From NCBI GenBank assembly GCA_025786725.1, contig JAHLTZ010000033.1:186001-250000 (forward strand): a stretch of DNA of 64,000 nucleotides, read 5' to 3'. Every line of letters starts with the position of its first letter. The stretch's first letter is position 1. This DNA comes from Syncephalis fuscata S228. Taxonomy: Eukaryota; Fungi; Zoopagomycota. Shown here in pieces: positions 1-64,000 of the stretch. The translations under genes and the position numbers were made by a program. The notes below the pieces were generated by a model. It was not told where the DNA came from. It saw only the letters and a list, made by a program, of their open reading frames with translations, and did no database searches.

Positions 1-844
1 CAAGTACAGCTATTTTATGATACAAAATTTTTAATAACATATAAAGAACACCGTCATTATTTTAAATTTATAAACTAAAGCCGTATTTGGTTAAGAAATA
101 TTGCTAAGAAGATTGGTAGAATACCGCGTCAACCGCTACTAGTCATAGGCCAGATAAAAGTACTGCTGAGTTAGATTGTTTAAGTAGTGGAGGAGAATAA
201 AGAAAAGGAAAGAAAGATGCAATGTAGATTATATGCTGTGCAGTTGATAAAGTATTCTTTATAATACGGAACCAAAAGGGATAATGTAATAGGAATAACA
301 GATTAATATGGTTTGAATGTAAAATGACTAACATCTAATAACACTTAATCTATTGAACATGATGATGAATGGTGGATGGTGAATGACATTAGAGTTTAAA
401 ATACTCATCATTGTAGATTCTTTATCCAGTATGCATATATCCTCTAGCCATTCATACTATTTTATTGTTTACCCACACAAGCTGAAATTTATTAATAACA
501 AGATTTAGTAGCAAACGAGCAATGTTTTTGGATAAAAAAGACAAAGTAAGTATAAGATATAGTGAGTATACAACATGGATAGCACGGATAGCAGAGTTGA
601 AGTTATAATACATATGGCACAATGAATAAAATGAGTGAAACATATAAAAGCATGGAAATAAAACGTAGTTGCTATGCCATAGAATGATATATGTAGATGG
701 AGAATATATGCGTACTGGATAATAGATTAAGGACGATTAGTCATATCTACGCAGGGGATCATCCCTCCATTGAGTAAAACAAATTGCAATAAGCAATAAG
801 TGGTGACGTAGGACTACGCCTCGCAACCATAATTGTATTAAGCC

Positions 845-1692
845 ATGTTGATTGCTACAGTCAGACCTACCATCTTCTCTTTATTGCCTAAACGTACTCT
901 TTTACGTCCATCAGTTCGACTCTTTACCACACGTAATACAGTTGTTGCTAAAATGGATATCGAATATAGCGGACACAAAGGCTATTTCGCTGAGCCAACG
1001 GAGCCGTCCGTCATCTCTCCTACGCATGGTTTGGTCATTGTCCAAGAGTGGTGGGGTATCAACCCAGCCATGAAAGCACTAGCCCAACGCTTTGCTAGTA
1101 CGGGCCTTCTTTGTCTGGTGCCAGATCTCTACGGAGGCCGAGTTGCTTCTACAGCCGATGAAGCAAAGCACCTTTTTGACGGGCTCGACTGGCCTGTTGC
1201 CGTTAAAGAAATCCACGCTGCGGCCACCTATTTACGTAGTAAAGGCTGCGGTAAAGTGGTAGTCACTGGATTCTGTATGGGTGGCGCACTTACCGCTGCA
1301 TCCGCCGTATTGAATGCTGATGTATTCGATGGAGCCGCGCCCTTCTACGGCATTCCACCTCCTACACTATGCAATCTTGAAGAAACAAAGATACCAGTGC
1401 AAGCACATTTTGGATTGCGTGATACGCATGCCGGCTTTTCCGATCCAGTGGCGGCCAATGCCTATGAGGAAAAGTTGAAGATAAGCGGCATTAGGCAAGT
1501 AATATTACAGTGATAAACTACCATAAAACTGTAGCTAATACATGATCATACGGCAATTAAACTTCTAGATATGAATTCCACCGATACGATGCAGATCATG
1601 CCTTCATGAATGAGAAACGCCCCGAAGTTTACAGTCCAGAATGTGCTCAATTGGCCTTTGAGCGAGTGGTTGATTTTGTTAAATCCATTTAA
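845..1692 (+). CDS. Dienelactone hydrolase family protein (carboxymethylenebutenolidase-like), 2 exons, possible mitochondrial presequence
   Basis: QEWWG, GFCMGG nucleophile motif, PFYG, and HAF in exon 2 (1569-1692). The intron at 1495-1568 is GC-AG (AG|GCAAGT...CTAG) and restores the frame. Confidence 0.9.
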
Positions 1693-1807
1693 TAAACGCT
1701 TAGTTTTGTGAATACTAATCCATAGACAAGGCCACGCAGTCGTGTGACAGTTTTAATACGCAAAAATGTGCTAGTGCCCATTTTTATAGCCTTTTATTTT
1801 ATTAGCA

Positions 1808-3220
1808 ATGAACATTACTGAAATAACTGATCTTCTTTCTGACTTGGTACTGGAGAAAGAGCTGAAGAGTATGGATTCCGCCACTAGTACGGCCATCAGA
1901 CTCGTATTGCAGACCGATAAAGACTGGGATTTGTCGCTCAAATGTGCGGAAGAATGGCACAAGGAAGATATTGACGAAACACAAGCTGCTCTTACTTTGG
2001 CAAAATCGAAAAAAGGACCTGCTTGTCGTATGTCGCAACTGCCTCCAGACAATAATTTAAACGGTGTAGAACCGGCCACAGCTGCTTTGATCAGAGTGGA
2101 GCTACAAGTTGAAGACGACTGGCAACAAGCGCTTGATCTAGCTGGCGAGTGGCATACAAAAGATCTTACGAGCCAGGCTGAATCAAGTGCAACAGATACC
2201 GCCAGTAGGTCTTCAAGTGGCAGAAGTACACCTAAAGGCAGGCAACGTGTATCGGCATGCACAGATGCTTGTAATACTCTTAAGGTAGGTATAAGATAGG
2301 ATTATGTTATTGATATGTCTAAAGAAGGATCGAAAGACCACGACCCTTATCGCAGATAGCTCAACCAAATGGCAATGCGGTATTTGTTTTGAAGCATTTA
2401 TTGCGCACCCAGATGGCAAAAATTCCAGTACTATCAAATTATTTGGACGACCACTCGGTTGTGACCACGCTTTCTGCAACGATTGTTTAGGAAAGGCCAT
2501 TTGGGAAAAGGTACGAGAAAAGGACCGTTGCTTTCCTATTCGATGTCCAGAGCCCAAATGTAATCACGAAATTGATGATGATACCGCAGAACGAGCACTG
2601 CGTTACGAAAACTTCAAAGAATGGTGCAATAAAAAAGCATTGCATGCCATTCGATATAAGGTAGGTGATGTTAATTTAGCTGCATATCTACATTTTGAAA
2701 TTATTAAATAACCCATGGTTATTCAGATCTATTGTCCAATACAACGCTGCAGTAAGGTAGTTGAGTTAGATGAAGAAATGCCGGCAAACCAAACAGAAGC
2801 CGAGTGTCCGTACTGCCACACACTTATCTGTATTCAGTGCAGAGTACCATACCACGTAGGTAAGTAATAAACACTATTGTTGTCAGACAAAAATTAATAA
2901 CAATAACAATGAATTAAGGCTTTAGCTGTCGCGACTATCAAAAAATACCAATCTCTGAAAGAACGCCAGAGGATCTGCAAACACTTCAGCTGGTCAATAA
3001 AAAGCTGTGGAGCCGTTGCCCAGATTGTAAGATTTTTGTCGAGCGTACTGCTGGCTGTCCCCACATGTTATGTCGCTGTGGATGTCATTTGTAAGTAAAA
3101 AAAGTATTATGTATTTCAGACTACGCTAAACCACCAATTATATCTAGTTGCTATCATTGTAGTGGCGGATGGGATAAAACTCAGTACCGTTGTGTTAATA
3201 GATGTCAGCCTCGAGTCTAA
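1808..3220 (+). CDS. RBR-type (RING1-IBR-RING2) E3 ubiquitin ligase, 5 exons
   Basis: RING1 CGICF...CDHAFCNDC...CPEPKC; IBR YCPIQRC...CPYCHTLICIQCRVPYH; RING2 RCPDCKIFVERTAGCPHMLCRCGCHFCYHC. Introns include 2285-2324 and 2661-2726; stop TAA at 3218-3220. Confidence 0.88.
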
Positions 3221-3551
3221 TAAACGTACTCAATTTACTATTTAATAATTTGCTATAATTTGACACAAACAGTCATATTTGATAACATTCGCGCAATTAA
3301 ACTACACGTTCGTTTTATTGATCATGGCACCAGGCTGTGAGAAATATCAACAATTATTTAATTTTAGTGTAATAACAATGATATGAATAAATAAAAAATC
3401 AATTAACTCATTATTTTCTGTTTTAACTCATACATTAGTATATGTTTGGTATCAATTGATTTATAATAAATATTAAAATAGTTACGAAAAGAAAGAAGCC
3501 ATCTTTACTTAGTTAATAAAAGTTATTCATATTTAACAAAATTGATCCAAC

Positions 3552-5070
3552 TTATAAAGCACCAAAGCTGATGGCTTTACTACGTGTACTGCAATTAATT
3601 ACAATTCCAGTCATTAGGAAATATGGCACGCAGCATTTGTCAGATTCATCCAATTCACGTATAGCTTTGCCGTTACTCATATCTACCAATAAATACTGCA
3701 TATCAGTGTCTTGCTGTTTAAAGATAGCGAAAAGATCACCAATAATATGAAAATATCCGATTACGTCGGACCAGTCAAATCGATTATTGAAAACGAGTTC
3801 TTCATCTTGCTCCTCTAGTAATTGATGGTAAATCATCCACGTATCATCATGATCATTTCTAATGCTAATGACTTTTTGCGATATTTTCTGAACGCCATCT
3901 AACACAATATCCATATGGCAATCGAATGTAACTGTATGGCACAAAAACAAGGGGGTAGATCCAGATCGTATGAACATTACTATGCGAGAGAATTCATTAG
4001 ATGGAACAGAAGTATCATCTAGGTGTATACCTATCCAGTAATGCTTTTGTTGAGACTTTTCAATTAACGCATCTTCAATAAACTGATACAATACCCACTC
4101 AGTACAGTCATTCTTATTATCAGTAAGTTTGGCAGTGTAGACGGCAACGTGATTAGATTTAGCGTCATAAATACATGTAGTATGTGTTGTTATACTATCG
4201 AGATCTTGGGTATGTTATTTGCCTGTTTTCAAATTCCATGCAATTCGTTTAGTCATTTGATCATAGTTTCTATTACCGTGTAAGTATACCATCCAGTTAC
4301 CGCTGATTCCTATAGATTTGACATTAGAAGGCATGTGTGTAGTATCTTTTCGTTTAACATTGTTACGAGGATGAATATTCCCAAGCATATGCTTTCTACT
4401 ATAGAACATTGCGGTAGAGAACTACTTATTTAACATTAATTGATGTATACAACTGGAATAGAAATGGTCAATAGTTTTTGTCTTTAAAGTTGATTTCGAT
4501 TCTAATCTGTTTGTTCTTCAATTTAACCTTTGCTTGATAGAAATGCCTTTAATTCAATCATAACAACTTTCTGATATTTATTAAAAGTAGTAGTATGTTG
4601 CAGAGTGTAATAAATAGTTAAAAACAAAGCTGCACCAATTGGTTGGCAAATAGTTTTTTTTTAGCATCGCTTGATTTTTTAAGCCATGTAATTATTGCTT
4701 GTTTTAACGACCATACTGCCAGTTGTTCGGTGGTAACACGTTGTCGGTATAAATCATGCCAGTCAAGTTTGTTTAGCAGTGCAACTGATTCCATCGGTAT
4801 ATCTTCAATCAGAAATGACTTCGTGCACATTAATGTACAAAATCCCATTCTTTTACTTTTTGAGGACCATTAAGGAATTGGCGATGATGAAAATGTTACC
4901 ATAATATTACTGTTTTAAGCTTTGAATTCAAAGAGCGACAGCAACATTGAGCTCACTAATCGTGCCATTAAGATACGACATAAATCAAATAGGGTCTTTA
5001 ACTGGAAGACAGTTAGCAGATACAAGTAATTTACTAACTGGTATTTGCTCAGTAGTAGATAATTTCATTG
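3552..5070 (-). pseudogene. Degraded, mosaic member of the intronless F-box-like family
   Basis: The 3' part is near-identical to the genes at 20912-22429 and 38188-39702. Upstream fragments (LDWHDLYRQRVTTE, WMVYL) are broken by several frameshifts and stops. Confidence 0.8.
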
Positions 5071-6068
5071 TAAAAAAATGGTTGTTAGATAAATATAGCG
5101 TGGCTCTGTTTCAATATATACGTTGTTGATAGTATAGAAATATGTAAGCGACAATAAAATGAACAAGGATATTAATAGAAAATTTGTTCATCATTTTTTG
5201 AATGTAAACCTGTTAATCATTGATGGCTTAAAGGGCAAAAGGCCAAGGCCATGATTTACCACCTCTGAGCTATAAATACCGACAGTGCTGTTATATCATA
5301 TATGTTTACTAATATGTTAATTGCAGTGCATATTTAAATTCATATTGGCCTATAATATTGGCAGAGCTTGATGTGCAGTACCTATAAGTGATGCTGTTGA
5401 AATGATGGATTGATAATGGTATACAATTTCGGTTTAATAATAGCGGCTATTATTCACTAAAACATTGTTTTATCATTGCACTCAGTAATAAAGCACCAAG
5501 AAGTTGGCCAATCGAATCAAGCGCTGCAAGTATCAAATAAACTGATGGCAAATTACAAATATTCTTAATAACAGCGGCTGATACAAGCATGCCACGCTTT
5601 CAAGCGATTGTTTTAATTTGGAATATTTAATGTTTTAAAAAGTTCCCCGTCATACTCGGCTAATAAACTGTCCTGTTGACACCGGCTCTTTCCTTGGCTG
5701 ATTGGCCTAATTGCTTCAACGTTTATTATTAGAAAGATAGATAGCTTAGTCTGCGGGATCCATTCGCCCATTAAAATGTGTATGGGTGTTAACAGCGCGT
5801 TTCGCAACATGTGTCACTATGCAAAAAACTTGTTTATTTTCTTTTTACCACTCTCGTATGGTCATTTATGCCTCGGGAAATGTATCATACCGCCATTTGC
5901 CATGTGAAATGGCCAAAAGCATGGTGGTTGTCGCGCTTATTTCAGCGTTGCCATATTAATGAATATGGCCTTTTGTGTTCCATTTACTGTCATCAATTCA
6001 TATACTTTATTGCTGTAAACGTTTTAATTCTCGATTTCCTCCACTATTGCTTTTCTGAATTCCGTCCA

Positions 6069-7993
6069 ATGGCGCGGGCGTCATTCTTTCTTTGTCTTTT
6101 AGCACTTGTCTATTTGGTTACAATACAAACATGCCAGGCAATGCTGTCTTATAAAATTAACGGCGAGCAAAAGCACTCTCGTACATATGAGCCATTTTAT
6201 GGCCGACCAATTCCTTACAAAATCGACGGCGTTTTGGTATTTGCGGAGTTTTCCAAAGAGACGCCCTGTACATTAATCGCCTCCAACGTCTCGCTTGCCA
6301 TAAGAAATAAATATAATTTGAAAAATAATTATCAACATGCCATTGTGGCGACCGAAGAAATAAGCGAAAAACATTTACAATGCAAGTCTTTCGATGAAGT
6401 AAGTACTGAGCCATGAAGCAGATCTTAAATTTACCATGACTGTTTTTCTAGCTTAATTATGCGTCCATTCAATTTGGACGTCAGCTAGATGAGTTAGGAT
6501 TTCCACACATGGCCGTATTCTTATACTTTCTGGCCCAGAGCGATACTTATCCAACAGTTGATTTTACTTCAAAAATTGGATTGACTGCCTTGGTGTTGAA
6601 AAGGGACTACGAGAAACATGTACCCATATTAAAGAAAAGAACTGAGCCGTTATTGATAACGATAGAACAAGGTAATTTATTTAATTACAAATGTATAACT
6701 TTGAGTAACACGATTTAAACCAGGCTCCACACCAACTAATGAATTCTTCTCATCCAATGAAATGAACGCCTATCGATGGTTTTTTGTAGCAATACTAACA
6801 GCGCTTTTGCTAGAGAGGTTTATCTACATGGCTTATTTGATCAGGTGCAAAAAGTTTTATTTTGGGATGCGCAATCTAATTTACTCAATAAGCTTATTAT
6901 CACTTTTATGTAAATACCAATTATATACATATAAATAGTTACTGATTTAATTTTTGATTCAGTGATAGTAGTTAGTCGGGCTATTCACCGATCGCCATTC
7001 ATCACCAGCTGCATAAGTAGAATAGCCTATTGTATTTTCTCGTTGGATTTCTTTTTATTGTTATTTGTATGGTAAGTCTATTCTATTGCCAATGTATACA
7101 ATCTAACAGCAATGAAAGGTCGGCGCTTTTAGCATCAGTCCAGGCCATAAACAGACTGTTGTTATTCAAAATGCTTGTCACCATTGGATGCGTGCTTACT
7201 CTAGGCATAATGATCCTGGATTTTGGATATTGGTTTACTCATCACACAGTAATGCGATTCTGGGCTAGTCAGTCATACTTTTATGTAACTTCTATTTTTC
7301 ATTCTATTCTGGCAATTATCTTTGCATATTGTGGTATGTAAGAATATTTCAAGTGTTTTTATTAGTGATTTATAACATAAACTAACCATTTATACAGGCA
7401 TTCAGTTTCTACTCCAACAGCGCCAGTGTGTCATAAATTCATCCACTCGTCAAGCTCTAAAAGTGGTAAGTATATTGGCAGCTTTCAATTTATTTACTTG
7501 TCTCTAACATTTAACCATTTAGTTATGCCAAACCTCTTTAATTTTCTTTGTTAGCTTTATATTGCGCAGTATTGGTACAATTTTAAATATGCGAACGCCT
7601 ATCTTGCCATCTAGAGCACAAATGATTAGTATGCGTTTGATGCTGGATTGTGGTGATTTCATCGGTCAGTTTGCAGTTTTGTGGGTGCTCGGCCCTCAAA
7701 TAGCCCATAGCGAAAACTGGTCACAAACAAGATCGAATCTTTCGTCAATACTTAACCAGTGGCTAAAGCTTATTAGAAAGCCTTCTAACGCTCGAAACAA
7801 TTCGGAAATTTCATTAGGCCAAAACTACCACAATGCACGTATTTCAGCACTGGCAGCAACACGAAACGGCACACCTGTAATGTCGTCCCATTTGTCCGTA
7901 TCTGCATTGGAATGCGAAGAAGCAACATTAGAAACAGCAGCAACCGCACTTACACCGGCAAAAAGTCACTTTAGTATTAAAGGTCGCATTTGA
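6069..7993 (+). CDS. Orphan multi-pass membrane protein: signal peptide, extracellular PA-like domain, about 6-7 TM helices, cytoplasmic tail
   Basis: Hydrophobic N-terminus MARASFFLCLLALVYLV; multiple GT-AG introns; serial hydrophobic exons; paralogous to 10216-12155 (YKIDGVLVF vs YRIHGVLVF, CKSFDE vs CQSFGE, WVLGP vs WLLGP). Confidence 0.7.
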
Positions 7994-8160
7994 CAGCTAT
8001 AGAATTACTACTATTATTATTGAATAACAGCATGGTTATTGTGTCATTATTGTATTATTTTGAAATAAACAAATCTTTAAACCATATATTTAATAGAAAT
8101 AATCGTATAGCGGAAATGATAAGAAACAGTAATGAATAGCAACTGCAGCCATTGTCTTTG

Positions 8161-9831
8161 CTAAACGTGGCATATTTCGTCAAAGCTAGACTTTCCAATT
8201 CGCTTTTCTATTGTTTTGTGGAATTTTTTCCACGGGCAAAGATCCGTATCCTTTGGGCAGCCAGGAATGCGAATTGGTACCTCGTTGTGCAAAACACGAA
8301 CATAGTGGTTCTTAGCTGAACCTTTTACATTGTTATCATCACATGACAATAATTCAAAATGTAAATTGGCTGCAAACGGAACAATATGCGATGTGCGGAA
8401 GACGCGTTGATCGTTGAATTTGGGTTCCTCGGTGTATATCCCTATATTAACAATAAATGATAAATACGTCATTAAATTATATTCTTAAACTTGTGACGTT
8501 TGAATTACCAATTGCGTGAGAATTAAAAGAATGGTGCCTGTGTGACCGAAGCGTAAATGCGAACGAGCTTTATCTCGGCCTTTCATTGCTGTTTTCATCT
8601 CTACTAGTACATGTGTAAGGAATGAGCCTGCAATCTTGCTGTTTATCGAACGACCATTTCCATATTTGAAATAACGGTAAAGATCCTCACGAAAATCCAT
8701 TAAAGTTAGTGGATTAACCTCTTCGAAAGTTTCATCTTCAATATCACTGGTGGCCGTATCATTTGCGGCATTGGATACGGCCGACAGACTGCTATCGATA
8801 CTATCAAACTTGTGTAATAGCTTGCACCAATGAGCATGTTGTGCGTAAATGGCATTTTCATACGTGCATATGGTGACTGCAGTTCGATAGAAATCTTCAT
8901 TTACTTTAAATTTCAATTGTTTTGACAATCGATCCAAAACCTTGTTTAAATAGCGTTTTTCATATGGCTTATATATCTTTTTCTGCGGTTCTTTGTCTTC
9001 AGCAATTTTTTTCCATCGTGGACAAGCTTCAGAAATTGACTCGTCTCGTGACTTGTGCTATAGTAATTAATGAAAACCATTTATTAATATTTACACATAT
9101 TGTTTAAAATGAAATTGTACTCACGTTTGGTAATATGTGTAGTGATTTGCCTTGTAGCCTGTGTCCCGAATAAACACCGGCATATGATTGTGCCGACTCT
9201 ATAACTCTGTTCAGCAATATTAGTCAAATGCCATAAATTGCTGTATTTCCACTTACTGAGCGACTGCATAGGTAGAGTAGATGGCATGTTTGTGACGTTC
9301 TTCGGCAGTTTTACCTAGCCATTCTTGATAGCGCTGTACATCGCGCTTTGCTAGCGATGCCAGATCATATACACCTTGTTTGGCCAGCTGTCCCGCCTTC
9401 GATAAGCTATATGGATTTTGCCAATCTTTCATCCACTTTGGCCAGCTCTTATGCTCATGCGTCCGCAACTCCTTTTCTAGTTTGCTGAATTCACGGATTT
9501 CACGGCGATGTGGCTGTCGTGTACCATGGCGGGCAACAACATGCAAGTGTACAAGGCTACACTGTGCAGGCACACGACTGGTTTTGTTGTTGGCAATTTC
9601 AGTATTGTAGCGTGCATATGTTGCCATAAGCATGTTTATCGTCTGAAAGGATGGCGGTGGTGTAGCACTTGACAACAGGAGTATGTCATCATTGCCATTG
9701 CGAATACTGTTACTGGCCCTGAATGGCAATATAGGGTGGTTAGGCTGATGAATGAACACCAGCAAGCTTGCGGTAAGTAGCACCGCTGTCACTAACAGTA
9801 GAGACTGTATATTAGGATAGAAGCGAATCAT
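8161..9831 (-). CDS. Histidine acid phosphatase, MINPP1/phytase type, N-terminal signal or anchor
   Basis: RHGTRQP active-site motif, GQLAKQG, RFGHTGT, IVPFAANLHFELLSC, YVRVLHNE, IPGC; spliced. Confidence 0.88.
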
Positions 9832-10215
9832 ATGCAGCAAACAATGGCAATGACAAGACGGTATCACTCGAAGAAAGTTATAAAGCGAAAAAAATAAAGG
9901 GTGTTTAATGGTGAAACCATTAGCTAGTGGACCTTGGTGACCACATGCACTATTATTAGACCAAGGACTGCTGGATATGCACCAAGATGTTTGACTGAAA
10001 GACCTTAGAGGTGCACACAAAAAGGATTCAGAAAAAAACCAGTTAATTTATAATAACAGGATATTGCTATCAAGGCCTGAACACACAGCTCAACGAACTA
10101 AGTTCAGCTATTCAATCTGTAATAATGATTTACGTGGTCTTTCGTTCTTTATACTATTCGATTTAGCAGTCCACTATATTATTAGTTTATTTATTTACAT
10201 TTATGTGAAATTTTC

Positions 10216-12155
10216 ATGTCTGTCATCATGTTATCAGCAGTACATATGTTTTTCATGCCATGTTTGCTAATTGTGTGCTACCAAGCATGGCTGGGCCTCT
10301 TAAGCCAAGCTCAGCCTAGTCTGTCAACCATCAAGTACTCACTTGATGGGCACGATGGCACTACTATTACTTATAATCCAAATATGGGTAATATCAGTCC
10401 TTACCGAATCCATGGTGTTTTGGTGTTTACATCATTGATTGCTGGCAATAGTTCCAGGTGTCAGTTTACGCTAAATAATACAGCGGCATCATGGCTAGCT
10501 ACTTACAAGATGCGATCCAACTATTCAAATACTATTGTTGTAGTTAATGAAAGTAGTGCCAATGCAGCGAACTGCCAATCATTTGGTGAGGTAAATTTAG
10601 TAAATAGGCTGCTTTTAGTAGTTGTAATAATTCATTGAATAGATTATAAATTCGGCCAAAGAGTTTGATAAGCAAATGCAATATATGGGATATCCACCGA
10701 TGCGGGCATTGGTTTATGTATTGCAAGAAAATGTGATGCATAGACACAAAAGAAAAGCTCCAGAAAACATATATGTTGCTTTGATTCTAGGAAAATACAG
10801 CGCAGTTATACCAAAACTCATGGCGCTAACCGAACCAGTAGAGGTGACCATGGAACGATGTAGGTTATTTTAACTAATTTCATTACATCTAATGTCTAAT
10901 TCAATGTATAGCATTGGATCCTATGGATGAATTGTTTTTAACGACGGGATACAAAATTTACAAAGCAATATTTAGTATTATTATGATCTTTTTTCTTGTA
11001 TATGCTATCTCCATCACTATTTATTTGCTTTATACCTGTAAACTGCAAATAAGACTGAAGCTTGTATCGTTTTTGGTTGGATTTGTAGCCACAATACGTA
11101 AGTGTTGCGTTTGTATTTATATTATTTACAACAACAACGACATAATAATAATAATAATACTATTTGTCAGTTAAATGTATAGAGTTTTCTATTTTAAAGT
11201 CGCCTTTTATCAGTGCAATTATCGGTAAAACGGGCCATATTATATTTTTGGAAGGATTCATGGTTGTACTTTTGCTATGGTATGGACATGTATCATTTAT
11301 TATGTGACTATTAATTTATTTTCAATAATTGTATATTTCAGGAGTTCACTGATTGCTTCTATTCAAGGAAAACAAGGCCTACTACTAATACATATTATTA
11401 TATATGGGGCCTGTGTCATTTATTTTGTAGGGTATTGTATCGATACGGTGTCTTGGTTTAGTTATAATGGCTATTTCAGATACACTGCGTATAATATGGC
11501 ATTCTTTAGTACTACCATTTACTACCTATTACTAGCTATTATGTTTGGCTATTACAGTAAGTCGATTAACAATTTAGCAATGATAGCTAGTATATATATT
11601 TATATATATATATGTATTAAAATAAACTAGGCATTACATTTTCCAGAAAGCGTCGCAAATACAAAATCAACCAAGAAACCACTAAAGCACTTGATAAGGT
11701 AATTATTACAAGTGTGTGCCACAATAGAATATTACTAGCTGACAATGAAATTACTGAAATCGATACAGCTTACCTTGGTTGGCAGCTTATGTTTTATTAG
11801 TTTCGCTCTACGCGCCGTTTTAAATGCCACAGTAGTGCTTGGTGTTATCAATGTAAACACCACAGTTGTTGTTATGCAATCTGTTGTGTTTGATATTGGA
11901 TGTATGCTTGGAACTATAGCTCTCTTATGGCTTTTGGGCCCTCCAGCCACCGATGGAGACTACTCTTGTCAAGGATTAGCTAAGCGACTAATTACACGTT
12001 TTCGCCATGAAAAAGACACTCTTTCAGTTATTGAAAGTAACATCAGTCCTGCAAGTAAATCTGAATCTTCCAGCATTACCATAAATGCGCCAATCAAATC
12101 CTCTTATATTTTTATATCTAGACCACGACGCGAAACTCTAAGTACAGCTTTCTAA
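10216..12155 (+). CDS. Orphan multi-pass membrane protein, paralog of 6069-7993
   Basis: Signal peptide, similar extracellular domain, similar exon layout, multiple TM exons, Ser-rich C-terminal tail. Confidence 0.7.
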
Positions 12156-12544
12156 ACAAATCAATCCAAAAACATTCTCAATATTTAGGTAATATTATTT
12201 ATTAAGCCAAAATTAGAATCTTTAAACATTTAATAAATTAACGCGTAAACTAATAGTTATCATTACGATTATGATATTATGCTCATGTCGTTATAATAAT
12301 GTTTCATATCAATGATTTTTGGCGTCAAATAAATTTATTCTCTAATAAACTCGCTGCTATATTAAAACTAGGTTTTGCTATAAATGCATAAATACTGTTA
12401 ATAAAATAATTTAAATTTTATAGCAAATGAAACTAATACCAAAAAAACAACAGTTTTGGTCAGAATGATATGAATAGATAAAAGAAATATGCAGTGTATA
12501 ATAAATCTATAATAATGGCGATTTGCTTGTTATCACAATTCATT

Positions 12545-12635
12545 GCAGAGTTCCATTGTAGCCAAGTGACCATCATAAGGCCACTTAAACCACATCTATG
12601 CGACTAGCAGATACAGCAACGTCGTTGCGGTTACT
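12545..12635 (-). ncRNA. Candidate Fanzor omegaRNA scaffold
   Basis: Downstream of the Fanzor fragment on the same strand. Hairpin GCAAC-GAC-GUUGC (12628-12616) plus a 15-bp stem UGUGGUU(U)AAGUGGCC / GGUCACUUGGCUACA (12594-12557) with four G.U pairs that only form on the minus strand. Confidence 0.45.
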
Positions 12636-12760
12636 TGAAAGTACAAAATGTAAAATAAAATAAAAAAGTATTAATTATAAATCAGTAACGGTCATTAGAA
12701 GTAATCATAATAATTACCTTATTATTTGGAGTCGATAAACTCCAAGAAATATTAGCTTTT

Positions 12761-13189
12761 TTAAAACCAACCCGGTATAATACCACTCAATCGTAGACTA
12801 CCAAGAATATGTTTGAAATTTGAAGCATCAGCCAAGTCACGATTCCACAATCTTGCACCCGTAAAAGTTTTATGAGCTTTCTTACAATTTTGATTTGCGC
12901 ACCTACAAACAATCTAGATGTTAGAATAAAATATTCCTTTTGCACTCAGTCTATAAATTATAGTATCTTAGAAGCCCGTGGCACTTTACTTTTGGATGAT
13001 TGCGACGCTAATACGAACGTGGATTGTCAATTATTTGGAATGTTTTTAAACTTAGAGCTTGACAAGTAGGACAGGTTTAGAGCTGTTATACTCATCAGTT
13101 AAAAGCACATTAAAGTCATTCTTTTAAAGTATACGCTTCAAACCAGCACTTCGAATGGGGTTTTGAAACTTTACATGACCGGCATAATG
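12761..13189 (-). mobile_element. Decayed Fanzor (eukaryotic TnpB homolog) C-terminal fragment: RuvC-II, zinc finger, RuvC-III
   Basis: Manual translation: HYAGHVKFQNPIRSAGLKRIL*KNDFNVLLTDEYNSSK/TCPTCQALSLKTFQIIDNPRSY*RRNHPKVKCHGLLR|CANQNCKKAHKTFTGARLWNRDLADASNFKHILGSLRLSGIIPGWF*. It shows DE-x-x-S-S-x-x-CPxC, HGLLRC-x4-C and WNRD-x-A-x-x-x-N. It carries two internal stops, one frameshift and a 64-nt intron relic at 12903-12966. Confidence 0.85.
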
Positions 13190-13340
13190 CTAAATGACAT
13201 ATATGTTATATTATTAATACATTATATTAAAAAAACTAGTTAAATAAAATACAAAATGTATATGGTTCACTTGCTAATTTATTATAATATTGCCAATAAA
13301 ATAACAGAATAACATTAAACATGGTTTATACCTAAATTGC

Positions 13341-15182
13341 TTAGCTTTTAACTATTCCTTGATACGGAACATAAACAGCTCGGCTCGGTGTTGATCTATT
13401 GACTTCTGGATTAGGATCAATTACAATATACCCAGAATATGACCATATTTCATTTTTTAATATATTTGTCGGAGGACTAATTGCTACAATAATCTCGCTT
13501 ATCTGATTTGGAAGTAGACTAATTGATTTTGGAAAGGAAACAGCTGCAATCACAGGTGGCCTCAATGACATATCGATAAAATACGATACTTTTGAAACCG
13601 CAGCAGTTGGAATATGTGAAAGTTTATACGATAATAATGTGGATGATAGAGATGAAATTTTGATTGGTATATTCACTGTGTTGGCATATGTATATCCCAT
13701 ATTAATTGACGACGGGGCAACAAAAATATTTGCAACATCTATCAATTTGTCAAGATTAATCATGCCGGCACCTTGATATGATACAGGAGCGTAGTAGTTT
13801 GGATTGCTGTCTTTGATTGGAACTGCGCTGTTTTGCAATAGAGTCTTGACATATACAACGTCAAGCGAACTCTTGGGATTGACTTCAGTCATTAATGCAA
13901 CTGCGCCAGCAACATAGGCAACAGCTGCTGATATATCGCTGAAATGAGGTTCATTCATTTTGGTTGTAATGGTGGTAGTATAAATTTTATAACTTGGTGC
14001 CAAGATGTCAGGATATAAAGGTGGTATGAATAGTTGATTTTGTGGTCCAGCTGAGTCAATAGTAACGTTTCCATCTTCAATGTATCCATATTTTTCTGCA
14101 AAAATATATTTGTGTCCACGCTTATTCTTATAACCTTCTTCTATAAATAAAGCATCTTTTTCACTAATATTGAATAAAGGTATGTTGCATTCATTTCTCT
14201 CTCTAGAAACGTCGTTTACAATGATAAGCGCAGCCATTCCTGTGACTCTAGCAAGCTCTATCAAAGCCTGCATTTCTATTTTTTTATACCAGACAAGTGC
14301 AATACCTCTTTCTTCAAACCCATTAGAGTATTCATTAGAGGGGTCTATAGGATTATTAGGGATAATATCCACTTCTTTGCCAAAGTTATATTTCATGTTT
14401 AAACACGAAGACGTAAACTCAATACGGCGCCCTGTTGTTCTTTCTTCAAACCAATGCGATAAATGATATTCTTGTTTGGCGCCGCCAACGCTTAATACAT
14501 ATAGTCTCTTGTACGAAAAGTATTGCCGATTTATAAAATTGTTGACCGTTGCTGCAACAATCATAATTACACCTTGGTTTGCAGCATCTTCTATTGTTAG
14601 TCTCAATTGAGCGCTACTTTCATCTACAATGGCAATTTCTGGTAATACGATAATTTTCATTTGATCATTAATCGCTGCTGTTATAGCTTTTAATACCAAT
14701 GAAGTTGAAGTTGGGCCTCTGCAGCCAAATACACGATAGGTGCCAAGTGTCGCCTCGGGTGCAACTCCGGTAAAATAATCGGTTTTTGCAACGGCAATTC
14801 CAGCTAGACTTACGCCACGCTTATTGCATTCAGATGTATCTTTACCTTGGCCATACTTAGCAGCTACAAATATGCGATGATATTCATGCTTTCCTTTAAA
14901 TGCAGTAGCTTTGAGATTAATTCCACTATCAATAATTCCAAGTTTTACACCTTTCCCTTTAAAATTCATTTTGTGAAGTGCCTCAACACCGGTAGGCACA
15001 TAATAGGGTGTTGCATAAATTGGTTTGCTGGTGATTTTAGAAGTAATAAAAGGATTACTTGGGTTAGGTTTTGCGTAAAAATCGTTTTCATGTATTTTGG
15101 CACTGTCTACGGTAGAATATTGTGTTGAACAAAACAGCAGTAGTGTAAGAATTGCCGATTGTTGTGCTTGTCTTGATATCAT
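13341..15182 (-). CDS. Secreted subtilisin-like (S8) protein with PA and Fn3-like domains, probably catalytically inactive; intronless
   Basis: Signal peptide; GKGVKLGIIDSG; FTGVAPEATLGTYRVFGC; PDILAP; YQGAG; YSGYI...VPYQG. The HGT motif reads RGV and GTSMA reads DISAA. Confidence 0.85.
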   Translation of the reverse strand: MISRQAQQSAILTLLLFCSTQYSTVDSAKIHENDFYAKPNPSNPFITSKITSKPIYATPYYVPTGVEALHKMNFKGKGVKLGIIDSGINLKATAFKGKHEYHRIFVAAKYGQGKDTSECNKRGVSLAGIAVAKTDYFTGVAPEATLGTYRVFGCRGPTSTSLVLKAITAAINDQMKIIVLPEIAIVDESSAQLRLTIEDAANQGVIMIVAATVNNFINRQYFSYKRLYVLSVGGAKQEYHLSHWFEERTTGRRIEFTSSCLNMKYNFGKEVDIIPNNPIDPSNEYSNGFEERGIALVWYKKIEMQALIELARVTGMAALIIVNDVSRERNECNIPLFNISEKDALFIEEGYKNKRGHKYIFAEKYGYIEDGNVTIDSAGPQNQLFIPPLYPDILAPSYKIYTTTITTKMNEPHFSDISAAVAYVAGAVALMTEVNPKSSLDVVYVKTLLQNSAVPIKDSNPNYYAPVSYQGAGMINLDKLIDVANIFVAPSSINMGYTYANTVNIPIKISSLSSTLLSYKLSHIPTAAVSKVSYFIDMSLRPPVIAAVSFPKSISLLPNQISEIIVAISPPTNILKNEIWSYSGYIVIDPNPEVNRSTPSRAVYVPYQGIVKS

Positions 15183-16932
15183 CACTGTAATTAATTGTCG
15201 TATTGAAAAATGATTGTATAATTTAATTGTATGAAAAAGTGCCGATAAAAGCAAATAAAAATGAGACGCTGTATGTGAGATGAAAATATTTGGAATAAGT
15301 ACTTGACAGTTATTTTTAAACATAGACAAATTCCATAAAAGAATGCTAGCATGCACTAAATGTCATTTAAATTGTCAAACAGTACACTCAAAACGTGCTT
15401 TTAAAATAGCACTAGCCATAAAATGATAGTTGCATAGAAGTCACTAGTAATTCGATTTTCAATTGGTTAAGTTTTTAGTTTTAGCAGCCATCATGTGGTA
15501 CTATTTCTTCTTTAGTTATTACTTCCATTTTCATATAATTCTTTTGGCGGAACTGGTTACTCGTGGTATTTTATATAAATATTTATTTCCAATAGTTATG
15601 ACCAGCTTAAAGAGTGATTCTAGTGTAATTAAATAGTAAATTTTAATGAAATGTGCATTAAAAACAATAGTAATTATTTAATTAATAAAGCGTTGATAAT
15701 ATTACGTATATCGTTACGTATAATCAATCAAACTGTATGCTATTTCGCACAAGTATGCATACAACGTATAGGTAGCCGTTGGTAAAGTATACTGCAATTG
15801 TATTGCGTAATAGTATCATGGTTGCGATAATACACTAATAAATGTACAAAAATGGCTGTTTTTTACAGATCATGACTTACATAACTAAAATACAGCAAAA
15901 TGGTTGCTGAATTCGAATTCGCCATGCTTAGTTATACATATTGGTATGAAATATAAAACAATTATTTTTACAAAAAAGTTAGTCAAAAATGCAGTTTACG
16001 TAAATATTTGTTACCAAATATCTAAAATACATGTATGTCAATAGCATAAATTGCTACAATACATTAATATTTCTGTATACTAGCTTACTATTATGCTTGC
16101 TATAGTATTGTAGAGCACTCTGGATTTATTTTAATTTTAATTTAATTTTTAATATTAGATTTTAAAATCATAAAGTTTAATCTTTTTTATTAACAAATAT
16201 TTTGCCGTAATCACGTTTATTAGAAATAAAACATTACATTGCTGTAATGATCATACACATCAGAATAACAAATAACGCCAATTTATAAAGTTATAATACT
16301 GTTTATTGATGTTAAGGCACTTATACGATTACCCTGATTATAAATAAGTGAGTGAGTATTTAAATAAAGTTATAGTTAATGGTGAGTAAGACATGTAGAT
16401 AACCAAGAGGATTGTATAGCTAATAGTGTTTGTTATACATAAATGATAATGTTATTACAGTCCTGACTTTAAATGTTGTAAGCTAGATAATTGAGCAGAT
16501 TTGTTCAATTGAATAATATATATTTAGTCACGCTGTCGCCTTTTTGACCATTAGCCAATATATCAGTGTAACAGCTTTGACCTAAAAAATGATGCACCAG
16601 CCTTGTAAAACACTTAATCAGAATAAATAAACAAAATTACGTATACAATATACAACGATTTACAACTATATAGTTATTACTTTATGAATTAACAATATAA
16701 AAGTACGCTACACTTTATTATAATGCAATGCAATAACACAAGACCAGTTAGCAGGATCGACATAAGGTACATGTGTCATTAGGCATCCAAGGCAGCAATA
16801 AAGCATCAGTGAAAACTAAATCACACAAGCATTCGCGCATAGCTGTATTTACGCACAAAAGAATATATTAAAGTGGATTTGGTAGTTGATAGTAGAACTA
16901 TTATGGTCGAGTTCAGTGATAGCATGGATTTC

Positions 16933-17738
16933 TTATAGTGTCCAGACCAAAAGAGTAACCACTGCCACCAACAGACTGAATTTGCTGGAATCCATAACTG
17001 GAGTAGTATTGGCCGTACTGGTGCTGCTCTTAGTTGACTTGCCTTCTTTGGCAGCCTCCGTGTTGTTTTTGCCACCATTCTCGTCAACTGCGGCCTTAAC
17101 GGTGGGGCATTTTGCATTGAATTTCTCATAGTCCTGATCAATCATGCCAATGGTTTGCCCAAGGCATTGGAAGTACGTTGTTCCCAGTTGGAGTAAGTTT
17201 CCACGCGCAGCTGGCCGCACTCATCGCAAGTAAAGCTATGTTCACGAGGACCGTATTTGCCATCTGTACCCTGCTGTAATAAGCAATATTTCTTGGACTT
17301 GTCTTTGCGACAATATGATTGCCATCGCGGAACTGCCGTGTAAAGATCTGTAAACATCTTATAGGCTTGATTCTTTGGATTTGTTGCGGCATCCTTGCCA
17401 CAAGAATTAAGCAAGCCGGAAAGGAATGTAACAGTTGCCTTTTCATCACACTTGTGATTGTCAGCACAAAATACTCCAAGCGCATCTTCCATTTGCTTAG
17501 AGTCCGTGTAATTCTGTGGAACATTACCACGCGCGCAACCTAGCAAATACTTGTAACTTGGATCGTTAAGAATGATACTACAGCCACTGCCGGCCGCCGA
17601 TCCAGAGCCAACTGTTGCACCTGAGTTGAAGCCGCCAGTACTGGTGTCGGTTGTTTGCGGATTAGCAGCGACATGGCCAGTCGCAAAAAGAGCCACGATG
17701 CCCGCTGTCAACAGCGTAACATATTTTAAAGAAATCAT
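16933..17738 (-). CDS. Cys-rich secreted, probably GPI-anchored surface protein (one frameshift near 17145)
   Basis: Signal peptide MISLKYVTLLTAGIVALFATGHVAA and a Cys-rich domain. A second frame continues MIDQDYEKFNAKC to a Ser/Thr linker and hydrophobic C-terminus FSLLVAVVTLLVWTL. Confidence 0.7.
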
Positions 17739-19739
17739 GATGAATAAATCAAAATGGCGTCGGTGCGTTGTTTCTTAATAATACGCAGGCAAATTGTTAA
17801 TCTAGTTATTAGGGATATAAATATTAGTAAACAATTAGCTGATTAATATGGCTTTACATACAATCAAGATAATTGTGCGTAGCAGAAATTGCTACAATAT
17901 CAGTGGCTATAGTAGCTAGCTCTATCAGTGAAAGAGAGTTGCAGGGTCAGTTAAACGTCAAGTGCGTAAAATTCAAGTTAATTGCAGTTTAAGCAGGTTA
18001 TTGCTAGTGTTAAGCATATAAATGAGGAGAAGAGGACGTTGAATGATAGTTGTCGAAGCTAATTAGTAAAAAAGAATGGCAATAAATAGGCACAGAATAG
18101 AATTGCATAAATGCAGAAAAGTTAGATTGCCATAAAAGGGACGACAATTAAACGGGCGACGGGTGGTTCACCAATGGCTGTTTCAAAAACAGATGTACAT
18201 CCAAAATAGTCTAAGATATGCCTATTTCAACCAGCCAACAATTACATGACGAGTTGTGCCGTAACGTGTACGGTATACGCAAGTGCATCTGCCTATCTTA
18301 TGGCTTAGTATTGTAGTTGTCATGTACTTTGTGTAAAAGGTTTAAGCAAAACAATATAGCCGCCTTTGTGCAGCCAGTGGATAAACATGAAATACAATGC
18401 AATCCGTCGCACTAACAGATTACTTGCACAAATGCATTAGGCAAAAAGCAAATCAGCAGGTAAAAGAGATAAAAGACCATTGTAATCGCTATTTTAATAA
18501 AAGCTATTTTATCGAATACAATAAAAGTGCAGTTATGCTATAGTTGCGCTAAACAAGCCTTTTCAATAGTATAATCTTGTTTGAGAGTAGGCTATAGACA
18601 ATACAATACACACTGTATTCATATATAGCGCAATATATCAATTCTTCAATTCTGTGTGAAATAGATGGTTGCCATCTATATCTCCGCATATCCCAAAAGT
18701 GCATCACAACGTGTCCCATATCTTCATGCTCTCAGGAGAATACACTTACCACTATTGCGATAGCAGACAAGCAGTGTTGAAAAGAAGTATTACGAATTAC
18801 TGGTTAAAAAAGTAGTCGAAGGAAGAGAATGAATGGTAAATGTAGAACGACAAAAATAGAATACCACAGCAGGCAGTTTAATTAGAATTTTAAAAGACAA
18901 GCCACAGACAAGCACGAAATACTAGATTGTGCGTATGTGTAGAGCCTCGCCACCGCCTTGGCTATAATAATAGTAGTTGTGGATGGTAAATGGTGGTTGG
19001 TTTAACTAATCAAAGTAGGAATTAGGAAGAGATGGAATTCACAAAGAAAAAGAGCAGCAGAGTTTGTGTGTGTAATTGAGTTGCTATTATTGCTGATATG
19101 TGTGTGTGTGTTACCGTCCCGTTACAAAATCCTAAATAATCCTCAGCCCAGTAATAGTTACAGCATTGATGACAAAAATTGGCCAGTCGGCTCAAGATGG
19201 ACGGGAAAATTAGACAACAGCTTGCTCATTGGCGTAAGCTCACTTGCCCAAATAGATATCAAATCAGGGCGTATTTAATCTATTTTTATCATGCAGCACT
19301 CTTAGATCATTATTGGCAGTGCCTACTTTATTTGTTTTTGAGAAATGCCGCTGCTTTATACATTTGGCAAGCTGTGTAAAATGTCACACACACACCTAGA
19401 GGGGTGGCCTGCATGAGTTTTGTCTTCTCGGAGTCAAAATAGGATCTTCCCTGGGAATTTGTTACAAAACAAATGGTGAGCATACTGATGTATAAGACAA
19501 ATCATTAGTAGCATTTGCTTGTTTGTTATTATCGCTAATTATAATTATAATTTGTTTTTCAGTATAAGGAATTGACATATATGACATCTAACTTACTGTT
19601 ATGCTACATTGCTACTAATATATATTATAGTTGTATTAACATACTATGATTAAATAAATATTTAAATTACAATATTTTGTTTGAATATTCGTAATTTGAG
19701 CACAATATTTAACATATATAAAAATAGGTATAGCCAAAA

Positions 19740-20060
19740 AAGCTATGCAGTTATTATTAAAGTTGCATAATATTATAAATACGTAATAGTGCCACCACAA
19801 ATTATAATAAAAATGTTTTTTGTTCCGATTTAATTTAGTTTATTATCAAAATTTATACAGCTGCAACTTCTGTTATAAATTTGCTGATTCGGGCTATCAT
19901 TAAACGCAAAAGCTGCATAATATTAATAATAGTTACTTAATTGAATTACTATTATAACATCCGACTAAGCTACCCTGTTTGATTTTCTTTTCTTTTTTGG
20001 TTGCTTAGTCAACGTTACATCATCCTACTACTGATGTTGTAACAGTATGAATTATTTATG
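19740..20060. repeat. Diverged dispersed repeat, with copies at about 42160-42310 and 46330-46720
   Basis: Shared blocks: CCGACTAAGCTACC (about 19961 and 46618), ATAATATTATAAATACGTAA (about 19767 and 42263), GAGTTTTGTTACATTTATT (about 42188 and 46355). Confidence 0.6.
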
Positions 20061-20352
20061 TGATTTAGTTTCTAACAGTATCACTATACAGCTATATAAA
20101 TACTTATCTGAGTGTTAGGTGTTTACACCTGTTACTTTACCTGATACTTTTTCTTTATTTTCCTTTGGTATCATAGTATATACTGAACATTAATTATTCA
20201 TATTAAATGAAGATTTAACTATTTAAATACACAATAAAATTGTGTACTTTTATAATTTTCAATCATCATGTCTAACCAAACTGCCTAACCAACTGCTTTA
20301 TTTTATTTTATTATTTATTTTGTAACAATGGTTTCTGCTATAAGCTTTCTCA

Positions 20353-20628
20353 ATACCTACTTGTGGAAAAAGATGATAAACTAGATTTCAACAAAGAATT
20401 TAGTTTGTGGGCTTACAATGACTATCGGCATACTATTGGTAATCTTTTTGCTGTTTCAAGCAAAGAAAATAATAAGCCACAAACTTTGTTGGTGGATGCA
20501 AGCACTGGCCAAGTTATACGACAAATAGAAGACGCCAATGAAACATATTGCCACATTTTATGATGACTAGATTTGTAACTGGAAAGCGTTCCTTCAATAG
20601 TCAAACAGTAAGCTATGGCGCTCTATAA
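20353..20628 (+). pseudogene. 3' fragment of the F-box-like gene at 39986-41503
   Basis: Encodes EKDDKLDFNKEFSLW...SYGAL, nearly identical to the end of the 505-aa gene, with a 1-bp deletion and no 5' part. Confidence 0.85.
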
Positions 20629-20911
20629 GCAATAAAAGTAATGCTATTTTAAAACAAATTTTATTTAAACTTTATTGCAATGCAAAACGTAATACTATCC
20701 CGATTATTTATGACTCATAAATGGTAAATCATGGCCTTGGTCTTTTGCCATTTAAGGCATCGATAATTTGCAATGTTTAAATTCAAAAAACGATAAGCGA
20801 ACTTCTATTACTATTCTTGTTTGTTTTATTGTGTTTAACTATTTCGTACTATCAACAACGTATATATTGAAACAGAACCACGTTATATTTATCCAACAAC
20901 CATATTTTACG

Positions 20912-22429
20912 ATGAAATCCTCTACTACTGATCAAATATCAGTTAGTAAATTACTTGTGCTTGTGGGCCACCTTCCTCTTAATGACTTTATTCGGTTCAT
21001 TTCATATCTTGATGACACAGTAATTAAATTCAATTATACCTGTCGCTCTGTTAATACAAAACTTAAAAACAATAAGGCATTATGGCAGCATCTTTACCAC
21101 CGTCGATTTCTTAGTAATCCCCACAAAACAAAAGAGTGGGATTTTGTATATTGGTGTATTCGAAATCAATATTCAATCGGCAATATACTAATGGAAGCGG
21201 CCGTACTGTTAGGCAAGCTTGATTGGCGCCATGTATACCGACGGCGTGTTACCACCGAAAATAACTGGCGCTATGGTCGTTCAAAATATACAATAATTCC
21301 ATGCTTTGAAGCACCACGCGCTGCTACACAAAATATCCGCCAACTGACTGGAACAGCTTTGTCTTTACCTATTAATTGCATGTCAGAAGATTTTGAGGAT
21401 GAATTGAATCAGAAAGCTGTTATAGTTGAGTTGAATGCATTTTCATCAAACAAAAGCCAAGCGAAAGCACAAGCAGATTCAGAGTCAGAATCGACTTTGA
21501 AAACTGCAACCATGCATCTTTACAGTTGCTACGACGATTACCAAGCAATGCTAAGTGACCAGTTTTCTGCTATGATTATCAAAGCTAGAGGGTGTAAAAA
21601 TGTAACTATTTATACTCGTGGCAGTTGCAAACCACAATATACTACACAAGTGCCCTTTGATGCCAAATTTATAGGAATTAATGGCCATTGGATGGTATAT
21701 CTATACACCAGCAAGGAAGATAGCCAATTAGCCAAGCTAGTTGCATGGGATTTAAGAAAAAACAGACAATATACTCAAGATCTCGATAGCATAAAGTATA
21801 CTGCGTGTATTTATGGTATTGGATTTGAACACATTACTGTCTATGCTGCCAAAACTATCGATAGCGCGCACGGTTGTATTGAATGGAGACTGTATCAGTT
21901 TATTGAAGATGGATCAATCAGAAAGTCACAACAAAAACAACACCGGCTAAATACGCGAGTGGACTCTATTGCTGTTTCATCTAATGAATTCTCTCGCATA
22001 GTAATGTTCATACGATCTGGATCTACCCCCTTGTTTTTGTGCCATACAGTTACATTTGATTGCCATATGGATATTGTGTTAGATGGCGTTCAGAAAATAT
22101 CGCAAAAAGTCATTAGCATTAGAAATGATCATGATGATACGTGGATGATTTACCATCAATTACTAGAGGAGCAAGATAAAGAACTCGTTTTCAATAATCG
22201 ATTTGACTGGTCCGACGTAATCGGATATTTTCATATTATTGGTGATCTTTTCGCTATCTTTAAACAGCAAGACACTGATATGCAGTATTTATTGGTAGAT
22301 ATGAGTAACGGCAAAGCTATACGTGAATTGGATGAATCTGACAAATGCTGCGTGCCATATTTCCTAATGACTGGAATTGTAATTAATTGCAGTACACGTA
22401 GTAAAGCCATCAGCTTTGGTGCTTTATAA
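20912..22429 (+). CDS. Intronless F-box-like protein (505 aa) with divergent beta-rich C-terminal domain
   Basis: N-terminal F-box-like motif (LPLNDFIRFISYLD...TCRSVN...LWQHLYHRRF) followed by LDWRHVYRRRVTTENNWRYG; open frame from ATG 20912. Confidence 0.75.
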   Translation: MKSSTTDQISVSKLLVLVGHLPLNDFIRFISYLDDTVIKFNYTCRSVNTKLKNNKALWQHLYHRRFLSNPHKTKEWDFVYWCIRNQYSIGNILMEAAVLLGKLDWRHVYRRRVTTENNWRYGRSKYTIIPCFEAPRAATQNIRQLTGTALSLPINCMSEDFEDELNQKAVIVELNAFSSNKSQAKAQADSESESTLKTATMHLYSCYDDYQAMLSDQFSAMIIKARGCKNVTIYTRGSCKPQYTTQVPFDAKFIGINGHWMVYLYTSKEDSQLAKLVAWDLRKNRQYTQDLDSIKYTACIYGIGFEHITVYAAKTIDSAHGCIEWRLYQFIEDGSIRKSQQKQHRLNTRVDSIAVSSNEFSRIVMFIRSGSTPLFLCHTVTFDCHMDIVLDGVQKISQKVISIRNDHDDTWMIYHQLLEEQDKELVFNNRFDWSDVIGYFHIIGDLFAIFKQQDTDMQYLLVDMSNGKAIRELDESDKCCVPYFLMTGIVINCSTRSKAISFGAL

Positions 22430-23156
22430 GTTGGATCAATTTTGTTAAATATGAATAACTTTTATTAACTAAGTAAAGATGATTCTTTCCGTAATTATTA
22501 GCATATTACAACTACATTTAAACTATCCCTTTTAGTAATATTAACGATCAAATCATATATATACTATCCGTATGAATATATAATTTATTTATTTAGTTGC
22601 ATAAATTATAATTTTACCATTATCCTTCATGTAGCTTTCTTCGTCTATTTTTTGCTTTATGTTATCCTCTGCTTTATTGGTTATTAATAAAGCTATTTTT
22701 CATCACCAATTGCACTCTTTGTAGATTTCAACTCGATTCACTCAATCATACACAATGATAATTAGTATCAATTATTTTCTTTAATTATTTATACCATTAT
22801 TTTTAAAAAAAATATTCTAAATTATTAGTTTATAATTAAGGATTTGATATGTAAAAAAGAGATAGTATCAGGCATGCAATCTATATTAGATTATGTCCGA
22901 TAATAGTGCTATCAAAATGTAAACCACCTGATCTTGCTACCATGTGACCATTTCGTCGTTCAACATTGTCGTATGTTTCCCGTTTGGATAACTTTCATCG
23001 GCTATGCTTTGTCCCTGTCTATTGTATTTTCCTTCCTATCACTATTGCTACTTTATACTATTGATTGTTAGTATACTGTTGCGTTCTTCTCTTTTTTGTT
23101 ATATTTTCACGCCAACTGTTATTAAGACATATTTAACACGGCTGTAGTTAGTTAGT

Positions 23157-25688
23157 ATGACTAAAGAAAGCAAACTTATTCTGGAGCCCAACCGACCCAG
23201 TCTTGAAACAGTTCAAAGCAACAACGGCAACAGCTCTACTACTTCAGAGGCCAACAAAGCAGCGTCCACCGCTACCCATACTACACCTAATGGCCCAGTA
23301 CTTTCACAACTATCACCGTATATAGTTGGCTATCTGGGTATTACACCTTGCTCAGTGCAAGGTTTGGTACGTGTGAAATACCCTTCAGACAAGCCAGTAA
23401 AGGCACGCCGTCTTACTGTGACTCTGACAGGTATTGTCCGCACTAAATGGACTACCCGTACAATTGAACCAGCCGATGGCGCGTTGCACTCTAACGATGG
23501 CCACACAGGCAAGGTGATACGCGAGCACAGTGGACTTCGTGGTAGTTTAGAGGCAAAACTATCGGGTGGTGGCAAATCCGATGCCAAAGGCAGTGGCGGA
23601 AAGAGTGGGGGAAAGTTGTCGTCTAGCACAACGTACAGCTACTCGACTTCAGGCAACAATAATGGTGTAGAAATGGTAGAAATTATACATACACACCAGG
23701 CTGAAGATGTTATATTATCACTATCACAAGATTTATGGCGCACGACAGCCGGTGATGGTTGGGGCACACTAGGTGGGGAGCACGCATTTCCGTTTTATTT
23801 CTCGCTACCGGCCGATTTACCTGACTCATTGGAATCAGAGTTTGGATCGGTACGCTACGTGCTGTCAGCCGTGCTTGAACGACGAGGTCGAATGCTAAAT
23901 ACAGCCGGCCGCAAAGTAGTTGATGTGCCATTAGCCATTCACCGTGCGACGCTCTCTACGCTACATGAATTGACACGTCCACGCAAATGGCAGTCAGATC
24001 CAGCCTGGTCGGCCAGCAGTGGTATTGCCTATGAAATGTCTGTACCAAGAGCGACTTTTGGGCCAGGAGATGCGCTAGAAGCCGTTATAAAGATGAAAAT
24101 AGCATCCCCAGGCAATGTAAGATTTCTAGGGGCCAGTCTTGGGATAAAAGAGTATATTACGTATCGAGCCAACAACATTACACGTACCGAAAGCACCTAT
24201 GTTACTAGTGTGGATATCGATGATCAAGGCCATGTAAAACATACAACTGGCCAGCCACGAGCTATTTCATCTAAAGAATCGGATAAAAAGTCGAAATCCA
24301 CCAATGCAGCCAATGCTGTAGTAAGCAAACCAGCTGGACAAACTGATCGTGTTAATAAAGATGGAACACGTGAGGTGCAACGGACAATTATGATGCTGCG
24401 TGATCCTGATGTTCGTTCCTCGATTACTACACGGCTTATTTCAATCCGGCACAAGTTAAAGCTAAAGCTAAAGCTTGCCGGAGAAAAAGACATTACGGTT
24501 GATTGTCCTAGCTGGCTGACTGGCATAACACGTACTGAATGTCAACAGCTAGAAGATTGGCTGCGTAGTAAGGCAGATGCAACGGCAGTTGCTATAAGAC
24601 AATACACAGACGAAGTTGATCCGCCAAAAGATGCACGGGCACGTCAGCGAGATCGTTATCGTTCTAGTAATAGTTATCATTTGTTGCCAGGCGTTGCACG
24701 TCATGCTATTTATTTACAATTAGCAGATGGTATTGCCGGCCTACCAAGCCATATGACAACAAAGGATGCGTCAGTCGCGTTGGCCGTGGCAGCTCGTGCC
24801 TCAACCGCTCAAGCATCAGGTGATAGCAATGCTGATTCATATGCTTATGTACACTATTCACGCCCAGGTGCACCGCATAGTGGTGTTCCTCAATATGATG
24901 TAAATCAAAAAAATAGGCGATCATTAGCATTTGGCGAACTAGACGATAAAAGTCGAGCCCAGCCTGGTGGCGGCATTGGTCATCGACAAGCACCTATCGG
25001 CAATGAGGCTGATGAGGCAGCACGTCGCTACTCGATGCCGGTATTTCCTGGTGATGGTGCTGATGCGCGAATAGTAAGCGGTCCACCACCCATCGGCTAT
25101 TATGGGGCCAATCCATACTATTCTCCATATAGTCCGTATGGTCCACCACCAGCACCCCATGCTGTGACTACTGGCGCTCCAGCTCATGCATATTATCCAT
25201 ATGGTGCTATGCCTAGTCCTTCGGCACCTTATGGATTTAATGGCCAAATGCCAGATTCTCGTCCAGCACTAGCAGAATCAACGCCACAAAACCCGCAAAA
25301 CGCCAATAATACTACATCAGCCAAAGATAATTCAGCACAAGATAAATCGACTGTATTGACTTCTATTTTAAAAACTACAGCACAATCAGCCACAAATAAC
25401 GAGGACGCAGGAGCAGATAAAAATGGCTGGCGTGAAATACACGACCGTCCCAAGAGTAAAATATTAGTGCCCAAATCATCTGATTCATTTGATTTGAAGG
25501 GCAATAATACGCGATTGACCGAACAGGAGGATAGTGAAGAAAGCGATTGGGAGGACGAAGATGAAGAGAAAGATCCATTGGCTTCAGTAAGAGCGCGTCA
25601 GCTGCGTAAGAACGATAAAGATTTACCTCACTTGCCAACAAGACCGGTTATTCATGACCTTAAAGCATATAGCTCTTCTACCAAGTAG
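23157..25688 (+). CDS. Alpha-arrestin (arrestin N and C domains) with long Pro/Tyr-rich disordered tail
   Basis: GLVRV...[55 protein letters not shown]; single 843-aa ORF. Confidence 0.85.
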   Translation: MTKESKLILEPNRPSLETVQSNNGNSSTTSEANKAASTATHTTPNGPVLSQLSPYIVGYLGITPCSVQGLVRVKYPSDKPVKARRLTVTLTGIVRTKWTTRTIEPADGALHSNDGHTGKVIREHSGLRGSLEAKLSGGGKSDAKGSGGKSGGKLSSSTTYSYSTSGNNNGVEMVEIIHTHQAEDVILSLSQDLWRTTAGDGWGTLGGEHAFPFYFSLPADLPDSLESEFGSVRYVLSAVLERRGRMLNTAGRKVVDVPLAIHRATLSTLHELTRPRKWQSDPAWSASSGIAYEMSVPRATFGPGDALEAVIKMKIASPGNVRFLGASLGIKEYITYRANNITRTESTYVTSVDIDDQGHVKHTTGQPRAISSKESDKKSKSTNAANAVVSKPAGQTDRVNKDGTREVQRTIMMLRDPDVRSSITTRLISIRHKLKLKLKLAGEKDITVDCPSWLTGITRTECQQLEDWLRSKADATAVAIRQYTDEVDPPKDARARQRDRYRSSNSYHLLPGVARHAIYLQLADGIAGLPSHMTTKDASVALAVAARASTAQASGDSNADSYAYVHYSRPGAPHSGVPQYDVNQKNRRSLAFGELDDKSRAQPGGGIGHRQAPIGNEADEAARRYSMPVFPGDGADARIVSGPPPIGYYGANPYYSPYSPYGPPPAPHAVTTGAPAHAYYPYGAMPSPSAPYGFNGQMPDSRPALAESTPQNPQNANNTTSAKDNSAQDKSTVLTSILKTTAQSATNNEDAGADKNGWREIHDRPKSKILVPKSSDSFDLKGNNTRLTEQEDSEESDWEDEDEEKDPLASVRARQLRKNDKDLPHLPTRPVIHDLKAYSSSTK

Positions 25689-25775
25689 TTTGACTAAGCA
25701 TTAATTATTTTAATATTTACTATTGTTTCGTTAATATTCTATGCCATACTATTTAATAATACAACTATTTTTATT

Positions 25776-26604
25776 CTATTGAACTAGTGGTTTAACATTT
25801 TGTATTGTACTTGGATGTGTTTTACGTGCCAATTTTAATGTGTTAATTGCGCGTATTAGATCACTTTTAATTTGTGAAAACTCTGCTGTTAACGCTTCTA
25901 ATCGAGCGATTAACAGGAAATCGCATGCTATTAAAAAGAGTAGTTTAGCATTTTATGATCACTAGCTTTAATCAAACTTACACGAGATGGCATGTGTGGG
26001 TAGGATCTCATAAGCTGCTGCTGTTAGTCGTCGTCGAGCTCGATTACGCTTTACGGCTAATTTACTAATAGTCTTCTTCGAAGCAAGATATCCAACTCTT
26101 TGCCCAGTTATTGGTTGACCCGACTTCCGATCTGTGTAGAAGAATAATTAACATTTTTTAGTAACATTTGCCATAATAATGTGCATACCAACAGGCGGCT
26201 TTCTATTTGACCATGGCCGAGCAGCAAGTACAAACGTATTAGAGTGATATCGAGGGAGTCTTCCCGACATCATAGGAAGAAATGAATTCCTATCTAACGA
26301 ATAAATCAACTAGTTATAGTCGAAGACGACAAAAGCATTAATTTTCCGCAGTTAGCAATAGCCGTTTGCTTACCTTGTTGTTTTCTGATTTGGCTGTAGC
26401 TGCTCTAATGTTATTTAGTTTATTCACTGTTTTTTGTCGATATATTTTTGAGCCTTTTGGCTTAGTTTGTAGATATACCCTTCCAGCTGTATTAATATTG
26501 GGCTTTAGTAAATTAAAGCTATCACTATAAGGTATAAAGCTATGGTGAATTTGTTGTGGCCGTAGCATGGCCAATATACCAGAGTTGAAAATGGATTTTA
26601 ACAT
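25776..26604 (-). CDS. rnpA: Bacterial-type ribonuclease P protein component (RnpA-like) with N-terminal extension, probably mitochondrial; 4 exons, 217 aa
   Basis: Exons 26604-26374, 26309-26189, 26131-25982 and 25927-25776 join through GT-AG introns into one open frame: ...LDRNSFLPMMSGRLPRYHSNTFVLAARP...RVGYLASKKTISKLAVKRNRARRRLTAAAYEILPTHAISSCDFLLIARLEALTAEFSQIKSDLIRAI. Contains the RNR motif. Confidence 0.88.
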
Positions 26605-27489
26605 AGTGAATGGGTTGTTAATAGCGCCAGTATTATTATATCGATAGTACAATAAATATACTTTAAGATGTATCTTATTTATGATACTATACGATTACGC
26701 TAAAGTAATCCCGTCGCGTTTTGTGAATGTGCATACATTAAACAGTTTCGACAGTAGCGTAAAACAAAATAAAATGGATGTGTAAGTAAAAAATGTGTTA
26801 TGTCCATACATGGTAATTCACAATGTCCAGCTCATTCAGGTTTTTTGCCAGTTATACGTATACATTTACTTTTATTCTTGATGCTATTTATGTGTATACG
26901 TGAAGTAACCATATAGAATAGCCTTTATCACCAAAGAAGACATATTAATACTTTACCATATATTTTATATATATGTTCTGTATTTGCTGCATTTATTTCT
27001 ATTAAATATTATAGTTTATTGAAAATAATAGGTTTTTGCACATTGTGTTTATTTCGAATAATATACTAGTAGATATGTTTTTGGCTGTCTTTTAGCAACT
27101 TGGGTTGCAACTAATAGTCTATAGGTCATACTAACATATGTATTAGTAGTTTGTTTATATGTAAATAATTGCTTATATTAGAGCAATCAATTTCAAGCTG
27201 AAATTATTGATGTTCTATATCGTAACTAATCAGTACTGCTGTGTTACTCTCACATAAACGACATAACTATTGCGTCACCCAGTATGGCGGGAATGATTTG
27301 CAGCTGTATACGAAAAAAAGCAGCGATATTACAGATAGCGCTAATTAATATAGCTTATTGTGTTACAATAAAAAAGAATGACGCGTACAGTCGCCTATGC
27401 GAATAGCTTGTGTTAAATTGCGTATGCCATGACCATTAATACTGCCATATTAACTATATTATTTGTCAATAGCTTTTATTTTTGTTAAA

Positions 27490-29317
27490 ATGTCAAAAAA
27501 GATAGTGTTATCGGACGCTGCTATGACGTCTGTATTTGCTGATGCTAATATATCACCACGATCAGCTTCTTCTAAAGACCGACTAAAGGCCATTGTAGCA
27601 TTTAGTAGCGATACGGATGATGTTGATTCTACAAACGAAGACGAACTATTTTTGAAGCAGCAGTCTAGAGGTAGAAAACTATTTAAAAAGCGTGTATATA
27701 ACATTCGACGAGAATGCCGTATACTATTGATACTTACAGGCATAATTGGTGTTTTAATATTCGCAACACTCTTTTTTCAATGGCTAATTGGTCACTCAGA
27801 TGATGTACAAAAGAAAAAACATTTATCCGTACCAATACGCAACTTGCTGGCTTTTACATCGCCTTACGATCCGCCTATTTCAAATACAAGCCTTAATAGT
27901 AATACGTGCAATATCAATGATACAGCTTTGGCTACAGTTCCAAATCGCTGTAATCTTGTACATCTTCAACTTCTTGCTCGTCATGGCTCTCGAAATCCAA
28001 TTGTGGGGTGGAAGAATTGATACATTTGAAAAGGAGCTACAATCTAACAAAAATATAAATTGTCCAAAATGGCTAGCAAAATGGAAATCTCCATATAATC
28101 AAAATAATGCTATAAGCTAATTGAGCAAGGAGTGCTTGAGCTTCAACAGCTAGCTCAACGAGATATTTGCCGCTATGGTAAATGGCTAAACGGCAGAAGT
28201 GGCCTGTCAGACAAAGAAGCAGCCGCAGCACGTCATCAACAAGCATGGTATGCTAGTTCAAGTATACAAAGGTAGGTTTTAAACTGCCAGCTATAAATTT
28301 ATTCATTGCTTTTAATATAGATGTATTGATTCTGCAAATGCTTACGCATCAGTTTTTTCAGGTAAAACATTACCTCAATCAGTAATGCATATTATACCAT
28401 TGGTAAATAATATATGTTATTTATTAAACACTGTACAATAACTTTACAATAATTAGAACCGAGATCGTGTATTATCAATAGGTGGTGGCTGCCACAAATG
28501 GTTCTCTCAAGTAGTAATCTTACTGCTAAAATGAGTTTTTACAGCCTTATGCGAACCATTATCTACCAAATATACTTGAGCTTTTATCGACGCGTATAGG
28601 CTTTAAGATTAAAAAAGACATGCTTGATGCTTTGGGAGAGTTATGCGCATTTGATTATATTAAAGAAAATCGTCAGGACCACTGGTGTCAATTACTATTA
28701 TCTAAAGAAAACAGACTATTAGGCGAGTTAGCAACAGATGCAAGCGACAAACAATTTCCCGTTAAAGATCCAAGTCCACTGGAATACTACGATTTTATTA
28801 CAGATATTGAATACTATCATCGATGCGGCGCATTACATTCTAATAATAAGCGGATTTCATGCGGACTATTTACTCAAATGATTAATGAAATGCAACAAGC
28901 CATTCATGGCCACCTACCATTACGTTGGCGTTTACGATTCGGCCATGGAGAAACGATATTACTATTATTGAATCATTTGGTAAGTTATATAAGAAAATAA
29001 TTATCAATGCTTTTACAAACTTTTATTAGAACTTATACACGGAAACACCAACTTTTGACCAACATCGTGCCTTCCGGACATCGCGTATTAGTCCATTTGC
29101 AGCCAATATACATTTTGAGCTACTTAAATGTACAAGCGGTAACAACAATGACAAGGATGCTCAAGGCTATTTTGTACGCATGCTGCACAATGAGCGTCCC
29201 GTTCAAATACCAGGCTGTCCCGCGGATAACATACTTTGTCCTTGGAAACAATTTTACAAAGTTGCACAGATGCGAATTGGACACTGTGATATGAATGAAA
29301 TCTGTGGTCCTGAATAA
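27490..29317 (+). CDS. Second MINPP1/phytase-type histidine phosphatase, type II membrane anchor, with apparent frameshifts (pseudogene or assembly error)
   Basis: RHGSRNP, RFGHGETILL, FRTSRISPFAANIHFELLKC, FVRMLHNE, IPGC. Frame breaks near 28010 and 28115. Confidence 0.78.
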
Positions 29318-29334
29318 ACTTTATTTACTTTATT

Positions 29335-29929
29335 CTAGCTGCTTAATAGTTTTTTAAGCATATTTTCCACCTCCTGCAATAAATGACGCGATTTTCCCAT
29401 GCCATTATCGGTATTTAGCGACGGTTTTAGTGCGATACTGACCAGAAGTGGTCGCTGTTCATGCGGACGACATGCAGTAATAACCTGAGCTAATTGCGTA
29501 ACATAAAGTGTATGTAATGGCTGTTGTTCTATCGACACGCCAAATAATGGGTGGGCCATCCATTGGCTACATGTTATCAATAACGATGACGACGCTTCAT
29601 CATCCGGTGACGACTGCGACTCATCAAGTGAAAACTGCGATAATTGTGTGGCAGCTGAGTGAGTAGCGCCTTCACTTAGTGCACAGTGCAGCTAAATACA
29701 TATAATTAGATTAGTCAGTTTATTGTTAACGTCAGTTATAGCCTACCAAGCCGCCCAGCTTACCAAGCTGAGTGATAATAAGAAAGAGTCGATTGTGGAA
29801 TTCCAGCAATACTAGTTCTGTGTGTACATTGTCAATAAGCGCAGCACTCTGTCGCAATTGAACAGGAAATAACGGACTAGTATTATTAGTGCCGCTTTCC
29901 ACGTTAGATGAGGCTAGCGTTGTCGTCAT
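29335..29929 (-). CDS. Proteasome assembly chaperone 3 (PAC3/PSMG3-like), 2 exons
   Basis: FPVQLRQSAALIDNVHTELVLLEFHNRLFLIITQLGKLG and LYVTQLA...RPLLVSIALK match the PAC3 family pattern. Confidence 0.78.
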
Positions 29930-30034
29930 AGCCGAAACTATAGAATACAATAGTAGGAATCACGCTTGTTGAAAGCAAGTTAAGCAATAAAAAAGTATGG
30001 TGACAAAGTGTGAACATACGCATTTTTGTTTTAT

Positions 30035-30984
30035 TTATGTAAGATAATGAATAATTGCCCACATTAAGAAGATACAAATGATAACACCGGCGAAAAAGAT
30101 AAATTTGTCTTGTGTTGAGCGTCGTTCAATATACTGAATAACCGATCTTGATAAACCAAGTGTATTGGCTGCATCTAAAATGCGTCGCTGTGTGCCCTAT
30201 ATCAATGTAAGTAAATATCTATTTATACTAGTGTAATGACCTACTTTTAGAATATGTCGTTGTTCAACTAGATTGTTGAGTGCTGATCGACCTTGAGCAA
30301 TAAATGAATCTAGCTGATGGTCAGTAAAATCGGCCACGTCATTTTCCCGCTGTGCAAAGTCGACCATATTGATGGTGGTTGATTCAGCCTAGATTACCAG
30401 TAATTAAATACAGTTAATATTCATAATTGTCGCTAATACTTCTACTTACTTCTGGTGATTGCTGTAACAATAGTTCTCGTTCATTATTATGCATAGTCTG
30501 ATGGTAATTTAATGATAAATAAATTAGTATAGAGCCTTATAATTAGCTGTGCTCTCTATTTACCCGTGCATTTGCTTGATGCTGTATACGTTCCAATGAT
30601 TGTTTCATACTAAAGTAGTCGTCTCGGAATTTGCCTACACGCCTATTGTGGCAATATGTAATTCATTAGTCTATCAATTATATAATAGTGCAAATAAAGC
30701 GTACACTTGGCCCATTTGTTGCTTATCAGGATTGAGTTCTCGTTTGGCCATCGATTCATATTCGCCAATATATCGCTGTAAACGTTGTAGACCATCTCGA
30801 ATGGTTTCTAATTTGAACGTGTATATATATATCTCTCTGTATTAGGTATATTTGTTGCTATCTATTCAGTTACAGGTTTACTACCTTCTTGTATATTGCC
30901 GGTGGTATGGCCTGATTCATAGGCATCGAGATTACGCTGCACCGACTGTACTTGTTTCAGTGTGCGATTGTATGCTGCATTCAT
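30035..30984 (-). CDS. BOS1: ER-Golgi Qb-SNARE Bos1/membrin (GOSR2), 6 exons; not in ORF track
   Basis: Spliced translation: MNAAYNRTLKQVQSVQRNLDAYE...YESMAKRE...RVGKFRDDY...LDSFIAQGRSALNNLVEQRHILKGTQRRILDAANTLGLSRSVIQYIERRSTQDKFIFFAGVIICIFLMWAIIHYLT*. Confidence 0.9.
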
Positions 30985-31500
30985 ATTGTAGTTTTAAGCA
31001 AGTGGTACACGCAATGCAATCTGTAAACGGCCAGATGCCAACGATGCTGTTATCAATAAAGAAAATACACCTATGCTTATCGGTTATAAGACTAATAGAG
31101 GGGTGGCAGTGGCATTTGACGTTGGATAGCACCAACAGCAACAGTAATAACGACGACAGCAACAAGCAGCGTGGCGGGAACAAAAGTATAATAAGCTATC
31201 CTTCTTTCTGTCGTTCTCAGCTATCATTGATGTTGTCGTGCCACACGCACACACACACACACACATATATATATCACATCTGCACACATGACACAGATCG
31301 AGTTGAATCTGATTAAATACACCTCGGATCAAGTCAGATGGCGATGATGATTCTTTATCGATAGGCTACTTTTTTTCTTTGCCACATCTTTGTTGACACT
31401 TTTCTTTCTCTATTTTTCCTGGCTGTTGTGCATACAATAAGCCTATCGGTACGCTATTCATCCACGTTCAACAAGAATGCATACTGTGGAAGTGATCGCC

Positions 31501-33742
31501 ATGTCAAAAGAGAAGATTCAGCAGTTAGTGCTGGCAACATTGGACCGTGACGGCGAGATAGTCGACAGTCAGCAACTAGGCGTGCCAGATCAACTTGAAT
31601 TACTCGGCGTTCTTAACAGTTTAACACACAGCGAGGCAAGCATTTGTAAAGCGGCTATTGGTTGATGAATTTAATATATTATATACATTTAGGTGGTTAA
31701 CTACCAATCGATTGACCGTGAACTATGGCTACTTACAGAGGAAGGTCGTGAGATTGCTGAAAACGGCAGCCACGAGGCAAAAGTGTTCAACGCAGTACCT
31801 GTAGGAGAGACGGGTATTCCTATTGCTGAATTGCAAGTAAGTGATATATTAATTAAACAGAATTTGGCTAACAATTGATGTAGAAATTACTAGGACCAGT
31901 AGCAAAAGTTGGTCAAGGACAGGCTTTTAAAAATAAATGGATTGGCAAGAATGGCGCCAATCTTGTTCGCCTAGTAAGTAATTCAGATGAGCGATAATTA
32001 TTCGAATTAATAAAATACGTAATATTTATTTAACTATTTAGGTAGATACGATTGACGATACAACACGCGCTGACCTGTGTAAGATCAGAGACACAGCTTC
32101 TCATCCTGATGCGGCTCTATTGCAACAGCTACGTCGTCGTAAGCTGTGTGATAAACAGTAAGTTTATAGCATTAATAAAAATACCAATAATATATAGTAG
32201 ACATTAATAAAATAATAAAATAGAAAGGTGACCACATATTCCGTCACAAAGGGACCACAATTTACATTGGATGTCAAGAAACAAGCTACTGATTTAACAG
32301 CAGAGATGCTTCAAAGGTAAACGAACTTATCGACAATTTGAACAGGATTAATGATTATATAATTAGCGGAGAATGGGAAAATTTATCGTTCAAAAAGTTC
32401 AACTTTGAAGCTGAAGGTGTTTCACCTAATGGCGGTTATTTGCATCCATTAATGAAAGTGCGTGAGGAATTCCGTCAAATCTTTTTTGAAATGGGGTAAG
32501 TTATTAATTAATTAATAAAAATGCGAATAGCATATCATTAATACCTATTATAATACAGATTCACTGAAATGCCAGCCAACAAGTTTGTTGAATCGTCATT
32601 TTGGAACTTTGATTCATTGTTTCAGCCACAACAACATCCAGCTCGTGATGCACACGACACCTTTTTCTTAAAGGGTAATTTGTATATAAACAGCATATAT
32701 TGCATGGATATTAATTATGTTAATTAATAGATCCGGCTACCACCAATGAATTCCCACCTGATTATTTGGAAAAGGTCCGTACTGTTCATAGCAAAGGTGG
32801 ATATGGATCGATCGGCTATGGCTATAACTGGAAGATTGAGGATGCCGAAAAGCTATTGTTACGCACACATACAACAGCAGTTAGTGCAAATATGCTTTAT
32901 AAACTTGCTCAACAGGTAATATATCACAAATATGTTATACAAATAATTAGTGCTAATCAATAACTAGCCGGAATTCAAACCTGCCAAATATTTCTCCATC
33001 GATCGTGTGTTCCGTAATGAAACGGTAGATGCTACACATTTAGCCGAATTTCATCAGGTTGAAGGCGTTATTGCAGACCGTAATCTTACTTTAGGCAATC
33101 TCATTGGATTTATGGAACAATTCTTTCGTAAAATGGGTAATTAATAGTATTCATTGCTATATATTATAATTAATTAATTAATTAATCAATTAATCAATTA
33201 ATCAATTACTTGACTAATTAATTAGGCATTGAAAACATTGTATTTAAACCAACCTACAATCCATATACTGAGCCTAGTATGGAAATGTTTTCCTTCCATG
33301 AAGGTATCTATTCTACTCTATTTCATTTTATTTATTTTACATGAAACACTAATTAAAACACATAATGATAACGATAACACTAATTATAGGTCTTGGCAAG
33401 TGGGTTGAAGTTGGCAATTCTGGCATGTTCCGTCCTGAAATGCTTCTGCCTATGGGCCTTGATGCCGATGTTCGAGTTATTGCCTGGGGTTTATCTCTTG
33501 AGCGGCCCACGATGATTAAATACGGCATTGACAATATCCGTGACTTGATAGGACATAAAATTGATTTGGAGCTAATTCAATCTAATCCTATCTGCCGGTA
33601 AGTAGTTATAAATAGTCCACCAGTGCAATACCGATAGAATACTTATTAACACACTATAATACCCACTCCTATTAGATTGGACAAGAGCTCTAACAAGGAT
33701 AAAGCAGTGATTGCAACACCGGCTGCCGTGCCATCCGAGTAA
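31501..33742 (+). CDS. FRS2: Cytoplasmic phenylalanine--tRNA ligase alpha subunit, multi-exon
   Basis: LTEEG...[99 protein letters not shown]. The first intron (31636-31692) is GC-AG. Confidence 0.96.
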
Positions 33743-34314
33743 TTTTTGGTATAATCGATTGATCTACAATTAGTAGTAAAGATTGTTTTCCTATTTTATA
33801 CAGTGATCGTGCTGTGATATTAAATATTTTAAGATATATCTATTAATAGATAGACAGGTTTAACAGCATGATTTTTATTACGCCAATTTTTGTTCTAGCA
33901 AATGTAATTGGCATTAATGAAAATAATAGGCACAGTGAATAGACAAAGAAATGTATTCACACTTTTACACAATGACAGTTACAATCATGGTGTTCCATGT
34001 GTATCAATACCCAGAATAAAGTAGATAAAAGGGCCACTCCTCCACTCCACCAGATATTTATAGTGTAAAAGTACTGAGACCATGGACTGCTCAACAATTA
34101 AAATATCGCCGACACAGATGCATACACCCTGTTAAATATCATCTTTTGTTTCTTTCTTCTTTATTTCAATTCATTCTTTACTTGCCACGCTTGCTGTGTT
34201 TGCATTCTAGTTTACTTTATTCTCTTTACTGCTATCATCAGACGTGTACTCTTACCTTTATTCGTACTATTTGCATACGCGTCAACGTGAGTGCGTGAGT
34301 GAGCGTGTATCATC

Positions 34315-36732
34315 ATGGCCGGTTGGCAAGCTTTACCCATTCAAGTACGACAGTGCATTCTACTGTTCTGCGATGGCTATACCGTAGCTAACCTTGCCTA
34401 TACTTGTCGTGATCTCTATAACACGCTGCTAGCTGACCAATGGCTATGGGCCAGCTTGTATGAGGTAACCTTCCCCCAGACGGAAGAGGAGCGCCATTGG
34501 CGTGAATGGTGCTTAGCGGGTGTGATAGCCGCCAACGGCTATACCAGCTGTTTAGGTCCATCGCCGCAGCAGGATGAGCCGAATCTTATTGTACAAGAAG
34601 AACAGCTAAACGTTGATTGGTATCGAGTATTTGTTCGTAGAACAGCACTGGCTAGACGTTGGCGACATGGCCTTTATCAAACACGACGTATTCACCTACC
34701 ATTATCGCGTCAGCCGTCGAAATCACACGTCCATATGGCTGTGACCTCACCGTGGCGCACGTTACTTGTACTAGGTGATGAATGGAGTGTATGGATGGTT
34801 GAGCACGGTGTATGTCCACAGCCACCGTATAAACTTAACTGGACACCTGGTTGCTGGCCTGGGCCAAGAGAGTTTCTACAAAATGCCGACTATATTGTAG
34901 CGGTAAATAGCTTTGCTGGCCACCAGCATAGCACATGGGTATGGCGAGCCGGTAATCGTATACCCATTACATATCGGTGGCCTATTCTATCCAATTCACA
35001 TTGCTGTCCAGTCGCCCTTTATGGTCGCTGGTTACTAGTTACTGATACAGAACGGTATATACCTGTTGATCCAGTTACCGGCAAGGTAATATGGACAGAT
35101 GAAGATGAAGAGTATTCAGGCAAACAAGCGGGTACTAGCAATCGAGTCGTAGCCGATAGTGAACTCGATACACCTATGCCATCACCATCACCTGACGTAG
35201 TGGATGGGCCGACATTTGCACGATCAAGAAAGTTCCATGTCGTTGATTTAATGACCGATAACCGTGTCTATTCAGTAACAGTGGCAGGTGGATATACTAT
35301 TTGTCATTTCCAATCTATTGGATCATCCGGTGTACGTGTTTATTGTGCACAATATGATACCAATGATGACAGTAATGAACGAGGCGGTGGCCTCTACACC
35401 TGGTCATTATGGGGGTGGCGGGCCACTCGTAACCATCCTGACAAAATGGAATGTAATATCATGAATGAGGGCCGGTTTCCAATGGACCGTGACTTATTCA
35501 ATGGAGAAATGGTCTCCTATCGACTGGATGCATCGCGTGTATTGCTGGAGACACGACCATTTTGGACTACAGAAAGTCTATACGTAGTTCATTCGTTATG
35601 GGATACAGAAATTCTGTATCAAGGAGCAGCTGGTGCCGGTAGAGCTTTTCCATTAGGTCGACAACAACTACGCTACCTGCCTAATGATCGTATACTGGCT
35701 GGTCGTTTAACCATTGATCCAAGTCAAGGCGATATTCAAATAGGCGATGTGCTTATTGATACTGCACCATTGCCTAATCGATCACAACAATCATTATTAC
35801 AACGAGAAAAGGAAGAACGTGGATTAAATATCCAGTTACGACGTACTTTAGGTGCATTATTCTATGCCACTCCAGTGACAAAATCTATTGCTGCTACATC
35901 GTCATCCGCATCCTCATCATCGAATCAGCTATATCCATCGAATAGTAATTCTCGATTAAAGCCGGCCAATCCATTCTTATTGCCATCAAGATCTACACGC
36001 AACAATGCATCTACTACACCGACCAATAGTGATTCTATTGCTGTAGAGAGTATTTACACAGGTAGAGGTAATCAAGCTATTGACGATATAAGCAATGGAC
36101 ATCATCAACGATCTATTTCACCTTCCAATCAACATTATAACAACAATAACAACAATAACAATAACACTTTAAACAATAACAATAACAACAATAACACTTC
36201 AAACAATACCAATTATCAACGATTTACTGACATACACTATATTATTGATGCACATCGTGGTAAACTTGTAGGTATGCTTCATTTACCTACAGGTGCCACA
36301 CCTGTTGTATCAGTATGTGCCACCCATGTTATTCTACTTGATCTTCGTAATCGATCATTGACACTATTGGACTTTAGTGTATCAAGTGCTCGATTATCGA
36401 AGCAATTAATGAATAATCAGCATCATCATCAGCATCATCAGCATCATGGTGGTAGTCATAACTATAGCGGTAATAGTAATGGTAATAGCAATGTTATGGG
36501 ATGGGTTGAAGAAATGGCTGGATCATTTAAATGGACTCGTCCTAATGGCACAAGTCTATCTTCATTGGCAGATGCATGGCGACAACGAACAAGTAGTGGC
36601 ACTTCTTCATCTTCACCACCACTATCATCACTATTGTCATCTTATGGAGCGATGACCAATGAATCATCAACGACTATTATGGGAAAGCATCGATATTTGA
36701 CATCAAGTATTTGGGAATCAATAGTTCAATAG
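34315..36732 (+). CDS. Intronless F-box protein (805 aa) with poly-Asn/His/Ser low-complexity inserts
   Basis: WQALPIQVRQCILLFCDGYTVANLAYTCRDLY...LWASLY...VDWYRVFVRR...RWRHG is an F-box plus the same post-F-box signature as the expanded family. Confidence 0.8.
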   Translation: MAGWQALPIQVRQCILLFCDGYTVANLAYTCRDLYNTLLADQWLWASLYEVTFPQTEEERHWREWCLAGVIAANGYTSCLGPSPQQDEPNLIVQEEQLNVDWYRVFVRRTALARRWRHGLYQTRRIHLPLSRQPSKSHVHMAVTSPWRTLLVLGDEWSVWMVEHGVCPQPPYKLNWTPGCWPGPREFLQNADYIVAVNSFAGHQHSTWVWRAGNRIPITYRWPILSNSHCCPVALYGRWLLVTDTERYIPVDPVTGKVIWTDEDEEYSGKQAGTSNRVVADSELDTPMPSPSPDVVDGPTFARSRKFHVVDLMTDNRVYSVTVAGGYTICHFQSIGSSGVRVYCAQYDTNDDSNERGGGLYTWSLWGWRATRNHPDKMECNIMNEGRFPMDRDLFNGEMVSYRLDASRVLLETRPFWTTESLYVVHSLWDTEILYQGAAGAGRAFPLGRQQLRYLPNDRILAGRLTIDPSQGDIQIGDVLIDTAPLPNRSQQSLLQREKEERGLNIQLRRTLGALFYATPVTKSIAATSSSASSSSNQLYPSNSNSRLKPANPFLLPSRSTRNNASTTPTNSDSIAVESIYTGRGNQAIDDISNGHHQRSISPSNQHYNNNNNNNNNTLNNNNNNNNTSNNTNYQRFTDIHYIIDAHRGKLVGMLHLPTGATPVVSVCATHVILLDLRNRSLTLLDFSVSSARLSKQLMNNQHHHQHHQHHGGSHNYSGNSNGNSNVMGWVEEMAGSFKWTRPNGTSLSSLADAWRQRTSSGTSSSSPPLSSLLSSYGAMTNESSTTIMGKHRYLTSSIWESIVQ

Positions 36733-36764
36733 TGTAACTTTTATTTATTTTTAACAACTTTTAT

Positions 36765-37860
36765 TTATAAAAGACGATCTTGTTGTAATAGACGTGCACA
36801 TTGATAGGCGGTATGCGCCGATGAACATAATGTAGTAGATAGACCAAGTGTTTCCCATTGTATAATAGGTGGTGATCGTGTATCATAACATGGTATGGCA
36901 TCTGTATTGGTGTTAGTAAAAAGGCAATTGGCCATGGGTAATTCATCTGGTGATAGAGTGTGCCAAATAGCATTAGGTGGTAATAAATCACCAAGTAATA
37001 CTTTAAGTGCTGGTTGACATCTGCCTGGTGTACGACTAGCCATATACTCAAGTTCAACTATTAATCCACGATGAGCTTGACCCACTGTAAGACTACCTGC
37101 ACGTAACAATAGATCACCCATAGCATATGTAGTGCCCTAATAAATAAATTAGAATAAGTTATTTGTGTTTGTTTATATATATATATATATTAATTTAATT
37201 ACCTCAATGACGGCTGTTTGGCGTAATGTCCATAGGGCACGTAATTTAACTAGAATGGCTTCTAGTTCACGGCCTGCCGATACAACAACACGTCCACTCA
37301 TGACAGCGTGAACTTGATTAGGCCATGCCGTTGATTGTATAACATATAATGGAACGGGTGTACCTGTTGTTGTTGTTGTTGGTGTGCCTATAGCACTGGC
37401 TGATGTTGACGATAGTACAGGTGTTGATGTGGCAGTAGTATTAGGTGTAGCAGCAGTAGCAGTGGCAGTAGTTGAGGTGTTGGCAGCGGCACTAACAGTC
37501 GATGCAGCATTGGCGGTTGATCCAACTGCTGTACCTGTTGCTGTTGTAGCTACATTAGCTACTCCAGCTGTATTGGTATTTGCAGTAGTAATAGTAGTAG
37601 TGGATATGGCACTAGTATTACTTGACGGATTAACACTAAGATCACTTGTAGTAACTACACCGCTAGCTGCATGATATACTCGACACTGAACTCCCCACCG
37701 TCCAAGCATCGATGCTTGGTATGTACGCTCTAGTCGTTCGCGTAGTAATTGTAGGCTTTGTGCTCCATTAGCATTGGTCCAACGTACTATACTAAATGCG
37801 TGAATTCATTATTAAATAAACTAAAATGTTTAGTATAACTACTTGCACTGTTTCACCCAT
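36765..37860 (-). CDS. MED20: Mediator subunit 20 (Med20/Srb2) with long Thr/Ala insertion, 3 exons
   Basis: MGETVIVRW...MLGRWGVQCRVYH...ELEAILVKLRALWTLRQTAVIE|GTTYAMGDLLLRAG...RGLIVELEY...HTAYQ. The first intron (37792-37846) is GC-AG. Confidence 0.82.
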
Positions 37861-38187
37861 CACTAAAGCAATAGAATGTAAACGATTGTTACTTTATAAA
37901 TAAAATAAAAACAAAGAAGCGACCAGCTAATAGGCCAGATAGAAAATAATGACAGTGAAGAAAATAAAGCGCGACTAAATAAAGAAATATTATTAATATT
38001 ATACAGGTTTTATTAAGTTGTAAATTAACACTTTGCAATTAAATCATTATTTTCTGTTTTAACTCATACATTAGTATATGTTTGGTATCAATTGATTTAT
38101 AATAAATATTAAAATAGTTACGAAAAGAAAGAAGTCATCTTTACTTAGTTAATAAAAGTTATTTATATTTAACAAAATTGATCCAAC

Positions 38188-39702
38188 TTATAAAGCACCA
38201 AAGCTGATGGCTTTACTACGTGTACTGCAATTAATTACAATTCCAGTCATTAGGAAATATGGCACGCAGCATTTGTCAGATTCATCCAATTCACGTATAG
38301 CTTTGCCGTTACTCATATCTACCAATAAATACTGCATATCAGTGTCTTGCTGTTTAAAGATAGCGAAAAGATCACCAATAATATGAAAATATCCGATTAC
38401 GTCGGACCAGTCAAATCGATTATTGAAAACGAGTTCTTTATCTTGCTCCTCTAGTAATTGATGGTAAATCATCCACGTATCATCATGATCATTTCTAATG
38501 CTAATGACTTTTTGCGATATTTTCTGAACGCCATCTAACACAATATCCATATGGCAATCAAATGTAACTGTATGGCACAAAAACAAGGGGGTAGATCCAG
38601 ATCGTATGAACATTACTATGCGAGAGAATTCATTAGATGAAACAGCAATAGAGTCCACTCGCGTATTTAGCCGGTGTTGTTTTTGTTGTGACTTTCTGAT
38701 TGATCCATCTTCAATAAACTGATACAGTCTCCATTCAATACAACCGTGCGCGCTATCGATAGTTTTGGCAGCATAGACAGTAATGTGTTCAAATCCAATA
38801 CCATAAATACACGCAGTATACTTTATGCTATCGAGATCTTGAGTATATTGTCTGTTTTTTCTTAAATCCCATGCAACTAGCTTAGCTAATTGGCTATCTT
38901 CCTTGCTGGTGTATAGATATACCATCCAATGGCCATTAATTCCTATAAATTTGGCATCAAAGGGCACTTGTGTAGTATATTGTGGTTTGCAACTGCCACG
39001 AGTATAAATAGTTACATTTTTACACCCTCTAGCTTTGATAATCATAGCAGAAAACTGGTACTTAGCATTGCTTGGTAATCGTCGTAGCAACTGTAAAGAT
39101 GCATGGTTGCAGTTTTCAAAGTCGATTCTGACTCTGAATCTGCTTGTGCTTCCGCTTGGCTTTTGTTTGATGAAAATGCATTCAACTCAACTATAACAGC
39201 TTTCTGATTCAATTCATCCTCAAAATCTTCTGACATGCAATTAATAGGTAAAGACAAAGCTGTTCCAGTCAGTTGGCGGATATTTTGTGTAGCAGCGCGT
39301 GGTGCTTCAAAGCATGGAATTATTGTATATTTTGAACGACCATAGCGCCAGTTATTTTCGGTGGTAACACGCCGTCGGTATACATGGCGCCAATCAAGCT
39401 TGCCTAACAGTACGGCCGCTTCCATTGGTATATTGCCGATTGAATATTGATTTCGAATACACCAATATACAAAATCCCACTCTTTTGTTTTGTGGGGATT
39501 ACTAAGAAATCGACGGTGGTAAAGATGCTGCCATAATGCCTTATTGTTTTTGAGTTTTGTATTAACAGAGCGACAGGTATAATTGAATTAATTACTGTGT
39601 CATCAAGATATGAAATGAACCGAATAAATCATTAAGAGGAAGGTGGCCCACAAGCACAAGTAATTTACTAACTGATATTTGATCAGTAGTAGAGGATTTC
39701 AT
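38188..39702 (-). pseudogene. Near-identical copy of F-box-like gene 20912-22429 with three 1-bp deletions
   Basis: Deletions relative to the intact copy near 39629, 39590 and 39060 split it across ORFs 39592-39846, 39042-39425 and 38188-39090. Confidence 0.82.
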
Positions 39703-39985
39703 CGTAAAATATGGTTGTTGGATAAATATAACGTGGTTCTGTTTCAATATATACGTTGTTGATAGTACGAAATAGTTAAACACAATAAAACAAACAAGAA
39801 TAGTAATAGAAGTTCGCTTATCGTTTTTTGAATTTAAACATTGCAAATTATCGATGCCTTAAATGGCAAAAGACCAAGGCCATGATTTACCATTTATGAG
39901 TCATAAATAATCGGGATAGTATTACGTTTTGCATTGCAATAAAGTTTAAATAAAATTTGTTTTAAAATAGCATTACTTTTATTGC

Positions 39986-41503
39986 TTATAGAGCGCCATA
40001 GCTTACTGTTTGACTATTGAAGGAACGCTTTCCAGTTACAAATCCAGTCATCATAAAATGTGGCAATATGTGTTCATTGGCGTCTTCTATTTGTCGTATA
40101 ACTTGGCCAGTGCTTGCATCCACCAACAAAGTTTGTGGCTTATTATTTTCTTTGCTTGAAACAGCAAAAAGATTACCAATAGTATGCCGATAGTCATTGT
40201 AAGCCCACAAACTAAATTCTTTGTTGAAATCTAGTTTATCATCTTTTTCCACAAGTAGGTATCGATAAATTTTATAGCAGAAATTATAGCAATTTTTTGC
40301 ATCCAAAGCATATTGTGCTAATTCCTTTGCTTCATCGACTTTGATATTCATATTTTTATCAAGTAATATTGTATGGTATAGCCATGAATTAGTGCTTTTA
40401 AATTCTAAACTAATTTGTATGGAACCAAATTCATTAGATGACACACTAAGCGAGCTTAAATATGTGTTTAGCTGAATATGTCCCTGCTGCAGTTGTCGGG
40501 TGGGTTTGTCTTGCGAAAATTGATACAATGCCCATTCAATTATACCTTGATCGTTATCTGCAATTCCAGCAGCATAAACTATAACGGAATCCCATGTGGT
40601 GTCATAAATGCACGATGTGCGGTGCTTGTTGTTGATGTCATATGTAGATTGTCGATTATTTTCTAAATCCCATACAACTAGTTGCGAATTTATTTTCATT
40701 CCATGATTGTCGCGCATAAATAATAGCCATTGTCCATTAATTGATTTGCACCTTAATTTGGAGGGCAAACTTGCAGTATATCGTAGCTTGTAATCACCAA
40801 GAGTATAGACTTGAAGCTTTGTAGGATTTATAGCATTATTAACTATAATAAAAAATCGATCACCCAGCATTGCTTCAGGTAAACTGAGCTCATTACAAGT
40901 AAAATTTAAAACAATAGGGATTGACTCTATTTTTAAAACCGTTGGATCTTCGTGTTGATTTTTGGCCGATGAAATTGCACTAGATTCAATCAGTATCATT
41001 TGCGACTTGGAAAATAAGGCGCTCCATGTCATAGCACTTATTGGAAAAAACATAATAGTTGTCCCGCTTAACCTACGATAAATATGCGAATAATTATAAT
41101 TATTTTTAAGGTTTAAAGGCGTTGTATTTAATGAACGACCATATCGCCAGTTATTTTCGGTGGTAACACGTCGTCGGTATAAATCCTGCCAGTCAAGTTC
41201 GTTTAGCAGTGCAGCCGATTCCATCGGTATATTGTTAGTTGGGAATCGACTTCGAGCACACCAGTATACGAAATCCCATTCCTTTACTTTGTGAGGACCA
41301 TTAAGGAATTGGCGATGGTAAAGGCATTGCCATAATATCTTATTGTTTTTAATCTTTGTATTCAAAGAACGACACGTAAAATTGAGTTCAATAACCGTAT
41401 CATCAAGATATAGCATAAATCGAATAAAATCATTGGATGGAAGATGGTCCACAAGAACAAGTAATTTACTGACTAGTAGTTGCTCAATAGTAGAGTGGTC
41501 CAT
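39986..41503 (-). CDS. Intronless F-box-like protein (505 aa), tandem paralog
   Basis: SKLLVLVDHLPSNDFIRF...TCRSLN...LWQCLYHRQF...LDWQDLYRRRVTTENNWRYG; same length and C-terminal GAL as 20912-22429. Confidence 0.78.
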   Translation of the reverse strand: MDHSTIEQLLVSKLLVLVDHLPSNDFIRFMLYLDDTVIELNFTCRSLNTKIKNNKILWQCLYHRQFLNGPHKVKEWDFVYWCARSRFPTNNIPMESAALLNELDWQDLYRRRVTTENNWRYGRSLNTTPLNLKNNYNYSHIYRRLSGTTIMFFPISAMTWSALFSKSQMILIESSAISSAKNQHEDPTVLKIESIPIVLNFTCNELSLPEAMLGDRFFIIVNNAINPTKLQVYTLGDYKLRYTASLPSKLRCKSINGQWLLFMRDNHGMKINSQLVVWDLENNRQSTYDINNKHRTSCIYDTTWDSVIVYAAGIADNDQGIIEWALYQFSQDKPTRQLQQGHIQLNTYLSSLSVSSNEFGSIQISLEFKSTNSWLYHTILLDKNMNIKVDEAKELAQYALDAKNCYNFCYKIYRYLLVEKDDKLDFNKEFSLWAYNDYRHTIGNLFAVSSKENNKPQTLLVDASTGQVIRQIEDANEHILPHFMMTGFVTGKRSFNSQTVSYGAL

Positions 41504-42603
41504 GATGGTAATAGAAAGGTAGTGACTGAATAAACGTGTGTATAATGTTTTTTATTGTTGTATTATTCGATATATTTATACGTTTCTAATGATATAGAAA
41601 TATTTGAATGACAATAAAATGATCAAGATTATTCATAAAAATTACTGGTTTTAGATTTAAACCTGTTAAGAATCGGTGTCTTAAATGGTAAGAGGGCAAT
41701 ACTAAATTTGACTATTTTTGAGTCATAGCATTATTAAATTTTGAATTATTCCTTATAGAGCAATATAACGTAATTATGAATGTTATATACATAAAATTTA
41801 TGGCTTTTATTTTTATTTATATTTAATAAAGCTGTAATTTATAAATCAGCATTATTCACAGCTTAATCAGTGAACTATTTTATTAATTATTGTTTTTAGA
41901 AAGTAAGCGGTTGTTTCGTCTAGTTTACAAATATTATCAAAATCTTTGTTATTCAATTTACAACCTAAAACTCTTGCAGTTAATGAGTGATTATTACGCC
42001 AGTCAATTTAATTAAATATCAGGCAAACAAAAATGTTGAACATGCTCTATATCTATTTATATATATAAGCTAGATGTAATGTAGAATGTTTAAATTGTCT
42101 AAAAGTTAATTAGTATATGATTTTAACATGTGAATGTTATTAAGTTGTTACAATTCACTAAAATGGATATGAACATAATTTTGATTTGAGTTTTGTTACA
42201 TTTATTATGCTTAGCGTTTTTCTTACCACATATTTTATGTTGTATAATATTATTAGAGTCATGATAATATTATAAATACGTAACACTGTTGCCCAAACAA
42301 TAAGAATTGTAATGAAAGTGATAATAAATAAAACTAAATGATGGTTTACACCAGACTTTAGCGTATCATAAAATATACTAGCATTTAACAAATATAAAAC
42401 ATATATTGATAATATGCAAATTAAATAAATAAATATTAAATTGAATTAGAAAGCGTATACAAAAGTTTACCCATTTTATAAAAAAGTAATTGTAAGCACT
42501 AAGATATTCAATTCTGTTCTATTTATAGCTCAATGCGTTATTCTATTTAATTTAAAAACCTCTGTTGCTAAAAGTAACTCGTTCATTTAGTTTTATTTCC
42601 ATC

Positions 42604-44170
42604 ATGTCAGCACAAAATAACAACACATTACCAAATATATGGCTAGTTGTTAAAATCGTTCATCATATATCTTAGTTTAGTGGAGCAACAGTCACAGTAG
42701 CTTTGCCATGCACTTGTAAAGCACTGTATAATTTTATTATTAAATGTGATAGGCTTTGGCAGATACTGTGTCAGCAACATTTTTCTTGTGCTATTAATGC
42801 GGCTGATGACTGGTTACAATGGCAATCAGAACAAAAGACAAGAATAATAAAAACAGTAACTAGATGGAAAACAAAACTGCATCAGGATTGACTTGGTTCA
42901 AGCAATGTGGTCAACGTATTAGCATGAGCATAAGTTGGCAAAAGAACAAGCCAACACCAACAGTTTATACAAATCCCTTAAGATAAATAAACTATTAAAT
43001 TCAGGCATTGCTAATAAAATAATCACTGCAAGCTATCCTGGTTGGATGGCAATGGAATTTTATAATCACACCTTTGTTGATTTGCTTAAACTCTCAGCAA
43101 AAATGAGGTCAAAATTTATTTGTTAAATTTGGGGGAAGGCCATTGTTTCCATATAAAAGACATAGTATTTTATCAATATCCACAACAAGCAAATAACGTC
43201 GATGAAGATATGCGTGTAATTATAGCACTATTTTATTTTAAAATATTCAGTGATATACTTCAAATATGGAATGCAAATAATTGTCAACTGCTGTATTCTA
43301 TCGATTTCAATGGTGGCTGGGATCGTAGAATTATAAATGCATTTTTGTTGATTTTTAAATCGCATTTTATTAATGCACCCAACTATTCACAATCCTATAA
43401 ATATCCTCGGTTGTTCTATAACATTTGTTCAACAACGCAATCATTTAAACCTTAATCCATTATTCTTCCTCCAAATTTCAGTTATTTTTACGACGATAGA
43501 ATACATACAACAAACAATAAAAAGATAATTTCCATATGATACTACAATAGCGAGCACAAACTCAGCTATGAAATGATTCGTGTGCTATTGACGCCTGATG
43601 TAAATTTGAAAATGATTAGCAATGATACAGCACAAATGACTACAATCGCCTCGAATTGTATAATATTTGCTTCTAGGAAACTATGGATTCTAGAATTTTA
43701 TTCAATTGGCCGTGATCAAATATAGTGTATTACAACGTTTGCATATTTGAGGAGACATCAAGTGGCATTGTAAAGAATCATCAACGCCACATCTGAGTAA
43801 TATCTTTAAGCAAAGGAATTGTTTTAAAGTGCAACTATTCAACAAATAAATTTGAAATTTTGGTTTTAATTTTAGCACATAATTTGGTTGTATTCCATTC
43901 AGATAGCTCATCTTTAGTTGTCATTTTACTATTAAATAAAGAGATTTTACATGGCATCAATATTATGGCAAATTTCATAATGTTTGTAATTTTCAGCATT
44001 TTATTGATACAAAGGTTGTTGGCTACAACTATAGCACTAACAAACACTGTGTTATTGATGCTATAACTGGTGAAGTAAGCATCCATCCGTTTTTAATATA
44101 AAATGTACAATGTTGTATATTTGCATATAGGCACGCGCTATTTATGAATAAAAAACAATACATTCAAGCT
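42604..44170 (+). pseudogene. Degraded F-box-like gene, second subfamily
   Basis: MSAQNNNTLPNIW..., TCKALY...LWQILCQQHF...DWLQWQ, ASYPGW, LQIWNANNCQLL. Many stops and frameshifts; paralog of 44504-46097. Confidence 0.78.
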
Positions 44171-44503
44171 ATTGGTATATTATAAAGTTTATTATTAAAG
44201 TAGTTAAATAACAAATAATAATAAAATTTTGCAATGGATTCTAGTATAATGCAAAACATACTAGCTTCCAATACATTATAAAAAGTAAAGTCTAGACCCA
44301 CAAACTAAATAAATAGTGAGACTAATTATATTAAATTATATATTATATACATACATGCTAAGCTGTTTAATAAGGAAGCCATCGTTAATGTTGAATTATT
44401 CAACCTAAATGCATTTTACCTGCAACTCATCGCGTCATTCTATTTGGTTCAAAGGCCTTTTCAGCCCAAGTAAATATTTTGTTTGTTTTGTTTCTTTTCC
44501 ATT

Positions 44504-46097
44504 ATGTCAAAACAAAACAACAACGCACTGCCAAAAATATGGCAAATTATTGATATAGTTAATCACATATCGATGCTGAGTGGAACAACAGCCACAGTCG
44601 CTTTGGCACGTACTTGTAAAGTGTTGTACAGTTCCGTTATAAGCTGCAATAGTTTTTGGCGCAAAGTGTACCAGTATAATTTTCCTCGTGATATCAACAC
44701 CGATATCGATGGCTAGAGTGGCAATTAGGGCAAGAGCAACATGCAATGGGGACAGTAGCTGATATGGAAAATGAAAATATATCAAGATTAACTTGGTTCC
44801 AGCTACATAGTCAGCGTAGAGAAATGGGCTTGAATTGGCAAGAAAACAAGCCAACATCAATAATTCATTTAAAGCCTTTTAGTATATCTAGAGCATCAAA
44901 TCTAGGAGATATCAGTCAATCAATTGTTGCGAACTATCCTGGCTGGGTTGCAATAGCAAGTCGACAACATTTGCAAATTGATTTGATTAAATTATCGCCA
45001 AAGAACATGCCTAGAATCTTAGGACGATGGAAAATTTAACATTTTACCAATATCGGCAACAATTAGATGGCACTGATGATAACGTACGTATGATTCTACA
45101 TTTAGAGTGTGCTAAAGAACTCATAAACACACCAACTGAGAATCATTTTAATTCATTATTTTTAACGTACCTTCATGTACTTCAAATATGGAACCCAAAT
45201 AGTTGTCAACTACTACAATCTATCAATTTTGGCGACCGATGGGATGGTAGGATCATAGGCACTTCTTTGTTATGTTCCAGGTCACAAACAACTGGTTCTA
45301 CCGAAATACTACATTGCGGTTTTTTAAAGACACAGCTATGTGAAGCTCAGCTTCTTGATGTACCAAATATTAGTTATGATGATATTTTTAAAATACATAC
45401 GATAAACAACAATGAAATGGTATTCTTAAAACATTCTCATCAAGCAAATTCATTTGAAACAATTCGTGTGTTATTGATCGCCGATGCCAACTTAATGATT
45501 AACAATGGCGGCAGGGCACTAACGACCACTATCGCATCTAGTCTTTTGGGAAAACGCAACAATAGCTTTTTCCATAATCCAAAAATCTATTCAATCGATT
45601 CTGATCGTATATTATTTTACTACATCACTCGCTCATTCTCGAGAACATTCAATTATATTGAAAGTAGATGGCGACGCTACATTAAAGTAATATATTTAAC
45701 CAGGGGAGTTCTTCTAGAGCAGGATTATACGATAAATGGAACTGAAAATCTGATTTTAATTCCAAAACATAATTTGATCGTATTTTGCTCGAATTCTCCC
45801 TCGTCATTAGAAATTGTTTCACTATTGGACGGAGGGATTCGGCAGCACATTGATATAGATGCTTTATACGACAAATTTTGTAATTTCCAACATATTATTG
45901 ATACAAAAATCATCGGCTGCAACTATAACACTAACCAATACTGTATTATCGATGCCGTAACAGGTAACGTGAACATTTATACATTTCCAATATCAAAGGT
46001 ACAATATTGCGCAGTTGTATTTGGCCACATGATATTGATGAATGAAGAAACAACGCTTATTACAAGCTTTGTACCTGAATTACTTCAAATCTATTAA
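44504..46097 (+). pseudogene. F-box-like gene, second subfamily, with two apparent frameshifts (about 44712 and 45030)
   Basis: MSKQNNNALPKIW...LARTCKVLY...FWRKVYQYNFP, then DWLEWQ...LTWFQLHSQRREMGLNW in the next frame, then a 356-aa C-terminal ORF. Confidence 0.75.
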
Positions 46098-47027
46098 GTA
46101 GATACTAACAAATTATTGCTACAGCAATAATAATAAATTTAATAACATTTGACTAATCAAGAATGCTTAATTAGTTTAAAAAATTTATAATTATGTAAAA
46201 CAAAGCGTTAGTAGTAAAATAATAAGCGCAATGATCATAATAATAAATAAAATTAAAAAATAGTATACACTAAAGTTCAGTGTATTATAACACATAATAA
46301 CATCTGGTACATCGTTACAAACAATTAAATTAGATAAGTAAACAGTTTTAGTTGGAGTTTTGTTACATTTATTGTGCTTGACATATTCGCACCATATATT
46401 TTATGTTATATAGCTATTATTAGAGCTCTGGAAATAGTATAACTATATAACGCTGTCGCTTAGACAATAATAAAGACAACTTTTTTACTACAATTGTTTA
46501 ACATATTGTCAGGATTTATAAAGCTGAGATTTCTGGCATAAATTTGTTAATTCAAGCTATTTTTGAGAGCTATTTGCTATAATTAATAATTACTTTATTG
46601 AATTAATATTAAAACAGCCGACTAAGCTACCTCTTGTATTTCTTCTCTTTACTTGGTGGTTTGCCCAACATTAAATTATCACATCGCTGGTATTGTAGCA
46701 ATACTATCTATTAATAAACAGTTTTTTCAAGTTCTACAATTAATCAGCTTAAATTTAAAATTAGTATTTATCGTGGTTTGCAGCATGTTTTAATCCAAAA
46801 CTATTATATAGTAACGACCCGTTGTCAACCTCACTTATCATTTTATTGGTTGTTAATTTTTATTTCGTGGCATGAGAAAGGCTAGGCAATTTTCGTTGGC
46901 CTGGTACAATGATTTATTTTAGATTGCTGCATGCTACATAATGCTACTATCATCGCGCGATATCGACGCTTACTATATGTATCCAATCTACTTTTTTTAC
47001 CAATAGTTTTAGTTTTCTATAACAAAA

Positions 47028-48621
47028 ATGACGGTCGAGCAAGAACCTAACCTGCATCCTAATATTGAAGCAGCAATTGCCAAAAAGCTAGCAAAAAACA
47101 GCTTTATAAATCTTGATGCATCTTCGGTAACTTGCAACGATGATGAAATTCATCCTGGACGAAAGCCCCAAGCAAAAGGCCTACGACGCTACCTCCATCT
47201 AGTGATATTTCATGTCACATTTGCCCTATCACTGGTGATTGAATATTCTATTGTACCGATAAGCTGGCTGTTAACCCATCCGGCACTATCTTCCATTGTA
47301 CGATTTAATGTACTGCACACACTAAGAACTATTGGCAAAAATATGATGAATCTTTATTTCATGTTTCTAAATCAAGTTTTAACTCAAATACCCATATATA
47401 TGACTGTGGAAGGCATGGAATTGGACGAGGTTTTTAAAAGTCGTCCAGTTATCAAGTATGGAGATATTAAATTACCAGGACGATTTGTTATCATAGGCAA
47501 TCATCAGGTAAAATACACACGATCTCACACACATGTAACTTATTTTCCATATAAAGCTTGGTACGGATTTCATGTTTCTATGGTTAGTTACTCTAATTAA
47601 TAATAAATTCAAATTAATATTTATGCTTTAGGACTTTTGTATATTATGGAAAGCGTATTGGTGCTATAATGGGATTATTGCTAGAAGATATAAAACATGT
47701 TCCGTTTTTTGGATGGTAGGTTTAAAGATATTTGAAACAAGCTATTTATTTATTTGTTATTGTTATTATATTGTTTAATTATACATTCTGGATAGGGTAA
47801 TTTATCATAAAATAGGTTGATAATAATAATGAATACATTTATACTGTAATATTAGATACTGGAATATTTCGATTTTGTATATTTACACCGGAATTGGCGT
47901 CTTGATAGTGAGCGATTAAAGACGAGAATGAACGAATTGGCCACGGGATGGGAGCGTGAAAAGGATCTAGCTCTATTCCTATTTCCAGAAGGTGTTTTAA
48001 TTAACGAGAAACGCCGAGTCATAACACGAGAATTTGCTATGAAAAATAACATTGTAAGTTACCTTTTTTAAATTAATGATTAATTAACTAAAAGCGAATA
48101 ATAATAATAATAATAATAATAATAACTAGACCAATATACCAAAACATACACTATTGCCAAGAGTCACTGGTCTATACACAATACTGGATAATCTACGCGA
48201 TTCTAATGTCGACTATATTTACGACGTGACACTAGGTTTTGAGGGACTTTCGTCTAGCGAAACACCAAGCGAAGTGTATAGCGTATCGTCGCAATATTGG
48301 TATGGCGGTCATCCAAAAGGTGTTCATATGCGTATTCGTCGCTGGCACATCCCAACTGAGGTACCACTCGATGCTGGACAGGAAGTATTCGGCCAATGGT
48401 TACTCGATCGCTGGATGGAAAAGGATGAAATGCTAAAACGATTCTACACGACCGGCAGTATGGCCATTGGTGCAACACCAGAGGAACGACAGGCAGAAAC
48501 CATTATATGTCCCTCACATGCTCGCTCTTACCTTATTGAATCTATTCCTTTCGTTGTTCTTACTACACTCTACAGTGCAGTTATTTGGGGATCATGGAAG
48601 TTTTTGATGCTATGGTTCTAA
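47028..48621 (+). CDS. Lysophospholipid acyltransferase (PlsC family, LCLAT1/CST26-like), multi-exon
   Basis: IIGNHQ, HVPFFGW, FVYLHRNWRLD, LFLFPEG, LLPRVTGL...IYDVTLGF, WLLDRWMEKDEML. Confidence 0.85.
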
Positions 48622-48865
48622 TAAAGAGACACATACGCACATGTTAGCTAATAGCACAGACAATGGCTACTAGTACTATTTGATATGTTACATATACAAT
48701 CTAATACACGATCGTTTCTGTTAAGACACAATTACTTTGCCATTAACATATAGTTAGAGTGTGCATCAGTATTTTATTTAACTAGCAAGTAGAAGAGTTG
48801 CTTGGTGGTCAGGAGTATTTTCTAGATCGGCACTGCATAAGTGTCTTAGCTTGGAGCAGTCCAAG

Positions 48866-50752
48866 TTATGCCTTGACCTTCATCGTGCGAACAACACGAG
48901 AAATAATTTCTTCAACACGCTCACGTACAAACATACGTCCAGACCATTCACGCACCAGAATACTCACAACATCTTGAGCCGAGAGACGGAACGCTGAAGC
49001 ACCGGAACCATGTCCAAGTACCAATTGGCGTACATCCTTTTCGGTAGGTAGGGCATGTCGAGAGTATGGATATTGAGTGTAGTCACGCTTATTCATCAGT
49101 TCAAGTTGCGATGAGGCTTGATCTTCAAAATAGCGCTGTTTAATAGAATCCAGGTTTAAATCTTTCACGCTAGATGGTGACCAAACAGATGGGCGTTTCT
49201 CCACCAATAATGATGTTACTCCTTCGTAAAAATCGGCATCGGACTAATATTAAAATAGCAATTACATGATATTTGTTATCAACTGTTCCGGTGTACTATC
49301 TAATACTTACCAAGAACTTTTGAACCAAATCATACTCGCTTTTAAATACGGCAGCAATGCTCATAGTACGAGCAGCTCTTAGTTGCGTAAGAGTAACCTA
49401 ATAGACATAGAATTAAAGTGATGTCAATAATAAGCCATTATTGGTATTTATATTCTCCACTCACCTGCATACTAGTTGGGACATTTTGCTTAATGTTTCG
49501 AGTGTTTTCTTTGCCCATTCACCGCCTTCTTTCTCCAATGCTGTAAATATTTCTTGAACTGTATTAAACTTGAAACAACTATTGATAGTGTTAGTAATTA
49601 TTGATAAACTTATAATTTAATAAGCAATTACTAACCGATCAATGGCTGCACGGTGTGGTCCAAGAGAATAGGTGGCCTTGGTAGGTTCAGCCGAGAATTC
49701 TTCAATAGCCATATTAATAACATCAAAGTCTTCACTTTCCAATTCATTCAATCGTTCCTCCAATGCCGGTAGTCGATGGGATAACACGTAATGCGTGCCA
49801 ATACCTGCATAACTATTCATTTTTATTTAATTGTTTAAATATACCGCCTATTTAATGCCACTACTACTTACAGTACATCCTCGCCCACCAATCGATTACC
49901 AGTCAGTGCCAAATAGGTACCGGTTTCACCATCCATACGCGGCAAGAAGAAAGAACCGCCTACATCTGGGAAGAAACCAATGCTGTTTCTGGCATGGCAA
50001 ACACCGTCTTTTCTGTGGCTACTCTAAATGGAGCATGTACCGATAGACCAACACCACCACCCACTAAGTATATGTCAGTATTCGTTGAGTTGTCCTATAT
50101 CTAATTAATAACCTACTGGTATAGCCGTTTATTAAAGCCACATATGGTTTCTTAAGTGTAGCAATTAAATGATTTAGCCTGTATTCTTCCTTGAAAAAGG
50201 TCAACGCATTTGCATCATTTGCTTTGGCCTTTTCAATCACCGCTATTAATTATTATTGATATAATTGCCCAGTAGTGTTTATTAGTACATTGAATCTATT
50301 TTATTAGTACCGCTTACTTTTAACATCACCGCCTGAACAGAATGATTTTGGATGGTCGGATTTAATCATAATAACCTTGCATAAATCTGATTGATCCCAT
50401 GCCTGTATTTAAATAAACATTTACATTATTGTATTTGTATGTGCATTATGTTATTTACCTCTAGTTGTGGTGTCATGGTGCGCACCATCGATAAATTAAG
50501 CGCATTTAATGCTTTGGGTCGATTAAGAATAAATGTACGGCCACCATACGCTTTATGCTGTAGGACCTCCGGCTATAAAGTAGTGTTAGATTACTGGTAG
50601 TCAACACAGAGAACCACACGACTACTCACGCCAGATTGGTTGGGTGGTTGTGCGGTCATAGGTGTAGTGGATAGTTGACGGGCCAGTATATTTAGACGCG
50701 TCCTAGCAATGGATGCCTCTCGCGGTAAAGTCGAATAAGCAGAACGGAACAT
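48866..50752 (-). CDS. EHD3: Mitochondrial 3-hydroxyisobutyryl-CoA hydrolase, multi-exon
   Basis: Arg-rich presequence, [66 protein letters not shown]-x-W-x-P. Confidence 0.9.
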
Positions 50753-51038
50753 GAGAATAAATGTCTACTATGACAGTAATAATAGGAGAGTCGTAGCAGC
50801 AACCGTAGAGTAAAAGTAAACGACAATCAATCGAGGACACAGTGCTTTTAAAAAAACCAGGCGACAACAAGTGTAAATAGGTGAAAAGAAGGAAAGGAAA
50901 ACAATTTAATAAGATATAGATTTGCATGTATTCTAGCTTATATCTTTACTATTACCTAGAGAACATATATATATATATATAGTCAACGCATTTAATTCTA
51001 TGTAGTGCGGCACTCTATTCGCTTTGTTTTCAATACCT

Positions 51039-53373
51039 ATGGACTATTATCGGATTGTACTCGAACTGCATAGCGATACACTGGCCCGATTACAGTCTAG
51101 TCACACACCAGCCGACACACCGATTCAACTGTTTGATAGTAACTGGCCCGACGATACCGATAATCTGCCAGTAGATTCAACAGTGTTAAGTTCTAGTAAA
51201 GTAGCAGATTCGCAACTCCATACGATCGACGTGAGATACGGGCCTATATTTGTAGATTGGTTTGATTTTTCTATGCAGTCGGCGGAACAGCAAAAGGATA
51301 CGGAGGGTTCAAGTACTTGTGAAATTACTGACTCGACCACAACCGTGCCGTTTATTTTAGGCTGTACACGCTTGGAACAAGGTGTTATACACTTGTATCG
51401 CGGTCTATCATCTAATAGGGAACGTGTAGAAGATGGTCAACATGAATCAAGTACAGCTGGTGGTGGCGGTAGTGGTAGTAATACACCATTAAATGGAAGT
51501 GTTGATGATACATTAGTCAGTCTATTAGCCGTACCAACTCATATGACACCGGCAGATTTATTGGCATTTCTTGGCAGTGCTATTGAGGATATAGCACATA
51601 TACGTTTACTTAGGTAGGTGGATATAGGCACAATAGATAGATACTAATGTTGCTATTATCGATTAGAGATGTATTTCCTCACCGCTATATTGCTTTATTA
51701 AAGTTTAAACAGGCATCTATGGCGACTGAATTTATTGCAGAATATCATGGTCGTCCATTTAGTGCGTTGGAAGTAAGTGGCATTATTAATAGCTTTTACT
51801 GAATTGTTAATACTAAATTCAAACTTAATCATATAGCCCGAGATATGTCAAGCAATAAGAGTAGCATCGGTACAACTGGTTGCTGCAGTTGATCCAAGTC
51901 AGATAGATAGACCTTCATGTATATCACTTCAGCTTGATATGAATGTTACAGGAAGTGACAGCCATGACGAGGTAAGTATTTGTAATATCTATTATTCTAG
52001 CTGTAAACATTACTATTTAGATAACGCTACGAGAGTTGCCTACTTGTCCAGTATGTTTGGAAAGAATGGACTCGCGTATTACTGGTCTGGTTACAATTGT
52101 TTGTCAGCATACATTCCACTGTCAATGTTTGAGTCAATGGGGAGATTCTCGGTAATGAAATGCTTACTATAATACATGTATTCTAAACCATAAGCTATAT
52201 CATTAGATGTCCAGTGTGTCGATATAGTCATTTAACATTTAAAGGCCAGTCAGAAGGAGAAGATAGTGGATCAGCAAACGACACACATTCTACGACGAGT
52301 CAATGTGCAGCTTGTGGTAATCGATCCAACCTTTGGATATGTCTAGTTTGTGGACACATTGGATGTGGTCGGTATGTTACTAGTATAAGATGTGACATAG
52401 AACACTGCTAACTATGGTTATTAGATATGCACAAGGACATGCTAGAGAACATTATGAACAGACGATACATTGTTATGCGCTTGAGCTAGAGACACAAAGA
52501 GTATGGGATTATGCCGGTGATGGGCAAGTATAACAAGTTGTATTGAAGCTTAAAGGCTAATCAAATACATTTTATCCTAACTATTAGGTATGTACATCGT
52601 TTAATTCAGAATAAGCTGGATGGAAAGTTGGTAGAATTGCCCGATGATACAGGCGATACTATATTTGATAGTAGAAATCCCATGAATAATCGTTGGACAT
52701 CTACATCTACCTTGCCTCAAGTAAGTAGATTGATTAGCTATTTAGCTACAATATATGCTATGCCATTATACTAATTGTCTGTAATCATAGTCAAAAATGG
52801 ATATTATGGCATCCGAATATACTCATCTACTTACGGCTCAATTGGACTCGCAAAGACAGCATTATGAGGTGGAATTGAATGCAGCCTACGAGAAGATTGT
52901 TCATTTACAAGGAGAATTGGAAAAGATAAGCCCCAAGGCAGCAATGACCGATTCTATGTATAAAGATATCCAACGACTCGAGTCGGAACTGACAACGACG
53001 CAAAAAGAAAAGCTGGCTACCGATAGAAAGTCTGAAAAGCTTGAAAAGCGTTTAAATACACTGGAACGGCTATGGGAAGAAGAGCGACAAGTAAGTTTAA
53101 CGAAATAGCGTTAGCTTTATTTATTTATTTTGCTAGATGAACGATGGCATACGAGCGAATCAAGAGGCAGCGCAAAAAGCTACAGAAGAACGTGATAAGG
53201 AAATAACTGATTTACGTGATCAAGTACGCGATTTAATGTTTTTTATGACGGCTCGTGATAAAATCGAACAGGGCGAGCTGGGCGAGGAGTTAAAAGAAGG
53301 ATCTGTACAAGCAATAGCACCATCAACAGCATCAAGCCAGCGCAGTAGTAAAGGAAGGCGTCGTCGTAAATAA
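51039..53373 (+). CDS. ETP1: BRAP2/ETP1-type RING finger and ZnF-UBP ubiquitin ligase, multi-exon
   Basis: [29 protein letters not shown]...[74 protein letters not shown]. One GC-AG intron at 52524-52587. Confidence 0.93.
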
Positions 53374-56300
53374 ATAACTATTTGATTACTTGTGTTTATT
53401 ATTTAATTAATTGTTTTACAATAATTAAATTGACATTAATGATTTGATGCAGTTTAGTTGGATATCAATAGACAGCTTTCTTACACACAGCAAAACAAAT
53501 GTATAAACACAGATAACGCAGTGAATGGTTTTATTTTATATATTAGAGTGTTTGAAAAAGCAGTAAGTGAGCAAAATAAAATAATTTAAGGCTAAGAAAA
53601 TAAAGATCTATCGTATGATAATGTCATTTATATAAAACAATAATTTGATATTAGTTACTAGTGCCATTTCCAAATAGTCTAATGATAGAAACACACGCCA
53701 TAGACATTTGGCAATGTATATAGTTCAATAATAAATGTATTAAAAGCAAAATCATTTAGAATCCAAAACTAATCATTATCCTATAAATGTTATCAGTAAA
53801 ATATAACAGTAATATTTTTATTTACTGATATGATAGCTTTGGTCATAAATTGCATAAAATACTACTATATTTACTAATATTTTAAAAGGCTGTTCGGTTA
53901 TGTCTTCATGTGTTACGCTATGCTGGTTTTTATACTGACTGCAAAGGTCAACATATTATGTGTTTATTCCTGTTTCCGTTCTATTGACTTAATGGATTCT
54001 GTAATATAGTATAACAAGGTGCATCTTAGTTCTATTTAGTAACATTGAAACTCAATCGGTGAGTTATGTAATATACCATATTTTTAAAAGAAAATAGTCA
54101 TTTTTATTTAATTAATACAGTAATAAATTTGCGTGATTTTATTAACTTAATTGTGTGCAAAATGACAAAACATTTGAAAAAGCTGGCGCATTTGATAGTA
54201 TCGGAATAAACCGCTAGAATGGTAGCACAATTAATTAAGAACAATTGTATTTGACACTTTTTTAAATACATTGGCCAATTGAATCGACTTTACACGGAAA
54301 TATGACCGGCAAATAAAAAACGAAAACAAGCAGATTTGGAAATAAGGAAGGGATTATAATCCGATAAGCTGATGAGATGGCAGCCGTGAGCTAAGATGTT
54401 TCAGTCAGGTGCAATACGCCAATGAACAGTCGCCATGTACTCTTTACCAATATTACCCATTCTAATTGGTAAGTATATTTTGGAGCAAGTTACAAGGTTG
54501 TGCTGATATTATCTTGTTCATTACTTTGCTTTCTCCTGTTTCTAGTTGTTAATGTGCTGTAAACATGTGGTAGCAGTATAAGCATCTGGTCTGGTAGTCA
54601 TATCCAGTGGTGTGGGATCCCTTTCCTGGTTGATCATGAATACTGTGTTTTTACTTGTGGACAGTATTGTGTGTATAGCGCAGTATTGCAGACTGTTGTG
54701 CTATACTGGGATCAGTATTATATGGCCGCCTGTAATAGGCGGTTGTATACTGGTGTAGTGCGGAGACATGTGGAAGTTCGGGGTGTGCAGTATCAATGTT
54801 TAGCAAGTTAAATAGTGTTGCTGCATACTCACCTCACGTGGATGCGGCGACCTGTGATGGGTAGCCATATGCTAGTGTCCATCTGTATTGAACGCGCGCT
54901 GGAGGTGTGTTAATCGTTTTCAACTTGCTAAATGCTATTATTACACACCAGATAGGTGCGAGTCATTAGCGGTAGATGTCTAAATATTACATACTGTTTA
55001 CTTTGGGTATTAACTGAATTGCAGTTAACGCTAGTCTCATCATCTAAAACTCCTGGTTTACTAGTGAATACAACATATTGATGGAGCTTGCTAGGGATTC
55101 TTTTGTGGGACAGCTAGATGATATTTCTACAATTTTTTACAGCGTAGTGAGAACTAGTTGTTACTGTACTCTTTAATAATGCATCAGTATATGACAATTC
55201 GTTGTTTAATTGTAATATGCTGTGATATTTATGTGTTTAATTTCGCACACTAACTACAACTGGGTAAACCAGTAGCCTAGTAGTGCTTATGGATGCGCTT
55301 GAATTATCACAGTATTTTATATCGCTTATTAAGCAGCATTGTCATCTTGACGGTGGTAGTGTAGAGTTATGTGCTTTTGACATATAATACTTATGCCCAA
55401 GTCGTAGTATTGCCAATACTCCAGGTGGACACATAGCTCTATGATCATCGTCCTGATTAACAACTTTTAATATCGCTTTTAGTCTACAATATTTAATAAC
55501 ATATTACAGCAAAAAATGGTTACATCACAGGCCCATCTTAAGCAACATATAAACAACGACCGGCCAAGTGTTTGTTTATTGTCACTACTAAATAATACTG
55601 ACGCATTTTTGTTATAGCTATTCGACCATTGGTACCAGGACGACGAGTGCAATTTGGATACATTTGCCATCGTGTTCCACCATTTTGCATGCAATTTACA
55701 ATACCAATTATTGTCTTTATTGACAGAAGTCACAGCTGCAGTATTATGTACTGCTGCTGGTAATACCTCTTGGTATGGGTTTCCAAATGGAGTATATACC
55801 ATTTGGTTTTCATCCCGCCAAGTGGTGATTGGTATTGTAATTACACATCTGCTAAATGTGCTGGTTTGATTGAAGTGGTGGTAATAAAGTGGGAGGTGGT
55901 AGGACTTATATACATATTTAAATAGAAGACTTTAATAAGTAGCATGTATAGTGTGTTTATTCCAGTAATATAGTATTATAATAATGACTTCATTATTGTT
56001 GTTTATATATTTGCTTATTATATTTACTTGGTTAAAAAGTTATTGATACTTGAATAATTAGAATACAACCAAGTGCATCCGATACAACTATCGCATATTA
56101 TATAGTTTGTTTATAGTTAATTTATTACCTATTTGGTATGACTTGATGGTCAAATGACTACATTTAATAGTATTTGCCTAATTGAACTAGATATTCAACC
56201 TATTGAACATGGAACCGGGCGATGAGTTTTATTAATAATAAAAATATTTACTACTATAGATTTATTATTTAGTATGTATATATTCTTAGTCTACACATAT

Positions 56301-56738
56301 CATTACCACTGTAGATTCACACTGCCATATATCATTATATAAATAGAAAAACAACAGTAAATATAGCCAACACGGTCAGTATGATGACATATGTACACAT
56401 ACAGTAACAGCACAATAGCAAATCGCGCTTTTATATTAATATTGCAAAATTGCTCAGTACTGGTACAGCATTATCTTCTATACCATTGCTATTATAAGTA
56501 TAAAGCAATAATGCATCAAGAATAAATGTCATTTTACCCTTAGAACTACTCATTATTATAGAACATGTATTTAGTATATTAAAAGATCAATTAAAAAATC
56601 AATTAAAAAATAAAAGCCATTTACACCCAAAAAACACTTTTATGTGTTATTATGACATTGCTATATACATGCTTCTAGGCTAGCTCCTCTTTCTATATAG
56701 GATTGTCCATATTATTAAAATAAAGCACTATTCTTATT

Positions 56739-58801
56739 CTAAATATTTATTTGTTCATTTATTTCAGTTGCATTCGCTTCTCGCATGTCATCAAACCAGG
56801 GAGAGTTCAATGCATCTTCCGCTGTAAGCCGTGTGCGCTTGTTAATGTCAAGTAGCTGTTTTATCAGCTCAATAGCTGCGCAATGTTAGCCATTGTTATT
56901 GAATAAATACTTAACTTACCTTCACTGCTTAGTTGATTTTCTTGTTCAAAATCAAGTGGTGTTTGTAATATATTTTTTATATATTTATATGCACTTTGCC
57001 CGCCATCATAAGGACAATGTCCTAATTACAATGTAAAATAGCTAGTTGGTACAATATTTTGCTTTTTGTTCACGCTTACCTAATAGCATCTCATAGAGTA
57101 TCACTCCCAAACTCCACATGTCGATGGGTGTGTCATACCCATGGATACTTAGTGGAGGTGAAGTTAGCTTGTTGTAAATTGTTTGATCTTCCTCAGCTCT
57201 GGCAGCTGCCAGTATATTTTCCCGTAAATGTGCTGATAATATCACCTCGGGCGCTGAATATGGTTTTTTGCCGCAAAAAGCGTATCGCATGTGAGGTCTT
57301 ATAAACTGAGCCATTTTAAAGTCTGTATACACTACTTGAGGGGATTGACAGTCCGCATTTAATAATATATTAGCGGGCTATTTGGTTGTTAGTAATTATG
57401 TTTAATATTAAATAAATAACTAGATTACCCGAATGTCTAATTATACAACAACGTAAACATAATTAATAACTACAATATAACTAAGTAAATCGACTTACCA
57501 CCGTGTGCAACCTTCTCATTATGCAAAAACTAGTACAAAGTTAACATTTTGATTATTAATTATAATGGTGCTTACCACGATACCTTCAAATAACTGTCTA
57601 AAAATATTTTTTACTTCCATTTCTGGAAGTGGGCCACGACGACTAATATATCTGGCCAGACTACCACCAGCCATGTAATCAAGAAATAAGTAGGTTTTAT
57701 TGACAGTAGATTTCTCTTCTATCATAGTTATAAAGTAATTTTGACTTCTTACTGCTTTCAAAATCCCAACCTCCTTTTTAATATATTCGTTATTACGGCC
57801 ATGCTGTAAAACCTTAACAGCAACACGCTGACACTTTTCTAAATCGATTGCTAGGCGCACCGTATTTGAGCGGCCTCTGTTACAAACAATTAATCAATTT
57901 AATCAATTTAATTAATTTAAATACTTACTGGCCAATTCTTTGAGTGGTGAGTTTATACCGTCTACCAATTTGCTGTGATAGTAAAAAATGTGTTATTTTA
58001 ATATCTAATTATATTTATAAACTTACTTGCATATATTCCAACGTATCCTCTTCTGGTATGACGGTGGCGAGCCTAAGTTTATGAACAGTAAATGTTGCTG
58101 CAATACGTGATTAAAAACAATAATAATAAATATTTACTGCTTACTTTTAAAATTAGGTATTTTAATAAAGCACTCTTTTTCATGTTCAATCTTTTGATTC
58201 TGAATTCTTTGACGATCATTGACTAAAATAAACGTTAATAATTTAATTTTTATTACTCATTTAAGCTAACCTACTAAAGTTGGTAATCCAATATTCTAAT
58301 TTAATAGCTATTAATAAAGTTGTTAAATGACTATTTACTTACTGTGCATTCAATAGCTCGATTGCTCTATGTTAATTAATGCTTAATAGTTGCTTACTAT
58401 AGTATATCATGTACTTACTACTGACACTTGAAAGCATACTGGTGGAACACCAGGCTCATTTAACTGATAAGTGCTGTTTGGCATATGATATATTGTTATT
58501 TTGCTGATATATAAAAACTTTGTTATTACTTACCACTGTGGGCCAGCACCAACAGTAAAATCTCGATTGAAAAATATGATTAATTCTAAACACACATTAT
58601 TTAGATACACGTTTTTAAATATTGTTTCAACATACCCTCAAGCTCCTCGCCATATACTTCAATCCAACCAACAGCATTGATGCGTGTTATGGGATTTAAA
58701 ATATCCCAACAGTTTGGAACTTTTGCATAAAAAGCAGTATTGCGTCTTAGTTCACTTGATGGCAAAAAAGCGTTAAAATCTTCTACACGTAAAAAGTTCA
58801 T
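56739..58801 (-). CDS. Divergent Ser/Thr kinase with degenerate N-terminal FHA-like region (Chk2/Rad53/Mek1-like architecture), many small exons
   Basis: IGQGRSNTVRLA, VAVK, HGDIRPANILL (via an 8-nt microexon), DFK, YSAPEV, DMWSLGVILYEML, RLTAEDALNSPWF. The N-terminal exons read FTVGAGPQ and LNEPGVPPVCFQV. Confidence 0.8.
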
Positions 58802-59729
58802 TGTGTTATAATAGCAAATAAAACCTGTGAAAATGAGTAGTTTTTCAAAATAGAAGTATATGTTAAAATCAAGTATTTGTTTAAAAACGAGAATTGAAAG
58901 CAAAATGGTAGCAGTATTTATACGAATGATATAGCTTCAATAAGGTAATACCGAAGATCAATGGTAGGAATGTGTGTGTTACGTACAAAAAGCTTATCAA
59001 ATGTAAAGTATTTTGAAATATAAAGCAATAACACAAGTTCAAGCAGTATTAATAAAATGGGAGCTACTGTACTTTGACTCCCACATTTTTATTTATTTAT
59101 TTTATCACTATAACATGTATAATATTGCATCCAACATTAATTAATTCATGTGTAATTATCAGTACAATAATGTATTAGCTGGTTATTTTTATTATTGCTT
59201 TGATATATATATTGGCATTATGATATTAATTGTTCAAAATACCATTTATTTAGTTAGATTGGCTATAGGGAAAGTGGCTGTTTAATAAATGACATTTATA
59301 ATAATTATATTAATCTTGTTCTTACATCACAAATATGTCCAAAATATAATAGTAAAATATTAAAAAAAATAGAAGAGACCATTCAAATGCAATAATACAT
59401 TGTACATAGACACAATAACAACAACTGCAGAACGACATGGAATTGCAATTATATAACTTCTATTAATATTCAAGCAATCTTTCTACACATGGCCAAAAAC
59501 AGCAATGATCGGCTTAAATATTTCAAAAAATCAAATAGTATGTTATGTCATTTATTTAAACTAATTTATTGACACAGTCTTTATAAAATATAAGCGTTTA
59601 TATTTATATTATTTGTTCTACCAATATAACTCAGTGAACAAACTAAGTGCAATAAGGCAATTTTTATTAATATAAAAGTTGGAACCATATTGACAACGGC
59701 TATAGACATAATATAACTAATATACAATA

Positions 59730-60620
59730 AAATGCTGAACATTATAATGAATATTCAATATTGAACGACAATTAGCTATGTCAAAGTTAATGAGCATATA
59801 TGCATGATCAATGAGCGGAATTAGTTGACATTTATTAATAAGAGTACTAGAACAGAAATAAAAGTAGTTTGGATACAAAAAGACTATGCAAGTATAGAAT
59901 GGTATATAAAATGATAAATGAACGGTGAAAAAGTATATAAAACGATCTCAAAGCTATAGTGCATATAATGCAATAAGGGAATGAGTAAAGTGTAATGGAA
60001 CATATAAACAATGGAATATGTCTAGTATATCATAAAATGATATATAGTAGTGTGGGACAGAATAAGAACAATATAGATTGATAGAAAATATATGTATACT
60101 AGTATATATATATATTGGATAATAAATCTACGATGATGCGTATTTTGGACCCTGATGTGAATTACTCCTAGTTTCATGTTCAGTAGAAAGAAGGTTTAAT
60201 TTAAAAGATGAATATTATCAAATGTAATCATTTGACCACCAAACAAACAATAAATGACTAGTAAATTGTTTAATGTACAAAAAGATTATTTTTATTTAAT
60301 TAATAAATGAGATGATACATACAATAGGATAATAAAAGTCATAAATCAAATGGCATTGTACATAAAAAGCCTATAAACAAATTAAAGTATCGATAGAGTT
60401 ATTCAAGTGGTGGGATATAAAAAAGAATAAACATCAATTGCATAAATAAAGTATAATTATAGAACATGTCAGCAGTAAAACAATGAATGTAGTAGGAATA
60501 ATAGACAACAAACAACAAACAATAAAGACAAATATATTCATAGAACAATGTCATCAGCAAAATAAGAAAAATGAATATTAATGCATAAACAAATGTCATT
60601 ATTATAGAACATGATATTAT
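59730..60620 (+). repeat. Diverged copies of the sequence at about 180-740 (possible decayed gene family)
   Basis: Colinear shared words, e.g. TTTGGATA(C)AAAAAGAC, ATTTATTAATAA, CATA[G/A]AATGATATAT, TGGATAATA[G/A]AT, AATGTA[A/G]TAGGAATAA. Confidence 0.5.
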
Positions 60621-60802
60621 AATTGACAGCTAAACTTTTAAGTATTAGATTCAATATATAAGCTACAGTGTTTATTGAATGCTAAATAAAATACTTGTAA
60701 ACATACCTATTCTAAACTACATCTTTGTATATATGATTAAATAGTGATCCATCAAGAAAGGAAGAAAAAGAGTTAACAAGAAAAATAGTATAAATGATTA
60801 TA

Positions 60803-60985
60803 CCCACCACACCACCTTAGGCTGCCAAAACCGCCAGGTGGTGTGGAATCGGGATGTCATGGCCAGTAAGAATCTTTTTCATATCAGCAAATCAATATAA
60901 AGTGGGAATGACAGACTAGCTGAGTTGCCAGACCATCTCAGCCCAATACAATTACCACCGAAAACGTGGGTTCGCCTAGTGAGAC
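60803..60985. ncRNA. Candidate structured non-coding RNA in a GC-rich island
   Basis: Perfect 11-bp inverted repeat CCACACCACCT (60807-60817) / AGGTGGTGTGG (60836-60846), plus GCTGAG/CTCAGC and CCAC/GTGG stems enclosed by ACTAG/CTAGT. Confidence 0.35.
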
Positions 60986-61521
60986 TTTTTAAATATCGAA
61001 AGTAAGTTTATTTAAATGTTTAAAACTATTACTGATACAATGTTCTGCTATAATCAATTCTATTTTATGCAAATAATAGTGTTATTATATTACGTTAATA
61101 TTTATTATGAATGATCATTTAGACGCAAATTAATCCAATCAACTCGTCAACTATTTAAATTGTTACAATCGATTGCGTAAAAAGATTTACTACCCTGAGG
61201 GGATTAAAGTAGATAGTCAACAAGTAAAGACCTTGCCAAGCATGATAATTCTACTAGCATAAAGCACAGCATTTTATTCGGCGCTTGGCAACACAAAGGC
61301 GAAAATAGCTCGAGTGAGTGTAAATATGTATCACTCACACATGCAAACTTGTTTAGTATGAAATTCGATTGGTTCATGCCTACAGTTATCCATCCAAGAA
61401 AAGCAATGACGTGGCATAAAAAGGCATGCGAGTTTTTACATGCCCACACTTAACCATTATTATTTTTCCCAATTTTTTGTTTCTAGCCTGAATTTTATTC
61501 AATCTATTGTCGATATTCACT

Positions 61522-62742
61522 ATGGATTTTTTAAAGAAAGGTATGGATGTTTTGTTAATATTAATATTGGCTATACTAATCTACATTGTAATATAGCCGC
61601 CCAAGTTGTAGGAGATGAATTGAATAAGCAGCAGCAAAATTCTGGCGGCAATCGCCGCGATGATGACTACGATAGCCGCCATGGCAATAATAGTAATCAA
61701 GGTCATAGCAGTGGTCAACAGTCTGGCCGTAAAAATGACGACTATGATGACAATCGTAACTCATCATCTGGTCGCAGAAATGATTATGATGATAATCGTA
61801 ACTCATCGTCTAGTCGCAGAAATGATTATGATGATAATCGTAACTCATCGTCTAGCCGTAGAAACGATGATTCTGATGATAATCGTAACTCATCATCTGG
61901 TCGCAGAAATGATTATGATGATAATCGTAACTCATCGTCTAGCCGTAGAAACGATGATTATGATGATAATCGTAACTCATCATCTGGTCGCAGAAATGAT
62001 GATAATGATGATAGCCGTCATTCTTCTCGTCGCAACGATGACGATGATCGCAATAATAATAGTAGCAGCAGCTATGGCCACCGCAATGACGAATATGATG
62101 TTGATAAAGTGGCTCGTCACGGCATGGATGCTGCCAACTCTGAAGATAGAAGTCTATTTTCAAGTGCACTTGGCATGGCTCAACAAAAACTAAGTGGCGG
62201 TGGCGGCAAACAACAGCAACATACGGAAGAAGAAACCAATATGATGCAAAAAGCGTACAAAATGTTTTACGGCGGAGGTAGCAACAACAATAATAACGAT
62301 GATGATAGGCCAGTAAGTAATTAATCTTTAATTATAATACACATTATTTAATAGTAATACAGAGCTCTAGCAGTGGCGGCGGTATGGGCAGTAATATGCT
62401 AGGTATGGCTGCTGCCATGCAAGCTATGAAGCTATTCAACCAAGGAGGCAACCAAGGAGGCAGCCAAGGTCTAGTAGGATCAGCTATGGGCGAGGCATTG
62501 AAGCTGTATGGCCGATTTGGTAAGTACTAGCACATACTATGATGGTTATATTTATAATCTAACGACACTATGAATTAGGTAACAAGGTCGAAGGAAATCA
62601 AACCGATGCTATGTCTTCTGCAGCCATGACTGTAATGAAGCTGATGGGAGGTGGCGGTGGCGGTAACAACAACAGCAACAATAGCAGCAGTGGCGGACTA
62701 GCTAGCATGATTCCACAAAATCTTTTGTCTAAATTGTTCTAA
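61522..62742 (+). CDS. Fungal Gly/Asn-rich hypothetical protein with internal tandem repeats, 4 exons
   Basis: ATG GAT TTT TTA AAG AAA G|GT; EDRSLFSSALGMA, AYKMFYG, GMAAAMQAMKLF, GSAMGEALKLY motifs; stop TAA at 62740-62742. Confidence 0.72.
61733..62012 (+). repeat. Coding minisatellite, about 6-7 units of 39/42 nt (ND(D)YDDNRNSSS(G/S)RR)
   Basis: Repeated GATTATGATGATAATCGTAACTCATC(A/G)TCT(G/A)G(T/C)CG(C/T)AGAAA(T/C). Confidence 0.92.
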
Positions 62743-62873
62743 TGTCATTTTTATGCCAATGAATACTTGTAAATACGGACCATTTCAAATAAAATCCGTG
62801 TTATTATGGCTTAAAAACAATGAAAATTTATTATTTCAAAATCAGCTATACGCTAATCTAGCTATTTAAACAT

Positions 62874-64000
<1,127 letters not shown>

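Follow-up and report, generated by a model that had tools for sequence, protein, structure and literature searches.

On its sequence, the minus strand of positions 13179-12550 in a 64,000-nucleotide stretch of the Syncephalis fuscata genome (the window, meaning the whole stretch analysed) very probably represents the 3′ third of a Fanzor1 element: a dead, 5′-truncated pseudogene, one of about 25 copies of a family dispersed through the genome of this species (estimated probability about 0.93). Syncephalis fuscata, a member of the Zoopagomycota and a parasite of Mucorales, is thereby added to the fungi that carry Fanzor1. The window copy is best regarded as an ordinary transposon fossil, neither a working nuclease nor a new kind of one, and it has no biotechnological value. 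What is unusual about it is only the linkage of its family to subtilase genes, with inverted arms that can be nearly identical.

Fanzor1 has been known from Mucorales, chytrids and other early-diverging fungi since the work of Bao and Jurka (2013; PMC3627910). Two such proteins, PpFz1 of Parasitella parasitica and SpuFz1 of Spizellomyces punctatus, have been characterised in structure and biochemistry (PMC11423790); PpFz1 is active as a nuclease, its omega-RNA is defined and its TAM is ATN (PDB 9CF0-9CF3; Xu et al., 2024; PMC11423790). Fanzor and Syncephalis are linked in no paper within the searchable literature, and the genus is not listed in the accessible part of the supplements of PMC10711439.

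The relic and its parts

The DNA of the window is AT-rich and eukaryotic. A sequence-only reading had reported fragments of a Fanzor C-terminus on the minus strand of an apparent intergenic gap, and three-frame translation of 12700-13260 recovered its peptide strings exactly, on the minus strand at 13179-12761. Four pieces can be read there: KNDFNVLLTDEYNSSK (13123-13076), TCPTCQALSLKTFQIIDNPRSY (13076-13011), RRNHPKVKCHGLLR (13007-12966, after a TAG stop) and CANQNCKKAHKTFTGARLWNRDLADASNFKHILGSLRLSGIIPGWF (12901-12764, followed by a TAA stop at 12763-12761), all on the minus strand. They belong to two exons. The remnant of the second-to-last Fanzor1 exon (12967-13179, minus strand) is homologous to about 20 sister copies and has a sharp start at 13179; it comprises the segment that follows GDWSA, RuvC-II (LLTDEYNSSK), the first zinc knuckle CPTC (13073-13062, minus strand) and the stretch NPRSY..KVKCHGLLR. 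The last exon (12764-12902, minus strand) is an open frame that holds the second zinc knuckle, C-x4-C (12901-12884), and RLWNRDLADASNF with RuvC-III.

Both catalytic codons that had been described as retained are in place. GAG at 13091-13093 (minus strand) specifies the RuvC-II Glu and aligns, by way of a sister exon, with the E of LIDEF in PpFz1, while GAC at 12836-12838 (minus strand) specifies the RuvC-III Asp of WNRD, as read from the codon itself and from the alignment of copies. Among the aligned sister copies, WNRD is otherwise kept only in the C201 copy (L044); the remaining aligned copies have WNCD, WNCG, WHCN, WHCD, WHGN or RHCN at this site. The C-terminal motif of Fanzor1 is present as DEYNSSK(T)CPTC ... 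C-x4-C ... x13 ... RD, in segments separated by the frameshift, the stop and the intron, and it fits the Fanzor1 definition [TS][TS]-x-x-[C4 zinc finger]-x(5,50)-RD (Bao and Jurka, 2013; PMC3627910).

The intron is a 64-nt phase-2 spliceosomal intron in the zinc-finger region (12903-12966, minus strand), delimited by the alignment of sister copies, and it accounts for the gap between HGLLR and CANQNC. Of the 19 aligned sister rows, which stand for 18 true family copies, 13 have its signature, AG/GTAC...CTAAC...TAG/G. The window copy keeps the CTAAC branch point and the TAG acceptor, and its donor has changed from GT to AT (G>A at 12966). In PpFz1, CHGLLRCKN is uninterrupted, and the matches of the two flanking exons abut (residues 1162-1209 and 1205-1245); the 64 nt that separate them in S. 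fuscata are therefore an intron, as the sequence-only reading had proposed.

Family homology in the window copy ends at 13179. Most sister copies have homology upstream of the equivalent position, the longer ones as far as RuvC-I and the start Met, and the RuvC-I Asp together with the N-terminal REC/WED half is found in four of them (L041, L043, L044 and L051). Set against the longest copies, the window copy is of a truncation class without REC/WED and RuvC-I, so the absence of these regions noted earlier is real. This 5′ truncation class, with the same junction to the 3′ flank of a subtilase gene, is common to the window, C112:864k and apparently C246:113k. Compared with sister copies, 1 bp has been lost from the A-run at 13078-13076, which places a frameshift between SSK and TCPTC, and a premature TAG stop occupies 13008-13010 (minus strand), where several sister copies have CAG (Gln). 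Between the 5′ cut, the 1-bp deletion, the TAG and the altered donor, no intact reading frame is left in the window copy. What the window holds is a fragment of a Fanzor1 member and not a whole member, and it does nothing as a nuclease.

Evidence for Fanzor1 ancestry

All protein searches were run exon by exon on uninterrupted stretches. The last exon of the window copy (50 aa), searched alone against the whole PDB, has as its best match the Fanzor1 of P. parasitica (9CF0; E 0.0013); the match, RLWNRD.A..NF..IL..LR, lies at residues 1205-1245 of the MBP-PpFz1 fusion construct. SpuFz1 is the second PDB match of this exon, and a profile built from 11 natural last-exon translations found PpFz1 only (E 0.0018). 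An uninterrupted second-to-last exon from a sister copy (L043:8255-8410) matches PpFz1 at residues 1162-1209 with E 1.1e-6. For a 175-aa open stretch of another sister (L041, on C190), the only PDB matches at E up to 10 are PpFz1 (5.6e-14) and SpuFz1 (9.9e-10); its alignment with PpFz1 covers the RuvC-I DxxRxD block (LLLDTERKDLMYC against VLMDPGRRDLLYC) and the GDWSA motif, and the stretch is 100% identical to KAI9593358.1, a predicted protein of S. fuscata. The four short window pieces returned nothing relevant from Pfam, and those of 23 aa and 22 aa had no Fanzor match in the PDB. On unjoined sister exons, PF07282 (Cas12f1-like TNB / OrfB_Zn_ribbon) scored 13.6 and 17.8 bits, below its gathering score of 26.3, probably because the intron splits the domain. 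With the last exon, the sister exon and the L041 stretch all matching PpFz1, the Fanzor1 identity of the relic is supported, and the ancestry first suggested from motifs appears to be correct.

Two other families were considered and rejected. Fanzor2 or an IS607-type TnpB does not agree with L041, whose PDB matches are two Fanzor1 proteins. A prokaryotic TnpB (IS605/IS607) is at odds with the spliceosomal intron, with neighbours that are fungal genes and with the genome-wide absence of PF01385 (OrfB_IS605), which has zero matches in S. fuscata. The TnpB proteins of IS200/IS605 do have the same RuvC triad and a zinc ribbon (TNB), and PF07282 is weak on the sister exons; they differ from the S. 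fuscata family in the points just given and in that its nearest relatives are fungal.

The closer comparison is with PpFz1, which has RuvC-II, the zinc knuckle, HGLLRC and RuvC-III in the same order as the S. fuscata family. Residues common to PpFz1 and the sister second-to-last exon read L.DE...S..CP.C...LE.FK.I.NPRP......PKV.CHGL.R. Identity between the two is moderate, and the FRI insertion of PpFz1 (about 100-110 aa) is missing in the S. fuscata family, where the alignment jumps from residue 985 to 1096 (PMC11423790). PpFz1 is active, whereas the S. fuscata copies are all pseudogenes. SpuFz1 (PDB 8GKH), also active and intact, has the same C-terminal motifs, with its match to L041 running from RuvC-I to the GDWS region, but it is more distant from the S. 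fuscata family than PpFz1 is.

A dispersed family in decay

From 13179 to about 12600 the relic is repetitive DNA, with at least 23 copies that are 76-86% identical in a family of about 25; the last exon of the window copy has 33 matches in the S. fuscata genome. These counts of copies are lower bounds, and C13/C109 and C317:375k/C66 may be assembly duplicates. The 3′ end is common to the copies, which can be sorted into discrete classes by their 5′ truncation; the longest copies (C201, C223 and C68) have an N-terminal MLRV...GWRPEYL and from there span about 1.8-2 kb up to the common end. Stops are present in every copy of the subfamily that was examined, and no intact copy was found among the roughly 25 in S. 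fuscata. The prediction that the genome hosts a Fanzor family is thus supported (in the genome as a whole there are 87 PF07282 matches, about 26 of them above the cut-off), but the suggestion that intact copies elsewhere could be new programmable nucleases is not supported for this subfamily.

The similar divergence of exons, intron and codon positions indicates that the copies have drifted neutrally since they arose: mean pairwise identity among copies stands at 84.4% for exon 1, 88.3% for the intron and 82.6% for exon 2, and divergence at the codon positions is 0.126, 0.091 and 0.111 in the family alignment. Changes among the copies comprise 957 transitions versus 426 transversions, with a GC>AT bias. 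A process like RIP was considered and rejected, since the CpG effect is only modest (22% vs 13%) and fits ordinary AT-biased decay.

Beyond the stop codon the element has a non-coding 3′ tail (12550-12760, minus strand), which the sister copies share as far as about 12600, five of them reaching about 12550. Its mean identity of 68.5% is below that of the exons and the lowest of all parts. The omega-RNA of a Fanzor normally lies in the region after the 3′ end of the ORF. A consensus RNA fold of this tail yielded no supported structure (-5.95 kcal/mol, with a covariation term of +0.94).

The history best in keeping with these observations begins with an ancestral gene of about 1.8 kb with at least one intron, encoding a canonical Fanzor1 protein that lacked the FRI insertion. 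That protein had REC/WED, RuvC-I (..LLLDTERKD..), RuvC-II (DEYNSSK), a C4 zinc finger split by the 64-nt intron, and RuvC-III (WNRD). An ancestral Fanzor1 element may then have landed beside a subtilase gene, and its tail, already truncated, could have been copied passively with that gene as the subtilase family expanded, with gene conversion between copies afterwards. The window copy kept only the part from just after GDWSA to the stop codon, plus the non-coding tail, and the truncated copy was then hit by the 1-bp deletion, the change of CAG to TAG and the change of the donor from GT to AT.

Linkage to subtilase genes

Directly upstream of the relic, on the same strand, is an open 671-aa ORF of the subtilase family (Peptidase_S8; 13341-15356, minus strand; PF00082, E 3e-19), and the relic starts 160 bp past its stop. 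This family comprises at least 28 copies that are 73-78% identical, most of them physically linked to a Fanzor1 tail, and its members combine Peptidase_S8 with an Fn3-like C-terminus (examples are C112:757055-759277 and C13:332885-335144). Of about 24 Fanzor tails, at least 18 have a subtilase copy no more than 1.5 kb away; about 12 subtilase copies are without a tail, and five or six tails are solo. A linkage of Fanzor1 with the subtilase family was not found in the available portion of Bao and Jurka (2013; PMC3627910).

The linked tails occur in three layouts: on the strand of the gene and downstream of it, which is the layout in the window; inverted and upstream of it; or on both sides as outward-pointing inverted repeats, as at C13, C109 and C112. 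At C13 (L045), arms of about 700 bp at 3894-4596 and 7437-8139 enclose one subtilase gene and are 99.9% identical; at C112 (L046), arms of about 700 bp at 4098-4765 and 8494-9158, again around a single subtilase gene, are 98.2% identical. Such near-identity within a locus suggests arm-to-arm gene conversion or a recent local duplication. Between loci the tails are 84.4% alike and the adjacent subtilase coding sequence 75.2%, a relation that holds in 34 of 36 pairs and that simple co-duplication with neutral decay does not predict; in one locus pair the subtilase parts are 99.5% identical and the tails 88.8%. Comparison of these sequences points to mosaic histories and to gene conversion.

Just upstream of the subtilase gene, the window has a dispersed repeat of about 500 bp (15578-16201) in which there is no long open frame. 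Its copies elsewhere form adjacent inverted pairs (C350, C317, C132 and C68), in C350 once more beside subtilase copies.

Alternative explanations

Three readings compete with that of a dead, passively copied Fanzor1 remnant. The relic could be a chance resemblance of motifs in AT-rich intergenic DNA with no Fanzor ancestry at all, and the short window pieces, taken alone, do lack Pfam and PDB matches; but the best PDB match of the last exon aligns at the C-terminus of PpFz1, in the RuvC-III region, the DNA is 80-86% identical to copies whose upstream parts match Fanzor1 at 5.6e-14, and the intron falls precisely at the junction of the two exon matches in PpFz1, all of which leaves chance with next to no probability. 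A genuine relic might instead have been retained for another role, as the 3′ UTR or the terminator for the subtilase gene, as a residual omega-RNA-like transcript, or as a recombination substrate that keeps the subtilases mosaic. Its position shortly beyond the subtilase stop on the same strand would suit such a role, as would tails that are better conserved than the subtilase coding sequence between loci and inverted tails that are 98-99.9% identical within a locus. Against this, the intron is conserved as well as the exons and the post-stop tail is conserved least, the 3′ tail gave no covarying RNA structure, and many subtilase copies do without a tail while some tails stand alone. Gene conversion between inverted repeats also gives high identity within a locus without any function, and a retained role is very unlikely.

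The subtilase gene and its Fanzor tails might also form one mobile composite, either a Fanzor transposon with a captured subtilase or the product of one-ended, 3′-anchored copying of the kind known for the Helitron2-borne CRe-1..3 Fanzor1 (PMC3627910), and this would be compatible with the relic itself being dead. The frequency of the linkage accords with it, as do the outward inverted tails on both sides of the gene at three loci and a subterminal hairpin-like palindrome near the common 3′ end. The common 3′ end and discrete 5′ classes are also reminiscent of the 3′ overabundance in CRe-1..3: fungal Fanzor1 families of this type, in Mucorales and elsewhere, are multi-copy and often non-autonomous, with intact 3′ ends and 5′ truncation that varies, likewise here (PMC3627910). 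Unlike those families, however, the S. fuscata family showed no Helitron, Mariner or MuDR ends and no TSDs. No terminal inverted repeats were found around the window unit, no TSDs at the two-arm loci (where the outer ends of the arms are unequal), and no transposase beside the solo copies, which lie between ordinary host genes; mobility of a composite unit is therefore a minority reading. The copies are moreover only 73-86% alike, so nothing has moved recently, and the shared junction classes fit plain segmental duplication. A mobile composite is accordingly improbable, if less far-fetched than a retained role. It is similarly doubtful that tails and subtilase make up a composite unit (a captured-gene transposon or a conversion-homogenised palindrome) that drives copy-number expansion and mosaic diversification of secreted subtilases in this mycoparasite and that, separately, another Fanzor lineage may be intact and active. 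If the linkage did go beyond hitch-hiking, it would be a case of a transposon remnant shaping the protease repertoire of a parasite.

Other Fanzor lineages and relatives

An exhaustive, profile-free search returned 357 relatives, of which 76 have E values no higher than 1e-10. Those that are named are hypothetical proteins of early-diverging fungi, from Halteromyces, Helicostylum and Bifiguratus (Mucoromycota) and from Syncephalis plumigaleata and many Coemansia (Zoopagomycota). The Fanzor1 model of S. plumigaleata (KAI8056096.1; P0013, 631 aa) ends at the zinc-finger intron, without the RuvC-III last exon, and it is because the model ends there that the last exon of the window copy has no match in it. 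This truncation implies that Fanzor genes in these genomes may be systematically mis-annotated as truncated hypothetical proteins, gene models either missing them or cutting them at the zinc-finger intron.

Within the window, a PF07282 match at 52235-52360 (E 0.06) was rejected as Fanzor; the weak match comes from a host gene, BRAP2-like by eye, that has a zf-UBP-like zinc finger here (52214-52411, plus strand).

Among the top PF07282 loci of the S. fuscata genome, no stop-to-stop open stretch exceeds 282 aa. A second Fanzor1 subfamily is present as two near-identical copies, at 3541-5430 of L061 (C316) and in L062 (C24). It is better preserved, with long open N-terminal and RuvC-I exons; its GDWSA motif has decayed to NNCSA, and no RuvC-III end is recognisable in it. 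Some other loci retain an open C-terminal part with no long frame upstream of it. An example among the 87 PF07282 matches, from a different Fanzor lineage, is a 131-aa open frame at 1432-1824 of L023 (C339; minus strand). Its C-terminus looks intact (DIDEYNTSKVCSKC ... CQNNDC ... WQRDVNASRNM), with the E, the CxxC...CxxxxC zinc finger and WQRD all kept.

Follow-up and report, generated by a model that had tools for sequence, protein, structure and literature searches.

A bacterial-type RNase P protein in a spliced nuclear gene of the fungus Syncephalis fuscata, a candidate partner of mitochondrial RNase P RNA

The nuclear genome of the mycoparasitic zoopagomycotan fungus Syncephalis fuscata S228 contains an expressed gene for a genuine bacterial-type RNase P protein (RnpA). 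The gene was found in a window of 64,000 nucleotides (positions 186,001 to 250,000 of contig JAHLTZ010000033.1, assembly GCA_025786725.1), and all coordinates given below without further label count from the first letter of that stretch. It is likely that the product is imported into mitochondria and serves there in a bacteria-like, RNA-based RNase P as its protein subunit; its localisation, its rnpB partner, and its activity are what we infer. New here is the presence of RnpA in fungi, and hence in opisthokonts, since nuclear RnpA itself is already known from prasinophyte algae and from the jakobid Andalucia. No report of RnpA in fungi was found in the literature searched, and an earlier mention is possible.

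The gene runs along the minus strand from 26604 to 25776, and its four exons of 231, 121, 150, and 152 nt join to 654 nt, which upon recomputation comprise 217 codons and a TAG with no internal stops. Exon 1 (26604-26374, minus strand, 231 nt) carries the start codon, an ATG at 26604, together with a 77-aa N-terminal extension, and is followed by intron 1 (26373-26310, minus strand), 64 nt of the form GTAAGC..TAG in phase 0. Exon 2 (26309-26189, minus strand, 121 nt) specifies residues 78-117 and base 1 of codon 118, which correspond to helix 1 and strands 1-2. Intron 2 (26188-26132, minus strand, 57 nt, GTATGC..CAG, phase 1) leads to exon 3 (26131-25982, minus strand, 150 nt, residues 118-168), which supplies strand 3 (RVGY), the SKK element, and helix 2. 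Within this helix lies the RNR motif AVKRNRARRRL (residues 143-153; 26057-26025, minus strand), the P-RNA-binding signature of RnpA. After intron 3 (25981-25928, minus strand, 54 nt, GTAAGT..TAG, phase 1), exon 4 (25927-25776, minus strand, 152 nt including the TAG, residues 168-217) provides strand 4 (DFLLIAR) and helix 3.

The initial annotation had proposed four exons with GT-AG introns of 64, 57, and 54 nt, an open 217-aa frame of which exon 1 alone would be seen as a conventional ORF, and an RNR motif at the position given above. Recomputation returned the same structure and the same motif position, and the ORF that reveals exon 1 lies at 26338-26652. The spliced model is identical over 217 aa to GenBank KAI9592631.1, an S. 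fuscata "hypothetical protein" retrieved by an exhaustive search with exon 3. A six-frame scan of the S. fuscata genome gives one Ribonuclease_P locus (30.3 bits).

Evidence for splicing comes from a public sequencing run (X1) of 2017, stored as contigs, whose RNA nature is a guess and which is the sole public run with the RnpA stretch. A 790-nt contig of this run maps to 25787-26751 and lacks exactly 25928-25981, 26132-26188, and 26310-26373, that is, introns 3, 2, and 1; the gaps have CT..AC ends on the plus strand, which are GT..AG on the RnpA strand. Because the contig is without three canonical introns, it represents cDNA, and all three junctions are thus used in vivo, at the places that the initial annotation had proposed. 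The contig stops 9 nt before the RnpA stop codon at its 3' end and extends 147 nt beyond the ATG at its 5' end (26751). Consequently, the transcribed 5' leader (26605-26751, minus strand) is at least 147 nt long. It contains two upstream ATGs, one in frame at 26748, which runs into a TAG after 12 codons, and one out of frame at 26744; both are possible uORFs. Given the closure of the in-frame ATG, the N-terminus of RnpA cannot extend further. On the other side, the convergent downstream neighbour is an arrestin-domain gene of 843 aa (23157-25688, plus strand). A transcript contig of this neighbour reaches 25763, 13 nt from the RnpA stop codon (25776-25778), so the 3' ends of the two genes abut or overlap somewhere between 25688 and 25787.

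The assignment to the RnpA family, also made in the initial annotation, is borne out by profile, fold, and motif alike. The whole product matches Pfam Ribonuclease_P (PF00825) with 45.3 bits (E 9.7e-12; gathering cut-off 22.3) over residues 96-198 and profile positions 21-108 of 109, and exon 3 by itself reaches 25.8 bits, above the gathering score. The stricter TIGR00188 equivalog, with a cut-off of 38.35 bits, gives 29.6 for S. fuscata, below that value. Among the other fungal proteins (see below), Syncephalis plumigaleata scores 38.0, B. ranarum 38.5, which is barely above the cut-off, and Piptocephalis cylindrospora 20.7, while Piptocephalis tieghemiana has no match. By these scores, S. 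fuscata RnpA is a clear yet divergent member of the family.

An AlphaFold2 model made from a 57-row alignment is confident at residues 80-200, with block-mean pLDDT values of 83-98. Its elements are helices at 84-92, 143-164, and 184-197 and strands at 97-99, 103-109, 129-133, and 169-175; this order of a helix, three strands, a long helix, a strand, and a helix is the published RnpA topology (PMC4919922). When the model was compared with the PDB by Foldseek, ranks 1-16 were all bacterial RNase P proteins, the best being that of Bacillus subtilis (1A6F; TM 0.82 by target, rmsd 1.9 A), and 30 of 30 look-alike clusters in the ESM Atlas were RnpA. Searches by sequence against the PDB gave no match for exon 3 and a single weak one (E 0.098) for the full protein.

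The columns of AVKRNRARRRL are 100% conserved in 51 bacterial rows, and S. fuscata is identical at all 11. Across the six fungal proteins, this block is also the best conserved part, with R146, N147, R151, and R152 invariant in every one. When a conserved column is taken as one shared by at least 80% of the 51 bacterial rows, the fungal protein further keeps R129, G131, S135, K137, P162, A165, D170, I174, A175, R176, D190, L191, and A194, as well as R84, F87, and L88 in helix 1; other such columns are changed, for example, G141K, T133L, and Q106A. In the central cleft and helix 1, R84, F87, L88, and Y132 agree with the bacterial consensus, but several adjacent conserved columns differ. Residues of this region are presumed to hold the pre-tRNA leader.

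The searches yielded six eukaryotic relatives, counting S. fuscata itself, all from Zoopagomycota and all deposited as hypothetical proteins: S. fuscata (217 aa), S. plumigaleata (115 aa as deposited, KAI8056995.1), P. tieghemiana (207 aa), P. cylindrospora (193 aa), B. ranarum (141 aa as deposited), and Basidiobolus meristosporus (58 aa, partial). A word search with the full protein gave only the self match, and profile searches with four and with six of the fungal sequences added two fungal proteins, all remaining matches being bacterial RnpA. RnpA was not found in other fungi by these searches, which were word-limited or used one 49-aa exon and are weak evidence for absence. Six long hits (193-233 aa) that might have been eukaryotic precursors were dismissed, being GC-rich and having alpha-type cores preceded by what are apparently over-extensions of the gene call.

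In S. plumigaleata, the RnpA gene is again convergent with an arrestin gene. The deposited protein KAI8056995.1 (JAIXMF010000002.1; positions 2663-3474 of our locus L002) is truncated at the 5' side, with exon 1 and the start of exon 2 left out. The missing exon 1 lies at L002:2663-2893 and is an open stretch of 231 nt encoding 77 aa, of which 14 are K or R and 1 is D or E. With this upstream exon and the start of exon 2 restored, the gene has the four-exon structure seen in S. fuscata. The position and phase of introns 2 and 3, both in phase 1, are common to Syncephalis, Piptocephalis, and Basidiobolus, among them P. tieghemiana and B. ranarum; intron 2 splits the codon right before the [RK]-K-[ST] block and intron 3 the codon right before [CF]-D-[FY]. 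These shared introns indicate that an intron-bearing nuclear gene already existed before the divergence of Zoopagomycotina and Basidiobolus. The nuclear location claimed at the outset is thus upheld by the arrestin-domain neighbour, the spliceosomal introns, and the synteny in the sister species.

With regard to origin, several observations point to the Alphaproteobacteria. Rickettsiales, Dongia, Glycocaulis, and other Alphaproteobacteria head the named bacterial matches to the fungal profile, and the wording RNRARRRL[RK][AE] is almost confined to that class among the bacterial genomes scanned, in a scan that itself selects by the same pattern. For a phylogeny, samples were drawn evenly: 70 genomes of Pseudomonadota (65 rows used), 30 rows from the class around one member, and 16 rows of Bacillota, to which 18 named Alphaproteobacteria were added as markers. 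The tree (IQ-TREE; 135 rows, 117 columns) included five fungal proteins. These group in a single clade (UFBoot 97 / SH-aLRT 89), which lies inside a clade of 70 tips (91/90) that also holds all 30 class rows, all 18 named Alphaproteobacteria, 16 of the 65 phylum rows, and 1 Binatia; the remaining 49 Pseudomonadota and the Bacillota fall outside. The supports for placement within this alpha-type clade are 13-65. In an AU test, the alternative "fungi + non-alpha Pseudomonadota" had p 0.047 (delta lnL 51.4). This borderline result carries little weight, because the group was chosen with the tree already in view and the constraint is confounded in that it also forces the non-alpha rows together. 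Judged from the tree, the fungal RnpA is, with moderate support, alphaproteobacterial in type, and the alphaproteobacteria-like wording that had been noticed from the sequence alone finds its counterpart in the nesting of the fungal clade.

Three side observations were made on the tree. Within the fungal clade, Basidiobolus joins Syncephalis (99/90) with Piptocephalis outside, against the expected species tree; this is probably a long-branch effect of Piptocephalis. A 2.6-kb contig in an Oscillospiraceae MAG (L048 / L085) has an alpha-type RnpA inside the alphaproteobacterial clade and is probably mis-binned. Candidatus Caedibacter acanthamoebae (CP008936.1; L041 / G001) belongs to the Gammaproteobacteria (Thiotrichales) by its NCBI names, but its RnpA is alpha-type, and the GTDB class sample around it clusters wholly with the named Alphaproteobacteria.

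The initial annotation went further and regarded the gene as derived from the endosymbiont. The alphaproteobacterial affinity stands, but the data do not separate descent from the endosymbiont from a later transfer. Vertical descent from the mitochondrial endosymbiont is a serious possibility; the Zoopagomycota would then be the sole known opisthokonts with a complete bacterial RNase P, made of nuclear RnpA and mitochondrial rnpB. If so, the ancestral holoenzyme survived into crown fungi, and numerous fungal and animal lineages each lost its protein or came to use another in its place: Rpm2 in yeasts, PRORP in animals, and other proteins elsewhere. It is rather unlikely, though by no means far-fetched, that the protein has the same role and another origin, having entered the ancestor of the Zoopagomycota by horizontal transfer from an alphaproteobacterium, with the introns and the extension gained later. 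Basidiobolus is reported to hold many bacterial transfers. In addition, among eukaryotic proteins, the searches found only three genera of Zoopagomycota, so vertical descent would need many independent losses across fungi and other opisthokonts; furthermore, the fungal clade is nested inside the sampled Alphaproteobacteria rather than sister to them, though without support. However, that placement is weakly supported, as noted above, and the missing matches in other fungi come from searches limited to words or a 49-aa exon. Moreover, the two shared phase-1 introns mean that the nuclear gene predates the split between Zoopagomycotina and Basidiobolus, and Andalucia and the prasinophytes also keep RnpA, a punctate pattern that has been read as ancestral (PMC7050145).

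The 77-aa extension encoded by exon 1 bears on where the protein may act. It is basic (13 K+R, 2 D+E), as the initial annotation had stated. Bacterial RnpA is without one; comparable extensions are present in S. plumigaleata and in both Piptocephalis proteins. The first acidic residue is D28. In the first 30 residues, the only basic ones are K3 and R15, and the hydrophobic moment is a modest 0.33. The extension is modelled with low confidence (pLDDT 47-58), residues 1-56 being disordered, and an N-terminal helix is absent from the model. Between S. fuscata and S. plumigaleata, the RnpA domain shares 64.5% identity, as against 25% for exon 1; the two exons are nonetheless homologous, with an alignment score of 49, whereas 300 shuffles gave 18 at most. 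A leader that evolves fast and is basic but poor in acidic residues, set before a domain under constraint, is what one expects of an imported organellar protein. Exon 1 is a candidate mitochondrial presequence plus linker, its composition being compatible with a presequence without proving one, and the protein is probably imported into mitochondria. The second half of the extension is rich in lysine and might just as well direct the protein elsewhere.

The favoured reading, a mitochondrial RNase P subunit, can be set out as follows. The 217-aa precursor would be synthesised in the cytosol and imported into mitochondria by means of the N-terminal extension of exon 1. There, the RnpA domain of about 120 aa would bind a mitochondrially encoded, bacteria-like rnpB through the RNR helix. 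The central cleft would hold the 5' leader of mitochondrial pre-tRNAs, and the RNA subunit would perform the cleavage, as in bacteria. S. fuscata RnpA is thereby a candidate for the protein that works with the bacteria-like mitochondrial RNase P RNA in "zygomycete" fungi. An rnpB gene was present in every zygomycete mtDNA examined, mostly near the bacterial consensus, and the protein subunits were given as unidentified at the time of that survey (PMC3790967, section 2.2.2). In Smittium culisetae, also of the Zoopagomycota, there is a short rnpB of which P1 and P4 are left (PMC3790967), and a bacterial-type binding site is therefore not to be taken for granted. For S. fuscata itself, both cox1 and cob are absent from the assembly, which therefore is without mtDNA; consequently, a scan of that assembly with RF00010, which gave no match, is uninformative for a mitochondrial rnpB. 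Searches of the S. fuscata genome for PRORP and Rpm2, run without a positive control, gave no signal. Fungi are described as being without PRORP (PMC10941002), and according to reviews, neither nuclear nor archaeal RNase P contains a homolog of bacterial RnpA, and Rpm2 is restricted to budding yeasts.

It could be argued instead that the RnpA fold has been kept and recruited to another RNA-binding role, whether nuclear, cytosolic, or mitochondrial, without a bacterial-type P RNA. The mitochondrial RNA partner is putative in this species, the protein is divergent by TIGR00188, its extension is lysine-rich in the second half, and the reduced Smittium rnpB (PMC3790967) would be in keeping with such a change. 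Furthermore, RnpA of Staphylococcus aureus has been linked to mRNA degradation, to go by the title of PDB entry 6OV1. Recruitment of this kind is nevertheless improbable, because the RNR block, which defines P-RNA binding and has P RNA as its only known partner, is better conserved than any other part of the six fungal proteins; in addition, the genome gave no sign of any other mitochondrial RNase P protein known so far, again in searches that had no positive control. A bacterial contaminant of the assembly or a dead relic is the least credible reading of all and is refuted; the nearest non-fungal relatives are indeed bacterial, but three spliceosomal introns are removed in RNA, the 289-kb contig carries eukaryotic neighbours in an order kept in S. 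plumigaleata, and the frame is open with its motifs conserved and a domain as similar between the two Syncephalis species as stated above.

A comparison with known systems places the mitochondrial RNase P subunit proposed here in context. The fungal protein resembles bacterial RnpA (C5 or P protein; PF00825), especially that of Alphaproteobacteria, in its RNRARRRL wording and its alpha-type tree placement. In contrast to bacterial RnpA, it is encoded by a nuclear gene with three introns, carries the 77-aa N-terminal extension, lies outside any rpmH-rnpA operon context, and, in S. fuscata, scores under the TIGR00188 equivalog cut-off. Rpm2 and PRORP perform the same task as that proposed for fungal RnpA, the 5' maturation of mitochondrial pre-tRNAs, but are unrelated in sequence and fold.

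Parallels are also found in two other groups of eukaryotes, with which the comparison is by description. In prasinophyte algae, bacterial-type RnpA is nuclear, and the one from Ostreococcus functions together with organellar P RNAs and can complement E. coli rnpA, according to the passage of PMC4919922 that cites Lai et al. 2011. The likeness lies in a nuclear gene in a eukaryote and in organelles that encode P RNA. The prasinophytes differ in being green-algal hosts with plastids, and the compartment of their protein is unsettled, whereas S. fuscata is a plastid-less fungus, in which the mitochondrion is thus the only candidate compartment with a bacterial-type RNA. The jakobid Andalucia godoyi has a nuclear, mitochondrion-targeted RnpA, counted among the ancestral traits whose distribution is "highly punctate" (PMC7050145, and again PMC12699882). 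Here, too, the mitochondria encode a bacterial-type P RNA and import of a nuclear RnpA into them is predicted, but Andalucia is a jakobid with the most bacteria-like mtDNA known, and its RnpA is called highly diverged (PMC7050145), whereas Syncephalis belongs to the crown-group fungi. The background given in the initial annotation, namely, Rpm2 in budding yeast, PRORP in animals, and rnpB in zygomycete mtDNAs, agrees with PMC3790967, but it left the nuclear RnpA of prasinophytes (PMC4919922) and of Andalucia (PMC7050145) unmentioned.

For fungi other than budding yeast, which has Rpm2, a 2012 review (PMC3790967) listed the protein component of mitochondrial RNase P as unidentified. A conserved, expressed nuclear RnpA in the Zoopagomycota is a concrete candidate for that component. 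It would extend the punctate distribution of eukaryotic RnpA, known from prasinophytes and Andalucia, to the opisthokonts, and it is relevant to the number and order of the events by which the ancestral ribonucleoprotein enzyme has been replaced during mitochondrial evolution.

The analysis also corrects public annotation, in which six fungal RnpA proteins are filed as "hypothetical" and at least one gene model, that of S. plumigaleata, is truncated. In B. ranarum (JASJQH010001325.1; positions 1450-1540 of our locus L003), the 141-aa model begins within helix 1 of the RnpA fold, and the frame is open upstream to an ATG 26 codons earlier.
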